A stretch of DNA of 64,000 bases. It comes from Lachnospiraceae bacterium (GTDB lineage: Bacteria > Bacillota > Clostridia > Lachnospirales > Lachnospiraceae). The stretch lies in contig SVFN01000028.1 in NCBI GenBank assembly GCA_015056815.1, positions 399 through 64,398 of the forward strand. The letters are read 5' to 3'. Below the pieces are notes generated by a model. That model saw nothing but the letters and a program-made list of their open reading frames with translations. It was not told the DNA's origin and made no database searches. Below are positions 1 through 64,000 of the stretch, in pieces. Position 1 is the stretch's first letter. Every line of letters begins with the position of its first letter. Both the position numbers and the translations under genes were made by a program.

Positions 1-69
1 AAAAGGCATGAAGGGCAAAAACCAGAAAGTGAAAAAACTGTGATTCAGGGATGGTATCGCCCACTATAA
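1..69 (+). CDS. 3' end of an unidentified upstream CDS (partial)
   Basis: Frame 1 is open from the window edge to TAA at 67-69, and an intrinsic terminator follows. Only 22 codons are visible, so no product call is possible. Confidence 0.3.
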   Translation, partial: KRHEGQKPESEKTVIQGWYRPL

Positions 70-86
70 CATAACAGCTTGCACTT

Positions 87-117
87 AAGAGGAGACTGTA
101 ACGGTCTCCTCTTTTTT
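87..117 (+). terminator. Rho-independent terminator
   Basis: AAGAGGAGAC (87-96) pairs with GTCTCCTCTT (104-113) across a 7-nt loop. The T-run continues to 117. Confidence 0.8.
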
Positions 118-160
118 AGGTGTGCCTAGCGGCGCACGTTTCTAATGGGTTCAAGTCCCG

Positions 161-1186
161 TCAGCTTTTATTTGCGGAGTGCCATTCCCTGGCCTGTCTG
201 GCATAGTCTTTGGCGATATCCAGCTCATCCAGCTTTTGATAGCAGTCGGAAAGCTTGGCAAGCGGATAATCACCGCCACAGTGCAGATTCAGGATGGGCT
301 TTGTCTCAAAGGCGGCGTTGTAGAACCAGATGATCGCTTCATCATAGTCTTTTTGCGCTTCATAAAAGCATCCCAGCTCATAACAGATCTCGGAACAGCT
401 TTCGCTTATTACATTCTTTAATGCGTATTTATAAAAAGAGACCACATCTCCGCTGATACGATAGGCATGTGCCAGTACACAGCAGGCTTCCAGAATCTCA
501 TCACTGTCACGGCTTGTATCCATGACAGACTCGGAAAAAAAGGCAATGGCCTCCAGAAAATCTTTTTTCTCTCCGGCAATAAACAACTCTTTGGCATAGA
601 TATTATGAAGACGTTTGGTCAGCCTCATGTTATCGCGGTACATTTTGCGGAAGGATTCGAGATCCCTCGAGGCGTGCAGGGATTCCGGCCTGTGAATGAT
701 CTCGATATCGCTGTCATAAATAACAGGCTCTAAACGCACCGCCTCGTGAATGGGATTTACCCATTTAAACTGCCGTACCCGCTTATAAAGTTTCGGGCGC
801 AGTTCTTTATCAAAATTATAGATGGTGTTGAAGGCAAGCTGATTGCAATAATACATCTGAACAATCTCAATCTCCGGAAGAAGCCCCATTTTCAGGATCT
901 TGAATTTCTGAATATTGACGGAATCGAGAACCTCATCGGCATCCGCACAATAAATGTACTCTTTTGTGGCCTTGGAAAAAGAAAAATTGCGCGCATCTGA
1001 AAAATTACCGGTCCATTGATAATCATAGATCAGATGGGTATATTTGGAAGCGATTTCCTTTGTACGGTCTGTGGAACCGGTATCGACGATGATGATCTCA
1101 TCCATCAGAGGAGCAAGCGGCCCAAGACATCGGTCCAGAACCTTCTCCTCATTTTTTACGATCATGCAAAGACTGATAGTGATCAT
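161..1186 (-). CDS. Family 2 glycosyltransferase with C-terminal TPR-like repeats
   Basis: The N-terminus ISLCMIVKNEE..LDRCL..DEIIIVDTGSTDRT..DARN is a typical GT2 (GT-A, DxD-type) signature. The C-terminal half is helical-repeat-like (YELGCFYEAQKDYDEAIIWFYNAA). I moved the start to MITISL because GGAGGTG lies 6 nt upstream; the ORF track starts at 1201. Confidence 0.75.
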   Translation of the reverse strand: MITISLCMIVKNEEKVLDRCLGPLAPLMDEIIIVDTGSTDRTKEIASKYTHLIYDYQWTGNFSDARNFSFSKATKEYIYCADADEVLDSVNIQKFKILKMGLLPEIEIVQMYYCNQLAFNTIYNFDKELRPKLYKRVRQFKWVNPIHEAVRLEPVIYDSDIEIIHRPESLHASRDLESFRKMYRDNMRLTKRLHNIYAKELFIAGEKKDFLEAIAFFSESVMDTSRDSDEILEACCVLAHAYRISGDVVSFYKYALKNVISESCSEICYELGCFYEAQKDYDEAIIWFYNAAFETKPILNLHCGGDYPLAKLSDCYQKLDELDIAKDYARQAREWHSANKS

Positions 1187-1433
1187 AAGTACACCTCCCA
1201 TGTCTGAGTGCTCTCTTGTTCGCTGGCTGTTCAGGCGGATCCAATGCTGTACCTGTAGTGCACAGATTCCTTCTGATATCTTATTTTAACACAAATCCGG
1301 CTTTTTTCCTATGTCGTTTGCTGAATGGAAATTTAAAATCCGGAAAAAGAAGGGGCGTCCTGATTTTGCAAAAGATGCTTTGATGTGGTAGGATGATATA
1401 TTGAAGGAGTAAAACAGGAAAGACGGGTGAAGG

Positions 1434-3017
1434 ATGAGAAGAAGATACCAATACATTTTATTTGATTTAGATGGCACGCTGACAGATTCGAAACCGGGGA
1501 TTACGAAATGTGTACAGTTTGCGTTGGAAAGCTTTGGGATCCGGGAAGATAATGTGGATCATCTGGAGAAATTCATTGGTCCGCCTCTTAGGCAAAGCTT
1601 TCCGGAATATTATGGATTTGATGATGAACAGACCGCAAAGGCGATTAAAAAATACAGAGAGCGTTACAATACCAAAGGAGTCTACGAAAATGAGATCTAT
1701 CCACATATGGCGGATTTTTTAAAAGAGTGCAAAGAGAGCGGCTGTAAGCTGGCGATCGCATCGAGCAAGCCACAGTATCTGGTGGAGCAGGTTTTGGAGC
1801 ATTTTGAGATCCGGCGTTTTTTTGATGTGATCATCGGCGCACTGGGCGATGGAGTCAGAGATACGAAAACAGAAGTGATGGAGGAGGCGCTCCGTTGCTT
1901 TTTCCCGGACACAAACCGCAGACGGGGAAAGGAAGACCTGCGGGATATGACGAAAGAAGCTTTCCCGCGCACGAAGGTATTGATGGTGGGAGACAGGGGC
2001 TTTGATATTGAGGGAGCAAAACATTTTGGCATAGAGAGTCTTGGCGTGACCTATGGATATGCACCGGACGGAGAATTAAAACAGGCGGGAGCGGACTATC
2101 TGGCAGACTCATTGGAGGGAATGCGACGGGTTATATTGGGGAGCTGGCAGAGTGAACAGCAAAAGAAACTTCCTTCGATCAAAAAAAGTATGGAGATCCT
2201 GCTGCCATTATGCTTTTACTGGCTTCTGACACAGCTTGTGATCCTGATCGCCGGAGTTATCATAGGAGTACTGAATGGAAACTCACAGACAGGAGGACAG
2301 GCAGCATGGATACGGGCGCATTCTGATCAGATCGCTGTATGGATCAATGGAATGGCGGTCGTGGCCACCTATCCGTTTACGTTTGCTTTATTTCGTCAGG
2401 ATCGAAAGACAGAAATGTCTGCGATCGTGACAAGATATAATGATAAGCGTATGAAGAAATGGAGTATTCCGATCTTTGTCTGGGCGGGGAGCGTAGCGCT
2501 GGGGCTGAATATTTTACTGGAGAAGCTCGCTGTTATGAGACACAGCGCTTCGTTTGCAAAGGTAAGCAGCATTCAGTTTTCTGTTTCCGCAACAGTGGGA
2601 ATACTGATCTTCGGGATACTTACACCGATCGGTGAAGAGCTGATATTCAGAGGAATTCTTTATAACCGGATGAAGCGGTATTTTTCCCCGCTTTTGTCGG
2701 TGGTTTTGTCTGCCTTTATCTTTGGGATCTATCACGGTAATCTGGTTCAGTTTGTTTATGCCTTTGGAATGGGCATTTGCATGGCGATTTTGTATGAAAG
2801 CTTTGAAAGGATTTCAGCACCGGTTTTTTTTCATTGCGGAGCCAATACGTTTGTTTATCTTGTGACCAAGATGAAAACTTTGTCGGAAACGCTTGGCAAT
2901 AGTACCTGTATGACCATATGTCTGGTCTTAACGGGACTGGGAATCTGCTTTTTGCTCAAAAGGCAGTGCCTGACGTTTGAAATTGAGCAGAATGTACACC
3001 GAAAACGAGAGTGTTGA
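1434..3017 (+). CDS. HAD-superfamily phosphatase fused to a CPBP (CAAX/Abi) intramembrane protease-like domain
   Basis: HAD motif I FDLDGTLTDS at residues 9-18 and motif IV VGDRGFD. The C-terminal polytopic region carries CPBP motifs EELIFRG, FGIYHGN and HCGAN. It is one uninterrupted 527-aa ORF. Confidence 0.8.
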   Translation: MRRRYQYILFDLDGTLTDSKPGITKCVQFALESFGIREDNVDHLEKFIGPPLRQSFPEYYGFDDEQTAKAIKKYRERYNTKGVYENEIYPHMADFLKECKESGCKLAIASSKPQYLVEQVLEHFEIRRFFDVIIGALGDGVRDTKTEVMEEALRCFFPDTNRRRGKEDLRDMTKEAFPRTKVLMVGDRGFDIEGAKHFGIESLGVTYGYAPDGELKQAGADYLADSLEGMRRVILGSWQSEQQKKLPSIKKSMEILLPLCFYWLLTQLVILIAGVIIGVLNGNSQTGGQAAWIRAHSDQIAVWINGMAVVATYPFTFALFRQDRKTEMSAIVTRYNDKRMKKWSIPIFVWAGSVALGLNILLEKLAVMRHSASFAKVSSIQFSVSATVGILIFGILTPIGEELIFRGILYNRMKRYFSPLLSVVLSAFIFGIYHGNLVQFVYAFGMGICMAILYESFERISAPVFFHCGANTFVYLVTKMKTLSETLGNSTCMTICLVLTGLGICFLLKRQCLTFEIEQNVHRKREC

Positions 3018-3365
3018 CAAACCCTTTTACGCAAAAGGGGGACGGAAGAAAGAAAAAACTGTCACTGTTTAAAACGATAAAACATTAGCAAAAGCAGTAA
3101 TATCAGGTGATCATGGCGTTTTTTGCCGGAAACTGGGTCGAAAAATACTGGTTTTTTGACAGGAAAAAATTACGATAAAAATCGGCTCTGTTCCTATAAA
3201 AAACGTCAGAAAAACACTTTCTTTGTGCAAACTTTCACGCTGGCGCAGGAAGGTATTTGTCCGTAAAACAGAATAATAGAAAATAAATGCCGGATATCGC
3301 CGGAATTTTGTGCAAATGAGCGAAAGTTTCTGCGAAAAAACGAGTGTGAAAGCAAGGACAGCCTC

Positions 3366-3393
3366 TTTACATTTTTACATAAATATGTATAAT
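3366..3393 (+). promoter_or_regulatory. Candidate sigma-A promoter (TTTACA-16 nt-TATAAT)
   Basis: TTTACA at 3366-3371 and TATAAT at 3388-3393 with a 16-nt spacer. This would give a leader of about 130 nt before the 3532 CDS. Confidence 0.4.
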
Positions 3394-3531
3394 TTTATCG
3401 TCCGGGGAAATCCTATACGAAGAAAGGAACAGGGAAAATGTTCCAGAGCACTGTCCGGATTTTACAGTCAGGGGAGTTTTGGTGTTATGCTTTGAGGCGT
3501 GTACATCTAATTATGAAAGGTGGTTTTTTGT

Positions 3532-3759
3532 ATGGCAGAGCGTAAAATAATGCTGAGAAAAGAAGAAGTAGCGGATTTTGTAACGATGGCCGGTAAATGT
3601 GATTTTGATATCGACATTGCCTATAACCGGTATACGGTAGATGCCAAATCCATTCTTGGAGTGTTGGCATTAGACTTACGGCAGGTTCTGACAGTTCGGT
3701 ATAATGGTTATGACGCTGGCTTTGAAGAATTTTTGGGGAAATTTGCACTGGCGAGCTAA
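3532..3759 (+). CDS. HPr-like small protein lacking the His15 phosphorylation loop
   Basis: GKCDFDIDIAYNRYTVDAKSILGVLALDLRQVLTVRYNGYD aligns by eye with HPr residues about 28-70 ([29 protein letters not shown]...). The N-terminal GIHARPA loop is absent. AAAGGTGG lies upstream of the ATG at 3532. Confidence 0.6.
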   Translation: MAERKIMLRKEEVADFVTMAGKCDFDIDIAYNRYTVDAKSILGVLALDLRQVLTVRYNGYDAGFEEFLGKFALAS

Positions 3760-3784
3760 GATGAGATATATGAAAAGAGAGAGA

Positions 3785-3820
3785 AAAAGAGCTTCGGGTA
3801 ACCGGAGCTCTTTTGTTTTG
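3785..3820 (+). terminator. Rho-independent terminator
   Basis: AAAGAGCTTCGG-gtaa-CCGGAGCTCTTT stem with one mismatch, followed by TTTTGTTTTG. Confidence 0.75.
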
Positions 3821-3875
3821 AAAATGCCTATGCTAAAATGATGGTAATAAAACAGATGGAAAAGAGGAAGGCATC

Positions 3876-6293
3876 GTGCAGATTTTTATTTCCGTACGCA
3901 ATTTTGTGGAATTTCTGTTGCGTGAAGGTGATATCGACAATCGAAGAACGACGGGGAGCGAGAATGCGCTCCTGGATGGAAGTCGTATCCATCGTCTATT
4001 GCAAAGCAGGATGGGGAAAGAGTATACAGCGGAGGTTTCTCTGAGACATGTGATCGACTGTGAACGATATCAGATCGTGTTGGATGGCAGGGCAGACGGG
4101 ATCATACGGACATCACAGCAGGTGATCGTGGATGAGATCAAAGGGACTTACCGGGAATTGAAGTTTGTGACAAAGCCGGTACCGGTGCATCTGGCACAGG
4201 CGAAATGCTATGCCTACATTTATGCTTTGCAGAATGAACTTTCCGCGATTGGAGTACGGATGACTTACTGCAATATGGATACGGAGGAGATAATTTATTT
4301 TCACGAGAATCTTACCTTTGCGGAGCTGAAAAAATGGTTTGACGGATTGGTGCAAAGCTACCGGAAATGGGCAGATTTTTCCTATGACTGGAAAAACGTG
4401 AGAACATCTTCCGCAAAGGCTCTTTCCTTTCCGTTTGTTTACAGAGAGGGACAGAAGGAGTTGGCAGGCTATGTGTATACCACTCTTGTGAGGGAACGGA
4501 AGCTGTTTATACAGGCACCGACCGGAGTTGGTAAGACGATCTCTACGATTTTTCCGGCCGTTAAGGCGATCGGAGAACAGAAGGCAGAAAAACTCTTTTA
4601 TCTGACAGCCAAGACGATCACAAGAACGGTGGCGAAGGATGCGTTTGATCTGCTGCGTAAAAACGGGCTGAGTTTTAAGACTGTGATTCTGACTGCAAAA
4701 GAAAAGATCTGCTTTTGCGAAGAAGCTGTTTGCAATCCGGATGCCTGTCCTTATGCGAAGGGACATTTTGACCGGATCAATGAGGCGATCTATGAGCTCT
4801 TGACAAAGGAAGACGATTTTAACAGGGAAACGATCGAAGAATACGCCGGACGGCATCAGGTCTGTCCGTTTGAAATGGCATTGGATATGAGCCTGTTTGC
4901 GGATGCAGTGATCTGCGATTATAATTACTTGTTTGATCCGTATGTTTATTTGCGGCGTTTCTTTACGGAAGGTGCAAAGGGAGACTATTATTTTCTGATC
5001 GATGAGGCACACAATCTGGTAGACAGAGGAAGGGAAATGTACAGTGCCGGTCTGGTGAAAGAGGATTTTCTGACACTGAAGAAGCTGATCGCGCCATATG
5101 GGACCGGATTGGAACGGTATCTGAATGCCTGCAATAAAGAGCTTCTCGCACTTAAAAAGACCTGTGATACCATACAGATCGATCCGCCGGCAGGAAGCTT
5201 TGCCATGGCGCTTTCGAGACTGCACAATGCCATGAATACATACCTGGAGGAACATGAGGAAAGCCCGGTGAAGGAGGAAATCCTGCAGTTTTATTTTGAG
5301 ATCTCCCGTTTTTTAGATGTGTATGAACGCATGGATGAGAATTATGTAACCTATACAGAATACCGGAACGATGGCAGCTTTTTCATAAAAGAATATTGCG
5401 TCAACCCGGCGACCAGACTGGAGGAATGCATGGAAAGAGGGAAAAGTTCGATCCTGTTTTCGGCCACTTTTCTGCCGATCCAGTATTATAAAAGTCTTTT
5501 GGGAGGTACGAAGGAGGATTATGAGGTATATGCGAAGTCAACCTTTGCGCCCGAGAAGAGAGGATTGTTCATCGGAAGTGATGTGACCAGCCGCTATACA
5601 AGGCGTGGCGGGACGGAATACTATAATATTGCAGCATATCTGTCAGGGATCGTTGGCGCAAAACGAGGAAATTACCTGATTTTTTTTCCGTCACATAAGT
5701 TTCTGGAACAGGTATATGAGGCCTTTATGGATCACTTTTATGTGGAAAATGAACAGGAATGCATCGTACAGCGAGAATATATGGATGAAAAGGAAAGAGA
5801 GGCATTTCTGGAGCGTTTCAGAGGCGTTGCGGAGTCGGAGTTCGAAGAATTTTCCGGAAAGATTGAAATGGAAATTGAGTGGGAAGAACGGTCATTAATT
5901 GGCTTTTGCGTCCTGGGAGGAATCTTTGGCGAGGGGATCGATTTAAAGCATGACAGCCTTATCGGGGCAGTTATTGTAGGAACCGGATTGCCGCAAGTGT
6001 GCAACGAGCGCGAACTGATCCGGAATTATTTTGAAGAACAGGGAAAGAACGGCTTTGATTATGCCTATCGGTATCCCGGAATGAATAAGGTCCTTCAGGC
6101 AGCCGGACGGGTGATCCGGACAGCCGAGGATATTGGAATCGTGGCACTTTTGGATGAGCGGTTTCTGGAAATGGCCTACCAGAATCTATTCCCCAGAGAG
6201 TGGAAACAGCATCGGGTGATGAAACTGGGAGAGTGCCGGAATGCTGTTTGTGAATTCTGGGAGAGAGCACTTGGGGGAAAAAGAGAATCATAA
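3876..6293 (+). CDS. XPD/DinG-family (Rad3-like) DNA helicase with an N-terminal PD-(D/E)XK nuclease-like domain
   Basis: Walker A APTGVGKT, DEAH box (IDEAHNL), and a Cys cluster ICFCEEAVCNPDAC in the helicase arch region. The first ~190 aa carry GRADGI ... VDEIKG ... QAKCYAY, a PD-(D/E)XK / Cas4-RecB-like pattern. GTG start with a GAGGAAGG RBS. Confidence 0.8.
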   Translation: MQIFISVRNFVEFLLREGDIDNRRTTGSENALLDGSRIHRLLQSRMGKEYTAEVSLRHVIDCERYQIVLDGRADGIIRTSQQVIVDEIKGTYRELKFVTKPVPVHLAQAKCYAYIYALQNELSAIGVRMTYCNMDTEEIIYFHENLTFAELKKWFDGLVQSYRKWADFSYDWKNVRTSSAKALSFPFVYREGQKELAGYVYTTLVRERKLFIQAPTGVGKTISTIFPAVKAIGEQKAEKLFYLTAKTITRTVAKDAFDLLRKNGLSFKTVILTAKEKICFCEEAVCNPDACPYAKGHFDRINEAIYELLTKEDDFNRETIEEYAGRHQVCPFEMALDMSLFADAVICDYNYLFDPYVYLRRFFTEGAKGDYYFLIDEAHNLVDRGREMYSAGLVKEDFLTLKKLIAPYGTGLERYLNACNKELLALKKTCDTIQIDPPAGSFAMALSRLHNAMNTYLEEHEESPVKEEILQFYFEISRFLDVYERMDENYVTYTEYRNDGSFFIKEYCVNPATRLEECMERGKSSILFSATFLPIQYYKSLLGGTKEDYEVYAKSTFAPEKRGLFIGSDVTSRYTRRGGTEYYNIAAYLSGIVGAKRGNYLIFFPSHKFLEQVYEAFMDHFYVENEQECIVQREYMDEKEREAFLERFRGVAESEFEEFSGKIEMEIEWEERSLIGFCVLGGIFGEGIDLKHDSLIGAVIVGTGLPQVCNERELIRNYFEEQGKNGFDYAYRYPGMNKVLQAAGRVIRTAEDIGIVALLDERFLEMAYQNLFPREWKQHRVMKLGECRNAVCEFWERALGGKRES

Positions 6294-6307
6294 AAAATAA
6301 TATAAAG

Positions 6308-6352
6308 CAGATGTTATCGAAATGTGGAGAAGAGACGATAACATCTGTTTTA
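6308..6352 (+). terminator. Rho-independent terminator
   Basis: CAGATGTTATCG (6308-6319) pairs with CGATAACATCTG (6336-6347), followed by TTTT. Confidence 0.75.
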
Positions 6353-6632
6353 TATTGCGCAAAAATGAATGCGGAGGAAAAGAAACGGAAAAAGTCAAAG
6401 ATGTGGTCATAATAGGAAAACCAAAAAGTAACACGCGTTATATGATGGAATACAACAGGTGGATGGAAAGGACGGAAGAAATACGGTATGCATATAACGC
6501 CTGTAATATATATAAAAAATGCAAAAATAGGTTCACATAAAAGCTTTTTTTAAAAAATTATGTATCTTTCCGGAAAATGATGGATGGGAGCGAAATGCGG
6601 GAAAAACAGATTATTTTGCAGGAATTGACGTC

Positions 6633-6685
6633 ATATCCACAGAATAGATGACAAGAAAGATTTTTGTGGATAACTCTGTGGAAAT
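6633..6685. promoter_or_regulatory. Cluster of DnaA-box-like 9-mers
   Basis: ATATCCACA at 6633-6641 (1 mismatch). TGTGGATAA at 6665-6673 is a perfect TTATCCACA on the minus strand. TGTGGAAAT at 6677-6685 has 2 mismatches. Confidence 0.35.
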
Positions 6686-7029
6686 GGGGGATTACTTCTT
6701 GATGAGTACGATATAATGGACTTTGCTTTAAAACTTGCAAAAAAATGATGCAATTTATCCGTCAGATAACAATATTTATTTATTGTCATTATGTAAACTG
6801 AATAAAACGCTTGCTATTTTTATGAAATGAAATATGCAGAAACGTGTGTTTTTCTTAAAAATTTCTTAGGTATATGGATTTTTAAAAGTGGTTGTGATAG
6901 AATGGTCGGCGTATAGTGAAGAACCTGTAACCAATCAATCAGTAAGTGAATAATAGTGCCGGAGAGCATAAAACGCTGAAGTGCAGTCTGTTTACTTACG
7001 GAGCCGATTATTATAGAAAGAAGGAAAGT

Positions 7030-8346
7030 ATGATGTGGGCGTATGAGAGTGTATTTTATCAGATCTATCCACTTGGATTCTGCAAAGCTCCATTTGAGAA
7101 TGATGGTGTGAGGGAACACCGGATTTTAAAAGTGCTGGACTGGGTGGATCATATTAAAAAGAATGGTTTTAATGCGATTTATTTTTCGCCGGTGTTTGAG
7201 TCGGATACACATGGTTATAATACTCGTGATTATACGAAGGTTGATACAAGACTTGGAACCAATGAGGACTTTAAAAAAGTATGTGATGCTCTTCATAAGG
7301 AAGGAATCCGCATTGTGCTGGATGGAGTCTTCAATCATGTGGGACGTGGGTTCTGGGCATTTCAGGATGTTTTGCAAAACAGAGAAAATTCACGCTATAA
7401 AGACTGGTTCTACCGGATTGATTTTGGCGGCAATTCCAATTATAATGACGGACTCTGGTATGAAGGGTGGGAAGGCAACTATGATCTGGTAAAGCTGAAC
7501 CTTCGGAATGAAGAAGTGATCTGTCATATTCTGGAAGCTGTCAGAGGCTGGATCGAGGAGTTTGACATCGATGGATTAAGGCTGGATGTTGCATATTGTC
7601 TTGATGAAGAGTTTGTGCGCAGGCTGCGGGGATTCTGTGACAGCCTGAAAACGGATTTTTTCCTTCTGGGCGAAATGCTTCACGGAGATTATAATCGTAT
7701 GGTAAATGATTCCATGCTCCATTCTGCAACCAATTACGAGTGTTACAAAGGGCTGTATTCCAGTTTTAACAGCATGAACATGTTTGAGATCATTCACTCG
7801 CTGCTTCGTCAGTTTGGACCGGAGAACTGGACACTTTACAAAGGAAAACATATGTTATCATTTGTGGATAACCATGATGTTACCAGAGTGGCAAGCATTC
7901 TGAACAATGAAAAACATTTACCGCTTATCTACGCACTGATGTTTGCAATGCCGGGGATTCCCTGCGTATATTACGGAAGTGAATGGGGGGCAAAAGCGAA
8001 CAAATCGGAGGGTGATCCGGCGCTGCGCGCCAGTTTTGATGCGCCGCAGGAGAATGAACTGACGGAATGGATCGCAAAGCTGGCAGAGGCGAAGAAGAAG
8101 AGCGAGGCTTTGAATTACGGAGACTTCCGTTCGGTATTACTGACCAATAAGCAATGTATTTTCGAGCGAAAAACGGCAAATGAAAGGGTACTGGCTGCGA
8201 TCAATGCGGACGGAGAAGAGTTTGTCGCTCATTTTGATGCAGGATGCGGCCAGGCTGTAGATCTAATAACGGGTGATATTCATGACTTTGGCGGCGGAAG
8301 TCATCTCCCGCCTTATTCTGCCGCGCTTTGGAAAATGGAAAGATAA
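7030..8346 (+). CDS. GH13 alpha-amylase-family glycoside hydrolase (intracellular)
   Basis: All four GH13 regions are present: DGVFNHVG, GLRLDVAYC, LLGEMLHGD and FVDNHDVTR. There is no signal peptide. Start moved to MMWAYESVFYQIYP, which has an AAGGAAAG RBS. Confidence 0.85.
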   Translation: MMWAYESVFYQIYPLGFCKAPFENDGVREHRILKVLDWVDHIKKNGFNAIYFSPVFESDTHGYNTRDYTKVDTRLGTNEDFKKVCDALHKEGIRIVLDGVFNHVGRGFWAFQDVLQNRENSRYKDWFYRIDFGGNSNYNDGLWYEGWEGNYDLVKLNLRNEEVICHILEAVRGWIEEFDIDGLRLDVAYCLDEEFVRRLRGFCDSLKTDFFLLGEMLHGDYNRMVNDSMLHSATNYECYKGLYSSFNSMNMFEIIHSLLRQFGPENWTLYKGKHMLSFVDNHDVTRVASILNNEKHLPLIYALMFAMPGIPCVYYGSEWGAKANKSEGDPALRASFDAPQENELTEWIAKLAEAKKKSEALNYGDFRSVLLTNKQCIFERKTANERVLAAINADGEEFVAHFDAGCGQAVDLITGDIHDFGGGSHLPPYSAALWKMER

Positions 8347-9281
8347 GGGTGAGCGATGTGGCAGAAAAGACAGCCTCAAAAAAAAGAGAGCCGGTCATAC
8401 AGGTAAGAAATCTCTACAAAATATATAAAGTGGGCGATTCAAAGGTAAGGGCACTTAACGGTGTGGATTTTAATATCTACAGGGGAGAGTTCTGTTCGAT
8501 CGTAGGCACTTCCGGATCAGGGAAATCTACATTGCTGAATATGCTTGCAGGTCTGGAGAAACCAACAAAGGGAAGCATTGTCATAGCGGGCGAACATATG
8601 GAAACCAAAAACGAAGGCCAGCTGGTTAAATTCCGGCGCGAGCACATTGGGTTTATTTTCCAGTCTTTTAATCTGCTGTCTACGTTAAATGCGATTGAAA
8701 ATGTGGCGTTGCCGCTGACTTTTCAGGGGGTAGATAAAAAGAAACGTTTGGAAGTGGCATCAAAGATGCTGGATCTTGTGGGACTTGGCAAGCACAAGAA
8801 GCACAGACCTACCCAGATGTCCGGCGGTCAGCAACAGCGCGTGGGAATCGCGCGTGCGCTGGTGGTAGATCCTGAGATCATATTTGCGGATGAGCCAACC
8901 GGTAATCTGGATTCCAATACCTCAAGGGAGGTTATGGAATTGATCAAAAAAATCGTCCGGGAGAAAAACCAGACACTTGTTATGGTTACTCATGATGATC
9001 ATCTTGCGGGATTTGCGGACAGGATCTTCAGGATCAGCGATGGAAAAATCATTTCGATCGAAGAGCCGGGAGTGGATGCACTTGAATCGGAGAAACAGCA
9101 GCGCTCTGAGAAAGCGGGAAAAGTGAAGACAGATCCTGAGAAGACAGAAACCGATAAAAAGAGGACGAAAAAGCCGGGATTGAAGAAAACGGCAGATAAG
9201 AAACTACAGGTGACGGAAAATAAAAAACGAGTGTTACGTAAAAAAGCAGAGGCACATCCGCCTGAAAAAGCAGGCGGTTAG
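8328..9281 (+). CDS. ABC transporter ATP-binding protein (MacB/LolD/FtsE-like) with a Lys-rich C-terminal tail
   Basis: Walker A GTSGSGKST, signature MSGGQQQRV, Walker B IIFADEPT and H-loop THD. The last ~65 aa are low-complexity and basic. The exact start is uncertain; a GTG at 8349 is an alternative. Confidence 0.9.
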   Translation: MENGKIRVSDVAEKTASKKREPVIQVRNLYKIYKVGDSKVRALNGVDFNIYRGEFCSIVGTSGSGKSTLLNMLAGLEKPTKGSIVIAGEHMETKNEGQLVKFRREHIGFIFQSFNLLSTLNAIENVALPLTFQGVDKKKRLEVASKMLDLVGLGKHKKHRPTQMSGGQQQRVGIARALVVDPEIIFADEPTGNLDSNTSREVMELIKKIVREKNQTLVMVTHDDHLAGFADRIFRISDGKIISIEEPGVDALESEKQQRSEKAGKVKTDPEKTETDKKRTKKPGLKKTADKKLQVTENKKRVLRKKAEAHPPEKAGG

Positions 9282-9366
9282 ATAAGGAAGTGACAGTAAT
9301 AAAAACGCATGATATATAACATGTGTAACGTAACAAATGTTTTTTTGAAGAGAGGAGTAATAGATC

Positions 9367-11247
9367 ATGAACAAACTGACAAAGGCTGCACGAAATATTC
9401 TGGCAGGTATCCTATGTGCAGCATTTGTATGCGGAGGAGCCGGACAATATACAGGAATCATTCAGGCGCAGGCTACAGAGTCTGTGGAAATGGGAAATAC
9501 AGGAGAACTGATCAGTGCAGGAAGTACATCGGTAATGGATCAGGGAATACAGAAGAAAAACTACGCAGCGGATAAGACAAGTGCCACTGCTGATTCTGAA
9601 ACGGACAAGTCAACGGAATCCACAACTCTGACAACAAAAAAGGTTACCGATAAGACGACGGATAAGACGACGGATAAGACGACTGACAAAAACGATTCCG
9701 ATAATGATGCCGGCAATGATGTTCCGGTTGCGGACGAAGCGCCTGTTGTTTCTTCTGACAGTGAGCTGATCATGGTGGGGGGAAACTGGGTGACACCGGT
9801 AGCCAGATACGGACAGTATGTGAACGTGGTTCTCCCTATTGTAAATATGATGAAAGGCATTCATCTGAACAATGTGATCGTGACTCCGATCGTTGCAACG
9901 AATACAGGGGAGTGGCCTTTTGAAATTGAGACCAGTGGATATACACAGACGATACCGGATCTGCCGGGCATCGGGAATGGTCAGAATGATATGGACAGGC
10001 GACGTGAGCTGACCTGGACATTTAAGGTAAAAGACAATGTGCTGAACGGTTATTATAAGGTACCGTTTCTTGTAAATTATATCGATCCTACCACCGGGGC
10101 CAATGCGCAGGTAACTCTTACAACATATGTGAGAGCAGTAGGCGCACCGGGCGTGGGAAATGCCGATGAAGATACCGGAAAGTATTCTACACCGCGTGTG
10201 ATCGTGACCGGTTATGATACGGATCCGAAGGAGGTCCGTGCCGGTTCTACCTTTACACTGACACTTCATTTAAAAAATACTTCTGTAAATACCAGCGTAT
10301 CCAATATGCTGGTGCATCTGACAACCCCTTCTGAGGGAAAAGATGCCGATACAACATATGAAGCTTTTATGCCTTCTTCGGGCTCCAATACATTCTATGT
10401 AGATCGTATTGGCAAAGGCGAAACCACAGATCTTTCTATCGAGATGAAAGCAAAGAACGATCTGATGCAAAAACCATATCAGCTGGATATCGGCATGGAG
10501 TATGAAGATGAGAATATAAACGCCTATACTTCTTCGTCGGATATTTCCATTCAGGTTATTCAGAAAGCACGTTTTGAATTTAGCTCAAAAGAGATCATGC
10601 CGGCAGAAATTTCGGTAGGAGATCAGGCAAATGTTATGTTCAGTATTTATAATACCGGACAGGTAACGCTGTATAATGTGCATGTGAAGTTTGAAGCTGA
10701 CAGCATCGAATCAGATGAAACATATCTGGGCAAGATCGAATCCGGCGCAACCGGAAGTGTGGATACGATGGTGACCGGCGCAGCCGCTACGGAAGATGAC
10801 GGTACGGTGAAGGTGATCATGACGTATGAGGATGAAAACGCCGAGACTTATACCTATGAGGAAACCATGACTCTGAATGTAATGGAAATGATGCCGATGG
10901 ATGACATGGGGATGTATGATGACATGGGTATGGAAGAACAACCACAGGGACCGAATAAGCTGGTGATCATATTGATCGTTGTGGCGGTTGTGATCGTAGG
11001 TGCCGTTGTCCTGGTGATCATTTTGAAAAAACGCCGCAGGAAAAAGGAAGCTGCAGAGCTGCTGGATGAGCTTGAAAGCGATGAATCGGAAGAAGAAACG
11101 GATCCGGAAGAGTTTGATGAAGAAGATCCATACGAAGAAGAATTCTTCGAAGATGAGGAAACGTACGAGGATGAGGACTTGGATGCGGATGATGACGATG
11201 ATGGTTTTGAGATAGTTGGAAAGGACGATACAGATGAAATTTCTTGA
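9367..11247 (+). CDS. Large secreted beta-rich protein, membrane-anchored at its C-terminus, with an acidic cytoplasmic tail (partner of the adjacent MacB-type ABC pair)
   Basis: N-terminal signal peptide (ILAGILCAAFVCGGAG...AQA). The ~500-aa extracellular region looks beta-sandwich-like (COG1361/CARDB-like by impression only). Single TM LVIILIVVAVVIVGAVVLVIIL followed by KKRRRKKE, then a 64-aa tail with 38 Asp/Glu. Confidence 0.6.
   Translation: MNKLTKAARNILAGILCAAFVCGGAGQYTGIIQAQATESVEMGNTGELISAGSTSVMDQGIQKKNYAADKTSATADSETDKSTESTTLTTKKVTDKTTDKTTDKTTDKNDSDNDAGNDVPVADEAPVVSSDSELIMVGGNWVTPVARYGQYVNVVLPIVNMMKGIHLNNVIVTPIVATNTGEWPFEIETSGYTQTIPDLPGIGNGQNDMDRRRELTWTFKVKDNVLNGYYKVPFLVNYIDPTTGANAQVTLTTYVRAVGAPGVGNADEDTGKYSTPRVIVTGYDTDPKEVRAGSTFTLTLHLKNTSVNTSVSNMLVHLTTPSEGKDADTTYEAFMPSSGSNTFYVDRIGKGETTDLSIEMKAKNDLMQKPYQLDIGMEYEDENINAYTSSSDISIQVIQKARFEFSSKEIMPAEISVGDQANVMFSIYNTGQVTLYNVHVKFEADSIESDETYLGKIESGATGSVDTMVTGAAATEDDGTVKVIMTYEDENAETYTYEETMTLNVMEMMPMDDMGMYDDMGMEEQPQGPNKLVIILIVVAVVIVGAVVLVIILKKRRRKKEAAELLDELESDESEEETDPEEFDEEDPYEEEFFEDEETYEDEDLDADDDDDGFEIVGKDDTDEIS
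9646..9693 (+). repeat. 12-bp coding tandem repeat (TDKT x ~4)
   Basis: accgataagacg / acggataagacg / acggataagacg / actgacaaaaac encodes TDKTTDKTTDKTTDKN. Confidence 0.9.
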
Positions 11248-12628
11248 TCTGCTCCGCATGAGCAGCAGCAGTCTCTGGAAACGAAAAGTCCGGACCTTGC
11301 TTACTATACTGGGCGTTGTGGTGGGAACTGCGTCGATCGTGGTCATGATCTCACTCGGTCTGGGCCTGAACCGTGCGACGATGCAGGAGATCGAAAAGTA
11401 CGGCGGGCTTACAACGATCGATGTATATGAGAAAGGAAGTATGTACACAGAGGCTGATTATAATGAAGACAGTTCCAAGGATCAGACAGTGACGCATCTG
11501 GATGATGATGTGGTGGCTCAACTGGAACAGATCGAACATGTGACAAGTGCTTATCCTGTGATCACAGTGGATGCCCTCTTGTTTTCGGGTTCTTATCAGA
11601 CCTATGTTTCTGTACAGGGGTTGAAAGAAGAAGCGCTTCGAAATCTGAATCTGGAGTATGCCGAAGGTGGTGTCTTTGATGAAGACAGTGCCTCTTTACA
11701 GATGGTATTTGGCAATACGGTAAAAGCCAGCCTGTATAATGAGAATACTCAACAGGGATATTGGTATAACGGGGAAGTTGCGGATGTGGATCTGATGCGC
11801 GATGCAGTGTTTGTGATCTTTGATACAGATGCCTACTATGAGTTTAAGTGGGGGAGCACCGATGAGGAAGGGAAACCGGTAAACAGACCTAAGAAGCATC
11901 TGGTCGAGGCTGCGGGACTGATGGCGGGCTCTTTTGATGAATACAACAGTAACAGTGAAAAAGTATTCTGTGATCTGGAGATGCTCAAGAAGATCCTGCA
12001 GAAAGAGTTCAAGGGCAAAGTCATACCGGGGCAGCCTACGACGGCATCCGGAAAAGCATATAAAAAACTCTATTATACCAGTATCGTTGTAAATGTAGAT
12101 GATATGAATAATATGAAAGAAGTACAGAAAAATATCAACGAGATGGGCTTTTCTGCGAACAGTAATTCCGAGTGGATCGAATCCGAACAGAAACAGTTAA
12201 ACTATATTCAGATGGTACTTGGCGGAATCGGAGCAGTTTCTTTACTGGTCGCAGCGATCGGTATCACGAACACAATGATGATGTCGATCTATGAAAGGAC
12301 CAAAGAAATCGGTATCATGAAAGTGCTTGGATGCGGACTGAAAAACATACAGGCTATGTTTTTGCTGGAGGCTGCTTATATCGGTTTCATCGGAGGTATG
12401 GCAGGTTTACTGCTAAGTTGTGGAGTCTCGGCGGTCATCAATTTCTTTCTGGGGTCGGGAGCTATGGGGATGGAAATGGGTGTCGAGGCATCCGGATTGT
12501 CTTATATACCGCCATGGCTGGCAGGGCTCTCGGTTCTGTTTGCGACACTGGTGGGAATGCTCGCAGGATTTTTCCCGTCACTTCGAGCCATGAAACTGAG
12601 TCCGCTTGCGGCTATCCGGAATGAATAG
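11234..12628 (+). CDS. ABC transporter permease, FtsX/MacB family
   Basis: N-terminal MKFLDLLRMSSSSLWKRKVRTLLTILGVVVGTASIV is a typical MacB TM1. There is a ~270-aa extracytoplasmic domain and a C-terminal FtsX 3-TM bundle (ERTKEIGIMKVLG). The start overlaps the upstream stop by 14 nt, with a GGAAAGGA RBS. Confidence 0.88.
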   Translation: MKFLDLLRMSSSSLWKRKVRTLLTILGVVVGTASIVVMISLGLGLNRATMQEIEKYGGLTTIDVYEKGSMYTEADYNEDSSKDQTVTHLDDDVVAQLEQIEHVTSAYPVITVDALLFSGSYQTYVSVQGLKEEALRNLNLEYAEGGVFDEDSASLQMVFGNTVKASLYNENTQQGYWYNGEVADVDLMRDAVFVIFDTDAYYEFKWGSTDEEGKPVNRPKKHLVEAAGLMAGSFDEYNSNSEKVFCDLEMLKKILQKEFKGKVIPGQPTTASGKAYKKLYYTSIVVNVDDMNNMKEVQKNINEMGFSANSNSEWIESEQKQLNYIQMVLGGIGAVSLLVAAIGITNTMMMSIYERTKEIGIMKVLGCGLKNIQAMFLLEAAYIGFIGGMAGLLLSCGVSAVINFFLGSGAMGMEMGVEASGLSYIPPWLAGLSVLFATLVGMLAGFFPSLRAMKLSPLAAIRNE

Positions 12629-12784
12629 CACAGAATTGTATAAAATAATTTGTCCGAAAAGACTAAATGTTGTTTGAATTTGGGAGTTTTGCACTAGATT
12701 TAGCTGATTTTAAATGTTAAAGAAAATGCTTGTGAAATTTTACTGAAAAAGTTTGTAAAATGGGTGGAAAAATGTGAAATTGTA

Positions 12785-12793
12785 TGCTATACT
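12785..12793 (+). promoter_or_regulatory. Extended -10 element (TGcTATACT)
   Basis: TGCTATACT at 12785-12793, about 60 nt upstream of the 12853 ATG. The possible -35 (TGGAAA, 17 nt upstream) is weak. Confidence 0.4.
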
Positions 12794-12852
12794 AACAGCA
12801 ATATGAGTCTGAAACGGGGCTAAAAAATATAGTTGAAACAGGGGCGAAGATT

Positions 12853-14259
12853 ATGCAGGATAATGTAGGAATGGAAGCAGCAAGAAGAGCAGCAGAGGAA
12901 GCAGCAAGAAGAGCAGCACAGGCAGCAGTTATGCGTGCACAACAGGCGCAGGGGGGCGGAGGAGTACAGCCTCAGCAGACAGCACAACAGCATGTACCGT
13001 CGCCACAGGCACAGGCAGCAGCGCAGGCGGCAGCTATGCGTCAGCAGGCACAGAACGCAGGCGGAGCCGGTCAGGCACAGAATGCAGCACAGGGCGGTGC
13101 GGGAGCTGCAGATATTCAGAGGAGTGCCATGGATATGGCTGCGAAGATCGCAGAAGCATCTGCAGCGAAAGCGACTCACGATGCGATCGAGTCTATCTAT
13201 GAGGAAAAGGATGCAGCAAAAAAAGCAGCTGATGAAGGAAAAGTAAAAAAAGCAACGCTGGAGCTTGTAACAAAGACCGCTCAGGAAGCAGCGAAGAAGA
13301 TGGGCGAAGAAGGCGCAAAGCATATGCGCGAGACAAACCAGAAGGTTGAGGATGCGGTTAAGAAAGCGAAAGATGAAGCCAAAACAAAGGCGGAAGCGGA
13401 AGCGAAGAAAGCCGTAAACGATGCGGTTACAAAAGCGGACGCTGAAGCAAAGAAAGCTGTTGAAGAAGCGGTTAAGAAAGCAGAAGAAGAAGCTAAGAAG
13501 ATGATCGCTGATGCAAAAGCAAAAGCGGAAGCAGAAGCAAAGAAAAAAGTGGAAGAGGCAGGAAAAGCAGCGGAGGCCGCTCAGGCACCGAACATCGAAG
13601 CTGCTGTAAAGCGTGCGGAAGAAGAAACACGTAAGAGTGCAGGGACCGCTGCAAAGCAGGAAGAGACAAATACATTAAAGAATATAGAAGAATCGATTCG
13701 CAAAGAAGTAGATGCAGCCGCTGTTAAGAATGCTCAGGAGATGGTTAAGAAATTAGAGAGCGACAGACTGGCACGTATCGAAGAAGAGAAGAAACGTGCG
13801 GAAGAAGAAAGAAAACGTGCGGAAGAAGAAAGACTGAAACGCGAAGCGGAAGAGAAAGCAAAACGTGAAGCGGAAGAGAAGGCACGCCGCGAAGCAGAAG
13901 AAAAAGCGAAACGTGAAGCGGAAGAGAAGGCGAAACGCGAAGCGGAAGAAAAAGCAAAACGTGAAGCGGAAGAAGCTGAGCGTCAGCGTCAGGCGGCAGC
14001 TGAAGCAGCTTTCAAGCAGGTAGAAGCAGAAGCCGCAGCGAAACGTGAAGAAGAAAATGCAGCTGCTATGGCAGCGGAAGCCGCAGCAAAAGCAAGAGAA
14101 GAAGTAACCCAGGCTGCGAAACCGAAACAGCAGGGTATCTCTTTGGACGAATTCCAGAAAGCAGCCATGAAGTTAAAGATCCTTCTCGACAACGGAATCA
14201 TTTCCCAAGCCGAGTTCGACGCCGAAAAACAAAAACTTGTCGCAAATATGCGTATGTAA
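12853..14259 (+). CDS. Ala/Glu/Lys-rich low-complexity (coiled-coil-like) protein with a C-terminal SHOCT domain
   Basis: No signal peptide or TM segment. About 420 aa of A/E/K/Q-rich helical sequence. The C-terminus ISLDEFQKAAMKLKILLDNGIISQAEFDAEKQKLV matches the SHOCT short C-terminal domain pattern. Confidence 0.7.
   Translation: MQDNVGMEAARRAAEEAARRAAQAAVMRAQQAQGGGGVQPQQTAQQHVPSPQAQAAAQAAAMRQQAQNAGGAGQAQNAAQGGAGAADIQRSAMDMAAKIAEASAAKATHDAIESIYEEKDAAKKAADEGKVKKATLELVTKTAQEAAKKMGEEGAKHMRETNQKVEDAVKKAKDEAKTKAEAEAKKAVNDAVTKADAEAKKAVEEAVKKAEEEAKKMIADAKAKAEAEAKKKVEEAGKAAEAAQAPNIEAAVKRAEEETRKSAGTAAKQEETNTLKNIEESIRKEVDAAAVKNAQEMVKKLESDRLARIEEEKKRAEEERKRAEEERLKREAEEKAKREAEEKARREAEEKAKREAEEKAKREAEEKAKREAEEAERQRQAAAEAAFKQVEAEAAAKREEENAAAMAAEAAAKAREEVTQAAKPKQQGISLDEFQKAAMKLKILLDNGIISQAEFDAEKQKLVANMRM
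13837..13980 (+). repeat. Six tandem 24-bp coding repeats (KREAEEKA)
   Basis: Units begin at 13837, 13861, 13885, 13909, 13933 and 13957. They differ mainly at synonymous third positions (cgc/cgt, gag/gaa, aaa/aag, gca/gcg). Confidence 0.9.
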
Positions 14260-14281
14260 ATGAGAAGTGCGTAAAAATAAT

Positions 14282-14634
14282 AAAAGAGCCGATGCCATGC
14301 GAAGCATGAGCGATTGGCTCTTTTATTATTTTTACATACGGCGAATGCCGTCGACCCCACGGACGCGAATGCGTTCGTGGGGTGCGCACTTCTCATTTAC
14401 ATAGGAACGAGGAAAAAGAGCCGATGCCATGCGAAGCATGAGCGATCGGCTCTTTTATTATTTTTACATACGGCGAATGCCGTCGACCCCACGGACGCGA
14501 ATGCGTTCGTGGGGTGCGCACTTCTCATTTACATAGGAACGAGGAAAAAGAGCCGATGCCATGCGAAGCATGAGCGATCGGCTCTTTTATTATTTTTACA
14601 TACGGCGAATGCCGGCGACCCGACGGACGCGAAT
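14282..14634 (+). repeat. Non-coding tandem array, 132-bp unit x ~2.7, each unit made of three hairpins
   Basis: The landmark GAGCC recurs at 14286, 14418 and 14550. Unit hairpins are A (AAAGAGCCGAT..ATCGGCTCTTT with a nested CATGC-GAA-GCATG tip, then a T-rich tract), B (ACGGC-GAAT-GCCGT) and C (CCCCACG-G-ACGC-GAAT-GCGT-T-CGTGGGG). The copies are nearly identical. Confidence 0.95.
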
Positions 14635-14891
14635 ATACAACAATAAAAATGGTTGAAAATGCCTTTTTTGAGGTTGAAAAATATTACAACAAAAACACTT
14701 GAAAAATATAGCAATTCCCCACATACAAATGTCAAAATTCTTACAAATAATAGTCGAAAATAAAAAGAATATGTGATAGAATATAAAAGACTTTAAAAAA
14801 CAGATATCCAAATCCGCACAAAAAATACTGTAATAATGAATCTTTTTGGGCGATTATGCGGATATCAAGAAAAAGAGGAGGTAAGAAGGGA

Positions 14892-17800
14892 ATGAAAAAT
14901 TTCAAAAGGTATCTGGCTGCCTTTACGGCGGCAGTCGTGACTGTGACATCTTTACCTGCAGCGAATATGCCGGTGCAAGCGGCAAATGTGACTGCAGACA
15001 GGATTGCTTCAGCAGATACGACAGTAGTATTGCATCCGGAAAAGGCATCTCCGTTTAATGATACGGATAATGACGGATTCGGAGAATTCCAGGGCTGGGG
15101 TACTTCCCTTTGCTGGTGGGCAAACAGACTTGGATACAGTGAGAAGCTGACAGCAGATGCGGCGAAAGTATTTTTTAGTGATGAAGGACTGGATCTGAAC
15201 ATTGGCCGTTACAATATTGGCGGTGGAGACAATGTTGGTGAGGAAGTAACGGTGGAAAAAGTCGTTGCGAATGAAAAGGCACAGTTTTTTGATCTGGAGA
15301 CAGAGGGGAAAAAGCCTGAGTACAGCGGAACCGAAATGAAGGTTTCGGATATGACAAAGCTTTCAAATGCCGTTTATACACAGACTGATGCAGACTTTGG
15401 CTTCAATAAGGGAGATAAAGTGGGAAGCTTCAAATATATCGGCTGGATCAATAAACTGGGTGATTCCGCGGGTAAGGGAGACAATCTGCATTATACTGTT
15501 GATGTACCGGAAGCAGGCAAATATACCGTTAAGGTGATCGCTACACTCGAGATCGGTTCCGGAGACAGCTTGAGCAGGGATATTGCGATACGCATTAACG
15601 AAGGAACGGAAGAAGAGATTGATTATGTAGTAGGTACAGACCAGTTAAATAAGAATGAGATCTGCGCTGCCGCAAGTAACCAGCATTTATATATGGCAAC
15701 GATTTCAGATATTTCACTTCATGCCGGAGAAAACAAGATCAATGTGGCCGGTCAAAAAGACTGGACTCTTGATTTTGTTAAAATGGCTGTGATCAAGAGC
15801 TCTGAGCTGGGAGTGGTACCGGAAGAACCGGCAGGCAGTGAATTCCGTCACGCACCGCATATCACGCGTTCGGATTCTGCGGTACCCGGTTATGCAAAAG
15901 ATGTGACCAAGATCAAAATTACAGAAGAAAAAGACGAAGAATACTGGACGAGTCATTTTGCAAGAGCTGATTTTGACTGTGGTTTTGCCTGGAACTATGA
16001 CTGGACGGCTGATCAGAATCAGTTGAATATCTTAAAGGCGGCAAAAGCAGCCAGCGGAAAGGACTTTATTGCAGAAGCATTTTCCAATTCTCCGCCATAT
16101 TTCATGACTTACAGCGGATGCAGTTCGGGAAATGTGGATGCCAATAAGGATAATCTGCGCAAGGATTCCTATAAAGCGTTTGCAAAATATATGGCAGATG
16201 TGATCGTACATTGGGCGGAAGAAGGGCTTGTGGATTTTCAGAGTGTGGATCCGATGAACGAGCCTTATACCAATTACTGGGGAGCTTACAGCTATAAGCA
16301 GGAAGGCTGTCATTTTGATCAGGGTACTTCTGAGTCTACGATTTTTGAAGAACTGTATGATGAAATGAATGCTCTGGCAGAAAAATCAGACAATGAAAAT
16401 GTAAAGAGGGTTGTCTCTTCTATTATTTATTGCGGTACAGATGAAACAAGCATCGATACATCGATCTCCTCTTATAATAAACTGTCCGACAAGGCGAAGG
16501 GAATTATCGGAAGGATTGATACCCATACCTACAGCGGATCCAATCGTGCAGGTTTAAGTGCCCTTGCAGAACAGGAAGGTAAGAACCTGTGGATGTCCGA
16601 GGTGGATGGTGCATATCAGGCAGGACAGAATGCCGGCAATATGTCAGCTGGTCTTGGCATCAGCCAGGCGATCATGAAAGACATCAAAGGGCTTCGCTGT
16701 ACGGCATGGATCATGTGGAATGCGGTAGATACTAATGTTGACCGTACCAACGCAGCGGATGCAGATGAGATGCAGGATCTGTATACGAAAAAGAATGATA
16801 AGGGAGAAATCCTTTATAAACCGAATATCGGTTACTGGGGAATAGCGCTTGGCAATCATAATGATGAGAAGATTGTTTTGACCAAGAAATATTACGCAAT
16901 GGGACAGTTCAGCCGCTATATCCGTCCGGGCTTTTGTGTGATCGAGAGCACAGGCGACTCACTGGCAGCCTATGATCCTCATAAGAAGGAAGCGGTCATC
17001 GTAGTAAACAATACGAAAGCATCCGATCAGACCTGTTCCTTCGATCTGACAAACTTTACCGGTATGAGTGATAAGATCACGGCGATCCGTACCAGTGGTG
17101 TGGTTGTAGATACGAATGCAGCCTTTGATGAGGCAAAACTGATTGAAGGTGAGAACTGGGCAGACGTAACCAAGATCGATGATATTAAAGCTGATGCAAA
17201 CAAGCAGACATTTACGGCAACCTTAAAAGCCAATTCCGTAACGACATATATTATTCATGATGTAGAGTACAGTTATAATAAGGCTGCTTTCTATACACCT
17301 GAGGTTGAAAAGATCAAGATTAAAGCAGAGAATGTATCCGGAAGCGCGGCATGGAATAATGGAACTGTTAATACATTTGACAAAGCGGTTGATGGAAATA
17401 CAGAAACATTCTTTGACGGTGTGGCTGACGGATATGTGCAGATCGATCTGGAAGATACTTACAAGATCGAAGGCTTCGGCTACGCACCGCGTAAGAGCTT
17501 TGGCTCAAGATGTACTGGTACCTTCTACGGCTCCAATGATGAAGAAAACTGGGATAAGCTTTATACCATTACAACAACTCCTTCCGAGGGTGTGATCACA
17601 AAGGCATATTCGAATGATTTCTTCCAGACAGGTTCTTACCGCTATATCAAGTATGCGGTAAGCGGCGAGGATCTTTGTAATATAGCGGAGATCGAGATCT
17701 ATCGTACAATTGTGGATCAGGATTACTTAAAAGGAAGCGTTGAGAAGTACGAGGTTAAGACTGCAGGAAAAGAGTTCGAGAAGGATCGTCAGGCTGCTTT

Positions 17801-18863
17801 TGATGCGGCAATGCAAGAAGCGAAAGCTCTGATCGGAAAAGAAAGTGCTACGGCTGCACAGATCGATGAAGCGGTAAATAAACTTCAGAAAGCGTATGAA
17901 GCACTTAGCTCCTTTGCGGATGCATCCGCAGCAGAAGAGCTTGTGAAAGAGGCTGAGGAAAATGAAGTTGATGCGACGGTAGCGGGCGCTACTGAGTATG
18001 AAGCTGCACTGAAAGAAACGAAAGAAGTGCTTGCCAAAGAGAAAGTTTCCCAGAGTGAAGTAGATGAGGCAACGACAAAACTGCAGGCGGCGAAAGAAAC
18101 TTATGAAGAAAACGTAAAAACGGAGCAGGAAACACTTGCAAAAACAGAAGAGGCCATGAAAGCGGCAGAGGAAGCAGTGGCTTCAAATGATCTTAACAAG
18201 AGTAAAGCAGCAGTAGAAGCAGCAAAAGCAGCCTATGATGCGCTGACAGATGCCCAGAAAGCAAAACTTTCGGATGATGCAAAAGCAAAATTTGAACAGA
18301 CTCAGACCACATATGCTGCAGCGGTAAAGGCTGCGGAGGATGCGAAAAAAGCAGCAGAAGCAAAACCGGCAGCAGTTGGAACAGTGATCGCAGGAAGCTA
18401 TGTCGTAACGAATGCGAATGCCTCTTCTCCGGAAGTGGCTTACAAACAGAATCCGGATAAGAACGCGAAGAAGGTTGCAATTGCTGCAACCGTTACCGAG
18501 AAGGGAATTACTTATAAAGTTACTTCCATCGCAGCCAATGCCTTTAAGGGAAATAAGAAGCTTAGCAGTGTTACGATCCCGGCGGGAGTGACTTCCATCG
18601 GTAAGAATGCATTTGCAGGCTGTGTTGCACTCAAGAAGATCACGATTCCGGAAAATGTGACCGATATCGGTTCCAAAGCATTTAGCGGAGATAAGAATCT
18701 GAAGAAGATCACGATCCGCTCAACGGTGCTGAAAAAAGTCGGTTCCGGTGCGTTTAAGAACATTCATAAGAAAGCAACGATCAAAGTACCGAAGAAGCAG
18801 AAAAAAGCATATCAGAAGCTGTTAAAGAAAAAAGGACAGGCTTCAACCGTAAAGATCAAATAA
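14892..18863 (+). CDS. Multidomain secreted glycoside hydrolase (clan GH-A, GH30-like) with CBM-like insert, F5/8 type C domain, FIVAR-like helical repeats and C-terminal BspA-type leucine-rich repeats
   Basis: Signal peptide (AAFTAAVVTVTSLPAANMPVQA). FGEFQGWGTSLCWWANRLG is an N-terminal GH30/COG5520-type motif. Candidate acid/base is NEP (DPMNEPYTNYW) and candidate nucleophile is LWMSEVDG. Also present are YVQIDLEDTYKIEGFGYAPR (discoidin-like), repeated ..IDEAVNKLQKAYEAL.. helices, and C-terminal VTSIGKNAFAGC..LKKITIPENVTDIGSKAFSG repeats. Start set to MKNFKRY after a GAGGAGG RBS. Confidence 0.7.
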   Translation: MKNFKRYLAAFTAAVVTVTSLPAANMPVQAANVTADRIASADTTVVLHPEKASPFNDTDNDGFGEFQGWGTSLCWWANRLGYSEKLTADAAKVFFSDEGLDLNIGRYNIGGGDNVGEEVTVEKVVANEKAQFFDLETEGKKPEYSGTEMKVSDMTKLSNAVYTQTDADFGFNKGDKVGSFKYIGWINKLGDSAGKGDNLHYTVDVPEAGKYTVKVIATLEIGSGDSLSRDIAIRINEGTEEEIDYVVGTDQLNKNEICAAASNQHLYMATISDISLHAGENKINVAGQKDWTLDFVKMAVIKSSELGVVPEEPAGSEFRHAPHITRSDSAVPGYAKDVTKIKITEEKDEEYWTSHFARADFDCGFAWNYDWTADQNQLNILKAAKAASGKDFIAEAFSNSPPYFMTYSGCSSGNVDANKDNLRKDSYKAFAKYMADVIVHWAEEGLVDFQSVDPMNEPYTNYWGAYSYKQEGCHFDQGTSESTIFEELYDEMNALAEKSDNENVKRVVSSIIYCGTDETSIDTSISSYNKLSDKAKGIIGRIDTHTYSGSNRAGLSALAEQEGKNLWMSEVDGAYQAGQNAGNMSAGLGISQAIMKDIKGLRCTAWIMWNAVDTNVDRTNAADADEMQDLYTKKNDKGEILYKPNIGYWGIALGNHNDEKIVLTKKYYAMGQFSRYIRPGFCVIESTGDSLAAYDPHKKEAVIVVNNTKASDQTCSFDLTNFTGMSDKITAIRTSGVVVDTNAAFDEAKLIEGENWADVTKIDDIKADANKQTFTATLKANSVTTYIIHDVEYSYNKAAFYTPEVEKIKIKAENVSGSAAWNNGTVNTFDKAVDGNTETFFDGVADGYVQIDLEDTYKIEGFGYAPRKSFGSRCTGTFYGSNDEENWDKLYTITTTPSEGVITKAYSNDFFQTGSYRYIKYAVSGEDLCNIAEIEIYRTIVDQDYLKGSVEKYEVKTAGKEFEKDRQAAFDAAMQEAKALIGKESATAAQIDEAVNKLQKAYEALSSFADASAAEELVKEAEENEVDATVAGATEYEAALKETKEVLAKEKVSQSEVDEATTKLQAAKETYEENVKTEQETLAKTEEAMKAAEEAVASNDLNKSKAAVEAAKAAYDALTDAQKAKLSDDAKAKFEQTQTTYAAAVKAAEDAKKAAEAKPAAVGTVIAGSYVVTNANASSPEVAYKQNPDKNAKKVAIAATVTEKGITYKVTSIAANAFKGNKKLSSVTIPAGVTSIGKNAFAGCVALKKITIPENVTDIGSKAFSGDKNLKKITIRSTVLKKVGSGAFKNIHKKATIKVPKKQKKAYQKLLKKKGQASTVKIK

Positions 18864-18879
18864 ATACGGAACATTCAGG

Positions 18880-18914
18880 CAAGAGGATATTCGAAAGAGT
18901 ATCCTCTTGTTTTG
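18880..18914 (+). terminator. Rho-independent terminator
   Basis: CAAGAGGATA (18880-18889) pairs with TATCCTCTTG (18900-18909), followed by TTTT. Confidence 0.8.
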
Positions 18915-18977
18915 TGGAAAAAAACGGTAACCATTCCAAAAAAAATTCCAAAAAATGAAAAAATTACGTAAAAGATA

Positions 18978-19006
18978 TTGACATATAATATTATATGGCA
19001 TATACT
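18978..19006 (+). promoter_or_regulatory. Sigma-A promoter of the PadR operon, overlapped by a 16-bp palindrome
   Basis: TTGACA at 18978-18983, 17-nt spacer, TATACT at 19001-19006. The perfect palindrome CATATAATATTATATG at 18982-18997 lies inside the spacer. Confidence 0.6.
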
Positions 19007-19086
19007 ATCGATAACAAGCAATATTATACAACGTATAATATTATGAATTTAAAAATATTATACCGGCAGAAAGGAGCGAAGAGTGA

Positions 19087-19446
19087 ATGGTATTTAATAC
19101 AGGAGCAGCTCTGTTAGATGCGATCGTGCTTGCTGTTGTGTCAAAAGAGCCTGCCGGCACCTACGGATATAAGATCACGCAGGATGTCAGGCTGGTCATT
19201 GAACTTTCTGAGTCTACACTGTATCCGGTGTTACGGAGGCTTTTGAAATACGGATATCTTGAGACCTATGACATGGAGTGCGCCGGCAGGAACAGACGGT
19301 ACTATAAAGTGACGGTTTCCGGTCAGGCACAGCTGGATGCTTACCGGAATGCCTGGAAGGAATATGCGGAGAAGATCAGTAGTATATTCGAATTAAAGAA
19401 AGTGGCGCAAGCAGGGGAAAAAATTATAGACACGCTATCGAAATAA
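19087..19446 (+). CDS. PadR-family transcriptional regulator
   Basis: LLDAIVLAVVSKEPAGTYGYKITQDV....SESTLYPVLRRLLKYGYLETY...GRNRRYYKVT is the canonical PadR winged-helix pattern. Confidence 0.9.
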   Translation: MVFNTGAALLDAIVLAVVSKEPAGTYGYKITQDVRLVIELSESTLYPVLRRLLKYGYLETYDMECAGRNRRYYKVTVSGQAQLDAYRNAWKEYAEKISSIFELKKVAQAGEKIIDTLSK

Positions 19447-19458
19447 GAGAGGTTGATT

Positions 19459-20106
19459 ATGAATAAGGAGCAATTTATACAGAGACTGGATGAACTGCTA
19501 AGGGATATATCCGAGTCGGAGCGGTTGGAGGCGATCGCTTATTACCGGGAATATTTCGAGGACGCAGGGGAAGAAAAGGAAGAAGAAGTCATCAGAGAGC
19601 TTGGCTCACCGGAGGAAGTTGCGCACAATATACGTGAGGAACTGGCTGGTAAAGAGATCATGGCAGCAGAGAACATGACAGAAGCAAACGGTACGGATGA
19701 CTGGGAGCCTTTACAGAAAGATAAGAAGATCAATCCGTTGGTCGCAGGGCTTTTGGCAGTGATCGGAATACTTCTTCTTATCACGGCAGGTATTCCGATC
19801 GTAAGTGCAGTGCTTGGAGTTGTGGTCGGAATCGTGGCTGTATTATTTGGACTGCTTGTGGCAGCACTGGTGGTTGGAGCTGCATTTATGCTGGTATCCA
19901 TTGTTTTGCTGGCGATCGGCATTGTCAATGTGATCGCTCAGCCGGTAGCAGCACTGTTACTCTTTGGAGCAGCATTTTTGTTCTTCGGAACCGGGTTGTT
20001 ACTGATGCTGGCAGGTGTCAAGATCTGCGCTGTAGCCATTCCGGCGATCATACGTAAGGTAACACAGTGGGGAAGTTTTTTATATAGAAGGGGGAAAATT
20101 GCATGA
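19459..20106 (+). CDS. DUF1700-like membrane protein (PadR-associated)
   Basis: N-terminal MNKEQFIQRLDELLRDISESERLEAIAYYREYFEDAG is typical of DUF1700, followed by TM segments. It sits in the position usual for a PadR partner. ATG at 19459 after GAGAGG. Confidence 0.7.
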   Translation: MNKEQFIQRLDELLRDISESERLEAIAYYREYFEDAGEEKEEEVIRELGSPEEVAHNIREELAGKEIMAAENMTEANGTDDWEPLQKDKKINPLVAGLLAVIGILLLITAGIPIVSAVLGVVVGIVAVLFGLLVAALVVGAAFMLVSIVLLAIGIVNVIAQPVAALLLFGAAFLFFGTGLLLMLAGVKICAVAIPAIIRKVTQWGSFLYRRGKIA

Positions 20107-21014
20107 AAAAAAGTACAAAAAGTACCGTTTGGGTGGGATGTGTCAGTATCGGGATCGGATTGCTCTTTAGCATTGCGGCAGTGACATTGGGAGCGGTTAC
20201 AGCAGTTCCGGAGTTAATGCGTACCGGTGACATCAAAGGAATCAGCTTTTTCAATACTCCATGGGGGAGAATGGAAGATCTTGCTGATGAGGGATGGGAG
20301 AGCTTTAAAGGCCAGCTCTTTCAGGAATCCGGGAAAAAAACGGCTGTGGCAAAAGCCGATGATATCGGGAAGCTGGATATAGACTGTGGAGCGGCAGAAC
20401 TGCTCATAAAGGAATCGGAGGATGATTCTGTTTATCTGGCCACCAACTCATATGTGAAAGTTAAATACCGGGTCGAAGACGATGACCTGTATATAAAATG
20501 CAAAGGAAAAACCGGGACAGACATACATGGCAAGGTTGAGCTGTATCTGCCAAAGGAGGTGACGGCAGAGCGGATTAAGATCGATCTGGGAGCAGGAACG
20601 GTCAAAAATGAGACAGCATTACATGCGGAAGAACTGTTCTTAGAGATAGGTGCCGGAGATGCAAGCCTTTCAGATGTGACAGTACAGACGACAGAGGCAC
20701 ATGTGGGCGCGGGAAAACTCAGATTTGATAAATTTGTGACAGAAGAACTGAAGACGGATGTGGCAATGGGAGAGTTTTCCTTTGACGGTCGGATCGATCA
20801 GGAAGCGGCGGTGGATGTTGCTATGGGAAACGCCGAGATACAGCTTTCGGACAGCAGTGATGAATATTCCTGTGAAGTCTCCGTGGGAGCCGGAGAGGTA
20901 ACGGTAGGCGGACAGAAAATGGCGGGAGCCTATGACGGAGAGTTCGGAGACGGGGATAAGGAACTGAACCTGGACTGCTCTATGGGAAGGATCAAAGTAA
21001 CCTTCGCAAAATAG
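20103..21014 (+). CDS. DUF4097 (putative adhesin / LiaG-YvlB-like) domain protein
   Basis: One N-terminal TM segment, then repetitive beta-strand motifs (IDLGAGTV.., LEIGAGDASL, AHVGAGKLRF, VAMGEFSF, VSVGAGEVTV). The start overlaps the upstream stop by 4 nt. Confidence 0.65.
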   Translation: MKKSTKSTVWVGCVSIGIGLLFSIAAVTLGAVTAVPELMRTGDIKGISFFNTPWGRMEDLADEGWESFKGQLFQESGKKTAVAKADDIGKLDIDCGAAELLIKESEDDSVYLATNSYVKVKYRVEDDDLYIKCKGKTGTDIHGKVELYLPKEVTAERIKIDLGAGTVKNETALHAEELFLEIGAGDASLSDVTVQTTEAHVGAGKLRFDKFVTEELKTDVAMGEFSFDGRIDQEAAVDVAMGNAEIQLSDSSDEYSCEVSVGAGEVTVGGQKMAGAYDGEFGDGDKELNLDCSMGRIKVTFAK

Positions 21015-21127
21015 TTTAAGGACAAAGGAGGCAGCAGAATATGAAAACAGTAGCAGTGATCCTGATCGTTTTAGTGGTAGCAATGATCTTAAAAAATGGT
21101 AGTATAAGAATAAAGGAGGGAGTCATT

Positions 21128-21313
21128 ATGGCAAACGATTATAAGGAGCTTCGCAGATCTTCCACGAACAAAGTGATCTGTGGTGTATGTGGAGGTATCG
21201 GGGAATATTTCAATGTGGATCCGACGATCATACGTGTGCTTTTCGTGTTGATCGGCTGTACCGGTACCGGATTACTTGCATATCTTCTGATGGCAGTGAT
21301 CATTCCGGAATAA
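21128..21313 (+). CDS. PspC-domain membrane protein
   Basis: LRRSSTNKVICGVCGGIGEYFNVDPTIIRVLFVL is the PspC domain signature, followed by one TM segment. AAGGAGGGAG RBS before the ATG at 21128. An in-frame upstream ATG at 21041 also has a strong RBS. Confidence 0.8.
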   Translation: MANDYKELRRSSTNKVICGVCGGIGEYFNVDPTIIRVLFVLIGCTGTGLLAYLLMAVIIPE

Positions 21314-21329
21314 TGTGAATCGTACAGAG

Positions 21330-21360
21330 GACAGGTGCCGTTGAAGGCACCTGTCTTTTT
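21330..21360 (+). terminator. Rho-independent terminator
   Basis: GACAGGTGCC-gttgaa-GGCACCTGTC followed by T5. Confidence 0.85.
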
Positions 21361-21406
21361 GCGTTTTTAAGCCACGCAAAAGGGCTTTTGGAGGCCTTCA
21401 AATGAC

Positions 21407-21436
21407 TTGACAGTGTCCGTGGCGATTTGCTAAAAT
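21407..21436 (+). promoter_or_regulatory. Candidate sigma-A promoter of valS
   Basis: TTGACA at 21407-21412, 18-nt spacer, TAAAAT at 21431-21436. This leaves a leader of only ~35 nt. Confidence 0.55.
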
Positions 21437-21475
21437 ATAGCCAAAACGATATACGCTTAAAGAAGGAGGCAAGTC

Positions 21476-24136
21476 ATGGCTAAGGAACTTGCAAAAACAT
21501 ACGATCCTCACGGGATTGAGGACAAAATTTATCAGAACTGGTTAGACAAAAAATATTTTCATGCCGAGGTGGATCATACGAAGAAACCGTTTACGATCGT
21601 GATCCCGCCGCCAAACATCACAGGTCAGCTTCATATGGGACATGCTCTTGACAATACGATGCAGGATATCCTGATCCGTTTTAAGAGAATGCAGGGTTAT
21701 AACGCACTGTGGCAGCCCGGCACCGACCATGCCAGTATTGCAACAGAGGTTAAGATCATAGAGAAATTAAAAGAGGAAGGGATTGATAAGCACGATCTTG
21801 GCAGAGAGAAATTTCTGGAGCGTGCATGGGACTGGAAAAAGGAATACGGCGGACGCATCATCAGCCAGCTAAAGAAGATGGGATCTTCCTGTGACTGGGA
21901 CAGAGAACGTTTTACCATGGACGAAGGGTGCAATCAGGCTGTTACCGAAGTATTCTGTAAGATGCATGAGAAAGGCTATATTTATAAAGGAGCCCGTATC
22001 GTCAACTGGTGCCCGGTATGCAACACTTCGATTTCAGATGCAGAAGTAGAATACGAAGAGCAGGCCGGACATTTCTGGCATATCAAATATCCGCTTGTAG
22101 ATGAGAACGGGCAGCCGAGCAGGACAGAATTTTTAGAGTTTGCGACCACGCGTCCGGAGACAATGCTGGGTGATACCGCAGTTGCCGTTAATCCGGATGA
22201 TGAGCGTTACACCTATCTGCATGGCAGAAGTGTATGGCTTCCGATCGTAAACAAAGCGATCCCTGTGGTTGAGGACCGCTATGTTGATATGGAATTCGGA
22301 ACCGGTGTTGTAAAGATCACTCCCGGACATGACCCGAACGACTTTGAGGTTGGTAAGAGACATAATCTTCCAATCGTTAATATCATGAACGATGATGCCA
22401 CCATCAACAAAAACGGGGGTATTTATGAAGGAATGGATCGCTATGAGGCACGTAAGGCGATTCTGAAAGAACTTGAAAAAGAAGGACTTCTGGTTGAGAT
22501 CGAAGATTACAGTCATAATGTCGGTACACATGACCGCTGCAAAACTACGGTAGAGCCTTTGGTAAAAGAGCAGTGGTTTGTGCGCATGGATGAATTGATC
22601 AAGCCTGCGGCAGAAGCTGTGAAAAACGGAGAGATCCGTCTGGTTCCGGAACGTATGGATAAAACCTACTTTAACTGGACAGACAATATTCGTGACTGGT
22701 GTATTTCCAGACAACTCTGGTGGGGACACCGTATTCCTGCTTATTATTGTGATGAATGTGGAGAGACCGTTGTGGCAAAAGAAGCACCCTGCAAATGTGA
22801 GAAATGCGGAGGGACTTCCTTTACACAGGATCCCGACACTCTGGATACCTGGTTCTCTTCTGCACTTTGGCCGTTTTCGACATTGGGCTGGCCCGAACAG
22901 ACGGAAGATCTGAAATACTTCTACCCTACGGATGTACTGGTGACCGGATATGACATTATCTTTTTCTGGGTAATCCGTATGATATTCTCCGGCTATGAAC
23001 ATATGGGCGAGAAACCGTTTAAGACGGTATTGTTCCATGGACTGGTCAGAGACAGTCAGGGACGTAAGATGAGTAAGTCGCTGGGTAATGGTATCGATCC
23101 TTTGGAGATCATTGAACAGTATGGTGCGGACGCACTGCGTCTTACGCTGATCACGGGTAATGCACCCGGGAATGATATGCGTTTCTACTATGAGAGAGTA
23201 GAAGCAAGCCGTAACTTTGCCAATAAAGTATGGAATGCCTCCCGCTTTATTTTGATGAATATGGAGGGAAAAACAATCCCTGCCGATGCCAAAGACCATT
23301 TGGAGCCGGTAGATAAGTGGATCATTTCCAAACTGAACAGTCTGGTAAAAGAGGCAACGGACAATATGGAGCATTACGAACTGGGTATTGCCGTTCAGAA
23401 AGTATATGATTTTATCTGGGATGAGTTCTGTGACTGGTATATTGAGATGGTAAAACCGCGTCTGTACAATTCTGAGGATGCGGCAAGTCAGTATGCAGCA
23501 CTGTATACCCTTAAGACAGTTCTGATCGATGCGTTAAAACTACTGCATCCTTATATGCCATTTATCACAGAGGAGATCTTTTTATCCATTCAGGATGAGG
23601 AAGAATCCATCATGATCTCCCGGTGGCCGCAGTACAGTGAAGAGAAAGTATTTGCAAAAGAAGAAAAAGAGATCGAGACGATGAAGGAGGCAGTACGCGG
23701 TATCCGTAATGTCCGCACGGGCATGAACGTTGCGCCGGGCAGGAAGGCAAGTGTTTACGTGGTTTCCGACAAAAAAGAGATTCGCGATATCTTTGAGAAT
23801 GGTAAACTGTTCTTTGCACCTTTGGCCTATGCTTCCGAGGTTGTGATCCAGGCGGACAAGACCGGGATTGCAGACGATGCGGTCAGTGTAGTGATCGCAG
23901 ATGCTACCGTTTATATTCCGTTTGCGGAACTGGTGGATATCGCACAGGAGATCGAACGGTTATCAAAAGAGGAAAAACGTCTGGCAGGTGAGATCAGACG
24001 TGCCGAAGGAATGCTTTCCAATGAAAGATTTACCAGTAAGGCTCCGGCAGCCAAGGTGCAGGAAGAGAGAGAAAAGCTTGCGAAATATACGCAGATGCGT
24101 GAGCAGGTATTGGAGAGACTTGCTTCTTTACAGTAG
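21476..24136 (+). CDS. valS: Valine--tRNA ligase
   Basis: Class I HIGH motif ([15 protein letters not shown]), KMSKS motif ([14 protein letters not shown]), editing domain, and C-terminal coiled coil. Length is 886 aa. Confidence 0.98.
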
Positions 24137-24178
24137 TGAAAAGATTATGAATAATCGTGTAAAGCGGGGGACAATGCA

Positions 24179-25561
24179 ATGCAGGAGACATATGTACGGG
24201 TGGCAGATGACGGAAGTCGCGCATGGTTGTATCTTGTGCCAAAGATGAATTCAGAGAGCTATACGAAACAGGAACTGATAGAAATCCTGCGCAAAAATGG
24301 CATTGTTGCCGGATTGAACAGCTCCAATCTGGCAGCCATGGCGAAAAAAAAGGTTTACGAACGCGAAATCTGTGTGGCCAACCGGGTCGAGCCTATCCTT
24401 GGCAAAGACGGCTATTATGAATATGCTTTTGAGGAGCATTACAGGAGGGTGCCTCAGATCCGTGAGGATGGTTCCGTAGATTATACCGGCTTTGGACTGT
24501 TTCAGCAGGTACGTAAAGGAACCGTTCTTGCGAGGTATCATAGAGCGGAACCGGGAAAGAATGGACAGGATATCTGGGGGAATGTTGTTAAAGTTCCTCC
24601 GGTCAAGGATCTGGCACCCTTAAGAGGGCAGGGCGTGGTTGCTTCCAGGACAGAAAAGGATGTTTATGAAGCAGGGTGTGATGGCAAGGTTGATTTTGAA
24701 AACGGCGTTCTGAAAGTTTTGGATGTCCTGGTAATGTCGCAGGACATCGATCGCAATGATGGTGTGGTTGAGTTTGAGGGAGACCTTGTGATCATGGGCA
24801 ATGTGGAAGCCGGATCTGTTGTGCGTGCAGGCAGGACTCTGACGGTTAACGGTACTGTGGAGGGAGCCAAGCTGACAGCAGGCGGAGATATTGTTTTGAG
24901 ACGTGGCATTACAGGAGGATATAAGGCTAAGATACGATCCCGCGGTAATGTTTTTGCGGATTTCATCGAGCAGGCAGAACTGGAAACGCGCGGAAATGTT
25001 GAGGCAAATTCGATCATCAATTCCATGATCAGTGCGGATGGCAAGGTGATCCTGACAGGAAAGCAGGGAATACTGTATGGCGGGTATACTCATGCCGGAC
25101 AGGGAATCACCTGCAAGCAGCTTGGGAATGATGCAGAGATCAAAACACAGGTACATGCCGGCTGCTTAAGCGAGACGATGGATCAGTATGCTACAAAGCG
25201 CAAGGATATCGTTGCACTTCAGAAGAAGTACAAAGTGCTTGCGCAACAGTCTGCAGAGATGGCGGAACTGGTGAAGATGGCCGAAGGCAATGTGGATGAC
25301 AGTATGACGGAGATGATCCGTGATCAGCTTGAAATGATCGCACAGATCAAGCAGAAGATTGAGAAAGAGCAGGAAGCGTTTGCACGGCTGCAGCGTCTGA
25401 CCAAACAGTCCAAAAATGCAGTGATACGCGTGGAGGGTAAGATCTTTATGGGGGTAACGATTGCCATCAACGATGTGAAAATGCAGGTGGATAAAAATAA
25501 CAGTTATATGGAATACCGGAATATTTCCGGCATGCTTGCCTCGAATGTTATTGCAGTTTAG
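24179..25561 (+). CDS. FapA/DUF342-family protein
   Basis: The N-terminal region (RAWLYLVP...ELIEILRKNGIVAGL) is followed by a beta-helix-like repeat run (VEFEGDLVIMGNVEAGSVVRAGRTLTVNGTVEGAKLTAGGDIVLRRGI..) and a C-terminal coiled coil, as in DUF342 proteins. Confidence 0.7.
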   Translation: MQETYVRVADDGSRAWLYLVPKMNSESYTKQELIEILRKNGIVAGLNSSNLAAMAKKKVYEREICVANRVEPILGKDGYYEYAFEEHYRRVPQIREDGSVDYTGFGLFQQVRKGTVLARYHRAEPGKNGQDIWGNVVKVPPVKDLAPLRGQGVVASRTEKDVYEAGCDGKVDFENGVLKVLDVLVMSQDIDRNDGVVEFEGDLVIMGNVEAGSVVRAGRTLTVNGTVEGAKLTAGGDIVLRRGITGGYKAKIRSRGNVFADFIEQAELETRGNVEANSIINSMISADGKVILTGKQGILYGGYTHAGQGITCKQLGNDAEIKTQVHAGCLSETMDQYATKRKDIVALQKKYKVLAQQSAEMAELVKMAEGNVDDSMTEMIRDQLEMIAQIKQKIEKEQEAFARLQRLTKQSKNAVIRVEGKIFMGVTIAINDVKMQVDKNNSYMEYRNISGMLASNVIAV

Positions 25562-25596
25562 AAAACGGGGATAGTAATGATCAAAAGGATTCGGAT

Positions 25597-26928
25597 ATGA
25601 TACAGATTCAAAATGCTTCCATCTATCAAGAGGTGGAAGCATATATTTATGATATACCCAAATTTACAAAAAAAAACAGTCTTTCCCATACGCAGGAACT
25701 GTTGAAAAAGCTTGGAGATCCGGCTATGCAGATCCCGGTGATCCATGTGGCAGGAACCAATGGGAAAGGATCGGTGTGTGCGTTTCTGGAATCCCTGTTT
25801 CGGGAACGGGGAATGAAAACGGGAATGTTTACTTCACCGCATCTTGTGTCGATGTGTGAACGTATCAGGATCGATGGAACCTGTGTGACACAGGAACGCT
25901 TTTGTGAGGCGTTCCGGAATGTTTACCGGATCGTGGAAAACAGGAAACAGACGGATCCGGGGTTTCCCAGTCCCACTTTTTTTGAGACGCTGTTTTTGAT
26001 GGCAATGGTTGTGTTTGAGAAAGAAAAACCGGATATCATCATTCTGGAGACAGGACTTGGCGGAAGAAAGGATGCCACGAATGTGGTGTCCCCCACGGTA
26101 ACAGTCATTGCGGAAATCGGGCTGGATCATTGTGAGTATCTGGGAGATACAAAAGAAAAGATCGCCGGGGAAAAAGCCGGGATCATCAAAGAGGGGATCC
26201 CTGTCGTGTTTGCCGAAAGAGAGAAGGAGACGGCGGACGTGATAAGAAGCGTCGCGAAGCAAAAAAAGGCTTCCGTATTTCCGATTGGAAAAAAAGAGTA
26301 TCGTGTCGAAAAAAGCAATCAAAAATACGTTGATTTTTCTTTCCATTCTAGGTATTATAATTATGTTGGTTTTACATTGCCGACTTCCGCAGTGTATCAG
26401 GCAGAGAATGCTTCTTTGGCACTCAGGGCATATGAGGTGTTTTGTAAAGATGAGACCGGTACACCGGAGGAGATGCAAAAAGCACTTTGGAAGACGAAAT
26501 GGGCCGGACGCATGGAAGAGGTGCTCCCTCATATCTATGTGGACGGGGCACATAATACGGACGGGATCCTTGCATTTTTGGATACGGTCAGAGCGCATGG
26601 GAATCAGACAAAGAATTACCTGATCTTTGCTGTGATGGCGGATAAAGAATATCAGGAGATGATCAGACTGTTGGCCGGTTCCGGATTATTTCAAGAGATA
26701 CTGATCACCGGGCTGGCACAGAAGCGGGCACTTCCGACAGACACCGTGCGGGAGGTGTTTGCCGGCTATGCGCATGTAAGAGTGAAGGAATTTGAGACGC
26801 CGATGGCTGCACTTAAGTATGTAAGTGATCGAAAAGACAAAGAGGATTATCTGTATATTGCAGGTTCTTTATATTTGGCGGGCGATATGCTGCCCTTGTT
26901 GAAGGAGAATTTTTATGATCAATTTTGA
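25597..26928 (+). CDS. folC: Folylpolyglutamate synthase / dihydrofolate synthase
   Basis: Mur-ligase P-loop HVAGTNGKGSV. Length and position immediately after valS match the classic Firmicutes valS-folC synteny. Confidence 0.92.
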   Translation: MIQIQNASIYQEVEAYIYDIPKFTKKNSLSHTQELLKKLGDPAMQIPVIHVAGTNGKGSVCAFLESLFRERGMKTGMFTSPHLVSMCERIRIDGTCVTQERFCEAFRNVYRIVENRKQTDPGFPSPTFFETLFLMAMVVFEKEKPDIIILETGLGGRKDATNVVSPTVTVIAEIGLDHCEYLGDTKEKIAGEKAGIIKEGIPVVFAEREKETADVIRSVAKQKKASVFPIGKKEYRVEKSNQKYVDFSFHSRYYNYVGFTLPTSAVYQAENASLALRAYEVFCKDETGTPEEMQKALWKTKWAGRMEEVLPHIYVDGAHNTDGILAFLDTVRAHGNQTKNYLIFAVMADKEYQEMIRLLAGSGLFQEILITGLAQKRALPTDTVREVFAGYAHVRVKEFETPMAALKYVSDRKDKEDYLYIAGSLYLAGDMLPLLKENFYDQF

Positions 26929-27064
26929 GGAAGAATTAAAGAAGTTTCATCCAAGCCTGGAGATTGAAGATGCGGAAGATGCGATCTACAATCATGATCT
27001 GACAGATATGGCAGATGTATTGATCGGCATGATACGGGAAGCTAAAAATTCGGAAGAACAGTAG
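26915..27064 (+). CDS. Small acidic hypothetical protein (49 aa), not in the ORF track
   Basis: The ATG at 26915 overlaps the folC stop. GAAGGAG lies 8 nt upstream. Product: MINFEEELKKFHPSLEIEDAEDAIYNHDLTDMADVLIGMIREAKNSEEQ. Confidence 0.5.
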   Translation: MINFEEELKKFHPSLEIEDAEDAIYNHDLTDMADVLIGMIREAKNSEEQ

Positions 27065-27080
27065 ACGGGACGGACACGAA

Positions 27081-28481
27081 ATGAAATGTTATAAATGTGG
27101 TGGAGAATTGTCGGAAAAAGACTTCTGCACAAGATGCGGAGCTGATGTCGGCGTATATAAAAAGATCATCTATGCTTCGAATATCTATTATAATGACGGA
27201 CTTGCAAAAGCCGGCGTCAGGGATTTGTCCGGTGCGATCGTCAGTTTAAAACAGAGTCTGAAATTTAATAAGAATAATATTGAGGCGCGCAATCTGCTGG
27301 GACTTGTTTATTATGAGATGGGAGAGGTGGTCGCTGCCCTGTCGGAGTGGGTGATCAGTAAGAACCTGCGTCCCAAAAAGAATATCGCTGATGATTATAT
27401 CAATGATCTTCAGGATAATCCGAGCAGATTGGATCAGATCAACCAAACGGTCAAAAAGTACAATCAGGCTTTGGCTTATTGCTACAATGAAAGCTATGAT
27501 CTCGCACTCATACAGCTGAAAGGTGTATTAAAGCTGAACCCACGTTTCGTGCAGGCACATCAGCTTATGGCACTTTTACATATCAATAATGAAGACTGGG
27601 AGAAAGCACGTAAGGAGCTGAATCGTTGTATCAGGGTTGATGCCAACAATACCATGACGCTTCGCTATCTCAAAGAAGTCGAACAACAGCTTGAAACAGA
27701 TGAGGCAGTAAGCGGACAGGGGCGAAAGAAGAAAACGATCGCAGAGGAAGCAGTGGTATATCAGAGCGGGAACGAGACGATCATTCAGCCGCTGAATGTG
27801 AAAGAGCCGATCCGCTCCAGCGCATTTCTGAATATCATGATCGGATTGCTGATCGGTCTGGGCGTCGGTTTTTTCCTGATCGCTCCGGCACGTACGAAAC
27901 AGTCTCAGGAGGACAGTGCGAAGGAGATCCGTCAGATCAGCGAGAATCTGGATGCCAAAACTGCTGAGATAACAGAATATGTTTCCAGGGTAAAGGCATT
28001 GGAAGACGAGAATGCAGCCTTACAGGATGAGATAGAAGGCTATACAGGAGCAGATGGACAGATTCATACCGTGGATTCTCTGATGGAAGTCGCAAAGGCG
28101 TATCTGGAGACACCGGAGGAATATGAAAAGTTAGGAGATATGCTTTACGGAGTCAACGTGGATTATGTACAGAATGAGGCTTCCGAAGCATATAAGCATT
28201 TATACTATGGACTGATGGAAAAGGTCGGAACGCAGATCGCGGGGAAATTGTATGAGGCGGGCGTGGAAGCACTGCATCAGAGCGATTATACGACAGCGAT
28301 CGAAAAGCTGGAGAAGGCATGGTTTTTTGACCAGACTAACGGGGAAAGCCTGTATCAGCTTGCACAGGCATACCGGATGTCAGATAACGAGGAGAAAGCA
28401 AAAGAAACTTATGAGAAAGTGGTTGAGCTGTTCCCCGATTCAACCATCTCTAAAAATGCACAGGAGTATCTTGAAGAATAA
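27081..28481 (+). CDS. Zinc-ribbon / TPR-repeat membrane protein
   Basis: N-terminal CYKCGGEL..CTRCGA zinc ribbon. TPR-like repeats before and after a single TM segment (FLNIMIGLLIGLGVGFFLIAP). A coiled-coil segment is present. Confidence 0.65.
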   Translation: MKCYKCGGELSEKDFCTRCGADVGVYKKIIYASNIYYNDGLAKAGVRDLSGAIVSLKQSLKFNKNNIEARNLLGLVYYEMGEVVAALSEWVISKNLRPKKNIADDYINDLQDNPSRLDQINQTVKKYNQALAYCYNESYDLALIQLKGVLKLNPRFVQAHQLMALLHINNEDWEKARKELNRCIRVDANNTMTLRYLKEVEQQLETDEAVSGQGRKKKTIAEEAVVYQSGNETIIQPLNVKEPIRSSAFLNIMIGLLIGLGVGFFLIAPARTKQSQEDSAKEIRQISENLDAKTAEITEYVSRVKALEDENAALQDEIEGYTGADGQIHTVDSLMEVAKAYLETPEEYEKLGDMLYGVNVDYVQNEASEAYKHLYYGLMEKVGTQIAGKLYEAGVEALHQSDYTTAIEKLEKAWFFDQTNGESLYQLAQAYRMSDNEEKAKETYEKVVELFPDSTISKNAQEYLEE

Positions 28482-28487
28482 AACTAC

Positions 28488-28518
28488 GAAGGAGGACATG
28501 AAAGTGTCTTCCTTTTTT
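28488..28518 (+). terminator. Rho-independent terminator
   Basis: AAGGAGGACA pairs with TGTCTTCCTT (one G-U pair) across a 6-nt loop, followed by T7. Confidence 0.7.
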
Positions 28519-28547
28519 TGTCGCAATCGAATAGAAGGAGTGAGGGT

Positions 28548-28889
28548 ATGGAGGAAAATATAGTGATCAAAGAGGACACTCTGATCATCAGACTGCCGGC
28601 AGAGGTGGATCAGTATCAGACTGAAAAAATAAGGATCAGAGCAGATGAGCTGTTGAGAGCTCCGGTTATTGAAAACGTTGTGTTTGATTTTGAAAAGACA
28701 GAGTTTATGGATAGTTCCGGAATCGGACTGATCGCAGGGCGGCTTGAGAAAACAGCCTGCTTTGGAGGCAAAATGATGATCATCAATGCATCTGCAAGGG
28801 TGAAAAAGATCCTTGAAATGTCAGGACTTGGATGTCTGATCACGGACGGGAATAGAATGGACAAAGGAGTCATAAGCTATGAGAAATGA
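28548..28889 (+). CDS. spoIIAA: Anti-sigma-F factor antagonist (STAS domain)
   Basis: STAS fold with the conserved phosphorylatable Ser context FMDSSGIGLI. It lies upstream of spoIIAB-sigF. GAAGGAG RBS before MEENIVIK. Confidence 0.88.
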   Translation: MEENIVIKEDTLIIRLPAEVDQYQTEKIRIRADELLRAPVIENVVFDFEKTEFMDSSGIGLIAGRLEKTACFGGKMMIINASARVKKILEMSGLGCLITDGNRMDKGVISYEK

Positions 28890-29349
28890 GATGAAACTGG
28901 AATTTAGTGCTTTTCCGCAAAATGAAGCATTTGCACGAGTGGCGGTGGCTGCGTTTATGACCGGACTGGATCCGACCATAGAGCAGATGGAGGATGTCAA
29001 AACCGCTGTGAGCGAAGCGGTGACAAACTGTATCATTCATGGATATGAGATCACACAGGAGGAGCTTGAGAAAAACGAGGCAAAAGCAAGGGAGTCAAAA
29101 GTGATGCTTTTGATGAGCATCGAGCGGGATGAAATAAGGATTTGTGTCAAAGATGAAGGGATTGGAATCGAAAATATCAGGCAGGCAATGGAGCCTATGT
29201 ATACTTCAAAGCCTCACCTGGAACGTTCCGGTATGGGATTTGCTTTTATGGAGGCCTTTATGGATGGATTGGAGGTGCATTCGGTACCGGGACAGGGAAC
29301 GACCGTAAGTATGCACAAACAGATCGCGAAAGAGGAAGGGGAGGAGTGA
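28879..29349 (+). CDS. spoIIAB: Anti-sigma-F factor (serine protein kinase)
   Basis: GHKL ATPase motifs EAVTNCIIHG, DEGIGI and SGMGFAFM. The start overlaps the spoIIAA stop. Confidence 0.92.
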   Translation: MRNEMKLEFSAFPQNEAFARVAVAAFMTGLDPTIEQMEDVKTAVSEAVTNCIIHGYEITQEELEKNEAKARESKVMLLMSIERDEIRICVKDEGIGIENIRQAMEPMYTSKPHLERSGMGFAFMEAFMDGLEVHSVPGQGTTVSMHKQIAKEEGEE

Positions 29350-29353
29350 AAAA

Positions 29354-30100
29354 ATGGCAGTACCGGTGGCAGATGAGAAGACACAGGTACCGAATGAAGA
29401 AACTTCCAAAATACAGAAACAAAGAGAAAGGATACGCCTGGCACAGTCGGGCGAAAAAGAGGAAAGGGACCGGTTTGTGGAGGAGAACATGGGACTGGTA
29501 TGTCATGTGGCGCGCAGGTTCTTAAACAGAGGGTATGATCTGGAGGAATTGATCCAGGTCGGCTGCATCGGGCTGATCAAAGCAGTACAGAAATTTGATG
29601 TCCGGTATGAAGTCTGTTTTTCAACTTATGCAGTCTGTCTGATCCAGGGAGAAATCCGCCGCTTTATCCGGGATGGCGGTCTGGTGAAAGTAGGCAGGAC
29701 CGTGAAGGAAAACGGAGCCAGGATCATGCGAGGGAGAGAGAAACTGTTGCAAAAATCAGGGAGAGAGCCGACAATCCGGGAATTACGGGAAGAGACGGGA
29801 CTTACGGAAGAAGAAATCCTGTTGGCAATGGAAGCAAATGCCGAGGTGGATTCCATTGACCGGGAAAACTTTAATACTGCGTTTTGCAAGACTGCAGCAC
29901 AACAGGATAAAGTGCTGGATCATGTGATGTTGTCGCAGATTTTGAACGGGCTTTCCGGAAGGGACAGGCATCTGATCCTTCTGCGCTATCAAGAGGGACT
30001 TACCCAGGCAGAGACAGGAAAGCGCCTGCAGATGTCTCAGGTACAGATCAGCAGGCAGGAAAAGAAAATCCTCACACTTTTACGGAAAAAATTAGAATGA
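29354..30100 (+). CDS. sigF: Sporulation sigma factor F
   Basis: Sigma-70 regions 2-4 (NMGLVCHVARRF.., GCIGLIKAVQKFD, YAVCLIQGEIRRFIRD, GLTQAETGKRLQMSQVQISRQEKKIL). Third gene of the spoIIA operon. Confidence 0.93.
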   Translation: MAVPVADEKTQVPNEETSKIQKQRERIRLAQSGEKEERDRFVEENMGLVCHVARRFLNRGYDLEELIQVGCIGLIKAVQKFDVRYEVCFSTYAVCLIQGEIRRFIRDGGLVKVGRTVKENGARIMRGREKLLQKSGREPTIRELREETGLTEEEILLAMEANAEVDSIDRENFNTAFCKTAAQQDKVLDHVMLSQILNGLSGRDRHLILLRYQEGLTQAETGKRLQMSQVQISRQEKKILTLLRKKLE

Positions 30101-30208
30101 ATGGAAATTATTTTGTAGATATGTTACAATATTTACATCTGTATAAGACGATTTGAAAGTACAATGGGACAGGATGCATTGAGGCGCAGAAGACAGGGGT
30201 AGCAACAT

Positions 30209-33200
30209 ATGAAAAGCAAGTCAGAACAGGTTATATATTCCAGATATTATTTTACCGCAGATACATTTCAGATCCTTCGGATAGATGAGCAGTTTACAAA
30301 CATGCTCGGCTACACGATGGAGGATATCAAAGAACATCAGTATTCGCTGTATGATCTGATCCCGGAGGAGGATCTGGAGGATTATGCGGCGATGGTCAAA
30401 AAGCAGACAGCGCAGACGAACATGGCATATATCTGGCATCGCATGAAATGTAAAGACGGCAGTTGTGTGTTTGTATTTTGCTTTGGGGAGATCCTAAAGG
30501 ATCAGGAGAGCGGTGAAGGCATTGTTGCATGTCTGATCACAGACACGACTTCTTTAAAAAATCTGCAGAAAGAAGTGCTGGAAAAAAATGAACTGCTGAA
30601 GCTGTGTGTGGAAGAAAAATCCGAGAAGATTTTTGACTATGATGTGGAGAAGGATGTGTTTTCTTCTTTTGAAATGCTGGGAGGTCAGTTGTGTGAGACC
30701 AGAAGCGTCAAAGGTTTCCGATACCAGCAAAAAGGGCGGTCCATGATCCATCCGGAAGACCGTGAGAGGATGGTGGAGGAATTCAAAAAAGCACAGCAGA
30801 AGAAGCATGAAAAGTTTCATGTCGAGTTCAGGGAACTAAATGAAGAAGGCGGCTATACCTGGCAGAGATGCTATGGTGTGGGACTGGAAGACGGAGACGG
30901 AAAAGTATACCGGATCGTAGGAAAAACACAGGATATTTCCGAGGAAAAACTGCGTGAACAGGAATTGAAACAACGGGCGGAGATGGACACTCTGACGGGT
31001 ATTTACAATCACAGTGCCATGATGAAGCATGTCTGTGCAGATGTGGCGCTGGACCTGGAAGGCAACTGCGCTTTTCTGATCCTGGATCTGGACGATTTTA
31101 AAATGGTGAATGATGCATGGGGACATGAGGGCGGTGATGCTCTCCTGTCCGATACCGGTAAGATGCTCAGAGCTTATATACAGGGAAACGGTATGGCCGG
31201 ACGTATCGGCGGCGATGTTTTTGTACTTTTTTTCCGCCATGTATCAGGGAAAAGTGATATGGAACGGCATATGTCACTTTTGCGCGACAAGATCAGGAGC
31301 TTGTCTGACAAGATGTTCATTTCGGCTTCGATCGGTGCTGCCGTTTCTCCCAGAGTTTCTGTGGATGTGGACCGATTGTATAAAGAAGCTGATCAGGCAT
31401 TATATGCTGCAAAACGATATGGCGGAAACAAAGAGATCGTGTTTGACAGGGAGGCAATCGATGAAGAACGGCGCAAACACAGAGACAGCAGCGTGTATGT
31501 TGAAGAACAGGATATGGTTTTGAATGAGATGGCGGAACGCGTCTATGTCATGGATATCGAGACCTATGAAATGCTTTTTATGAACAGGCCTCTCTACGAG
31601 GAGATCGAACAGATGAAAGGGGAATTTGACTGGCGCAACCGTCCCTGCTATGAGATCCTTTATGACCGGACGAGTCCCTGCGATTTCTGTAATATCCATC
31701 GGCTCAAAAAACATGAAAGCCTTTACTGGCAGAGACGAAGTCAGCTCAATCATCGCCAGTATGTTTGCAAGGACACACTCATCGACTGGCAGGGCAGACG
31801 TGCAAAGATGGAGATCGTATACAATGTGACCACGACTACCGATATGCTTCAGGTTCTGGAGAAAACATTGGGTTCTATTGATACACTAAAGATGTGCATC
31901 AGGCAGGTGACAGATACCGGGGCGTTTCGCTATTCGTTTCGCAAACTTCTGCGTTTTGTATGTAAATACTATGGAGCAGAGCGCAGCAGTATCTATGAGG
32001 AAAGAGAAGATGGAGAGCTGATCACGCACTTTTGGGAAAATGACAGTTTGGCGGGGAGTCTGCCCCGGATCGATGATGATGTTGTTAAAAAGGATATCTA
32101 TCATGCGATTCAGAAATATTCCAATAAGCAGGGAATCCTGATCCTTGACAATATTGTTGCCAATGAGCATAAGGCACCGGAAATCGTTGATATTTTAAAG
32201 AAAGCAAAAATCTGGACAGTTTATTCGATCCTGCTCAAAAGAGGGGATAAAAAGCTTGGCTGCCTGTCAGTGGTCAATCCCAAGCAGCATGTGGGAGATA
32301 TTTTGCTGATCTCAACACTGGCCTCTTTCCTGGCAAATGAGATCGTGCGCAATCAGATCAATGCCCAACAGGAGTATGAACTGACACATGACCCGCACAC
32401 CGGCGTGAATAATTTCGGTTCGTATATGAATAAGATCGCAGCCCAGCTGGATATTCATTCCGCCGGACTGGCCGTTGCGGATGTCAACAATATGAAGCAG
32501 ATCAACAATGATTTTGGTCTGGAATATGGAAACAGGATGGTATCAGAGGTAGCTCAGATTCTGCAAAAGAGTTTTGGAGCAGAAAATGTATATCGTTTTC
32601 ACGGCGATAAATTCACAGTGCTGTGCATGGATGAGGATCGCAATACCTTTGCGGGACATGTGGAGATGGCAAGGCAGCTTCTGGCACAGCATGAGGTTGG
32701 TGCGTGTGTCGGATATGTCTGGGATGATTACGACATGGACTTTCCCAAGATGATGGAACATGCGGAAGACCTGCTAAGGATTGAGAAACGGCGCTTTCAT
32801 GAGAGCAGGGAATCTGCACCGCGTTATCGCAGGCTGGAACTGTCTGACGAGATACAAAAACAGATCACGGGGGGATTTTTTCAGGTTTATCTGCAGCCAA
32901 AGATCTGCATGACAGATGGCAGCATCTATGGTGCGGAAGCCTTGATACGTGCGAATCACCCGGAAAAAGGGATCATCCCTCCGGCAAAGTTTATCCCGAC
33001 ACTGGAAAAAACAGGAACCATTGATCACATAGATTTCTTTGTATTCGAAGAGGTATGTAAGCTTCTGGCAAAATGGCAGAAGGAGAAGATAGCATTACTC
33101 CCGATTTCTTTTAACTTTTCCAGGCTGACTCTGCTGCAGCCGAATCTGATCGCAAGAGTGGAAGACATCGTTGAAAAATATCAGGTTCCCAAGCGTTTTC

Positions 33201-33607
33201 TGGAGATCGAGATCACAGAGTCTATCGGGGATCTCGAGTATGATATGATCGCCAGTATCGCCTATGGTCTCAGACAGGCAGGATACCGTCTTTCCATGGA
33301 CGATTTCGGAACGAAGTATTCCAGTATTTCCGCGTTGTCGATCATGAAATTTGATATCCTCAAGATTGATCGCAGCATGGTAAATACTCTGGCTGATAAT
33401 GAGATCAGCCGTAAGGTCATGAATCATGTGATCGCGATGTGTCAGGATCTGGGGATCGAATGCATTGCAGAAGGTGTGGAGACACAGGAACAGGCGGAGC
33501 TTTTGCAGAATATGGACTGCGCGATCGCCCAGGGATATCTTTATGGAAAACCTATGCCGATCGGACAGTTTGCTCAAATGTATCTCTCGTCTTTCTCAAA
33601 AAACTGA
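30209..33607 (+). CDS. Multidomain c-di-GMP signalling protein: PAS-PAS-GGDEF(GGDVF)-Cys-rich PAS-like-GAF-degenerate GGDEF-EAL
   Basis: First cyclase-like domain has RIGGDVFVLFF. The second is degenerate (FHGDKFTVL). The EAL domain has YGAEALIR, EITES, DDFGTKYS and EGVETQEQ. A Cys motif CYEILYDRTSPCDFC lies between the domains. Confidence 0.85.
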   Translation: MKSKSEQVIYSRYYFTADTFQILRIDEQFTNMLGYTMEDIKEHQYSLYDLIPEEDLEDYAAMVKKQTAQTNMAYIWHRMKCKDGSCVFVFCFGEILKDQESGEGIVACLITDTTSLKNLQKEVLEKNELLKLCVEEKSEKIFDYDVEKDVFSSFEMLGGQLCETRSVKGFRYQQKGRSMIHPEDRERMVEEFKKAQQKKHEKFHVEFRELNEEGGYTWQRCYGVGLEDGDGKVYRIVGKTQDISEEKLREQELKQRAEMDTLTGIYNHSAMMKHVCADVALDLEGNCAFLILDLDDFKMVNDAWGHEGGDALLSDTGKMLRAYIQGNGMAGRIGGDVFVLFFRHVSGKSDMERHMSLLRDKIRSLSDKMFISASIGAAVSPRVSVDVDRLYKEADQALYAAKRYGGNKEIVFDREAIDEERRKHRDSSVYVEEQDMVLNEMAERVYVMDIETYEMLFMNRPLYEEIEQMKGEFDWRNRPCYEILYDRTSPCDFCNIHRLKKHESLYWQRRSQLNHRQYVCKDTLIDWQGRRAKMEIVYNVTTTTDMLQVLEKTLGSIDTLKMCIRQVTDTGAFRYSFRKLLRFVCKYYGAERSSIYEEREDGELITHFWENDSLAGSLPRIDDDVVKKDIYHAIQKYSNKQGILILDNIVANEHKAPEIVDILKKAKIWTVYSILLKRGDKKLGCLSVVNPKQHVGDILLISTLASFLANEIVRNQINAQQEYELTHDPHTGVNNFGSYMNKIAAQLDIHSAGLAVADVNNMKQINNDFGLEYGNRMVSEVAQILQKSFGAENVYRFHGDKFTVLCMDEDRNTFAGHVEMARQLLAQHEVGACVGYVWDDYDMDFPKMMEHAEDLLRIEKRRFHESRESAPRYRRLELSDEIQKQITGGFFQVYLQPKICMTDGSIYGAEALIRANHPEKGIIPPAKFIPTLEKTGTIDHIDFFVFEEVCKLLAKWQKEKIALLPISFNFSRLTLLQPNLIARVEDIVEKYQVPKRFLEIEITESIGDLEYDMIASIAYGLRQAGYRLSMDDFGTKYSSISALSIMKFDILKIDRSMVNTLADNEISRKVMNHVIAMCQDLGIECIAEGVETQEQAELLQNMDCAIAQGYLYGKPMPIGQFAQMYLSSFSKN

Positions 33608-34057
33608 GACAAAAACTTTGCCATAATAGTATAGTATGGAGCCGGCCAGCTTTCCGCATGCAAATGACAGGATCGCCGGACCGATTCCTTTTGGCAGACC
33701 GATCCGCCTTGCAAAAATCGGAATGGCATCTAAAATTTCTGCTATGGCGATTGAGAGACAGCCGACAAAAATTCCGGTAAAGAAACCGTATATTCCAGGA
33801 AGAAAACGATTCAGGTATCCCAAAGGGTAAGAGCCTGACGGCAAAAAGGAGAGCTGATCCATAAAGACCGTCAGGATACCGCCCAGGATCGTTCCGGTTA
33901 CGATAAAGGTCTCGTAGAGGAGGATATGATCGGCAGTATTGGTTCTTCCGGCAAAGCGTGGGATCAGGCTGACCGCGATCAGGACAGAGAATACCCCCAT
34001 GGAGATGATCAGACCGGCGCAGAACGCCGCCATACTAAATAGCAGTTTAAGTAACAT
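33596..34057 (-). CDS. spoVAB: Stage V sporulation protein AB-like membrane protein
   Basis: A ~150-aa polytopic protein immediately downstream of, and overlapping, the SpoVAA-like gene. The N-terminus LLKLLFSMAAFCAGLIISMG..IPRFAGRT resembles SpoVAB. Confidence 0.6.
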   Translation of the reverse strand: MLLKLLFSMAAFCAGLIISMGVFSVLIAVSLIPRFAGRTNTADHILLYETFIVTGTILGGILTVFMDQLSFLPSGSYPLGYLNRFLPGIYGFFTGIFVGCLSIAIAEILDAIPIFARRIGLPKGIGPAILSFACGKLAGSILYYYGKVFVSVF

Positions 34058-34697
34058 CGATACTTTTTCCTTCCCGGCTTGCGGCTTCGGACAGAGTGGT
34101 GTTTACATCCTGCTCGTACATACGCATCGCCACTTCGATCGGAGTGGGATCTTTAGTGATGCGCCACTTTCCGATATGATTAAAAAATAACAGGATCCCA
34201 AGGCTAAGTCCGATGGAATAGCTGATCTCCAGAAGTGTGCAGCCATCATTTTTTTCACCGGTCAGTATGGGATAAAGTGAGCCAAACAGGCCCGAGATAT
34301 TGATGTCATTGTGAAAAGCCATGATCGAAAAAGCACCTCCGAAAAAACTGATCAGACAGACGAAACCGACCTTGAGTGCCTGGAATACCTTTTGCGGGAG
34401 GCGGTGCGCTTGCGGAAGAGAAGGGAGATATTCCACGATCACATCGGCCGGTCCGATGGGGAGTACTGTAAGGTCAGGGAAACGGTTCTGGATCTTCTGG
34501 ATACACCACAGGACTCCGATATTTTGCAGATAGTCCCCGTCTTTTTGAAAACAGAACAGCTCAATGGAATCGATCTCATTTTTTCGCTTTTTATCCGAAC
34601 AGGTGACCGTGGCTGCATCCGATAGAAGGATGCGGCTGTGCCGGCTTTGAATACGGTCTTCTAATTTTAAATAAACGATTGTACAGTCTGAATGCAT
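34047..34697 (-). CDS. spoVAA: Stage V sporulation protein AA-like
   Basis: About 215 aa with a soluble N-terminal domain (ILLSDAATVTCSD....LPIGPADVIVEY) plus C-terminal TM segments, as in SpoVAA. The start was chosen at the second ATG, 6 nt after GGAGAGG. Confidence 0.55.
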   Translation of the reverse strand: MHSDCTIVYLKLEDRIQSRHSRILLSDAATVTCSDKKRKNEIDSIELFCFQKDGDYLQNIGVLWCIQKIQNRFPDLTVLPIGPADVIVEYLPSLPQAHRLPQKVFQALKVGFVCLISFFGGAFSIMAFHNDINISGLFGSLYPILTGEKNDGCTLLEISYSIGLSLGILLFFNHIGKWRITKDPTPIEVAMRMYEQDVNTTLSEAASREGKSIDVT

Positions 34698-34849
34698 ATC
34701 CATCCTCTCCTGCAGATTTCTCTCTTCTTATCATATCCCAAAGGACATCTTTTATACATCATCTGGAATTCTTTTCAAAACCATTTGCACAAAGCGCCTC
34801 GAAAACGTATAATAATATTTACGACATTGAGATAACTACGGAGGAAGGC

Positions 34850-36343
34850 ATGGGAAAAGAAAAAAAATACCAGAGAACGAAAGTACGTTTTTCCATCAGG
34901 ACCAAGATCGTAATGCTGTCTATTCTGATCGCATTGCCGTTTGTGATTTTCAATCTGTATCTGTTATCCTCCATGGCCAATTACAGTCGTGCATATGATG
35001 ACATTGTCAGTAATATGACGATCGCCAATAATTACAATCTGAACTTTAAAGAGGAAATGGATGAAAGTCTTTATAAACTGGTAGTCGGATATGTAACATT
35101 TGACACGATCGCCACAGATGAAACATTAAAAGATCCTTATGAACTGATCGGCGGACTGCGCAGTGAATTTGGAAAGCTGGTAAAGATCACGACGGAGCCG
35201 GAAAGCCGGATGTGGCTGGAAAGTCTTTTACGTAACATCGATACGCTGGAAAAACGTGTGCGCGATATTGAGAAAAGTGTGCGTGAAGGAGACAATTACA
35301 ATAAGAACATTCGTGAGCTGGATGATAATATTTATATTCTGACGGAGCTGATACAGGATGATATCCAGTACTATATTTACTATCAGACCAATGGAATGGA
35401 TGTACTTAACCAGAACCTGAACAGACAGGTGGACGAGTTTATCGTTTTATGGAGTCTGATTGTTGGCTCCTGTGTCTGCGTGGCGCTTTTGATCGCGATT
35501 TTTCTGGTGCATGGAGTCCTCAGACCGGTGGAACGGCTTTATCATGTTACAGAACAGCTGGCAGAGGGGAATTTTGATGTACGCGCCAAAGTGTATTCAG
35601 GGGATGAGATCGCTGTGCTGGCCAACAGTTTTAACAATATGGCGGATAATATGCAGCTTCTGATCGATAAGGCAAAAGAGGATGAGCGTAAAATGCGTCA
35701 GGCAGACCTCAGGCTTTTACAGGAGCAGATCAATCCGCATTTCCTTTATAACACACTGGATACGATCGTATGGCTGATCGAGTCCAACGAAACAGAACAG
35801 GCGGTGGAAATGGTTGTGACACTTTCCTCCTTCTTCCGTCTGGTGCTCAGTAAAGGAAAAGAACAGATCAGTATCCGGGAAGAAGAAAAGCATATTACCA
35901 GTTATCTGGAGATCCAGAAGATGCGTTATCATGATATCATGGAATATGATGTGCAGATCGACAAGGTGCTGTATGATTACCAGATACTGAAGCTGACCTT
36001 ACAGCCTCTTGTGGAAAATGCGCTCTATCATGGTATTAAATACAAGAGAGCGAAGGGATATATCCATATCAGCGGAGAGAAAGAGGACAATCTGATACGT
36101 CTGACGGTACGTGATAACGGCGTCGGTATGGATGAGAACGAGTTGGAGGAGATCAGGGAGGAGATCGAGAGACCTTGTCAGGAGACGGAAAAAGGGTTTG
36201 GACTGGCGAATGTCAATGAAAGGATCCATATGTACTTCGGATATCAGTACGGGATGACGATCGATTCCAAAAAAGGGTGGGGAACCATTGTAGAGATCAC
36301 GATCCCTGCCATCAAAATACAGAGTGCAGAAAAAGCAGAATAA
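34850..36343 (+). CDS. Sensor histidine kinase, YesM/LytS-type (HAMP + His_kinase + HATPase)
   Basis: Two TM segments flank an extracytoplasmic domain. HAMP (LAEGNFDVRAKVYSGDEIAVLANSFNNMADN), QINPHFLYNTL H-box and the N/G boxes (ENALYHG, DNGVGM, GFGLANV) are present. Confidence 0.88.
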   Translation: MGKEKKYQRTKVRFSIRTKIVMLSILIALPFVIFNLYLLSSMANYSRAYDDIVSNMTIANNYNLNFKEEMDESLYKLVVGYVTFDTIATDETLKDPYELIGGLRSEFGKLVKITTEPESRMWLESLLRNIDTLEKRVRDIEKSVREGDNYNKNIRELDDNIYILTELIQDDIQYYIYYQTNGMDVLNQNLNRQVDEFIVLWSLIVGSCVCVALLIAIFLVHGVLRPVERLYHVTEQLAEGNFDVRAKVYSGDEIAVLANSFNNMADNMQLLIDKAKEDERKMRQADLRLLQEQINPHFLYNTLDTIVWLIESNETEQAVEMVVTLSSFFRLVLSKGKEQISIREEEKHITSYLEIQKMRYHDIMEYDVQIDKVLYDYQILKLTLQPLVENALYHGIKYKRAKGYIHISGEKEDNLIRLTVRDNGVGMDENELEEIREEIERPCQETEKGFGLANVNERIHMYFGYQYGMTIDSKKGWGTIVEITIPAIKIQSAEKAE

Positions 36344-36358
36344 GGAAGGAAACATATC

Positions 36359-37399
36359 ATGAAGCACTTGCTAAAAAAAACAGGCAGGCTCCTGTTTGCG
36401 GTTTTTGTGGCGGCAGCTCTTTGCGGATGCGGCAGATATTTTGATATGGAAGGGACTCCGGGAAATCAGAGGGCGGATACTCTGACAGTGCCCGCCAATG
36501 AAGACCTGATCGTCGTCGGAGTCTCACAGATGGGGAGCGAATCTGTCTGGAGAACTGCTCATACCAATTCGATCCAGACAACATTTACAAGAGATAAAGG
36601 ATATTTCCTGATTTTCAATAATGCCAGGCAGAAGCAGGAGAATCAGATCAAAGCAGTGAGAAGTTTCATCTCTCAGCAGGTGGATTACATCATTCTCTCC
36701 CCGATCACAGAGGATGGCTGGGATACTGTTTTGCAGGAGGCAAAGGATGCAGGGATTCCTGTGATCCTGACAGACAGGCGTGTGAATGTATGTGACAGTT
36801 CCCTCTATACCACGTGGGTCGGTTCGAATTTTCTGGAGGAGGGGAAAAAAGCGGGCGTCTGGCTGGAAGAATACTTACAGGAGATCGGCCAGGAACAAAA
36901 ACCGGTCAATCTGGTCGTTTTACGTGGAACGGAAGGATCAACATCCATGATGGGCCGCACCGCAGGCTTTGAATATATTACGCGCCATCATGAAAACTGG
37001 TGCATACTGGAAAGTGTGAACGCGGAATATACGACTGCCAAAGGCAGGGAGGAAATGAAAAAACTGCTGCAGAAGTATAATGACATTAATGTGGTCGTCG
37101 CACAAAATGACGATATGGCCTTTGGCGCATTGGAAGCGATTTATGATGCGGGAAAAACCGTTGGCGAGAATGGCGATATGCTGGTACTGTCCTTTGACGG
37201 GACCAGAGATGCCCTGAAAATGGTACAGAGCGGAGCGATCAGTGTGGACGTGGAATGTAATCCCGATCAGGGACCGTATCTTTCCATGATCATCAATAAA
37301 CTGGAAAATGATGCAGCAGTGCAGAGGGCTTATTACGTGCCGGAGCAGGTTTTTACGACAGAAAATGTGGGAGACTTCATTGAAGAACGGAATTATTAA
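36359..37399 (+). CDS. YtfQ/RbsB-like periplasmic sugar-binding protein (probable sensory partner of the kinase)
   Basis: N-terminal signal/anchor ending in ..ALCGCG. The PBP type I sugar-binding pattern VGVSQMGSESVWRTAHTNS..QKQENQIKAVRSFISQQVDYIILSP..GWDTVLQEAKDAGIPVILTDR resembles E. coli YtfQ from memory. It sits between the kinase and the regulator. Confidence 0.75.
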   Translation: MKHLLKKTGRLLFAVFVAAALCGCGRYFDMEGTPGNQRADTLTVPANEDLIVVGVSQMGSESVWRTAHTNSIQTTFTRDKGYFLIFNNARQKQENQIKAVRSFISQQVDYIILSPITEDGWDTVLQEAKDAGIPVILTDRRVNVCDSSLYTTWVGSNFLEEGKKAGVWLEEYLQEIGQEQKPVNLVVLRGTEGSTSMMGRTAGFEYITRHHENWCILESVNAEYTTAKGREEMKKLLQKYNDINVVVAQNDDMAFGALEAIYDAGKTVGENGDMLVLSFDGTRDALKMVQSGAISVDVECNPDQGPYLSMIINKLENDAAVQRAYYVPEQVFTTENVGDFIEERNY

Positions 37400-37423
37400 A
37401 AAGTGATATAGGAGCGGAATAAA

Positions 37424-39052
37424 ATGTTAAAAGTGTTTATGGTGGAAGACGAAAGCGTGATCAGGGACGGATTAAGAGACCGCATTCCGTGGGAGCAGTA
37501 TGGTTATCAGTTTGTGGGAGAGGCGGCTGACGGAGAGATGGCATTGCCTTTGATCCGTAAATTGAAGCCGGACGTTCTGATCACGGATATCAAGATGCCT
37601 TTTATGGATGGTTTGTCCTTAAGCAAGATCATCAGTGCGGAATTTCCGAAGATGAAGATCATTATCATCAGTGGCTACGACGATTTTGAATATGCAAGAC
37701 AGGCGATCGAGGTCGGAGTGGAACAGTATCTGCTAAAGCCGATCACCAAGACTACGCTTCGCAAGGTCTTGCTGGAATTAAAAGAAAAGATAGAGCAGGA
37801 TATGGAGCAGGGTGATTATCAGAAACAGTTCCGCTATGAGATGCATGAATATGAACAGTTTTCTCGCAGATACTTTTTTGAGAAAGTTCTGGAAGGGGAT
37901 ATGGCAGTAAAAGACATCTATGAAGAATCGGCCAAACTGGAGATCGAACTGACCGCTTCCTGCTACAATCTGCTTTTTTTCTATCTTCAGGAGAAAAGCG
38001 GAACGGATTCTATGCCGGAGACGGACAAATTTATGCACAGGCAGGAGGAGATCCTTCATTACTTTATGCGCTATCCGCAGTACATTCTGTTCGGCTGGGG
38101 GGCAAACTGTTATGGGGTACTGATCAAATCCGAGAAGGTACAGATGGAAGAATTTACCGAAAACGGGATCAAAATGATCCGGAAAGTCTGCGGTTCGGAC
38201 GATAAGATCACCTGGTACGTGGCAGTGGGAGAACCGGTGGAACGATTGAGCCTTTTGACGGAATGCTACCGGAAGGTACACCATTATTTCGCTTATCGTT
38301 TTATCCTGCCGGAGCAGAATCTTTTTACGGAGGAATCTCTAAAGGATTATTTGACAGTCCGCTCCGAGAGGGAGATCGGTGATGTGGATGTGACCAAAAT
38401 GGATCCGGAGATCATCAAGGAATTTTTGAGCAGAGGTCGTAATACCGAAATCTCTGGTTTTGTGGAAACGTATCTGCAGAGCATCCGGGATGCGCTTGAG
38501 TCCAGAATGTTCCGGGATTATGTTGTGCTGAATATCCGCTTTGCGGTGACTGCGTATATGGAGTCCATAGGTACGAAGCAGGAAGACTACGGAGAACGTG
38601 TGGAACAGTGCATCCGTGAGATCAATGTAAACATGAAACCGGAGGATGTTGCAGAATATTTTGCACGGATGCTAAAGATCGCCGTGGAAATGCGTGATGA
38701 GGAAAGTGACTATCAGAGCGGGAAAGTCCTCAGAAAGGCGCTGGAATATATTGATACGCAGTACGATAAAGAAACATTGTCTTTAAATACGGTTGCCGCA
38801 CAGGTGGGAGTGAGCTCAAACTATTTAAGCACTATTTTCAGCCAGAGCATGCAGAAAACATTTATTGAATATGTGACGGCCAAACGAATGGAAAAAGCGA
38901 AAAAACTTCTTCGCAGCACTGATAAATCTTCCGGAGAGATCGCACTGGAAGTGGGATATAAGGACCCTCATTATTTCAGTTTTGTATTTAAAAAGACGCA
39001 GGGGGCAAGTCCCAGAGAATACCGGACAGGTCAAAGGGCTAAAGCCCTTTGA
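37424..39052 (+). CDS. Response regulator, CheY receiver + AraC-type HTH (YesN-like)
   Basis: Receiver motifs MVEDE .. DVLITDIKMP .. IIISGY .. KP. The C-terminal AraC HTH reads LSLNTVAAQVGVSSNYLSTIFSQ...GEIALEVGYKDPHYFSFVFKK. Confidence 0.9.
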   Translation: MLKVFMVEDESVIRDGLRDRIPWEQYGYQFVGEAADGEMALPLIRKLKPDVLITDIKMPFMDGLSLSKIISAEFPKMKIIIISGYDDFEYARQAIEVGVEQYLLKPITKTTLRKVLLELKEKIEQDMEQGDYQKQFRYEMHEYEQFSRRYFFEKVLEGDMAVKDIYEESAKLEIELTASCYNLLFFYLQEKSGTDSMPETDKFMHRQEEILHYFMRYPQYILFGWGANCYGVLIKSEKVQMEEFTENGIKMIRKVCGSDDKITWYVAVGEPVERLSLLTECYRKVHHYFAYRFILPEQNLFTEESLKDYLTVRSEREIGDVDVTKMDPEIIKEFLSRGRNTEISGFVETYLQSIRDALESRMFRDYVVLNIRFAVTAYMESIGTKQEDYGERVEQCIREINVNMKPEDVAEYFARMLKIAVEMRDEESDYQSGKVLRKALEYIDTQYDKETLSLNTVAAQVGVSSNYLSTIFSQSMQKTFIEYVTAKRMEKAKKLLRSTDKSSGEIALEVGYKDPHYFSFVFKKTQGASPREYRTGQRAKAL

Positions 39053-40100
39053 CCTGCCAGGCAAGTTCTAGGGAAGGGGTGTGAATTCCCTTGAGCTCAT
39101 TTAAGATCGCTTCGGCTGCCGGATAGCCCGGCTCGTGCAGCGAATGCGCTATGGTCAGGAAAGCCGTATCATGATAGGTGGCCAGGTATGTGTTGTCGAA
39201 GGAAGCGATCATAATGTCATCCGGTACGGAAAAGGACATTTTTTTTAACTCTTTGGCCAGCTCATAGGCAATTTCATTGTTGTAACAGATCACTGCCGTA
39301 CAGTCTTTCAGATGGTTCTGTGCCAGCTTTTTCAGAAAATCCGTATCAAACTGTTGTCTGAGATTCTTAAGATCCCCTGTGTTAAACCAGCCGATCCTGT
39401 GATCGGGAACCGGAAGCAGGGCATTTCTCATGGCTTCCATAAATCCTTGATATCGTTCGATTCCCTGTGCATCATCGGATTTAAAGAAACCACCGATCGC
39501 GGTATGACCGCTTTTTATCAATTCCTGGACCAAAAGCAGACTTCCGCCGATATTGTCATCCTTGATGCAGGTACAGTCCGGAAAGGACGGATACTGATTA
39601 TGGAGGAATACAAAACGGACTCCCTTTTTTTTCAGATTTTCATAAAGATCCAGATTGGGATTCGGGAGAGCACTTTTACATCCCTCCACGAGAAGTACGC
39701 GAGGAGGAGCTTCCAGCAGATCTGTCAGGATACCGCGCTCGGTAAAGGTATCATTTCCCGTTACATAAATACGGGGGATAAAGTTGTGCCGGGACAGGAA
39801 TGTCTGGATATCACTTAACAGTGAAGGATAGAAATAATCATTCTCACTGTTTACCAGAACTGCAATGACATTCTGGGAACGGTCCTGAAAATGCCCGGTG
39901 ATATAGGAACCGCTGCCCTGTCTTTTTTCAATGAATCCTTTTTCTTCCAATAAAGAAAGAGAAAGTCTGACCGTCTGCCGGCTGACTTTGTACTGAGCGC
40001 ATAATTCCTGCTCTGTCGGCAGTTTGTTGATCCCATCCTCTATGTTCTGATAGATGACTTCCAGCAGGCGGTCGGAAAGCTGTCTGTATTTTGGTGCCAT
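39039..40100 (-). CDS. AraR-like repressor (GntR-type N-terminal HTH + LacI/PBP1 sugar-binding domain)
   Basis: KYRQLSDRLLEVIYQNIEDGINKLPTEQELCAQYKVSRQTVRLSLSLLEEKGFIEKRQGSGSYI is a GntR wHTH. The remainder is periplasmic-binding-protein-like. Start set at MAPKY after AAGGAGAG. Confidence 0.8.
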   Translation of the reverse strand: MAPKYRQLSDRLLEVIYQNIEDGINKLPTEQELCAQYKVSRQTVRLSLSLLEEKGFIEKRQGSGSYITGHFQDRSQNVIAVLVNSENDYFYPSLLSDIQTFLSRHNFIPRIYVTGNDTFTERGILTDLLEAPPRVLLVEGCKSALPNPNLDLYENLKKKGVRFVFLHNQYPSFPDCTCIKDDNIGGSLLLVQELIKSGHTAIGGFFKSDDAQGIERYQGFMEAMRNALLPVPDHRIGWFNTGDLKNLRQQFDTDFLKKLAQNHLKDCTAVICYNNEIAYELAKELKKMSFSVPDDIMIASFDNTYLATYHDTAFLTIAHSLHEPGYPAAEAILNELKGIHTPSLELAWQVKGL

Positions 40101-40350
40101 AATATCTCTCCTTAAAAAGTTTTGAAAAGCATGAAAAAATATAGGAAAAAATACTATTATTTTCAAAAAGCAAAAAAAATATACGATAAATTATTATGAA
40201 AAACAGTAAAAAAACCAATTTTTATCTTTAGTTTTCGAAAAATTCACAATTAAAATAATCAGTCAATTATGTTAAAAAAAGTTAAAAAATTGTTTACAAA
40301 ATGAAAAAAATCAACTTTCGATCGTGAAAATCAAATAAAATCACAAAAAA

Positions 40351-40415
40351 ATACAAATTTGTATTATAATCCTATGTTACCATGGAAAATTTGTATTGTA
40401 AATAACATACAAAAT
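40351..40415. promoter_or_regulatory. Candidate operator palindromes in the divergent regulator/transporter intergenic region
   Basis: Perfect palindrome ATACAAATTTGTAT at 40351-40364. AATTTGTAT (40388-40396) and ATACAAAAT (40407-40415) form an inverted pair with 1 mismatch. Confidence 0.35.
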
Positions 40416-40524
40416 AAAAAGTGGGAGTGTTTTTTAATTGACGATAAGGGGGAGAGAATGGTATTGTAATGCTACGGGAAAACGATACCCGAAATAAATT
40501 TTCAAAAGTATGGGAGGATACAAA

Positions 40525-41631
40525 ATGAAGAAGAAAATTTTATCGTTAATGTTAGCAAGTACAATGGTAGTTGGTCTTGTAGGATGTGGCGGAAGTGATG
40601 AGAGCGCTTCTACATCAGCTCCTGCTGATACAGCAACAGAAGCTCCGGCACCTGCAGCAGATGATGCAGCAGCTGAAGAAGAAGCACCTGCAGCAGATGA
40701 TGCAGCAGCTGAAGAAGAAGCACCTGCAGATGATGCAGCAGCACCCAGCGGAGATCTGATCAAAGTTGGTATCATCAACAACGATCCTAACGAGTCTGGA
40801 TATCGTACAGCAAACGATAGAGACTTAAAAGAGCATTTCTCAGCAGAGAACGGATATGATGCTTCTTTCGCATACAGCTTAAAGAATGATGAGCAGATCA
40901 CAGCAGCTCAGAAGTTCATCGCTGATGGTGTTGACTACTTACTCCTTTCCGCAGCTGATACAGCTGGTTGGGATTCTGTATTACAGGATGCTAAGGATGC
41001 AGGTATCGAGGTTATCTTATTTGACCGTACTATCGATGCAAGCGAAGACCTCTACGCAGCTTCTATCGTATCTGATATGGAGAAAGAGGGAGAGACAGCA
41101 GTTAACTGGTTAAAAGATCAGGGACTTAGCGAGTACAACATCATCCATATCCAGGGTGTTATGGGTTCAGCAGCTCAGAAGGGACGTTCCGGTGCAGTTG
41201 ATGCAGCAGTTGCTTCTGATGGATGGAATCTTGTAGTACAGCAGACAGCTGAGTGGAATGCAGAGAAAGCACAGCAGATCGTTCAGTCTGTAATCGATGC
41301 TGGTACACCTTTCAACGTAATCTACGCTGAGAACGATGATATGGCTAAGGGTGCTGTAGCAGCTCTTGACAAAGCAAACATTTCTCATGGTGTTGGCAAA
41401 GACGTAATCGTTATGGGCTTTGACTGCAACAAGTGGGCATTACAGGAACTGTTAGATCAGAACTGGAACTACGATGGACAGTGTAATCCTTTCCAGGCTA
41501 GCTACATCGAGGACGTTATCAAGAAACTCGAGGCTGGCGAGGATATCGGCGAGAAGACAATCATCATGGATGAGAAGGGCTTCGATGCTACTACAATCAC
41601 AGCTGATGATGTAGAGAGCTATGGTATCTAA
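40525..41631 (+). CDS. CUT2-family sugar ABC transporter substrate-binding lipoprotein (YtfQ-like)
   Basis: Lipobox LVGC. An Ala/Asp/Glu-rich linker precedes the PBP type I sugar-binding core (IKVGIINNDPNESGYR...GVDYLLLSAADTAGWDSVLQDAKDAGIEVILFDR). GGGAGG RBS. Confidence 0.85.
   Translation: MKKKILSLMLASTMVVGLVGCGGSDESASTSAPADTATEAPAPAADDAAAEEEAPAADDAAAEEEAPADDAAAPSGDLIKVGIINNDPNESGYRTANDRDLKEHFSAENGYDASFAYSLKNDEQITAAQKFIADGVDYLLLSAADTAGWDSVLQDAKDAGIEVILFDRTIDASEDLYAASIVSDMEKEGETAVNWLKDQGLSEYNIIHIQGVMGSAAQKGRSGAVDAAVASDGWNLVVQQTAEWNAEKAQQIVQSVIDAGTPFNVIYAENDDMAKGAVAALDKANISHGVGKDVIVMGFDCNKWALQELLDQNWNYDGQCNPFQASYIEDVIKKLEAGEDIGEKTIIMDEKGFDATTITADDVESYGI
40648..40746 (+). repeat. 36-bp coding tandem duplication (APAADDAAAEEE x2 plus a partial copy)
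   Basis: 40648-40683 and 40684-40719 are identical at the DNA level. A third, shortened copy follows. Confidence 0.9.
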
Positions 41632-41674
41632 TCAGATTTGACTGACTCTTAGAGTTATGACATGATAAAAAGGG

Positions 41675-41719
41675 CGCGGCGAAGCGTAGAGAATAATATT
41701 ACGCACGCCGCGTTTTTTT
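41675..41719 (+). terminator. Intra-operon intrinsic terminator/attenuator after the binding-protein gene
   Basis: CGCGGCG..GCGTA (41675-41688) pairs with TACGC.CGCCGCG (41700-41712), followed by T7 (41713-41719), 30 nt before the ATPase start. Confidence 0.65.
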
Positions 41720-41748
41720 CTAAAAAAAGTATAAGGAGTGATACACTG

Positions 41749-43272
41749 GTGAAAGAAAAATCCGTATTGGAAATGAGAGGTATTTATAAGAGCTTTCCCG
41801 GAGTACGTGCCCTGCAGGATGTTGACTTTACACTTTGCGAAGGCGAAGTCCATGCATTGATGGGTGAGAACGGTGCAGGAAAATCTACCTTGATCAAGGT
41901 TCTGACCGGAGTTTATGAAAAAGACGGCGGAGAGATTTTCATTAAGGGAATGGATCAGGCGGCAGTTATTCGTTCGCCGCAGGATGCACAGAGACTTGGA
42001 ATCAGTACAGTTTATCAGGAGATTACGCTTTGTCCCAATCTCTCTGTTGCAGAAAATATGTATATTGGACGTGGTTCGGGACAGACACAGAACTGGAAAA
42101 AGATGAATGCAGATGCCAACAAGATTTTGAGGGCACTTGACATTCCGGCTGAAGCGACACAGCAGTTATCGACCTGCTCCATCGCTATCCAGCAGATGGT
42201 AGCGATCGCGAGAGCGGTGGATATGGATTGTAAGGTTCTGATCCTCGATGAGCCCACATCCTCCTTAGATGATAACGAAGTAGCAAAATTGTTTGGACTC
42301 ATGAGAGATCTGAGAAAGCGTGGCGTAGGTATTATCTTCGTTACACACTTCCTGGATCAGGTATATGAGATCTGTGACAAGATCACAGTGCTTCGTGACG
42401 GTAAGCTGGTAGGTGAATACGTAATCGAAGATCTTCCGCGTGTACAGCTTGTATCCAAGATGCTTGGTAAAGAACTGGATGATATGTCCGATATCAAGAG
42501 CGAAGCTCAGGAATATCATGGACCGGGAGCAAATTCGTATGTCTTTGAGGCATCAGGATTACAGAGTAATGCAGGCATCAAGCCGTTTGATTTCTATATC
42601 AAACGTGGTGAAGTAAACGGCTTTACCGGTCTTCTTGGTTCCGGACGTAGTGAGTGTGTTCGTGCAATCTTTGGTGCGGACAGAGTCATCGGCGGTACCG
42701 TAAGAAAGGACGGCAAGGAAGTCAAGATCAAAGCTCCGATCGATGCTATGAAGCAGGGAATTGCATATCTTCCTGAGGATAGAAAGATTGATGGTATCAT
42801 CGGCGATCTTTCCGTTCGTGATAATATTATTCTGGCAGCACAGGTATTGAAGGGATTCTTCAAACCGTTCTCTAAAGCAGAAGCTGAGAAATTTGCGGAT
42901 GAATATATCAAACTTCTGGAGGTTAAGACCGCTTCAGCGGATACTCCGATCAAATCACTTTCCGGTGGTAACCAGCAGAAGGTAATTCTTGGACGCTGGC
43001 TGTTAACACATCCGGATTACCTGATCTTAGACGAGCCTACCCGTGGTATCGACGTAGGAACAAAGATCGAGATTCAGAAGTTAGTATTGAAGCTTGCTTC
43101 CGAAGGTATGAGTGTTACATTCATTTCTTCCGAGACAGACGAGATGTTACGTACCTGTTCACGTCTTGTCGTAATGAGAGACCGTAAGGTTGTTGGTGAG
43201 CTTTCAGGTGACGAACTGACTCAGAACATGATTATGAGTACAATTGCCGGAGGTGAAACAGATAATGCGTAG
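41749..43272 (+). CDS. Sugar ABC transporter ATP-binding protein with two fused ABC domains (YtfR/RbsA-like)
   Basis: Two Walker A / signature sets: GENGAGKST and an atypical GLLGSGRSE, plus LSGGNQQKV. GTG start at 41749, 9 nt after AAGGAG. Confidence 0.9.
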   Translation: MKEKSVLEMRGIYKSFPGVRALQDVDFTLCEGEVHALMGENGAGKSTLIKVLTGVYEKDGGEIFIKGMDQAAVIRSPQDAQRLGISTVYQEITLCPNLSVAENMYIGRGSGQTQNWKKMNADANKILRALDIPAEATQQLSTCSIAIQQMVAIARAVDMDCKVLILDEPTSSLDDNEVAKLFGLMRDLRKRGVGIIFVTHFLDQVYEICDKITVLRDGKLVGEYVIEDLPRVQLVSKMLGKELDDMSDIKSEAQEYHGPGANSYVFEASGLQSNAGIKPFDFYIKRGEVNGFTGLLGSGRSECVRAIFGADRVIGGTVRKDGKEVKIKAPIDAMKQGIAYLPEDRKIDGIIGDLSVRDNIILAAQVLKGFFKPFSKAEAEKFADEYIKLLEVKTASADTPIKSLSGGNQQKVILGRWLLTHPDYLILDEPTRGIDVGTKIEIQKLVLKLASEGMSVTFISSETDEMLRTCSRLVVMRDRKVVGELSGDELTQNMIMSTIAGGETDNA

Positions 43273-44335
43273 TAAAAGTTTTAGTATTGCTGATCTTGTA
43301 AGAAAGCAGATTTTTATTCCGATTGCGGCATTACTGCTTCTTGCACTCTTTAATTTAATTGCAGACCCCAGTTTTTACAAGATTTCGTTTGGTTATAACA
43401 GTGCCGGAAATCCTGTACTTACGGGTTATCTTATGACGATTTTGGACTATGGTTCAGAGGTGGCTATCCTTGCCATTGGTATGACTCTTGTTACAGCAGC
43501 CAGTGGTGGACAGGATATCAGTGTGGGCGCTGCCATCGCCATTGCAGGTTCTGTGATCCTGCGTGTGCTGGTAGGCAGAGGCGGATCAGGCCCGATGCAG
43601 AGACCTGTTATTCTTGCATTCCTTGTAGCAGTGCTCGTAGCGATGATCTTTGGTGCATTTAACGGTGTACTTGTTGCATGGTTCCGTATACAGCCCATGG
43701 TTGCGACTTTGATCCTCTACACAGCAGGACGTTCTATCGCAGCTTGGATCAACAATAACGAGCTTCCGATCGTAACCGATGAAAGCTTTACATACTTCGG
43801 TGGATTTATCCCGGGTATTCCGATCCCGACACCGTTCTTCATCGTTATTATTTGTGGAATCCTTATTTTCTGTGCTTTGAAATTCACGAATTTAAGATTG
43901 TACACACAGGCAGTTGGTATCAATGAGAGCTCATCCAGACTGAATGGTCTGAATCCTGAGTTTATCAAGTTCTTATCATTTGTTATTTTAGGTGTTTGTG
44001 TAGCAGTGGTAGCTTTGATCAAAGTAAGCCGTATCTCAACGATCAACTACTCCGTTATCGCAAAAGATATTGAGATGGATGCCATTCTGGCAGTTGCGCT
44101 TGGCGGTAATGCACTTGGTGGTGGTAAGTTCAACATGACAGCTTCTATTCTCGGTGCATATGTAATCCAGTTCTTGACAACGACACTTTATAAATTCAAC
44201 GTATCCGCAGATGCGCTTCCTGCTTACAAGGCAGTCGTTATTATCGCGCTTGTAGTACTGAGTGCTCCGACCGTAAGAGAGAAGATTAGTTCTCTTACAA
44301 AGAAATCAAGACCTGCGGTAAAGGGGGTAAGTTAA
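43265..44335 (+). CDS. Sugar ABC transporter permease (YtfT/RbsC-like)
   Basis: Polytopic BPD-type II (RbsC family) pattern. The start overlaps the ATPase stop. GGAGGTG RBS. Confidence 0.85.
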   Translation: MRSKSFSIADLVRKQIFIPIAALLLLALFNLIADPSFYKISFGYNSAGNPVLTGYLMTILDYGSEVAILAIGMTLVTAASGGQDISVGAAIAIAGSVILRVLVGRGGSGPMQRPVILAFLVAVLVAMIFGAFNGVLVAWFRIQPMVATLILYTAGRSIAAWINNNELPIVTDESFTYFGGFIPGIPIPTPFFIVIICGILIFCALKFTNLRLYTQAVGINESSSRLNGLNPEFIKFLSFVILGVCVAVVALIKVSRISTINYSVIAKDIEMDAILAVALGGNALGGGKFNMTASILGAYVIQFLTTTLYKFNVSADALPAYKAVVIIALVVLSAPTVREKISSLTKKSRPAVKGVS

Positions 44336-44336
44336 G

Positions 44337-45377
44337 ATGGATAATATTAAAAAGAAATTAAAAAATATGTCAGATACCAACTTACTTCTGACTATTACGA
44401 TCGTGGTCTTCTTCATCATGTATCTTGGAGCGATTATATTCCAGGGTGCAGGCTGGTTAAAAGCACAGGCTCTGTTTAATATCTTAAATGCACAGGCAGC
44501 TTTGATCATTACTTCCTGTGGTATGAGTTTGGTAATGATTACCGGCGGTATCGATATTTCAGTCGGTGGTGTGGTTGCATTAGTAAGTATGTGCTGTGCC
44601 GTATATCTTGATCATCCGGACAATCCGGATGCAGCAGATGGCAATGTGTTTATTGCATTCCTGATCGCGATCCTGATCGGTCTTGCATTCGGTGTGGTTC
44701 AGGGTTATCTGGTAGCATACTTGGACATTCAGCCGTTTATCATTTCCCTGGCTGGTATGTTCTTTGCAAGAGGTATGACAACGATCGTTCATACCAACCC
44801 GTTCAACGTAGAGAACGAGGCATTCAAGGCATTAAAGAATACACGTATCAATATCCCGGGACTTGGTTCTGTAAACAAAAAAGGAAAATATGTACCGGCC
44901 TATATTGAGATTGGTGTAGTGGTAGCATTATTGATCGTTATCCTGCTTTATGTGGCACTGAAATGGATGAAGGTAGGACGTAACTTCTACGCAGTCGGTG
45001 GTAATAAACAGAGTGCTTTGATGTTAGGTATTAACGTTAAGCAGACGAAATTCCTTGCACATCTGTTATGTAGCTTATTAGCAGGTATTGGTGGTTTTGT
45101 ATACTTCCTGCATGTAGGTTCCGGTTCGGCATCCCATGCGAGTGGTATGGAAATGAACGCGATCGCATCCTCCATCATTGGTGGTACGATGTTAACAGGT
45201 GGTGTTGGTAACATCATCGGTACTTTATTCGGTGTGCTTTCACTTAGTACGATTCAGAACATCGTTTCTTCCGCAGGTCTTGATCAGGCATGGTGGACAG
45301 GAATCACAGTTGCTGCAATGCTTTGTGTATTCCTTGTAGTACAGAGTGTTATTATGGCACGTAAGGCAAAAGCTTAA
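44337..45377 (+). CDS. Second sugar ABC transporter permease (YjfF-like)
   Basis: Paralogous RbsC-family permease starting 2 nt after the previous stop. The two-permease arrangement matches ytfT-yjfF. Confidence 0.85.
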   Translation: MDNIKKKLKNMSDTNLLLTITIVVFFIMYLGAIIFQGAGWLKAQALFNILNAQAALIITSCGMSLVMITGGIDISVGGVVALVSMCCAVYLDHPDNPDAADGNVFIAFLIAILIGLAFGVVQGYLVAYLDIQPFIISLAGMFFARGMTTIVHTNPFNVENEAFKALKNTRINIPGLGSVNKKGKYVPAYIEIGVVVALLIVILLYVALKWMKVGRNFYAVGGNKQSALMLGINVKQTKFLAHLLCSLLAGIGGFVYFLHVGSGSASHASGMEMNAIASSIIGGTMLTGGVGNIIGTLFGVLSLSTIQNIVSSAGLDQAWWTGITVAAMLCVFLVVQSVIMARKAKA

Positions 45378-45579
45378 GTTTTTTGTCTATTTCATAGGAA
45401 AAGAGGGGCTTCGTGCTTTTAAGCGCGGGGCTTCTTTTTATGTAACAATGTGCATGCATAAAATCGTGTAAAAGACAAAAAATAAGAAAGTAAGGATTCA
45501 AAGCAGGGAAGGAATTCTGGAAATTCTATTAAACTGGGAACGAAAAGGAATCCGATTCAGAAAGAAAGGAAGCATGCAC

Positions 45580-46038
45580 ATGGAAAAGCAAAAAACAGAG
45601 GAAAGAAATCAGGCATATAATCAATATGTAGAGATGGTGACTCCGAAAAAAAATCTGATCCTGCAGATGTTAAAAGCTTTTATTAGCGGAGGGATCATCT
45701 GTGTGGTCGGCCAGATTATACTAAATATCTGTGCTGATCTTGGTATGGATAAAGAAGCCCAGGGAGCCTGGTGCTCGATGATGCTGATCTTACTAAGCGT
45801 TCTTCTGACAGGATTCAGTCTGTATCAGGTGATTGCTTCCTGGGGGGGAGCCGGCGCACTGGTTCCCATCACAGGATTTGCCAATGGCGTTGCGTCTCCG
45901 GCGATTGAATATAAAGCGGAGGGACAGGTATTCGGGATAGGAGTTAAGATCTTTACGATCGCGGGACCAGTCATCCTATATGGAATCTTTACCAGCTGGA
46001 TATTAGGCTTTTTGTACTGGCTGTTAAGGATGCTCTAG
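45580..46038 (+). CDS. spoVAC: Stage V sporulation protein AC
   Basis: KAFISGGIICVVGQ ... GAGALVPITGFANGVASPAIEYKAEG closely parallels B. subtilis SpoVAC (KAFLVGGLICVIGQ ... GAGSAVPVTGFANSMASAALEYKSEG). Confidence 0.9.
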   Translation: MEKQKTEERNQAYNQYVEMVTPKKNLILQMLKAFISGGIICVVGQIILNICADLGMDKEAQGAWCSMMLILLSVLLTGFSLYQVIASWGGAGALVPITGFANGVASPAIEYKAEGQVFGIGVKIFTIAGPVILYGIFTSWILGFLYWLLRML

Positions 46039-46074
46039 AGCTGACGAAAACGAGGATAAGCAAACAGTATGAAT

Positions 46075-47676
46075 TTAAGAGTATTGTTTCTTTAAATATT
46101 GTTTATTGAGGTACATTTTTTGATCAGCACGATTCCGGGTATCATTAAGAGACTGATCCAAAGCAGTGTCAAAAACAGCATAGCCGCATGCAATCGTCAT
46201 GGGAACAATAAAGCCTTTGCGGTTTTGCTGTTTGCAAAGGCGCTGCAAAAGAGCCTGGCGGCTGTCGAGATCTGTAGTGGAAACAAACGGCAAAAGTACA
46301 CAGAATTCATCTCCGCCAATCCGATAACATCGTCCGGTGTCATCAAATACTTCACTGATAAGTGAAGCGGCAGTTTTGATATAAAGATCACCTGCTTCAT
46401 GTCCGTAAGTATCATTACATTTTTTCAGATCGTTTAAGTCAAATATAAATATCACTTCAGGATCTTTCTTATTGCTTTCAATTGATAAGAGGTCGTTTTC
46501 ATATGCAGTGCGGTTAAAAAGCCCGGTCAGGCTGTCTGTATAGGCAAGTTTTCGGTAAACCTCATTTTCACGTGCACGCTCGATCAAAAGATGAGAATTT
46601 CTTAATGTGCTGATTCCCATGATGATGATATACAATAAAAAACCAAAAGAACCATAAACACTGACATCATGTGTGGTAATGTAATGGAATATATCCAACA
46701 TAACGGTAAACAGCAGGATTATGATACAAAGAAGGTTTAGCTTAAGCTGTGGAGTTGGTTTATTCCTAATGGAAAAAGCTATAATGGAATAAACGCAGAT
46801 AACGGCAAATATACCAAGAGATATTTCGGTGATCCACATGGTTTCAGACAGATCCATAAAACCAAGTAGCTGCAAAATCATTCTTAAAAAGATCACAAAG
46901 AGATTGAAGTAGCAGTAAAATGTCCATAGAGGATGCCTGCTGACACCAAAAATACTCCGGATAAATAATAAAAACGGAACCGGAGCCATCATCAGGCAGA
47001 TATGGGTAAAGAAGACATGTGCCACATTCCAGGGAATAAAAAGTGTTGTGATATCGCAATCCGAAAAAGTCCAGAATCCAAGCAGGATCGCAAAAACCGA
47101 AAAATGAAACAGGGTCTGTCTGCTGTCACTTGATCCGATGATAAAGACAGCATAAACAAATAGATTCAGACCTAAAAACATCATGGCAAGTGAGGTTGCA
47201 AATTTCGGAAGATCTGTGAGAAGAATTGTTTTCACGATTGAATGATACTGGCCGAAATAAGCAATACATTTCGGTGGGCGGGAATCATAGCAGGAATGCA
47301 GCTGCAGACGAATTGTGTGACCTGCATACTGGGGATGCATGATGATATAATTCCAACTGTATCCGGTGGTGTGTGTCATGTGACTGTCAGATCTGTGGAC
47401 AGAGTAAATAACAGTGTCGTCTAAAAAGACATCTGTTTCCGTGTGGGTCAGATTAAAAACAAGTACTGTCCCGGCGATATCATCAAGAGACGGTGTAAAC
47501 TCGAAAACTGCATCAGTGCCAACGATCGAGTCATTGATCTTTTCTGTCAGATTGACAACTGTGTTCGAACCGGAAAGCTGATAGACTTGATTCTGATTAT
47601 TCAAAGCCACATAGATTCCAAGGATCATACATGCAACAATCACAATTAAATAAAGCCTGGTAAAGTATTTTTCCAT
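46075..47676 (-). CDS. Diguanylate cyclase with an N-terminal 7TMR-DISM-type sensor
   Basis: Signal/anchor, a ~150-aa extracellular domain, a 7-TM block, then GGDEF with an intact RIGGDEFCVLL active site. Confidence 0.85.
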   Translation of the reverse strand: MEKYFTRLYLIVIVACMILGIYVALNNQNQVYQLSGSNTVVNLTEKINDSIVGTDAVFEFTPSLDDIAGTVLVFNLTHTETDVFLDDTVIYSVHRSDSHMTHTTGYSWNYIIMHPQYAGHTIRLQLHSCYDSRPPKCIAYFGQYHSIVKTILLTDLPKFATSLAMMFLGLNLFVYAVFIIGSSDSRQTLFHFSVFAILLGFWTFSDCDITTLFIPWNVAHVFFTHICLMMAPVPFLLFIRSIFGVSRHPLWTFYCYFNLFVIFLRMILQLLGFMDLSETMWITEISLGIFAVICVYSIIAFSIRNKPTPQLKLNLLCIIILLFTVMLDIFHYITTHDVSVYGSFGFLLYIIIMGISTLRNSHLLIERARENEVYRKLAYTDSLTGLFNRTAYENDLLSIESNKKDPEVIFIFDLNDLKKCNDTYGHEAGDLYIKTAASLISEVFDDTGRCYRIGGDEFCVLLPFVSTTDLDSRQALLQRLCKQQNRKGFIVPMTIACGYAVFDTALDQSLNDTRNRADQKMYLNKQYLKKQYS

Positions 47677-47794
47677 ATTGATTCCCTCAAAACAGCTCAG
47701 ACAAAAACTGCTGTTTATATTTTATCATCTTAAATGATCACTTTCAATAAAAAGACAAGCACAAATGACCATAAAATAACAAGATTACCCATGT

Positions 47795-47823
47795 TTGCAA
47801 TTTCCCCCATAGATGGTTATAAT
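47795..47823 (+). promoter_or_regulatory. Near-consensus sigma-A promoter (TTGCAA-17 nt-TATAAT) firing into the 108-bp repeat array and truA
   Basis: TTGCAA at 47795-47800, exactly 17-nt spacer, TATAAT at 47818-47823. The predicted TSS near 47830 coincides with the first base of the repeat array (47831). Confidence 0.65.
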
Positions 47824-47830
47824 CTAACTT

Positions 47831-48114
47831 ATCAGAAGAAAACCAAGCGACGCGGATGCGTCATTTGGTTTTCCTGATAAGTTAACGAGGAAAACGAATG
47901 TTTTCCGAGTCTTCATGATAGCAGATGCTATCATGAGGATCAGAAGAAAACCAAGCGACGCGAATGCGTCATTTGGTTTTCCTGATAAGTTAACGAGGAA
48001 AACGAATGTTTTCCGAGTCTTCATGATAGCAGATGCTATCATGAGGATCAGAAGAAAACCAAGCGACGCGAATGCGTCATTTGGTTTTCCTGATAAGTTA
48101 ACGAGGAAAACGAA
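47831..48114 (+). repeat. Non-coding tandem array, 108-bp unit x ~2.6, each unit made of three hairpins (truA leader)
   Basis: ATCAGAAG recurs at 47831, 47939 and 48047. Unit hairpins are H1 (ATCAG..GAAAACCAA..GACGC-GAAT-GCGTC..TTGGTTTTC CTGAT), H2 (GGAAAAC-GAAT-GTTTTCC) and H3 (TCATGATAGC-AGAT-GCTATCATGA). Confidence 0.95.
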
Positions 48115-48137
48115 AAAGAAAAACGTAAGGAGTGTTT

Positions 48138-48884
48138 ATGAAAAACTATAAACTGATCATTTCGTATGACGGGACAAGATATTATGGCTGGGAGCATCAG
48201 CCGGATAAAGACACCGTGCAGGGAAGACTGGAGAATGTCTTGTCCAGAATGTGCGGGATCGGTCCGGAAGAGATCAGGATAAACGGAGCAGGCCGTACCG
48301 ATGCAGGGGTACATGCCAAAGGAATGGTAGCAAGTGTTCAAATGGACACAGAGCTGAGTACGGATGAGATTCTGGATTATGCGAATCATTATCTTCCGGA
48401 TGACATAGTGATCACACAGGTAAGGGAGGCTTCCCAACGCTTCCATGCCCGTTACAATGCAGTGGGAAAGACCTATCGTTATACCTGCCATTATGGTCGC
48501 ATCAAACCGGTTTTTGATCGTAAATATGTGACGAGACTAGAATTTGTGCCGGATGTGGAAAAGATGAAGGAAGCGGCCAATGTACTGGTGGGAAAGCATG
48601 ATTTTAAAAGTTTTTGCAGTAATCCCCGCATGAAGAAATCCACGGTCCGTATCGTAGACAGGATTGAGATCAGCACAAAGAACGGTTATCTGTATTTTAA
48701 TGTGCATGGTACCGGATTTTTACAGAATATGGTCCGGATCATCGTTGGCACACTGTTAGAAGTCGGAAAGGGTGCGATGCGGCCGGAACAGGTGAAAGAA
48801 ATACTCGAGGCAAAGGACAGGAGACTTGCGGGTCCGACAGCACCACCGGAAGGACTTTGCCTGATCGAAGTGGATTATCAGTAG
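48138..48884 (+). CDS. truA: tRNA pseudouridine(38-40) synthase
   Basis: ISYDGTRYYGWEHQ and the catalytic motif GAGRTDAGVHA. Length is about 248 aa. AAGGAG RBS before the ATG at 48138. Confidence 0.93.
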   Translation: MKNYKLIISYDGTRYYGWEHQPDKDTVQGRLENVLSRMCGIGPEEIRINGAGRTDAGVHAKGMVASVQMDTELSTDEILDYANHYLPDDIVITQVREASQRFHARYNAVGKTYRYTCHYGRIKPVFDRKYVTRLEFVPDVEKMKEAANVLVGKHDFKSFCSNPRMKKSTVRIVDRIEISTKNGYLYFNVHGTGFLQNMVRIIVGTLLEVGKGAMRPEQVKEILEAKDRRLAGPTAPPEGLCLIEVDYQ

Positions 48885-49040
48885 CTTTTGAAAAAACACG
48901 GAAAATCCAAGGAGTGATGAGGCTGGTATAAAAAACAGTCATCTGTACAAACTATCCATAAATGCATAAAAACCGGAAGTGAACAAATATGACATTTGTT
49001 CCTATGCGATTTTCAGATACAAGCAGGAGGTATTGTGTTT

Positions 49041-50087
49041 ATGGAAAATGAGCGAGCTATCTTTGAGATGGGGAAACAGAGTATCAAACTTCCCATGCCG
49101 GTTTATATCCGGGCTTCCGCAAGCGTGGTCGGAAAAAAGGAAAAAGAAGGACCGCTGGGGCATCTGTTTGACATCGCTTCAACAGATGATCAGTTTGGAC
49201 AGAAAAACTGGGAGGACTCTGAAAGCGAACTGCAAAAACAGGCAGTAAACAAAGTGCTGGAAAAAGCGGAAATGAAATGGGAACAGATCCGTTATCTGTT
49301 TGCAGGGGATCTGCTTGGACAGGGGATTGCGACAGCATTTGGCCTAAAAGATTTGGGGATTCCTCTTTTTGGATTGTATGGAGCCTGTTCGACTTGCGGA
49401 GAGGCGTTGAGTCTGGGCGCCATGGCGATCGGAGGAGGGTTTGCCGGCAATGTGGTGTGTGTGACCAGCAGCCATTTTGCCAGTGCGGAAAAAGAATTCC
49501 GTTTTCCGCTGGAGTATGGCGGACAGAGGCCGCCTTCTTCTACCTGGACAGTGACCGGAAGCGGTGCTTTTGTGCTTTCAGCGCATCCGGGAAAAGCACC
49601 GAGAGCCATAATTACCGGTATCACGACAGGTAAGATCGAAGACTATGGGATTCATGACAGCATGAATATGGGCTGTGCAATGGCACCGGCTGCAATGAAG
49701 GCGATCGAAGCGAACCTGAAAGACTTTGGCAGAACGCCGTCAGATTATGACAGGATCATTACAGGAGACCTGGGAAGTGTTGGAAAAGAGGCGCTGATCG
49801 CTCTGTTAAAGGAGAAAGGAATAAACATTGAAGCGGTGCATATGGATTGTGGGATAGAGATGTATGATCTGCAAAAGCAGGGAGTAGGCGCAGGAGGAAG
49901 CGGCTGTGGATGCAGTGCCAGTATCCTTTCGGCTGTTTTGCTTGATAAACTGGAACGCGGCGAATGGAAACGGATTTTATTTCTTCCAACCGGTGCACTT
50001 CTTAGCAAAACCAGTTATAATGAAGGAAAGAATGTGATGGGAATCGCGCATGGGGTTGTGATCGAATCACTTGGTATAACGCGATAA
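49041..50087 (+). CDS. spoVAD: Stage V sporulation protein AD
   Basis: Thiolase/KAS-like fold protein with the typical SpoVAD N-terminus (GKKEKEGPLGHLFD....DDQFGQKNWEDSESEL) and the expected length. AGGAGG RBS before MENERAI. Confidence 0.88.
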   Translation: MENERAIFEMGKQSIKLPMPVYIRASASVVGKKEKEGPLGHLFDIASTDDQFGQKNWEDSESELQKQAVNKVLEKAEMKWEQIRYLFAGDLLGQGIATAFGLKDLGIPLFGLYGACSTCGEALSLGAMAIGGGFAGNVVCVTSSHFASAEKEFRFPLEYGGQRPPSSTWTVTGSGAFVLSAHPGKAPRAIITGITTGKIEDYGIHDSMNMGCAMAPAAMKAIEANLKDFGRTPSDYDRIITGDLGSVGKEALIALLKEKGINIEAVHMDCGIEMYDLQKQGVGAGGSGCGCSASILSAVLLDKLERGEWKRILFLPTGALLSKTSYNEGKNVMGIAHGVVIESLGITR

Positions 50088-50180
50088 AGGAACGAAGAGG
50101 TACTATTTGAACGATAAACACTATCCAAAAGGGCGATAAGCCGTGAATGAGAAAGAAAGAGAGGCAAAAAAGAGAGGATA

Positions 50181-50795
50181 ATGAGTGGATTTCGAAAGAT
50201 AACCAAACAGACGAATAACCGTTTTTTGAACATGTACCGGATGGAGGCATTGAATAACGAAAAGCAACCCTTCGATTATTTCTTTGCCTCCCGCAAAGAA
50301 CCGGACGAACTGGTCTGCATGACAGACAGTAAGAAACCGGACGGGGTACTGATCTATGCAATCTGTGAAAACGATCCGGAGAAGATCGTGATGATCCGAC
50401 AATACCGTTACCCGCTGGGCCGAAAGATCATGGAGCTTCCGGCCGGACTGATCGATGGAGATGAGACGCCGGCAGAGTGCGCGATGCGGGAGCTTAGGGA
50501 GGAAACCGGCATGGAGCTTTCCATATATGAAGGAGGAAGCCCGCTGTTTCGCCAGCCCTTCTTTTCGGCGCAGGGACTGACAGATGAATGCTGTAGCACA
50601 GTCTTTGGCTGGGCGCGGGGAGAGATCAGCAATGCAATGATGGAAAATACGGAGGATATCAAACCTATACTGGTATCCAAAGAAGATGTGAAAAAGCTTT
50701 TGGAGACAGAGCAGTTCTCCATGAGAAGTGCCTATCTTTTGATGAACTTTTTAAGATCGGATCCGAAGGCGCCCTTTGCATTTTTGGAAATATAA
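50181..50795 (+). CDS. Nudix hydrolase (ADP-ribose pyrophosphatase-like)
   Basis: Nudix box GLIDGDETPAECAMRELREETG. Confidence 0.85.
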   Translation: MSGFRKITKQTNNRFLNMYRMEALNNEKQPFDYFFASRKEPDELVCMTDSKKPDGVLIYAICENDPEKIVMIRQYRYPLGRKIMELPAGLIDGDETPAECAMRELREETGMELSIYEGGSPLFRQPFFSAQGLTDECCSTVFGWARGEISNAMMENTEDIKPILVSKEDVKKLLETEQFSMRSAYLLMNFLRSDPKAPFAFLEI

Positions 50796-50870
50796 GGATA
50801 CATAACAACGGACCGTATCTGAAAACAGAGAAACAGGCAGTGAAGGCATGAATAAAAAAGGGAGATAATT

Positions 50871-51110
50871 ATGAGAGAAATGGAATTCAAAATGGAACGG
50901 CCGGGACTTTGCAAGGTCGGTGATAAGGTGACGGTTACGGAAGGCCTGCTTCCCAGCAACTATTACTATACGATCGATCCGTCACTTGCCATGTCACCCA
51001 ATATTCCTTTCAGGGAGAGACTCAAATCAAAAGAAGGAACAGTGGTGGATGTGATCCAGAATATGCGGGGCTATTATGTCACGGTTCAGTTTTTGGAAGA
51101 TGAAGTCTGA
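50871..51110 (+). CDS. Hypothetical small protein (79 aa)
   Basis: GGGAG RBS 7 nt upstream and a clean ORF. No motif recognised. Confidence 0.5.
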   Translation: MREMEFKMERPGLCKVGDKVTVTEGLLPSNYYYTIDPSLAMSPNIPFRERLKSKEGTVVDVIQNMRGYYVTVQFLEDEV

Positions 51111-51417
51111 AAGTGGTGTTATTTATGGAATATCCATAAAATAGAACGGAAGTATTACCTGATCCCACCCCGTAGAAAAAGAATGTTTATGTCCAAATGT
51201 TTGTGGATTTATTGCTACGAATTATATATTGTGGTAGAATAAGATATCAGACAAAAACGGCTGATTGCAGATTCCGATGCCGGATCAGGCGACGGGATAA
51301 TCGGTAAAGCTTTAGCTGATTACCATGATTTCATTGATGATCGTGGAGCAGGACACATACTGATCGCGCAAAAGCGCTTGCAATATGGGAAAGTGACGGA
51401 CCGGTGGAAAGTCACGG

Positions 51418-52869
51418 ATGAGAGTGCGTATGGATTTTCAAAAGATTGTAGATGCGTTTGAGACAATGACCTGTGTGCTGTCCGTAGAGCAGTATGCGGA
51501 TGGCAGTTATGGAAATATAAGGATTGTTGCGGCAAATAAAGCGTATGTCGATTCGATCGAGAATACGCAGACAATGTCTGCTTCAGTCATGCTTCAAAAC
51601 CATTTCGTGCCGGGAGATCCTTATGAACGATATGTTCCGAAAAATTCGAATTTTGAGGAGAACTGCTATCAGTGCGCGATCAAAAAACAGCCGATCCATT
51701 CCTATGTTCATCCGGATTATTTTCCGTTTTGGATTGATTTTTATATGCTCCCTCTTCAGTACGATCAGCCGGGAATCAGATATTGCACTTATTCGCAGGA
51801 ACTGACGAAGGAGGCTGATGCAGGCAGGATGTCGAATCTTTCGTTTGAAACCGCTTCCGATGTGCTGCAGACTTGCATCAAACTGCGGCGGATGAAAGAT
51901 TTCCAGGCCGCGATGGATGAAGTGACCGAAGATATCAGACATATCTGCAAGGCGAACCGCTGCCGTATCCTGCTTTTGGACATGCAGAAACGTTCCTATT
52001 CCCTGCTGTGTGAGGCATATGCACATGAAGGACAGGCCGGTGCCATGGAAAACTATATGGGAGAAGGATTCTATGATATCGTAGCGACATGGAAGGATGC
52101 GATTGGAAGAGATTCGTATCTGATCTTAAAGAATAAAGATGATATGAAACGGATCTGTATTCATAATCAGAAATGGTATGACCATCTGATTAAGGCTGGG
52201 GTGGAAAGCATGGTCTTGTTTCCTCTTCAGACCAGTGAGAAGATGCTTGGCTATATGTGGGTAACGAATTTCAATACTGCCAATGTGATCCGGATCAAAG
52301 AGACGTTAGAACTCGCAACATTTTTTATTGCTTCGGAGATCGCCAATCATCAGCTTCTTGATCGTTTACATAATCTCAGCTCTGTTGATGTGCTTACCGG
52401 AGTTAAAAACCGTAATGCCATGAACATTCGGATCGATCAATATCTGAGCGGTCAGGAGAACAACATTGTCTCGCTGGGGATCATCTTTGCGGATCTCAAT
52501 GGGTTGAAAAGGATCAATGATAATGAAGGTCATGCAGCCGGGGATCGTCTGCTGAAGAATGCTGCTTCACTATTAAGGGAACTGTTTGGAGAGGAAGGAT
52601 TATATCGCGCCGGCGGAGATGAATTTATGATCATCATAAAAAACGTCAGCAAGGAAAAGCTGGAAGAATGCGTGGACAGGATACGGGTCTGTTCCGAATC
52701 CGCCGGAGACATTTCGTTTGCAATCGGAAGCTGCTATGACGACAAAGAGTGTGATATCCGTAAGGCGATGCAGATCGCGGACGAGAGAATGTATCAGGAC
52801 AAAGAAGAGTATTATAGACGGCATCCCTGGCTTGAGCGAAGAAAAGCCGGTGTGAAAAGCGATTCGTAA
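51418..52869 (+). CDS. Cytoplasmic diguanylate cyclase (N-terminal sensor domains incl. GAF-like + GGDEF)
   Basis: GGDEF domain with an intact RAGGDEFMII and upstream DVLTGVKNRNA. No TM segments. The start could instead be the ATG at 51430. Confidence 0.85.
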   Translation: MRVRMDFQKIVDAFETMTCVLSVEQYADGSYGNIRIVAANKAYVDSIENTQTMSASVMLQNHFVPGDPYERYVPKNSNFEENCYQCAIKKQPIHSYVHPDYFPFWIDFYMLPLQYDQPGIRYCTYSQELTKEADAGRMSNLSFETASDVLQTCIKLRRMKDFQAAMDEVTEDIRHICKANRCRILLLDMQKRSYSLLCEAYAHEGQAGAMENYMGEGFYDIVATWKDAIGRDSYLILKNKDDMKRICIHNQKWYDHLIKAGVESMVLFPLQTSEKMLGYMWVTNFNTANVIRIKETLELATFFIASEIANHQLLDRLHNLSSVDVLTGVKNRNAMNIRIDQYLSGQENNIVSLGIIFADLNGLKRINDNEGHAAGDRLLKNAASLLRELFGEEGLYRAGGDEFMIIIKNVSKEKLEECVDRIRVCSESAGDISFAIGSCYDDKECDIRKAMQIADERMYQDKEEYYRRHPWLERRKAGVKSDS

Positions 52870-52983
52870 TAAATGCACCGGATAGAGTCTTGGCAAAAGA
52901 CAAATGGAATATTGGAAGATCGATGACAGAATAGCAAGATTCTGTATAGATATAGGATTATCAAAAAGCAGGAGGAGAAGAAC

Positions 52984-53358
52984 ATGAAAAAAATCAGTAC
53001 CCCGAAGGCACCGGCAGCGATCGGACCTTATTCCCAGGCAATCGTAGCAGGAGATTTCCTGTTTGCATCCGGACAGATTGCGATCATTCCGGAGACGGGA
53101 GAGATTGCGCAGGGTGATATCACTGTTCAGGCAGAACAGGTCATGAAGAATATCGGCGAGATCTTAAAAGAAGCAGGTATTTCATACGATAAGGTAGTCA
53201 AGACAGGCTGCTTCTTAGATGATATGAATGATTTTGCTGCATTTAATGAAGTGTATGGAAGATATTTTACAGAGAAACCGGCAAGAAGCTGCGTGGCAGT
53301 CAAGACACTTCCGAAAAATGTACTGTGTGAGGTGGAAGTGATCGCATATCTGGGATAG
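52984..53358 (+). CDS. ridA: RidA/YjgF-family reactive intermediate deaminase
   Basis: APAAIGPYSQAI...GQI......G......EQ...N......AG......VKT..F......F...N.VY..YF....PARS.V.V..LP is the canonical YjgF pattern. Length is 124 aa. Confidence 0.9.
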   Translation: MKKISTPKAPAAIGPYSQAIVAGDFLFASGQIAIIPETGEIAQGDITVQAEQVMKNIGEILKEAGISYDKVVKTGCFLDDMNDFAAFNEVYGRYFTEKPARSCVAVKTLPKNVLCEVEVIAYLG

Positions 53359-53573
53359 GGATGATTATCACGCAGGGGATCGTTGCCGGTGAAGTGCCGG
53401 TTTTTGGAAATCTGAAAATAGTTAGGACAGGGCGTATAACAGAAAGGTTGTACGCTCTGTTTTTTTGGCAAGGCCAAAAAACAGATCCTGTCGTGTTTGA
53501 TGCATAAGACCAGAGAAAGTGCAGATACTAAGAAAAAACGGATCACAATGATCGGGTAAAAAGGAGCGTTTTT

Positions 53574-53939
53574 ATGGATTATATGAGCTATATCAATGCA
53601 TTCTGGGTAGGAGGACTGATCTGTGCGCTGGTTCAGATATTGCTGGAAAAGACGAAGCTGATGCCGGGAAGAGTCATGGTGCTTTTAGTATGTCTGGGGG
53701 CTGTACTCAGTGCGGCCGGGATCTATGAACCCTTCGTGGAATATGCCGGCGCCGGCGCCAGTGTTCCGCTAATGGGATTTGGCAATACACTGATGCGGGG
53801 TGTGAAAAAAGCAATCGACAGTGAAGGCTTTCTGGGAATTTTCAGAGGAGGTTTTCAGGCGAGTGCGGTCGGGATCAGTGCGGCTTTGGTCTTTGGCTAC
53901 CTGGCAAGTTTTATATTCAAACCGAAGATCAAAAAATAG
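53574..53939 (+). CDS. spoVAE: Stage V sporulation protein AE (SpoVAEB-type)
   Basis: FWVGGLICALVQIL ... YAGAGASVPLMGFGNTL ... IFKPK parallels B. subtilis SpoVAEB (FLVGGAICVIGQLL ... FAGGGATVPITSFGHSL ... IFKPK). Confidence 0.85.
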   Translation: MDYMSYINAFWVGGLICALVQILLEKTKLMPGRVMVLLVCLGAVLSAAGIYEPFVEYAGAGASVPLMGFGNTLMRGVKKAIDSEGFLGIFRGGFQASAVGISAALVFGYLASFIFKPKIKK

Positions 53940-53963
53940 GCAAAGCTGCAGATATTGTCCGGA

Positions 53964-54458
53964 TCATTCTTCAAAAGAGATGTGCAAAAGATCCAGCGAT
54001 TTACGGAAAGCACTGTCCCATGCCTTCTCAAGAGATTTATCCGGTACAAAGGTCGTAAACGCGATACCGGTGATACAGGTCAGCTTCCCGTGCTCAAACC
54101 GGATGTTCAGTGCCAGGCATCTGACCAGACCGGGATCGATCTCCAACTCATTTTTTTCGATCAGCCGGCGTGTATATCCGGCATCTGCATGGAGCGTGAA
54201 CTGAAAGGAGACCGGAGTCTGTTTCCCGGCAATTTGCGATAATAAGACCGGGCGGATGTCATGCCAGTTTACAAATTCGGGAAGCTCTGACGGTTTGCCG
54301 GGGCTTTCGTCAAAAAATTCTTTTACGGTCCGTCCATCAAGTTCTAACGTATAAAATGTCACAAGACGACCTTCTTCAAAGGAAAACCTGTCAAAGGTCT
54401 CACTGGTTAAGAGCAGATTCATAAACTGTTTAATATCCTTGATCAAATATGCGGTCAT
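53964..54458 (-). CDS. Hypothetical cytoplasmic protein (164 aa)
   Basis: Clean ORF with good coding look. No motif recognised by eye. Confidence 0.5.
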   Translation of the reverse strand: MTAYLIKDIKQFMNLLLTSETFDRFSFEEGRLVTFYTLELDGRTVKEFFDESPGKPSELPEFVNWHDIRPVLLSQIAGKQTPVSFQFTLHADAGYTRRLIEKNELEIDPGLVRCLALNIRFEHGKLTCITGIAFTTFVPDKSLEKAWDSAFRKSLDLLHISFEE

Positions 54459-54748
54459 GTCCGGTTCCTTCCTGCAGAAAAAATGATATGCCTGCGCGAC
54501 TGCCGATAAACTGTGTCAAACAGCAGATCACGGTTTGCACAAGAGTCAGTATAACATAAAACGGAAAGAAATGACAGCATGTAATCGAAACAGTTCTGAT
54601 ACTGTGGCATGCAGGAGCGTTCACTGTTTTTTTTACTTTATGAAAATGTGAATAATAACGGAATGTATCATATTGGGGGTTTTCAAACGTCACAGACTGT
54701 GCTATGATAAGCGGTAAAGAAAACTACATGTTGCACTAAGGAGACGTT

Positions 54749-55591
54749 ATGAGTTATAGAATTGTATTGGATAGTTGTGGCGATCTGACACCGGAGTTAA
54801 AAAAAGACCCGAATTATGAAAGTGTGCCGTTAGAGCTGGAGATCAATGGAGAACGTATCATCGATGATGAGACCTTCGACCAGCTTTCTTATATTAAAAA
54901 GGTTGCCGAGAGTCCCACCTGTGCCAAGACATCCTGTCCTTCACCGGAACGGTATCTGGAGTCGTATAAAGCCGATGTGGATCATGTGTATGTGGTGACA
55001 TTGTCCGGCGCTTTGAGCGGAAGTTACAACAGCGCCGAGGTTGCACGTAAGATGTATGAGGAGCAGTACGGACCCGGCAAGGTGCATGTATTTGATTCCA
55101 AATCAGCCTGTTGCGGGGAGACTCTGATCGGCAGAAAGATCGAAGAATTTGAAAAATCCGGCATGTCTTTTGAAGAAGTGGTGGAAGCGGGAGAGAAGTT
55201 TGTCAAAAGCGTGGATACCCATTTTGTCCTGGATGATCTGGAGACTCTTCGCAAGAACGGAAGATTATCTTCTGTGAAGGCACTTGTGGCAAGCACATTA
55301 AATATCAAGCCTGTCATGGGAGCCATCGACGGCGTGATCGTACAGCGCGGAAAAGCGGTGGGACTCAAAAAAGCGTACCGCAAGATGATCGAGAATCTTA
55401 TGGAAGATAAAAAGGGTGTAAATACCAAAGAACGCTCTCTGATGATTACCCATGTGAACTGCCCGGATAGAGCACAGCTTGTCAAGGAAATGCTTCTGGA
55501 GCAGTTGGAGTTCCGTGATATTACGATCGTGGACGCTATGGGAGTAGCTACGACCTATGCGAACAATGGCGGGATCGTGGTGACGGTTTAG
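54749..55591 (+). CDS. degV: DegV-family fatty-acid-binding protein
   Basis: IVLDSCGDLTPEL ... VYVVTLSGALSGSYNSA ... typical DegV N-terminal pattern. Length is 280 aa. Confidence 0.85.
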   Translation: MSYRIVLDSCGDLTPELKKDPNYESVPLELEINGERIIDDETFDQLSYIKKVAESPTCAKTSCPSPERYLESYKADVDHVYVVTLSGALSGSYNSAEVARKMYEEQYGPGKVHVFDSKSACCGETLIGRKIEEFEKSGMSFEEVVEAGEKFVKSVDTHFVLDDLETLRKNGRLSSVKALVASTLNIKPVMGAIDGVIVQRGKAVGLKKAYRKMIENLMEDKKGVNTKERSLMITHVNCPDRAQLVKEMLLEQLEFRDITIVDAMGVATTYANNGGIVVTV

Positions 55592-55603
55592 ACACAGTAA
55601 CGC

Positions 55604-55636
55604 AACATTCCCACCGGTTACACCGGTGGGAATGTT
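55604..55636. terminator. Perfect 15-bp hairpin between convergent genes (no U-tract)
   Basis: AACATTCCCACCGGT-tac-ACCGGTGGGAATGTT. It lacks a flanking T-run on either strand, so it is not a canonical intrinsic terminator. Confidence 0.45.
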
Positions 55637-55674
55637 ATGCTATCCTAATATCTAATTCATTTCCAAAGAAAAAT

Positions 55675-56340
55675 CTAAAACAATCGATTGATCTTCTCTC
55701 CGTTAAACAGCGTCACGGAAAGGCGATTGCTGTTCACGATATAGATTTTATTGACAATGATGTTTTTCTTCGGCACGACAAATTCTCCTGTGAGCATCAG
55801 CGTCTCACACAGATCATTGAAATCCCCGTAATGCTCATAGATCGTGCCGTCCTCTACCAGAACAGAATTGACGGAGCCGTCAAATCTGGCATAATAGACG
55901 GATTGCGGATCGATGTAATGTGTCTCTTCCTTCGTACGGATCTCCAGCTTGGCCGTGGTATGGGAATTGACATAACCGTATGCCTCTGTCACAAGGGTAT
56001 CCAGATCCCCTTGTTTGATCGGTTTGTCGATGTGCCAAAGCTCCGGATGGGTATTTTCAATCTCTAATTTTTTCCCGTCCGGACGGCATACGCTGACAAG
56101 TCCGCAAGCACCGTGATCTTTCAGCGCAAGGATCATTTTTTCATAATCTGCAGGATCCATCGTAAAATCCAAGATGAACAGATTGTACTTCATGGGAGCC
56201 ATAGTGGCAGATTCGATATTGCCGAAAGAGTCCACATAAAGCTGATCGATGATATCTTTGATGGTGTCGTTCGTGCGATCCATCAGTCGTTCCAATTGCT
56301 TACGGTCTGCAACATTATCCGCTACGATTGCTATGTACAT
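55675..56340 (-). CDS. Orphan atypical receiver + LytTR-like DNA-binding protein
   Basis: The N-terminus resembles a receiver (YIAIVADN .. LFILDF .. IDKPI) but has AD in place of the acidic DD/DE pair. The C-terminus is LytTR-like (HYIDPQSVYYARF.....FVVPKKNIIVNKIYI). No kinase gene is adjacent. Confidence 0.45.
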   Translation of the reverse strand: MYIAIVADNVADRKQLERLMDRTNDTIKDIIDQLYVDSFGNIESATMAPMKYNLFILDFTMDPADYEKMILALKDHGACGLVSVCRPDGKKLEIENTHPELWHIDKPIKQGDLDTLVTEAYGYVNSHTTAKLEIRTKEETHYIDPQSVYYARFDGSVNSVLVEDGTIYEHYGDFNDLCETLMLTGEFVVPKKNIIVNKIYIVNSNRLSVTLFNGEKINRLF

Positions 56341-56547
56341 ATTCATTCCCTCATTCAAACAGTAATAAATCCATATAAAAAAGACTAAAAACCATGCATT
56401 ATCTGTCATTATACCACGTTTGTGGAGAAATGTAAATTAGCAGTAATGATATCACACGTCCTAAAGTGTTACTATTCACAGCCGTTTTGCCTGTGAATAG
56501 CAACCCTAAAGTACTATTGGAGCTATGGCTTGTGCCGAACAAAACCG

Positions 56548-56835
56548 TCAGGGTAGAGCATGATACTGCAGCCACAACCATAATGCAAGGCAGACCTGCA
56601 AAATGAAGAGAAAGGGCATCCCGTAGCGGAAATACCAGTGTCTGGTCTTATGGTGAAAATGAAACATGCCACAGGTCGTGCCGAGAGAGCCGCCAAACAG
56701 TGCAAACGCAAAAAGAGTGGCCTCCGGAATCCGGAAAGCCCCCTTTTTTGCTTTGTGTTTGTCGATGCCCATTATGGCAAAACCTGCAAGATTGATAAGG
56801 ATCAGGTAGGAAATAATGGTGATCGCAATATTCAT
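56548..56835 (-). CDS. DUF1294-family small membrane protein
   Basis: NLAGFAIMGIDKHKAKKGAFRIPEATLFAFALFGGSLGTTCGMFHFHHKTRH is the DUF1294 signature. It starts 2 nt after the argG stop. Confidence 0.8.
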   Translation of the reverse strand: MNIAITIISYLILINLAGFAIMGIDKHKAKKGAFRIPEATLFAFALFGGSLGTTCGMFHFHHKTRHWYFRYGMPFLFILQVCLALWLWLQYHALP

Positions 56836-56836
56836 A

Positions 56837-58057
56837 TTAGTTGTTCTTTAATGCTTCCTGCATTTTCATGGCACGAACCTTTGTGGAAAGACCAAACAGA
56901 TTGATAAAGCCCTCGGCATCGTGGTGATCATACAGATCGCCGGTGGTAAAGCTTGCAATACTCTCATTGTATAAAGAATACGGAGAAGTCGTGCCGGCCT
57001 TGATGATGTTACCTTTGTAAAGCTTGAACTTTACTTCGCCGGTCACATATTTTTGTGTGCTCTCGATGAATGCCTGAACAGCTTCTCTTAAAGGAGAGAA
57101 CCATTTGCCTTCGTAAACGATCTGAGCGAACAGGTTGCCCATGTCCTCTTTTACGCGGTAGGTATCGCGGTCAAGGATCAGCTCTTCCAACTGCTGATGT
57201 GCTTCGTAAAGAATGGTTCCTCCGGGCGTCTCATAGACTCCGCGGCTTTTCATGCCGACAACACGGTTCTCAACGATATCGACAATGCCGATGCCGTGCT
57301 TGCCGCCTAATCTGTTTAACTCGCGGATGATATCGGAAACTTTCATTTCCTTACCATTGATGCTCTTGGGAACGCCGGCTTCGAAGGTCATGGTAACGTA
57401 TTCGCCTTCTTCCGGAGCCTTCTCGGGAGTGGTACCAAGCACTAAGAGATGCTCATAATTCGGCTCGTTGCCGGGCTCTTCAAGTTCAAGACCTTCGTGA
57501 CTGATATGCCACAGATTGCGGTCGCGGCTGTAAGAGTTATCTGCTGAGAACGGAAGGTCAATGCCGTGTTCTTTACAGTAAGCGATCTCTTCCTCGCGGG
57601 AATTCAAGGTCCATTTGTCATCACGCCATGCAGCGATGATCTTTAAATCGGGGGCGAGTGCCTTGATGCCTAATTCGAAACGGATCTGATCGTTTCCTTT
57701 TCCGGTAGCTCCGTGGCAGATTGCAGTAGCGCCTTCTTTACGGGCAATCTCCACAAGTCTCTTTGCAATGCCGGGACGTGCCATGGAAGTACCGAGCAGA
57801 TATTTGTTCTCATAGACAGCATGAGCCTGTACACAGGGAACAATGTATTCATCACAGAACTCATCCGTAATATCTTCAATATATAATTTCTCTGCACCGG
57901 ATAATTTCGCTCTTTCCTCCAAACCATCCAGCTCGCTCTCCTGACCGCAGTCGATGCAGCAGCAGATAACTTCATAATCATAATTCTCTTTTAACCACGG
58001 AATGATCGCAGTAGTGTCAAGACCGCCTGAGTAGGCTAAGATTACTTTTTCTTTCAT
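56837..58057 (-). CDS. argG: Argininosuccinate synthase
   Basis: N-terminal [12 protein letters not shown]-PPase motif, then ..[13 protein letters not shown].. and ..[10 protein letters not shown]... Length is 406 aa. Confidence 0.97.
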
Positions 58058-58164
58058 AAAAATACGCCTCCATGTTCATCATCTTAATTGGTAATCATAA
58101 ATCAGCGGATCAAAATCTGTTACAAACCGCTGTCAGACTTTACTATACATCAATGTGCCAAAGA

Positions 58165-58247
58165 ATGCAAGCATGAATTTTTGCATAAAATACATGAATA
58201 TTTCAAAAATAGTGAATAAATCAAAAAAAGAGTTGCATATTATGCAA
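58165..58247. promoter_or_regulatory. Candidate ArgR/AhrC operator region in the argG/argC divergent intergenic
   Basis: ATGCAA..CATGAATTTTTGCAT (58165-58186), CATGAATATTTCA (58193-58205) and the perfect palindrome TTGCATA-T-TATGCAA (58233-58247). The TGAAT/TGCAT half-sites resemble ARG boxes, but the spacing is not canonical. Confidence 0.35.
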
Positions 58248-58531
58248 TAGACGCGTATAATTATGCGATATGACGAGCGGCGGTTTTCGACACATTAATA
58301 TGGAAGATAAGACAGAAAAGAAGAAAGGGACGAGCAGATCTTTTCCGACCGTGAAAAGAATGCTATTTTATAGTTGAGATTTTTTCTTATTTAAAGTAAG
58401 ATAGAGATTGGCTATGAATATTCTTGCCTGAGAGGATAAAAGGAACGGATTTCGGAAAACAATCGGATAGCCGGGCTGAACGGTCCTGATCCATAAAAAC
58501 GATCGACAAGAAAGAAAAGAGGAATAAGAGT

Positions 58532-59584
58532 ATGAAAGCAGGAATTATCGGAGCAACAGGTTATGCGGGAGGAGAGCTGGTAAGGATTTTACTGCAGCAC
58601 CCGGAGGCAGAGATCAAATGGTATGGTTCAAGAAGCTATATCGATCAGAAGTATGCCTCCGTTTATGGAAATATGTTTGAGTTAGTGGAAGATGTCTGCA
58701 GGGGGGATGATCTTGCGGCACTGGCCAAGGAAGTGGATGTGATCTTTACGGCGACACCCCAGGGATTTTTATCCGGTGTTTTAACAGAAGAGATTCTTTC
58801 CGGGACAAAGGTAGTGGACCTTAGCGCGGACTACCGGATCAAAGATGTGGCGACCTATGAGAAATGGTACGGTATTACCCATCAGTCACCGCAGCTTATC
58901 AAAGAAGCAGTCTACGGGCTCTGCGAGATCAACCGCGAAGACGTAAAGAAGGCAAGACTGGTAGCCAATCCGGGCTGCTATACGACCTGTTCGATCCTGA
59001 CGGCGTATCCTCTTGTAAAGGAAGGACTGATCGATACCGATACCTTGATCATTGACGCCAAGAGCGGTACCAGCGGTGCGGGACGCGGAGCGAAGGTCAA
59101 TAATCTTTACTGCGAGGTAAATGAAAATATCAAAGCATACGGTGTGGCTACACACAGACACACACCGGAGATCGAAGAGCAGTTAGGCTATGCGGCAGGC
59201 AAAGAAGTGGTGTTAAACTTCACACCGCACCTTGTTCCCATGAACAGGGGAATCTTAGTGACGGAATATGCGAAGCTGAATAAAAAAGCAGACGGAACAC
59301 TGCCTTCCTATGAAGAGATCAAAGCAGTTTACGACACTTATTATAAAGAAGAGAAATTTGTCCGCGTGCTGGAAAAAGATGTCTGCCCGGAGACGAAATG
59401 GGTAGAGGGCAGTAACTATGTGGATGTGAATTTCAAGATCGATGAGCGTACGGGACGCATCATCATGATGGGCGCTCTCGACAATATGGTCAAAGGAGCG
59501 GCCGGACAGGCTGTTCAGAACATGAATCTATTATTCGGTCTGAAGGAAGATACCGGTTTAAATCTTGTTCCCATGTTCCCGTAA
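58532..59584 (+). CDS. argC: N-acetyl-gamma-glutamyl-phosphate reductase
   Basis: IIGATGYAGGELVRIL Rossmann N-terminus and the active-site NPGCYTT motif. Confidence 0.95.
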   Translation: MKAGIIGATGYAGGELVRILLQHPEAEIKWYGSRSYIDQKYASVYGNMFELVEDVCRGDDLAALAKEVDVIFTATPQGFLSGVLTEEILSGTKVVDLSADYRIKDVATYEKWYGITHQSPQLIKEAVYGLCEINREDVKKARLVANPGCYTTCSILTAYPLVKEGLIDTDTLIIDAKSGTSGAGRGAKVNNLYCEVNENIKAYGVATHRHTPEIEEQLGYAAGKEVVLNFTPHLVPMNRGILVTEYAKLNKKADGTLPSYEEIKAVYDTYYKEEKFVRVLEKDVCPETKWVEGSNYVDVNFKIDERTGRIIMMGALDNMVKGAAGQAVQNMNLLFGLKEDTGLNLVPMFP

Positions 59585-59603
59585 AGAAGAGTAAGGAGAA
59601 AAA

Positions 59604-59783
59604 ATGGCAAAGACAAGCTGTGATGACTGTAACAATTATGTATACGATGAAGACCTGGAATGCTATGTGTGTGAGCAGGACCTGGATGAAGACGAAATGT
59701 ACCGGTTTTTGACCAGTGCATCCTTTGACTGTCCGTTCTATCAAAGCAACGATGAATATAAGGTAGTCAGACATCAGATGTAA
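59604..59783 (+). CDS. Cys-rich (CxxC...CxxC) 59-aa protein, not in the ORF track
   Basis: GTAAGGAG RBS 6 nt upstream. Product: MAKTSCDDCNNYVYDEDLECYVCEQDLDEDEMYRFLTSASFDCPFYQSNDEYKVVRHQM. It is packed tightly between argC and the GNAT gene. Confidence 0.65.
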   Translation: MAKTSCDDCNNYVYDEDLECYVCEQDLDEDEMYRFLTSASFDCPFYQSNDEYKVVRHQM

Positions 59784-59807
59784 AACGGATTTATGTGAGG
59801 AATAACC

Positions 59808-60251
59808 ATGATAAGAGCAATGACGATAGAGGATTATGATAAAGTATATGAACTGTGGATGAAGATCAAGGGCTTCGGGATCCGGTCGGTGGACGATTCC
59901 AAAGAAGGTGTTGCCAAGTTTTTGAAACGCAATCCCGATACCAGTGTCGTATGCGAAATGGACGGGAAGATCGTGGGAGCGATCCTGTGCGGACACGACG
60001 GCAGACGGGGGTGTCTGTATCATGTGTGCGTAGACCCGGGCTACCGTTTAAGAGGGATCGGAAAGTCCATGGTAGTCTTTGCCATGGAGGCTTTACATAA
60101 AGAGGAAGTCAATAAGGTATCCCTGATCGCCTTTACCGAGAATGATATCGGTAACGCATTCTGGAAAGAGATCGGCTGGACGAAAAGAGAAGATTTAAAC
60201 TACTATGATTTTACACTCAATACCGAGAACATCGTCCGGTTTAATCAATAA
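59808..60251 (+). CDS. Small GNAT-family N-acetyltransferase inside the arg operon (candidate short N-acetylglutamate synthase)
   Basis: GNAT acetyl-CoA motif A: HVCVDPGYRLRGIGKSMV. Length is 147 aa. It occupies the slot between argC and argB. Confidence 0.75.
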   Translation: MIRAMTIEDYDKVYELWMKIKGFGIRSVDDSKEGVAKFLKRNPDTSVVCEMDGKIVGAILCGHDGRRGCLYHVCVDPGYRLRGIGKSMVVFAMEALHKEEVNKVSLIAFTENDIGNAFWKEIGWTKREDLNYYDFTLNTENIVRFNQ

Positions 60252-60412
60252 AGGCGGCTTCTCGTTTCTGGTACAAAGCAGTACGAGAGACTTTTATAAC
60301 TGCAAAATATGTAACGCTTCCATACTGCGCATATTTTCGGGGAATATGCAGTTTGGAAGCGTTGCCAAAATAAATAATACAGTAAGGTTTTTGTAGAAGG
60401 AGAAGAAACACT

Positions 60413-61312
60413 ATGGAACACAAAGACATGCAGAAGGTACTGGCAAAAGCAGAGGTGCTGATCGAGGCGCTTCCTTATATTCAGAAATTCAACAGAAGGA
60501 TCATCGTGGTAAAGTATGGCGGAAGTGCTATGGCAAACGAAGAGCTTCAGAAAAATGTCATTAAGGATGTGACGCTTTTGAAACTGGTCGGCTTCAAGCC
60601 GATCATTGTTCATGGAGGAGGCAAGGAGATCAGCAAGTGGGTGCAGAAGGTTGGAAAAGAATCTGAGTTTGTAAACGGACTGCGTGTCACGGATGCGGAA
60701 ACGATGGAGATCGCTGAAATGGTTCTGTCCAAAGTGAACAAACGTCTTGTGACCATGGTGGAAGAACTCGGAGTCCGTGCAGTGGGCATCAGCGGTAAGG
60801 ACGGAGGCATGCTGCATGTGGAGAAAAAATACTCCGACGGCAAGGATATCGGATTTGTGGGAAATATCACAGAAGTAAATCCCAAGATCCTGCATGACCT
60901 TCTGGAAAAAGATTTCTTACCGATCGTAGCACCGGTCGGACTGGATGATGCATTCCATACCTATAATATCAATGCGGATGATGCAGCCTGTGCGGTGGCA
61001 AAGGCAGTAGGAGCCGATAAGCTTGTCTTTTTGACAGATATTGAGGGACTGTATGGAGATATCGATGATAAGGACAGTTTTATCTCAAGGATCAGCTGCT
61101 CCGAGGCAGAAAAACTGATCGACGGTGGCGTGATCGGAGGCGGTATGCTTCCGAAATTAAACAACTGTACTTCTGCGATCCGAAGCGGCGTAAACCGTGT
61201 GCATATTCTGGATGGACGTATCCCGCACTGCTTACTGCTGGAAATCTTCACGAAAGAAGGAGTCGGCACTGCGATCGTGGATGATGAAGACTATACGCAG
61301 ATGAGTGAATAA
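60413..61312 (+). CDS. argB: Acetylglutamate kinase
   Basis: [22 protein letters not shown] ... IVHGGG ... NINADDAA are canonical AAK/NAGK motifs. Confidence 0.95.
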
Positions 61313-61325
61313 GGAGATGAGTATT

Positions 61326-62525
61326 ATGACAATGCAGCAATATATCGAGGATGCAGAAAAAGCGCTTCTTCATACCTATAACCGTTATCAGATCGTTCTT
61401 GACAAGGGTGAGGGCGTACATCTGTATGATCTGGAAGGAAAGAAATATCTGGATTTCGTTTCGGGGATCGCAGTCTTTGCACTCGGATACGGCAACCGTG
61501 AATATAATGATGCCCTGAAAGCACAGATCGATAAACTGTTACATACTTCCAACTACTATTACAATGTTCCGGCTGTCGAGGCGGCAAAGAAACTGCAGAA
61601 AGTATCCGGTATGGACCGGATCTTCTTTACCAACAGTGGAGCGGAAGCGATCGAGGGTGCGATCAAGGCGGCCAGGAAATATGCCTATTTAAAGGATGGA
61701 ACGACCGATCATGAGATCATTGCGATGGAGCATTCTTTCCACGGTCGTACCATGGGAGCACTTTCCGTGACAGGCAATCCGCATTACAGAGAAGCATTTG
61801 AGCCGATGATCGGGAATATCCGGTTTGCACAGCTGAACGATATTGACAGTGTGAAGGCTCAGATCACTGATAAGACCTGCGCGATCATTTTAGAGACTGT
61901 ACAGGGTGAGGGCGGTATTTATCCGGCAGAGGAAGCCTTTTTAAAAGAGCTTCGCGCGATCTGTGACGAGAAAGATATCCTTCTGATCCTGGATGAGATC
62001 CAGTGCGGCATGGGGCGTACCGGTTATATGTTTGCATGGCAGAAATACGGCGTGAAGCCGGACATCATGACAAGTGCGAAGGCGTTGGGATGCGGTGTCC
62101 CGGTGGGGGCTTTTATGATGACGGAGAAAGTCGGACAAAGCTCTCTTGTGGCCGGAGATCATGGTTCTACCTATGGCGGCAACCCGTTTGTGTGTGCGGC
62201 GATCTGCAAAGTTCTGGAGCTGTTTGAGAAAGAAAACATTCTGGAGAATGTAAAACAGACAGGCGATTATCTTTTTGAAAAACTGGAAGAGCTTGTAAAG
62301 GATTACGATTGCATTAAGACGCACAGAGGTGTGGGTCTGATGCAGGGACTGATCTTCAAAGAGCCGGTGGCACCTGTCATTAATAAAGCACTGGAAAAAG
62401 GACTGATCCTGATCAACGCCGGAAGCAATATCATCCGGTTCGTTCCGCCGCTCATCATTTCCAGAGAAAACGTGGACGAGATGATAATGATCTTGAGAGA
62501 ATGTCTGAAGGAAGCGGCTCTGTAA
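61326..62525 (+). CDS. argD: Acetylornithine aminotransferase
   Basis: Class III aminotransferase with FTNSGAEAIEGAIK, LILDEIQCGMGRTG and the PLP-lysine context TSAKALG. Start set at MTMQQY after AAGGAG. Confidence 0.9.
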   Translation: MTMQQYIEDAEKALLHTYNRYQIVLDKGEGVHLYDLEGKKYLDFVSGIAVFALGYGNREYNDALKAQIDKLLHTSNYYYNVPAVEAAKKLQKVSGMDRIFFTNSGAEAIEGAIKAARKYAYLKDGTTDHEIIAMEHSFHGRTMGALSVTGNPHYREAFEPMIGNIRFAQLNDIDSVKAQITDKTCAIILETVQGEGGIYPAEEAFLKELRAICDEKDILLILDEIQCGMGRTGYMFAWQKYGVKPDIMTSAKALGCGVPVGAFMMTEKVGQSSLVAGDHGSTYGGNPFVCAAICKVLELFEKENILENVKQTGDYLFEKLEELVKDYDCIKTHRGVGLMQGLIFKEPVAPVINKALEKGLILINAGSNIIRFVPPLIISRENVDEMIMILRECLKEAAL

Positions 62526-62721
62526 TCCGAAAGTACGGGAATTACTTAGGGCTGTGATCCGAAGTGACAGGAATGAAACCGGTAAAATGGGCAGCGATCG
62601 GAAAAAATCGTCTGAATCATGACAACGCTTTGCGAAACCGATGGGATCGCAAAGCGTTTTGATACTCTGTGCATGGACAGACAAACAATGTTTCGTAAAA
62701 ATGCAATAACAGGGAGGCAAC

Positions 62722-64000
62722 ATGAGAGGCAGGCTATATCGGCTGGGTTTGTGCGTGATATTCGTGGTGTTACTTTTATTACAGGGGGCATACGAACCGG
62801 TACAGGAGGTATTGGCACCGGCAGAAGGCGTGGATGCTTTGTATGTCTGGTATACGGATGAGGCACTGACGGATTATCTGAACAGAGTGGCACTCACATT
62901 TAAAGAGAAACACAATGGCCAGATCATTGTGGTGCCCAGACTTGCATCAGGTCCGGAATATCTGGAGCAGATCGATGACAGCAGGAATACGCCGGAGACG
63001 GCAGATGTTTATCTTTTAAGCAATGATGCATTGGGAAAGGCTTATCTGGCGGGACTGGCAGTACCGTTCGAAGGAGAGATGAAGTCTTTGATCACACAAG
63101 ATGATTATCCGGAGACTGCGTTGCGGGCGGTTACCTATGAAGACAAGCTTGTGGGGTGTCCGTTCTATTATGAGACTGCGATCTTTCTTTGCAATGAGAC
63201 ATACCTGAATCAGATGGCCCGGACGGCGGTGGCGGCGCAGGCAGATGCGGCCGAAGGAGAGGCGGCGATGCAGGCGGTCGCATCCATGAGCGATGAGGAA
63301 CTGGCGGCGCAGGTAAGCGGGAATGCAATAGAAGACGGGACAAATGACGCAGAAGATCCGGTGAGTGTCAGCGGAAATATTCTCGAGGATCAAAAGGCGC
63401 AGATGATCCCCAGGATGATCGAGGATATCATGAATTTTGCGGAAACCTATGATGCGCCGGAGAATGTGGATTCCATTTTGAAATGGGATGTATCGGATAT
63501 TTTCTTTGATTATTTTTTTGCGGGAGACTGTATTGGAGTCGGAGGAGAGAACGGAGACAGCAAAGAGGTAATCGATATTTATAATCCGCGGGCGGTGGAA
63601 GCCCTTACCCTCTATCAGCAGTTAAATCAGTTTTTCTCCATGGAGACATCATCGACGACGTATGAGTCGGTACTCAATGATTTTATCGAGGGAAAGACGG
63701 TCTTTACCATCGCGACGACGGATGCAGTCGAAAAGCTGGAAGCTGTGAAGAAAGAAGGCAGATTTCCCTATGATTATAAAGTGCTTGCACTTCCCGACAT
63801 CAGGCAGGACATCGTGGCAAGGAGTCTGTCCGTAACCTATGCGACAGCCGTGAGCGGCTATACGCAGAATCGGGAGCTGGCACAGGAACTCGCGGTTTAT
63901 CTGACGAAGCCGGCAGACGATCATTTCTATGATAAAACCGGGAAAGTGCCTGCATACAAAAAAGCGCTCGGATCGGATGATACCATGACGGCGATCCTTA
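62722..64000 (+). CDS. Extracellular solute-binding protein, family 1 (MalE-like), 5' part; runs off the window
   Basis: The frame is open from the ATG at 62722 (AGGGAGG RBS) to the window edge with no stop by hand translation. It is absent from the ORF track. N-terminal anchor LGLCVIFVVLLLL, then ..LYVWYTDEALTDYL...DVYLLSNDALGKAYLAGLA..., which is solute-binding-protein-like. Confidence 0.55.
   Translation, partial: MRGRLYRLGLCVIFVVLLLLQGAYEPVQEVLAPAEGVDALYVWYTDEALTDYLNRVALTFKEKHNGQIIVVPRLASGPEYLEQIDDSRNTPETADVYLLSNDALGKAYLAGLAVPFEGEMKSLITQDDYPETALRAVTYEDKLVGCPFYYETAIFLCNETYLNQMARTAVAAQADAAEGEAAMQAVASMSDEELAAQVSGNAIEDGTNDAEDPVSVSGNILEDQKAQMIPRMIEDIMNFAETYDAPENVDSILKWDVSDIFFDYFFAGDCIGVGGENGDSKEVIDIYNPRAVEALTLYQQLNQFFSMETSSTTYESVLNDFIEGKTVFTIATTDAVEKLEAVKKEGRFPYDYKVLALPDIRQDIVARSLSVTYATAVSGYTQNRELAQELAVYLTKPADDHFYDKTGKVPAYKKALGSDDTMTAIL

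Follow-up and report, generated by a model that had tools for sequence, protein, structure and literature searches.

A tandem array of three-hairpin units behind a Lachnospiraceae SHOCT gene: a possible hairpin minisatellite of DNA-level origin

Introduction

What is the run of near-identical, hairpin-rich 132-bp units that lies just behind a protein-coding gene of an uncultured Lachnospiraceae lineage, and how did it arise? The array (Array 1, positions 14282-14634) sits in a window of 64,000 nucleotides, which is the whole stretch of DNA analyzed here. A preliminary description of the window, made from the letters alone, had noted the array and its hairpins. On the evidence assembled below, Array 1 looks like a locally grown repeat akin to the REP/BIME and BOX elements, and not like a new RNA gene or a mobile element.

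Genomic context

The gene upstream of Array 1 (12853-14259, + strand, from the open reading frame list) encodes an E/K/A-rich protein of 468 amino acids with a C-terminal SHOCT domain (PF09851, E 6.7e-8, in the last 59 residues), in agreement with the preliminary description. A homologue search with this protein was dominated by low-complexity matches and yielded no orthologue. The gene terminates in …ATG CGT ATG TAA, which forms part of the left arm of the closing stem described below. Hairpin A of the first repeat copy begins 12 nt past the stop codon and is followed by the T tract TTTTATTATTTTT; as judged from this predicted arrangement, it most likely serves the SHOCT gene as an intrinsic terminator. 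A consensus terminator scan called nothing in Array 1 because the 19-nt loop of hairpin A exceeds the 8-nt limit of the scan. The preliminary description spoke of three terminator-like hairpins, which overstates the case: a T-rich tract is found only behind hairpin A, and in copy 1 this tract is base-paired with the upstream A tract.

Downstream of the array, a unique AT-rich spacer (14635-14891, + strand) carries a promoter-like TCGAAA-17-TAGAAT site with a TG element (14754-14782). It leads to a gene (14892-18863, + strand) for a 1323-residue surface-type protein with F5/8 type C and BspA-type LRR (LRR_5) domains, which is missing between the SHOCT gene and padR in the relative L036. The window contains 58 open reading frames of at least 150 aa, of which 34 were judged likely protein-coding, and none of these 34 encodes a transposase, HUH enzyme, integrase, or reverse transcriptase.

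Repeat structure

Tandem Repeats Finder (TRF) delimits Array 1 at 14282-14634 with a period of 132, 2.7 copies, 98% matches, no indels, and a score of 685, so that the tandem arrangement of about 2.7 nearly identical copies first reported is reproduced. The copies start at 14282, 14414, and 14546, and the array length corresponds to 2.67 units. Units 1 (14282-14413) and 2 (14414-14545) are each 132 bp long, lie on the + strand, and differ from one another by a single base, while the partial unit 3 (14546-14634, + strand, 89 bp) differs from unit 2 by two. The three variable positions are 14315/14447 (T/C), 14483/14615 (T/G), and 14490/14622 (C/G). The units abut without the unique spacers of similar length that define a CRISPR array, which eliminates that identity, as the preliminary description had already concluded.

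The edges of the array are sharp. The left edge falls exactly at 14282, since base 14281 does not match base 14413, and unrelated sequence follows the right edge at 14634. Partial unit 3 comprises hairpins A and B, followed by hairpin C as far as its left arm and GAAT loop, such that the array terminates exactly behind this loop, where …GACGCGAAT gives way to ATACAAC. This right junction is identical in the independent assemblies L187-L190. That the array ends inside a hairpin loop had escaped the preliminary description.

Successive units are joined by the linker GGAACGAGGAAAA (14404-14416, + strand), which contains the Shine-Dalgarno-like 11-mer AACGAGGAAAA that recurs in a second array. When read from the sequence, each unit presents this box followed by a mini-ORF of 5-6 codons. 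A template for the linker (9-11 nt) or for hairpin 3 of the second array was found nowhere in the window; a cluster of 10-mer matches at 27.7-27.9 kb lies in coding sequence and was dismissed as chance.

Hairpins and the closing helix

Each unit folds into three hairpins, designated A, B, and C, and these were recovered as originally described by both the inverted-repeat search and the folds. Hairpin A of copy 1 (14271-14335, + strand) consists of a 23-bp stem, formed by an A-tract arm and a T-tract arm with one G·T pair, and is capped by the tip CATGC-GAA-GCATG, which includes the GCGAAGC mini-hairpin. In the later copies the inverted-repeat search finds a stem of only 12 bp. Hairpin B (ACGGC-GAAT-GCCGT; 14338-14351, + strand) includes the mini-hairpin motif GCGAATGC and recurs on the same strand at 14470-14483 and 14602-14615, with the last stem base altered in copy 3. 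Hairpin C (CCCCACG-G-ACGC-GAAT-GCGT-T-CGTGGGG; 14355-14382, + strand) has the core GACGCGAATGCGT, which is common to the second array, and is repeated in copy 2 (14487-14514, + strand).

A fourth helix, overlooked in the preliminary description, results from inverted copies of the 3′ end of the gene within each unit. The stop codon region and the following 12 nt make up arm a (TATGTAAATGAGAAGTGCG; 14253-14271, + strand), and its exact inverted copy, arm a′ (CGCACTTCTCATTTACATA, + strand), is found at 14385-14403 in copy 1 and at 14517-14535 in copy 2, with complementarity over all 19 nt (100%). Because the unit carries this 19-nt inverted copy, copy 1 closes into a four-way junction, and the 19-bp closing helix is paired in both the minimum free energy and the centroid folds. 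The gene end is also present inverted in a shorter version, TTTACATACG (14331-14340, + strand), which is the reverse complement of CGTATGTAAA at 14251-14260 and likewise recurs once per unit, at 14463-14472 and 14595-14604.

The predicted stability of these structures is far from random. A single unit folded as DNA reaches -39.8 kcal/mol (z -7.9), and the first copy with its left flank folded as RNA reaches -101.1 kcal/mol (z -16), a value that none of 200 shuffled sequences attained. This bears out the earlier remark that the structure exceeds the needs of one gene end. In a 130-nt sliding fold across the window, the two strongest outliers are Array 1 and the second array (Array 2, 47831-48114), and a hairpin census found perfect GAAT-loop hairpins confined to these two arrays. 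Since DNA and RNA energies are approximately equal on both strands, folding by itself does not identify the strand that matters.

The hairpin tips match known mini-hairpin DNA motifs exactly (GCGNAGC / GCGAAB-GC class), although their formation in vivo is putative. GCGAAGC is located at 14299, 14431, and 14563 at the tips of hairpin A, and GCGAATGC at 14341, 14365, 14473, 14497, and 14605. Both are listed as extraordinarily stable mini-hairpin DNA in a 2026 review (PMC13037366), with Tm values of 76.5 C for GCGAAGC and 70 C for GCGAATGC, which substantiates the statement on GCGAAGC in the preliminary description. Within the window, the + strand carries all nine occurrences of GCGAATGC; this strand is probably the lagging-strand template, given that it is the G-rich one throughout.

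A second array

Array 2 (47831-48114, + strand) is composed of 2.6 copies of a 108-bp unit, also with three hairpins: GACGC-GAAT-GCGTC within a longer stem, GGAAAAC-GAAT-GTTTTCC, and TCATGATAGC-AGAT-GCTATCATGA. It occupies the gap that separates the ribosome-binding site of truA from a promoter-like site, the latter being a sigma-70-like TTGCAA-17-TATAAT (47795-47823, + strand) immediately upstream of the array. The flanking segment 47824-47834 (TAACTTATCAG) is present inverted in every unit as CTGATAAGTTA, and the inverted copy extends beyond the predicted transcription start into the promoter, which points to a DNA origin for Array 2 and not to selection on RNA. As in Array 1, the stem of the first copy is longer than those of later copies, and the array stops within a hairpin loop, with …GGAAAACGAA giving way to AAAG; both arrays end in a cGAA(T)g loop.

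The two arrays, 33 kb apart, share the 13-mer GACGCGAATGCGT and the 11-mer AACGAGGAAAA in the same order, a match that the preliminary description had missed, and the GAAT loop occurs in four of their six hairpin types. Global alignment of the two units reveals no homology outside the 13-mer and the 11-mer.

Distribution and copy number

Array 1 is present in many samples of a single species, which is represented in JGI samples 3300023707, 3300021319, 3300023712, and 3300019371 and by a contig in NCBI GCA_024712465.1. The relative L036, whose neighboring permease is 75% identical, shares the gene end (GCAAATATGCGTATGTAA) but lacks the array, and an ordinary terminator starting with AAAGAGTCC… stands at this place. 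This makes the gene end ancestral, so that the unit copied it and not the other way round. For the closest relative (L035, permease 92% identical), the sole contig stops within the SHOCT gene. A sister species with a 90%-identical TruA lacks Array 2 and has the same promoter with a 5′UTR of about 25 nt.

Copy number changes in steps of exactly one unit. For Array 1, three samples show 2.7 copies, and one other (JGI sample 3300019371), which lacks unit 2, shows 1.7; Array 2 has 2.6 or 1.6 copies depending on the assembly, the window having one unit more than an otherwise matching public record. The smallest form of Array 1 observed has 1.67 copies, and the predicted 0.67-copy ancestor was not seen among these assemblies. 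Such differences between short-read assemblies could partly reflect repeat collapse, and many contigs break inside either array. The contigs of all samples also stop at the ends of the window.

Searches beyond the species returned little that is related to Array 1. No further copy of the unit was found in the window, phages, plasmids, or viral contigs: blastn of Array 1 against phages and plasmids gave no match, the viral contigs contained neither the tandem-motif pattern nor either of two unit-specific 20-22-mers, and a two-motif pattern gave one chance match there, within a coding region. The pattern GCGAATGC-N-GCGAATGC proved uninformative in the viral contigs, since five multi-match contigs inspected among the matches listed represent coding Ala-Asn-Ala repeats. 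A metagenome scan for both shared motifs (13-mer and 11-mer) had no match; a scan for the conserved gene end had 28, of which 27 are chance and one is a same-species contig ending in hairpin A. The preliminary description had named a strain-private array lacking related copies as grounds for refutation; the array recurs in many samples of one species, but it is absent from the nearest readable relative, and no copy of the unit was found elsewhere.

A genome-collection scan for tandem ACGCGAATGCGT, a pattern that in itself favors tandem hairpins, identified 14 loci from many phyla, mostly hairpin-rich intergenic arrays with two coding repeats among them, and no array from this species. The ACGC-GAAT-GCGT hairpin occurs in hairpin-rich tandem arrays of Eubacteriales, Clostridia, Akkermansia, Lewinellaceae, and other metagenome-assembled genomes. 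A common family is not claimed for these loci, as the arrays checked do not show the same habit of ending in a loop.

Proposed origin of Array 1

Array 1 has an even chance of being a hairpin minisatellite peculiar to this lineage, built up at the DNA level around the SHOCT gene's intrinsic terminator. The ancestral gene end would have comprised the stop codon, terminator hairpin A, hairpin B, and the left half of hairpin C, in the predicted order stop codon, hairpin A, hairpin B, CGACCCGACGGACGCGAAT-ATACAAC, and would have lacked the right arm of hairpin C and a′. A strand undergoing replication or repair may have folded back on itself at cGAATg, a very stable loop, and used its own upstream stretch as the template for an inverted copy. 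Fold-back copying of this kind would yield first the right arm of hairpin C and then a′, with the folded hairpins B and A being skipped. The strand would then rejoin the forward template at the left arm of hairpin A to give a direct-inverted-direct arrangement of 1.67 units. Whole 132-bp units could subsequently be gained or lost by slipped-strand mispairing or unequal sister exchange. That template switching creates perfect hairpins in one step and that fold-back priming creates inverted duplications is established (PMC5453318, PMC10710096, PMC10622511). In the resulting locus, hairpin A and its T tract would end the SHOCT transcript, and the remainder of Array 1, between this predicted terminator and the next promoter, is probably poorly transcribed and largely neutral; at most, it would back up termination or hinder 3′ exonucleases.

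The following points support this DNA-level minisatellite: (i) chance is far from sufficient to account for the repeat and its structure, both of which are real, (ii) TATGTAAATGAGAAGTGCG is copied exactly inverted in each unit and inverted CGTATGTAAA adjoins hairpin A, (iii) the array-less L036 has the same gene end, (iv) Array 2 obeys the same grammar of inverted flank, longer first stem, and end in a loop, and is missing from the sister species, (v) copy number differs between assemblies in one-unit steps, (vi) the loops are documented ultra-stable mini-hairpin DNA and all copies of GCGAATGC share the + strand, (vii) the 34 likely protein-coding open reading frames of the window include no mobility enzyme, and no Rfam, phage, plasmid, or viral match was obtained, and (viii) template switching and fold-back priming are established processes. 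Several features count against it. A purely local origin leaves unexplained the occurrence of GACGCGAATGCGT and AACGAGGAAAA in two arrays so far apart as well as the use of the same GAAT loop in most hairpin types, and the window offers no template from which local copying could have made hairpin 3 of Array 2 or the Array 1 linker. The skipping of hairpins A and B also leaves one unexplained junction base.

In a broader and rather unlikely version of this origin, the GCGAATGC and GCGAAGC mini-hairpins themselves would be seeds of self-propagating intergenic DNA, with turn-back of a strand or a nick by an unknown loop-specific nuclease initiating inverted copying and then tandem amplification.

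Alternative explanations

One rival is a dispersed REP-like family of hairpins in this genome. Such a family would have a core of approximately GACGC-GAAT-GCGTC, which a RAYT/IS200-IS605-type Y1 transposase or another HUH nuclease would nick in or beside the GAAT loop, and the arrays would be BIME-2-like products whose units begin and end where the nick falls. At the two loci, different outer stems are topped by one and the same 13-nt hairpin, accompanied by the 11-mer, both arrays end exactly in the cGAA(T)g loop, and every motif is on the strand that a replication fork would be expected to expose in single-stranded form; at two loci in 64 kb, a whole genome would have about 100. Enterobacterial REPs moreover have GCGNAGC mini-hairpin tips, and BIME-2 elements are tandem arrays (PMC2817692). 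Nevertheless, the 64 kb encodes no such enzyme, the core at its two loci is always arrayed with no single copy of any hairpin in the window, and the palindromes lack the conserved tetranucleotide on their 5′ side: neither GTAG nor GTGG precedes hairpin A, B, or C on either strand in the manner of GT[AG]G before a 20-40 nt palindrome, and the sole GTGG is inside the right arm of hairpin C. The hairpins also share one orientation, with all GAA/GAAT loops on the + strand, unlike the alternating BIMEs. Between the arrays only 13 + 11 nt are conserved, and growth of a palindrome on an 8-nt seed would by itself fix about half of the 13-mer; the genome-collection scan also returned no array of this species. 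A dispersed family is accordingly considered unlikely. Functional structured RNAs, the reading implied by the preliminary description, are quite improbable and find no support here. The arrays would be UTR elements that stabilize or regulate the flanking mRNAs (a 3′ structure for SHOCT, a 5′-terminal stem-loop leader for truA) or sponges whose displayed GAAU loops and SD-like AACGAGGAAAA boxes would engage ribosomes or a binding protein. No Rfam match exists, homologues for a covariation analysis are not available, and close relatives do without the arrays while the same genes work there. GAAU belongs to no known class of stable RNA tetraloop, whereas cGAATg and cGAAg are stable DNA loops (PMC13037366), and most of Array 1 is downstream of a strong terminator-like hairpin. 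The inverted repeat of Array 2 runs past the predicted transcription start on its upstream side, the number of copies is free to vary, and the evidence as a whole favors a DNA-level origin. These points are set against the sense orientation of both arrays relative to their neighboring genes, the position of Array 2 across the predicted 5′UTR from about +1 to the ribosome-binding site, the very stable folds, the SD-like box and mini-ORF of each unit, and the known capacity of BOX, BIME, and REP elements to alter the expression of co-transcribed genes (PMC3049150).

Two further explanations carry still less weight. The hairpins might act as signals in single-stranded DNA, either as primase or primosome entry sites or as hairpin promoters, as in the phage G4 origin, RSF1010 ssiA, and the early promoters of phage N4. 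The mini-hairpin motifs GCGAAGC, CCGAAGG, and GCGGAGC mark the G4, RSF1010, and N4 sites (PMC13037366), and those of Array 1 are on the probable lagging-strand template. Yet the setting is chromosomal and of an ordinary housekeeping kind, the window lacks genes of plasmids, phages, or conjugation, the phage, plasmid, and viral collections contain no match, and nothing indicates that either site needs such signals, which makes this role very improbable. An assembly artifact, meaning that a metagenome contig built from short reads contains a repeat which is chimeric or was collapsed wrongly, is suggested by the many contigs that end within the arrays and by the one-unit difference in Array 2 from the public record, but the gene-end/unit 1, unit-unit, and right junctions each recur identically in several independent JGI, ENA, Logan, and NCBI assemblies, and three assemblies agree on 2.7 copies. 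It is the most improbable of the explanations considered.

Implications

If the fold-back reading is true, the locus is a clean natural snapshot of the birth of bacterial intergenic hairpin repeats, in which a terminator hairpin captured inverted copies of its own gene end and was then amplified, with a form one unit shorter still in circulation. The biophysics of ultra-stable DNA mini-hairpins would thereby be tied to rearrangement breakpoints. Should the mini-hairpins act as seeds, they would give rise de novo to structured UTRs and clusters of terminators, with both arrays as fresh examples, and the arrays of Eubacteriales, Clostridia, Akkermansia, Lewinellaceae, and other metagenome-assembled genomes would represent the same phenomenon across phyla. 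If the hairpins are instead a dispersed family with a dedicated enzyme, they constitute a REP-like system in Lachnospiraceae. In practical terms, metagenome assemblies of this species from short reads break at both arrays, and public contigs are an unreliable guide to copy number.

Comparison with known systems

In agreement with the preliminary description, Array 1 corresponds to no known Rfam motif: the whole window has no match at the gathering score, and Array 1 searched at E <= 10 gives only sub-threshold matches to terminator-like sRNAs, the best being BcKCsr2 with 26.7 bits against a cut-off of 40. Integron attC sites and T-boxes were rejected as identities. Type III toxin-antitoxin RNAs of the ToxI kind directly precede a ToxN/AbiQ-type toxin gene and have a tandem period of some 34-36 nt, in contrast to a period of 132 bp and a next gene of the F5/8-type-C / LRR_5 type. 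The a/a′ stem of copy 1 encloses three hairpins in a manner reminiscent of a retron ncRNA (msr-msd), but the window open reading frames tested contain no reverse transcriptase domain. In MITEs, a class including BOX, RUP, and Correia elements, the terminal inverted repeats are part of what was inserted and have a target-site duplication outside them; a MITE with 19-bp terminal repeats was also rejected, since the left arm consists of the last codons and stop of the gene and is identical in the array-less L036; the left “terminal inverted repeat” is thus host sequence.

On the best reading, the architecture of Array 1 resembles REP/BIME-2 and BOX, and the array is in no named family. The REP/BIME-2 elements of Enterobacteriaceae and Pseudomonas are similarly intergenic and often at gene 3′ ends, consist of imperfect palindromes of which many have GCGNAGC mini-hairpin tips, and form tandem arrays with strain-variable numbers of units; where known, their effects are on termination, mRNA stability, and DNA-protein binding (PMC2817692). 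Array 1 differs in having no GT[AG]G, one-way hairpins, no RAYT in the window, and a Firmicute host (Lachnospiraceae), for which no REP-like repeat family was found in the literature searched. Its 132-bp unit is further distinguished by three different hairpins and an inverted local gene end. REP/BIME families number hundreds of scattered copies per genome; the 64 kb read here holds the hairpin core at two loci, both arrayed.

The pneumococcal BOX (boxA-boxB(n)-boxC) and SPRITE elements, compared by architecture only, are modular and highly base-paired intergenic repeats of a Firmicute. The outer parts of BOX pair around modules of variable tandem number, SPRITEs resemble Rho-independent terminators as does hairpin A, and the number of units differs between strains via slippage or unequal crossover (PMC3049150). 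BOX and SPRITE are nonetheless MITE-like, with about 100 dispersed copies of conserved sequence (PMC3049150), whereas no other copies of Array 1 were found, and its left “terminal repeat” is the conserved stop region of the host gene and not a part of the element.

Bacterial minisatellites (VNTRs) are like Array 1 in that their period is exact, their copies are nearly the same, and strains differ by whole units gained or lost, but ordinary VNTRs have neither nested palindromes nor ends in hairpin loops. These latter traits are closer to template-switch and fold-back mutations, which produce one-step inverted copies of adjacent sequence, stems growing outward, and breakpoints at a hairpin loop (PMC5453318, PMC10710096, PMC10622511), and the smallest form of Array 1 is likewise direct-inverted-direct. 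Such events are usually single and small, in contrast to the tandemly amplified product seen here, and a loop and short motifs common to two loci are not predicted by generic template switching. If the fold-back reading is true, Array 1 provides a possible transposase-free origin for REP/BIME- and BOX-like repeats.

Architecture of Array 1

Array 1, the 132-bp tandem hairpin repeat just 3′ of the SHOCT gene, spans 14282–14634 with a period of 132, exactly as placed in the preliminary description (Tandem Repeats Finder; 2.7 copies, 98% matches, no indels, score 685). The repeat search places the unit starts at 14282, 14414, and 14546. In a base-by-base comparison, units 1 and 2 differ at a single position (14315 T/14447 C), while unit 2 and the partial, 89-bp unit 3 differ at two (14483/14615 and 14490/14622). 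Both boundaries are abrupt, and the array stops exactly past the left arm and GAAT loop of hairpin C, where …GACGCGAAT gives way to ATACAAC.

The three successive hairpins described for each unit (A, B, and C) are borne out by inverted-repeat search, hairpin census, and folds. As DNA, a single unit folds with −39.8 kcal/mol (z −7.9), and in a 130-nt sliding fold of the whole window, Array 1 and Array 2 (a 108-bp tandem hairpin repeat upstream of truA) are the strongest outliers by far. Perfect hairpins with a GAAT loop are confined to these two arrays in the 64-kb window. The tips of A, B, and C are all “mini-hairpin DNA” motifs, GCGAAGC in A and GCGAATGC in B and C, with melting temperatures of 76.5 °C and 70 °C, respectively; such motifs also occur at the phage G4 origin, RSF1010 ssiA, and phage N4 promoters (2026 review, PMC13037366). 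The window has nine GCGAATGC octamers, all on the + strand, which has a positive GC skew throughout. Tandem repeats of 24/48/72 nt within the SHOCT coding sequence (13798–13974) specify (EEKAKREA)n, and their CGC-GAA-GCG codons regenerate GCGAAGC three times (13841, 13889, and 13937).

Inverted copies of the gene end

Several features were overlooked in the preliminary description: the mini-hairpin tips of B and C, the array end within a loop, the long stem of copy 1, and inverted copies of the gene end. The segment TATGTAAATGAGAAGTGCG (14253–14271) consists of the upstream gene's last seven bases and the following 12 nt, and each full unit contains its exact inverted copy, CGCACTTCTCATTTACATA (14385–14403 and 14517–14535). 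Because of this copy, copy 1 and its left flank fold into a closed four-way junction, with a 19-bp stem around hairpins A, B, and C (−101.1 kcal/mol, z −16, no shuffle as good). Immediately 3′ of hairpin A, every unit has another, shorter inverted copy of the gene end (TTTACATACG, 14331–14340, versus CGTATGTAAA, 14251–14260). The stem of hairpin A measures 23 bp in copy 1, owing to pairing between the T tract and GTAAAAATAATA of the unique left flank, and just 12 bp in later copies. Right arms are thus complete in every unit and left arms only at the array start.

Array 2 and shared motifs

Array 2 (47831–48114) comprises 2.6 copies of a 108-bp unit with three hairpins. A near-consensus promoter site, TTGCAA-17-TATAAT (47795–47823), lies about 7 nt before its start, and its end adjoins the truA ribosome-binding site (ATG at 48138); the array fills the predicted 5′UTR. 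The first hairpin is a long palindrome centered on GACGC-GAAT-GCGTC, the right arm of which holds CTGATAAGTTA, an inverted copy of TAACTTATCAG (47824–47834). The latter is unique left-flank sequence and extends upstream of the predicted transcription start. As in Array 1, the long stem is restricted to the first copy. Array 2 terminates in a cGAATg hairpin loop (…GGAAAACGAA, followed by AAAG).

Units of both arrays share GACGCGAATGCGT (13 nt) and, 22–31 nt downstream, AACGAGGAAAA (11 nt), and unit alignment and motif search found no other sequence common to the two. Between these motifs, both arrays have the right arm of the outer stem and then the inverted flank copy. If the palindromes grew from a common 8-nt seed, only about 3 nt of independent information remain in the 13-mer, so the sharing appears suggestive rather than overwhelming. 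The AACGAGGAAAA box is Shine-Dalgarno-like, with an ATG 6–10 nt later and a mini-ORF to TGA in both units (14409–14441; 47887–47920); the predicted products, MPCEA (Array 1) and MFSESS (Array 2), could be due to chance.

Genomic context

The upstream gene product is an E/K/A-rich protein of 468 aa, the final 59 residues of which form a SHOCT domain (PF09851, E 6.7e-8). On the 3′ side, an AT-rich spacer of 257 bp with a promoter-like site (14754–14782) separates Array 1 from the gene for a 1323-aa F5/8-type-C/LRR_5 protein. The window represents an ordinary chromosomal region, with valS, truA, argG/argB/argD-type genes, spoVA genes, a sigma factor, ABC transporters, and GGDEF/EAL proteins. Of 58 listed ORFs of 150 aa or more, 34 are likely to be protein-coding, and transposase, integrase, HUH, and reverse transcriptase domains are missing from all 34.

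In a 75%-identity relative (locus L036, 6062–7987), the SHOCT gene leads directly to padR-HAAS-DUF4097-pspC, while in the window the surface protein gene (14892–18863) lies between the SHOCT gene and padR; relative to L036, Array 1 thus borders on a gene insertion. Upstream of valS (21014–21476), even a search relaxed to E ≤ 0.1 detected neither a T-box nor any other Rfam leader; the structure in this stretch comes from a small PspC-like gene with its terminator. About 560–620 nt to the left of the window, conspecific contigs from four samples (L201–L204) all end within about 60 nt of one another, after …GGTTCTCGTTCGATAGTACTACTGTGCTAAGCATAAGCGAGCTAACCCCGTGTGCCCCACGG…, which suggests a further assembly-breaking repeated sequence.

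Variation among strains and relatives

Exact-protein look-ups place the species in more than ten samples (JGI, ENA, Logan, and NCBI). The gene-end/unit 1, unit–unit, and right junctions of Array 1 recur identically in independent assemblies, which rules out an assembly artefact. Contig breaks inside the arrays are frequent. Three assemblies carry 2.7 copies of Array 1, against 1.7 in JGI 3300019371, and Array 2 has 2.6 in the window, at least 2.3 in one contig, and 1.6 in ENA ERZ27247045 and a JGI record otherwise base-for-base equal to the window. Compared to L028/L029, namely this JGI record (3300023707 Ga0257072_1000759, offset 398) and an ENA contig, the window has an extra 108-bp unit (47939–48046), reflecting either polymorphic copy number or repeat collapse in the public assemblies. 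The smallest forms observed have 1.67 units (Array 1) and 1.63 units (Array 2).

The L036 relative (75% permease identity) has the same gene end, …GCAAATATGCGTATGTAA, which leads into an ordinary terminator (AAAGAGTCCATA…TATGGACTTTTTTT), and Array 1 is absent at that locus; the closest relative (92% permease identity) is readable only up to the gene. In a sister species that shares the gene order and whose TruA is 90% identical, the promoter is the same, the truA 5′UTR measures about 25 nt, and Array 2 is absent before truA.

Related sequences elsewhere

No Rfam family reaches threshold, in agreement with the preliminary description, in which Array 1 was not recognised as a known Rfam motif. 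A sub-threshold match to the Burkholderia sRNA BcKCsr2 (minus strand, 14545–14668; 26.7 bits, cut-off 40; E 0.0007) most likely stems from a mere likeness of terminator-like hairpins. Nothing similar to Array 1 was found in phage or plasmid collections, its unit-specific words do not occur in viral contigs, and the metagenome collection contains no instance of the two-motif pattern.

Tandem ACGCGAATGCGT occurs at 14 loci of diverse phyla in reference genomes, mostly intergenic and hairpin-rich (Eubacteriales L009, Clostridia L016, Akkermansia L011, Lewinellaceae L005, L010, L013, and L018, and others). Intergenic arrays of several short GC-rich hairpins are found in Lewinellaceae (L010, 3624–3824; L013, 3719–3968), Akkermansia (L011, 3274–3676 and 4727–4957), and Eubacteriales (L009, 1530–1766) MAGs. 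Several hairpins outside the search pattern have cGAAg, cGAATg, cGCAg, or cGACAg loops; those in other phyla include CGCC-GAAT-GGCG, AAATCCC-GAAT-GGGATTT, CGCC-GAA-GGCG, CGCCCGC-GCA-GCGGGCG, and GCCCC-GACA-GGGGC. A wider class of mini-hairpin arrays may span phyla, a lead only, because the pattern selects tandem hairpins and the checked arrays do not end in loops.

Proposed origin

The Array 1 unit holds two inverted copies of the gene end, which is ancestral; at least part of the unit was therefore made locally from the opposite strand rather than delivered as a preformed element. Such local synthesis excludes a MITE whose terminal repeats would be the 19-bp arms. The Array 2 inverted repeat extends into promoter DNA that, based on the predicted start, is untranscribed; a strong terminator-like hairpin precedes the bulk of Array 1; and the array loops are stable in DNA and belong to no known stable RNA class. 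Together with the local inverted copies, these features point to a DNA-level process over a selected RNA fold.

Local fold-back and slippage best explain Array 1, with about an even chance of being correct. The simplest route to the 1.67-unit form would start from an ancestral gene end consisting of the stop codon, terminator A, hairpin B, and the left half of C. A strand, either nascent or broken, would turn back at the cGAATg loop, copy the left arm of C and then the gene end in inverted form, skipping the folded hairpins B and A, and rejoin the forward template at the left arm of A. Slippage or unequal exchange could then add or remove whole units, giving the 1.7/2.7 and 1.6/2.6 variants. 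Both underlying processes, the formation of perfect hairpins by template switching and of inverted duplications by fold-back priming, are documented (PMC5453318, PMC10710096, and PMC10622511).

Local fold-back leaves four features unexplained: the shared 11-mer, the GAAT-loop preference, and the Array 1 linker and third hairpin of Array 2, neither of which has a template in the window. These gaps keep alive an explanation we consider unlikely, in which the hairpins of both arrays belong to a dispersed REP-like family served by a loop-specific enzyme. Somewhat more doubtful still is a general mechanism, possibly aided by an enzyme, in which mini-hairpin seeds would create and amplify structured intergenic DNA across phyla.

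Comparison with known repeats

Unlike REP/BIME elements, Array 1 has no GT[AG]G tetranucleotide and its hairpins do not alternate in orientation; membership was rejected on these testable defining features. It also lacks those of MITEs, type III antitoxin RNAs, retrons, and CRISPR arrays, the last as the preliminary description had held; the observation of the array made there is confirmed and its interpretation supported in part. In architecture and likely consequences, Array 1 resembles BIME-2 arrays of REPs, and enterobacterial REP tips are also GCGNAGC mini-hairpins (PMC2817692). The same likeness holds for pneumococcal BOX, with its paired outer modules around a variable tandem module, and for SPRITE, a terminator-like repeat (PMC3049150). 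These likenesses, along with the missing defining features of named families, place Array 1 outside any named family or categorically new system and among intergenic hairpin repeats or minisatellites.

Follow-up and report, generated by a model that had tools for sequence, protein, structure and literature searches.

A palindromic tandem array in the truA leader of a Lachnospiraceae species

REPs are usually located at the 3' ends of genes, whereas MIRUs lack strong palindromes as building blocks and populate many sites in each genome. Among Firmicutes, the BOX elements of S. pneumoniae, with the layout boxA-(boxB)n-boxC, are modular intergenic hairpins in which the inner module is repeated in tandem and which can sit in leaders. 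REP super-families have been defined by an unpaired GTAG or CGTC tag at the end of a palindrome of 20-40 bp (PMC3733652), and BOX is counted among the stem-loop families (PMC2267715). New hairpins have been described to arise by template switching (PMC8794818). At the level of DNA chemistry, GCGAATGC (Tm 70 C) as well as GCGAAGC and GCGAAAGC (both 76.5 C) are exceptionally stable mini-hairpin variants; mini-hairpin DNAs stall polymerases, and the natural sites so far described for them are phage and plasmid priming sites (PMC13037366). Here, we analyze two arrays of hairpin modules in a 64-kb window, by which we mean the whole stretch of DNA under analysis, and compare the one located upstream of truA, hereafter array 2, with these systems. 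The host of array 2 is one uncultured gut or rumen Lachnospiraceae species.

Hairpin modules between the truA promoter and the ribosome-binding site

TRF identified at 47831-48114 a tandem array of a 108-bp unit (2.6 copies, 99% matches, score 561), and a direct-repeat search recovered the same three copies (Table 1). The array is located in a predicted 5' UTR between divergent genes, with a GGDEF gene on the minus strand and truA on the plus strand, and 23 nt separate its end (48114) from the truA ATG (48138). An initial, sequence-only reading of this DNA had described exactly such an array of three-hairpin units, and TRF, the repeat search and the predicted folds bear it out, including the number of units and the distance to the start codon. 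If a minisatellite (VNTR) is defined by highly similar units of 10-150 bp that follow one another head to tail, array 2, with its near-identical 108-bp units, belongs to this class. The TTGCAA-17-TATAAT promoter proposed in the same reading was likewise recovered by a promoter scan, which makes a transcription start near 47830-47831 plausible; the array begins ~7 nt past the TATAAT. In NCBI, TruA of the window has an identical counterpart in MBE5872162.1, which belongs to a MAG with the label Lachnospiraceae bacterium; a further identical protein of this organism in NCBI is MBE5872136.1.

Table 1. Features of the window discussed in the text, in window positions
Feature	Position	Strand	Description
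Array 1	14282-14634	+	132-bp unit, 2.7 copies, three hairpins per unit (TRF); shares GACGCGAATGCGT and AACGAGGAAAA with array 2
truA promoter	47795-47823	+	Sigma-70 type, TTGCAA-17 nt-TATAAT; 10/12 matches (promoter scan)
Extended H1 of unit 1	47825-47884	+	Loop GGAT; RNA fold -34.1 kcal/mol, z -8.9; inverted-repeat search
Array 2, unit 1	47831-47938	+	108 bp; H1 47831-47878, H2 47889-47906, H3 47913-47936
Array 2, unit 2	47939-48046	+	108 bp; H1 47939-47986, H2 47997-48014, H3 48021-48044
Array 2, unit 3 (truncated)	48047-48114	+	68 bp; H1 48047-48094, then 5' half of H2 only
Spacer	48115-48137	+	A-rich, unstructured; RBS AAGGAG at 48127-48132; last 59 nt -3.7 kcal/mol, z -0.1
truA	48138-48884	+	tRNA pseudouridine(38-40) synthase, 248 aa; Pfam PF01416

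Each unit of array 2 contains three perfect or near-perfect palindromes, all with 4-nt loops on stems of 5-25 bp. H1 reads ATCAG-aa-GAAAACCAAG-c-GACGC-GAAT-GCGTC-a-TTTGGTTTTC-CTGAT and spans 48 nt rather than the 47 nt originally assigned, owing to an additional T in the 3' arm that forms a G.T pair; the GAAT loop assigned to it is present in the later units, but the first unit has GGAT instead. H2 is GGAAAAC-GAAT-GTTTTCC and H3 is TCATGATAGC-AGAT-GCTATCATGA. The predicted RNA folds of H1, H2 and H3 have energies of -24.4 (z -6.5), -9.6 and -16.7 kcal/mol, respectively, and the corresponding DNA folds -15.0, -6.1 and -8.6 kcal/mol. In unit 1 only, the H1 stem gains 6 bp from the left flank, through pairing of TAACTT (47825-47830) with AAGTTA (47879-47884). 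An inverted-repeat search further showed that the GGAAAAC/GTTTTCC motif is present in four copies per unit in alternating orientation, which gives the 3' arm of H1 an alternative partner in the 5' arm of H2. The 3' end of the array falls inside the loop of the last H2, of which only the 5' half, GGAAAACGAA (48105-48114), is present. The entire truA leader folds at -148 kcal/mol (z -16.7 against shuffles).

The hairpins had been considered not to be terminators for want of a U-tract after any of them. This holds for H2 and H3, which lack U-tracts, but ATTTGGTTTT comes after the inner hairpin of H1 (GACGC-GAAT-GCGTC), which a simple scan flagged as terminator-like on both strands. The T-rich run doubles as the 3' arm of the larger H1 stem, and the core of H1 is a weak stem (5 bp, -7.8 kcal/mol, z -1.3) followed by an interrupted U-run.

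Occurrence among strains, relatives and sequence collections

Array 2 was found with identical flanks in independent JGI, ENA, Logan and NCBI assemblies, and strain L190, with a TruA 99% identical to that of the window, also carries it, with the 3' end seen. The window, L098, L003 and L099 show 2.6 units or more, whereas L001/L097 and L002, in which unit 2 is missing, show 1.6. The difference between assemblies is exactly one unit; because all of the assemblies are short-read and several contigs break inside the array, the 1.6-unit alleles may represent either true polymorphism or assembly collapse. The same breaks and the variable copy number are what would be expected if the array as a whole were a misassembled repeat, but this explanation is extremely improbable, given that the same junctions and both flanks recur in assemblies from the four independent sources and that a single-G variant in the first unit places the copies in a consistent order.

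In a sister species with the same gene order (TruA 90% identical; DNA ~83-94% identical to the window, depending on the region), the truA leader is only ~20 nt long and has no array, and the GGDEF-truA spacer measures 179 nt versus 461 nt in the window. In the alignment, the sister sequence runs TATAAT-gtagcgtatAGGAAGGtgtatattt-ATG; both promoter hexamers are invariant between the two species, and the intergenic DNA around them is ~75% identical. A species with 83% identity similarly has a short, unstructured and array-free truA leader. No sequence related to array 2 was detected by blastn and TRF upstream of truA in 80 genome loci, from a set of representatives without the species itself (best TruA match 74%), and no similar array was detected by TRF alone in 80 metagenome loci, from a collection that also lacks the species (best TruA match 71%). 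Because the sister species, the 83% species and ~160 further truA loci are all without the array, array 2 appears to be a lineage-specific insertion of ~282 nt between the -10 box and the RBS. Judging from the alignment with a single close outgroup, the array is most likely young, having been gained in this lineage rather than lost in the sister. Absence from related truA loci had been named in the sequence-only reading among the observations that would count against its proposal, and array 2 is indeed absent from all loci examined beyond the species, whereas a conserved cis-regulatory leader would be expected at the orthologous truA genes of relatives.

Searches for known elements were uniformly negative. 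Rfam 15 gave no match at the gathering score anywhere in the 64-kb window and, at E<=10, only noise across 47650-48250 (best <=24.6 bits versus cut-offs of 40-245); the left contig end had no Rfam match either. The covariance-model search advocated in the sequence-only reading thus returned no known element for array 2, and its remark that no truA leader element has been described stands. ARAGORN reported no tRNA or tmRNA-like gene in 47600-48300, and blastn of array 2 found nothing similar among 72,556 plasmids or 50,697 phage records. The 24-mer of H1 had no match in metagenome contigs, a collection that simply lacks the species. When the translated ORF of array 2 was compared with 5.8 billion predicted proteins, the sole match was itself, P0241, a spurious 78-aa ORF called on this very locus. 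The 30 large ORFs of the window scanned with Pfam encode housekeeping and regulatory proteins, such as ValS, argininosuccinate synthase, ABC transporters, GGDEF/EAL proteins and a SpoVAA protein, with no transposase, integrase, reverse transcriptase or RAYT among them; matching contigs also show SpoVAC and SpoVAD calls. No further arrays were found past the window ends, where the contigs reach ~0.6 kb to the left and ~0.3 kb to the right.

Several other candidates were considered and rejected. A CRISPR array is ruled out because the repeat, at 99% identity, extends over the full 108 bp of the period and leaves no unique spacers. For an integron attC site, ATCTAAC in the left flank fits R'' (RYYYAAC), but by inspection its partner GTTAACG misfits R' (GTTRRRY), and no integrase is present among the 30 scanned ORFs. 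CGTC-tagged REPs, T-box elements, cre and other operator palindromes, and CsrA-binding GGA loops were discarded by inspection or membership tests, and the similarity of H3 to the -10 region, judged by eye, is too weak for a derivation of the former from the latter.

A second array and the mini-hairpin tips

Array 1 is encoded directly downstream of an unrelated gene, 33 kb from array 2. The units of the two arrays are unalignable except for the hairpin-tip 13-mer GACGCGAATGCGT and the 11-mer AACGAGGAAAA, which both arrays carry with order and strand preserved; the local alignment score between the units is 26, compared with a mean of 14.3 (sd 2.0, maximum 22) for shuffles. In both arrays, each unit has three hairpins with tips on the plus (transcribed) strand, the stem of the first copy is lengthened by the left flank, the unit contains an inverted copy of that flank with the 11-mer AACGAGGAAAA just after it, and the last unit is truncated, ending after CGAA in a hairpin loop. 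In the case of array 1, the inverted copy is an 18-nt perfect one over the stop codon region of the upstream gene. The fallback suggestion of the sequence-only reading, a putative protein-docking or mobile module of the same kind as array 1 that landed in a 5' UTR, fits better than its idea of an autoregulatory truA leader; the 13-mer, the 11-mer and the shared architecture favor it, but the remainder of the units does not.

Unlike array 2, array 1 has a counterpart in the sister species, consisting of 1.7 diverged copies with the same left flank and the same loop-truncated 3' end but a different inter-unit junction. Because the sister has no counterpart of array 2, the latter appears to be the younger of the two and array 1 the older. 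Between the sister and the window, one stem pair of array 1 changed from G-C to A-T on both sides, and single stem changes all give G.T on the plus strand (4/4), with none giving A.C. These few changes are weak evidence that plus-strand pairing in array 1 might be upheld by selection or by copying from arm to arm.

As mini-hairpin tips, we counted sequences of the form GCGNAGC, GCGNNAGC or GCGAABGC. By this measure, GCGAATGC tips the core of H1 and two hairpins of array 1, and GCGAAGC tips one hairpin of array 1, with H2 (ACGAATGT) and H3 (GCAGATGC) not being exact members; the sister species carries GCGAAAGC. Thus, the ~240 nt of unique sequence in the two arrays contain GCGAATGC in three separate hairpins, versus about one occurrence per 74 kb per strand in relatives (2.2 Mb). 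CGAATG caps four of the six distinct hairpins of the two arrays; among the 406 tetraloop hairpins found in 2.2 Mb of related loci with a stem of 7 bp or more, only one has this tip, which rules out that GAAT loops are simply common in the clade. The GC skew is positive throughout the window, and therefore the hairpin-forming plus strand corresponds to leading-strand sequence.

Tandem arrays of high-identity hairpin modules are not rare in the ~2.3 Mb of Clostridia loci analyzed with TRF, being found in L028 (two arrays), L044, L115/L116, L123 and L178. In L115, the end of the unit is complementary, in inverted orientation, to the right flank, similar to the flank pairing in array 2. The units of these arrays contain 6 mini-hairpin motifs in 719 nt versus about one expected, a moderate enrichment, and CGAATG-tipped hairpins occur only sporadically in all other loci, in no case with the full GCGAATGC. 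Given that TRF finds several such arrays in the Clostridia loci, the class of palindromic intergenic minisatellites is common; the CGAATG signature is not.

Origin of the array and comparison with described systems

The 15 nt that follow the -10 box (CTAACTTATCAGAAG) align with the sister leader (GTAGCGTATAGGAAG), and 11 of these, TAACTTATCAG, have a perfect inverted copy, CTGATAAGTTA, within the unit, giving rise to the extended first H1. In full units, the T-GTTTTCC after GGAAAACGAA is the reverse complement of the preceding bases. Given the flank copy and the end point within the H2 loop, roughly 50% of each unit consists of inverted copies, either of the rest of the unit or of the left flank; for ~57 nt of each unit, no local source was found. 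Such inverted-copy content reads as a signature of fold-back or template-switch copying. Taken together, these observations make it probable that array 2 is a young, species-specific palindromic minisatellite that arose in place and is passively transcribed as a structured 5' UTR of truA. In this scenario, the array would have been built by repeated fold-back or template-switch copying, seeded at stable mini-hairpins of the GCGAATGC type in single-stranded DNA of the leading-strand sequence, and 108-bp units would then have been gained and lost by slipped-strand mispairing or unequal recombination. The conserved promoter would transcribe the array as a ~310-nt 5' UTR with eight stem-loops, the first of them at or adjoining the predicted +1, in the geometry of known 5' stabilizer hairpins, and with the RBS open. 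Any effect on truA is probably small and could scale with the number of units; the mRNA might become more or less stable, or a fraction of transcripts might end early at the H1 core and its T-rich shoulder.

Purely random local events, however, do not explain the shared 13-mer and 11-mer, the rare CGAATG tips, or the array ends after CGAA in a loop. One could speculate that array 2 borrowed its tip and 11-mer from array 1, and conceivably a single generating mechanism or a REP-like family of modules stands behind both arrays. A more specific form of this idea, which we regard as rather unlikely, holds that both arrays were generated in this Lachnospiraceae lineage by a single, as yet undescribed process or family of elements, in which strand-specific, ultra-stable leading-strand mini-hairpins (GCGAATGC, GCGAAGC) seed copying or serve as recognition sites of an enzyme, fold-back writes copies of the flank, and tandem units ending in loops follow. 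Somewhat better odds, although still clearly against it, can be given to dispersed REP/BIME- or MITE-like modules that are spread by an enzyme encoded elsewhere, with one copy having hit the truA leader and been amplified there. The recurrence of GACGCGAATGCGT and AACGAGGAAAA in the same order and orientation at two sites 33 kb apart fits such dispersal, as do the density of GCGAATGC far above that in relatives and the clustered hairpin modules within other Clostridia loci, such as L028. The flanks of array 2 are also compatible with it, in that both match one 11-14 nt stretch of the sister leader at ~10 of 14 positions and might represent a decayed target duplication; the stretch belongs to the A/G-rich RBS region, and the two flank copies differ from each other. 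Yet apart from these motifs the two units cannot be aligned, and the ends of array 2, ATCAGAAGAAAACC... and ...GAGGAAAACGAA, are non-complementary and thus form no terminal inverted repeats, the inverted-repeat search returning internal hairpin arms only. Neither GTAG nor CGTC is found unpaired beside H1, H2 or H3, the CGTC of H1 being paired in the stem. A REP family has tens to hundreds of copies scattered over a genome; within the 64 kb of the species, two loci share the 13-mer tip and there are zero solo copies, and the joint pattern AACGAGGAAAA-N50-80-GACGCGAATGCGT is found neither in viral contigs nor in 185,579 GTDB species genomes, a set from which the species itself is absent. The lack of a transposase or of a RAYT, the IS200/IS605-like enzyme associated with REPs, among the 30 ORFs scanned with Pfam points in the same direction, and the inverted copies that each array carries of its own left flank favor local construction.

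Two further explanations assign the array a role as RNA. It could be a recently acquired platform, in which GAAU- and AGAU-capped hairpins bind a protein or protect the mRNA, with copy number tuning truA under selection. The orientation of all tips toward the transcribed strand in both arrays, the position of H1 at the predicted +1 with the RBS left free, and the substitutions in array 1, with one compensatory G-C to A-T change and 4/4 single changes to G.T rather than A.C, are in line with such a platform. We nonetheless consider it improbable: array 2 is not conserved past the species, the covariation comes from array 1 only and amounts to ~5 events, and no candidate binding protein is linked to array 2. 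In contrast to GNRA and UNCG, GAAU belongs, to our knowledge, to no stable or recognized class of RNA tetraloops, whereas GCGAATGC is a documented DNA mini-hairpin (PMC13037366). The sequence-only reading had proposed instead that the leader is autoregulatory, with hairpins that mimic the substrate of TruA, the anticodon arms of tRNAs, and titrate or sense the enzyme. Only two things speak for this, namely that the array precedes truA and that it forms stem-loops. Whereas the loop of an anticodon arm has 7 nt and its stem 5 bp, the hairpins of array 2 have 4-nt loops on stems of 5-25 bp; ARAGORN finds nothing tRNA-like, and Rfam has no match. Moreover, the sister species lacks the array although its promoter layout is identical, as do the 83% species and the 160 further truA loci examined, and the sibling of array 2, array 1, is located downstream of an unrelated gene. 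This proposal is therefore very hard to maintain; array 2 is very probably neither a TruA-specific sensor nor a conserved regulator of truA, and is of no importance as one.

The favored reading, a minisatellite built in place, has broader implications. Array 2 would represent a dated case in which a bacterial 5' UTR grew from ~20 nt to ~310 nt of stable stem-loops in one species lineage, and growth of this type could supply raw material for the evolution of structured leaders. The presence of two arrays within 64 kb, with the same rare mini-hairpin tips and ends in loops, suggests a specific mutational mechanism; were the single shared process to prove true, it would be a self-propagating maker of structured 5' and 3' UTRs. 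On the practical side, arrays of this type interrupt short-read assemblies and enter public databases as spurious protein calls.

Among described systems, the BIME-2/REP clusters of enterobacteria, in which alternating palindromic units are joined by fixed linkers, resemble array 2 in being intergenic, tandem and non-coding, with several different hairpins per unit; they also vary in the number of units and are co-transcribed with neighboring genes, as array 2 may be. However, array 2 is unrelated to REPs in sequence, lacks the unpaired GTAG/CGTC tag, is located in the predicted 5' UTR of a Firmicute gene, and is accompanied by no RAYT among the scanned ORFs of the window. BOX is a dispersed family of more than 100 copies with conserved end modules, whereas the unit of array 2 is found at one locus, with no end modules seen. 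VNTRs of the MIRU type share with array 2 the intergenic head-to-tail arrangement of near-identical units of tens to ~100 bp, a period divisible by 3, and possibly the strain differences by whole units, which for array 2 are seen between short-read assemblies. The stem-loops that stabilize the 5' ends of the ermC, aprE and ompA leaders are comparable in having a strong stem at about the predicted +1 and an unpaired RBS, which is a functional analogy only; those hairpins are single and conserved and their effects have been measured, whereas array 2 is known from sequence. The mini-hairpin DNAs of Hirao and colleagues (GCGAAGC, GCGAAAGC, GCGAABGC) have exact matches at the tips of arrays 1 and 2 but constitute a physical property of short DNA rather than a genetic element, and chromosomal tandem arrays are not among their described occurrences. 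Template-switch mutations likewise create new sequence as an inverted copy of its neighborhood, with perfect stems confined to one lineage and compensatory changes that arise together (PMC8794818); the events described are single hairpins, whereas array 2 comprises several stacked ones, tandemly amplified and sharing a specific loop.

Features shared by the two arrays

The 108-bp hairpin array between the truA promoter and the truA start codon (array 2) and the second tandem hairpin array of the window (array 1), whose units are otherwise unalignable, both carry the motif AACGAGG, which, judged from the sequence, resembles a Shine-Dalgarno site. An ATG 7-11 nt 3' of this motif opens a mini-ORF of 5-6 codons in each array (motif and mini-ORF within 14406-14440 in array 1 and 47884-47912 in array 2), and both mini-ORFs (MFSESS*, MPCEA*) end in CATGA. 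The tip loop of the shared hairpin changes from GGAT in the first copy to GAAT in those that follow; this order is seen both in array 2 (47849-47862 versus 47957-47970) and in the array 1 of the closest related species, the sister species (L188 9111-9123 versus 9255-9263). Both periods, 108 and 132, are multiples of 3, and long open frames run through the arrays. Gene callers read through them, and the resulting spurious ORFs, among them P0241, are held in public protein collections.

Array 1 and its genomic setting

The gene immediately upstream of array 1 encodes an Ala/Glu/Lys-rich protein, for which no Pfam match is on record, and contains coding tandem repeats of 24, 48 and 72 nt of the EEKAKREA type. 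With its T-run, the first hairpin of array 1 resembles a terminator for that gene. In the sister species, the unit junction of the array differs from that in the window and one stem change is compensatory; in both genomes the 3' end of the array is cut within a hairpin loop. Divergence from this species is uneven: gene identity ranges from 82% to 94%, the spacer 3' of array 1 is nearly identical (14640-14855 versus L188 9263-9480), and the truA promoter region is only ~75% identical (47677-47830 versus 9822-9975 of L084, the sister truA locus). Because GC skew is positive in each 8-kb bin of positions 1-64000 (+0.13 to +0.24) and the plus strand carries most genes, we infer that this strand is the leading one across the whole window.

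In several independent assemblies, contigs break at the same places just beyond both window ends. On the left, the breaks fall in a structured, G+C-rich segment by which an ORF seems to be interrupted. This site probably harbours a repeated or mobile element; an Rfam search there gave no match.

Coordinates of arrays, associated ORFs and contig breaks
Feature	Sequence	Coordinates	Description
Array 1	window	14282-14634	132-bp unit, 2.7 copies
Array 1, sister species	L188	9040-9262	diverged, 1.7 copies
Gene upstream of array 1	window	12853-14259	468 aa
Spurious ORF, array 1	window	14314-14646	110 aa
Spurious ORF, sister array 1	L188	9054-9332	92 aa
Spurious ORF P0241, array 2	window	47915-48151	78 aa
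Left break	L192	3390-3545	~0.5 kb outside the left window end
Left break	L191	7960-8041	~0.5 kb outside the left window end
Right break	L195	13738-13865	right of window end
Array	L028	12246-12556	one hairpin common to both L028 arrays, opposite orientation
Array	L028	15569-15825	as preceding
Array	L044	14798-15018	unit contains GGCGCGAAGCGCC
Array	L115	10401-10676	right flank is reverse complement of unit end
Array	L123	12-269	hairpin modules
Array	L178	17920-18078	hairpin modules

Tandem arrays elsewhere in Clostridia

In a Lachnospiraceae MAG from horse gut, truA is immediately preceded by an unrelated AT-rich tandem repeat with a 64-bp unit in 2.8 copies (L073 9713-9891), which is not hairpin-rich. 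High-identity tandem arrays of hairpin modules are also present at other Clostridia loci, as listed in the table.
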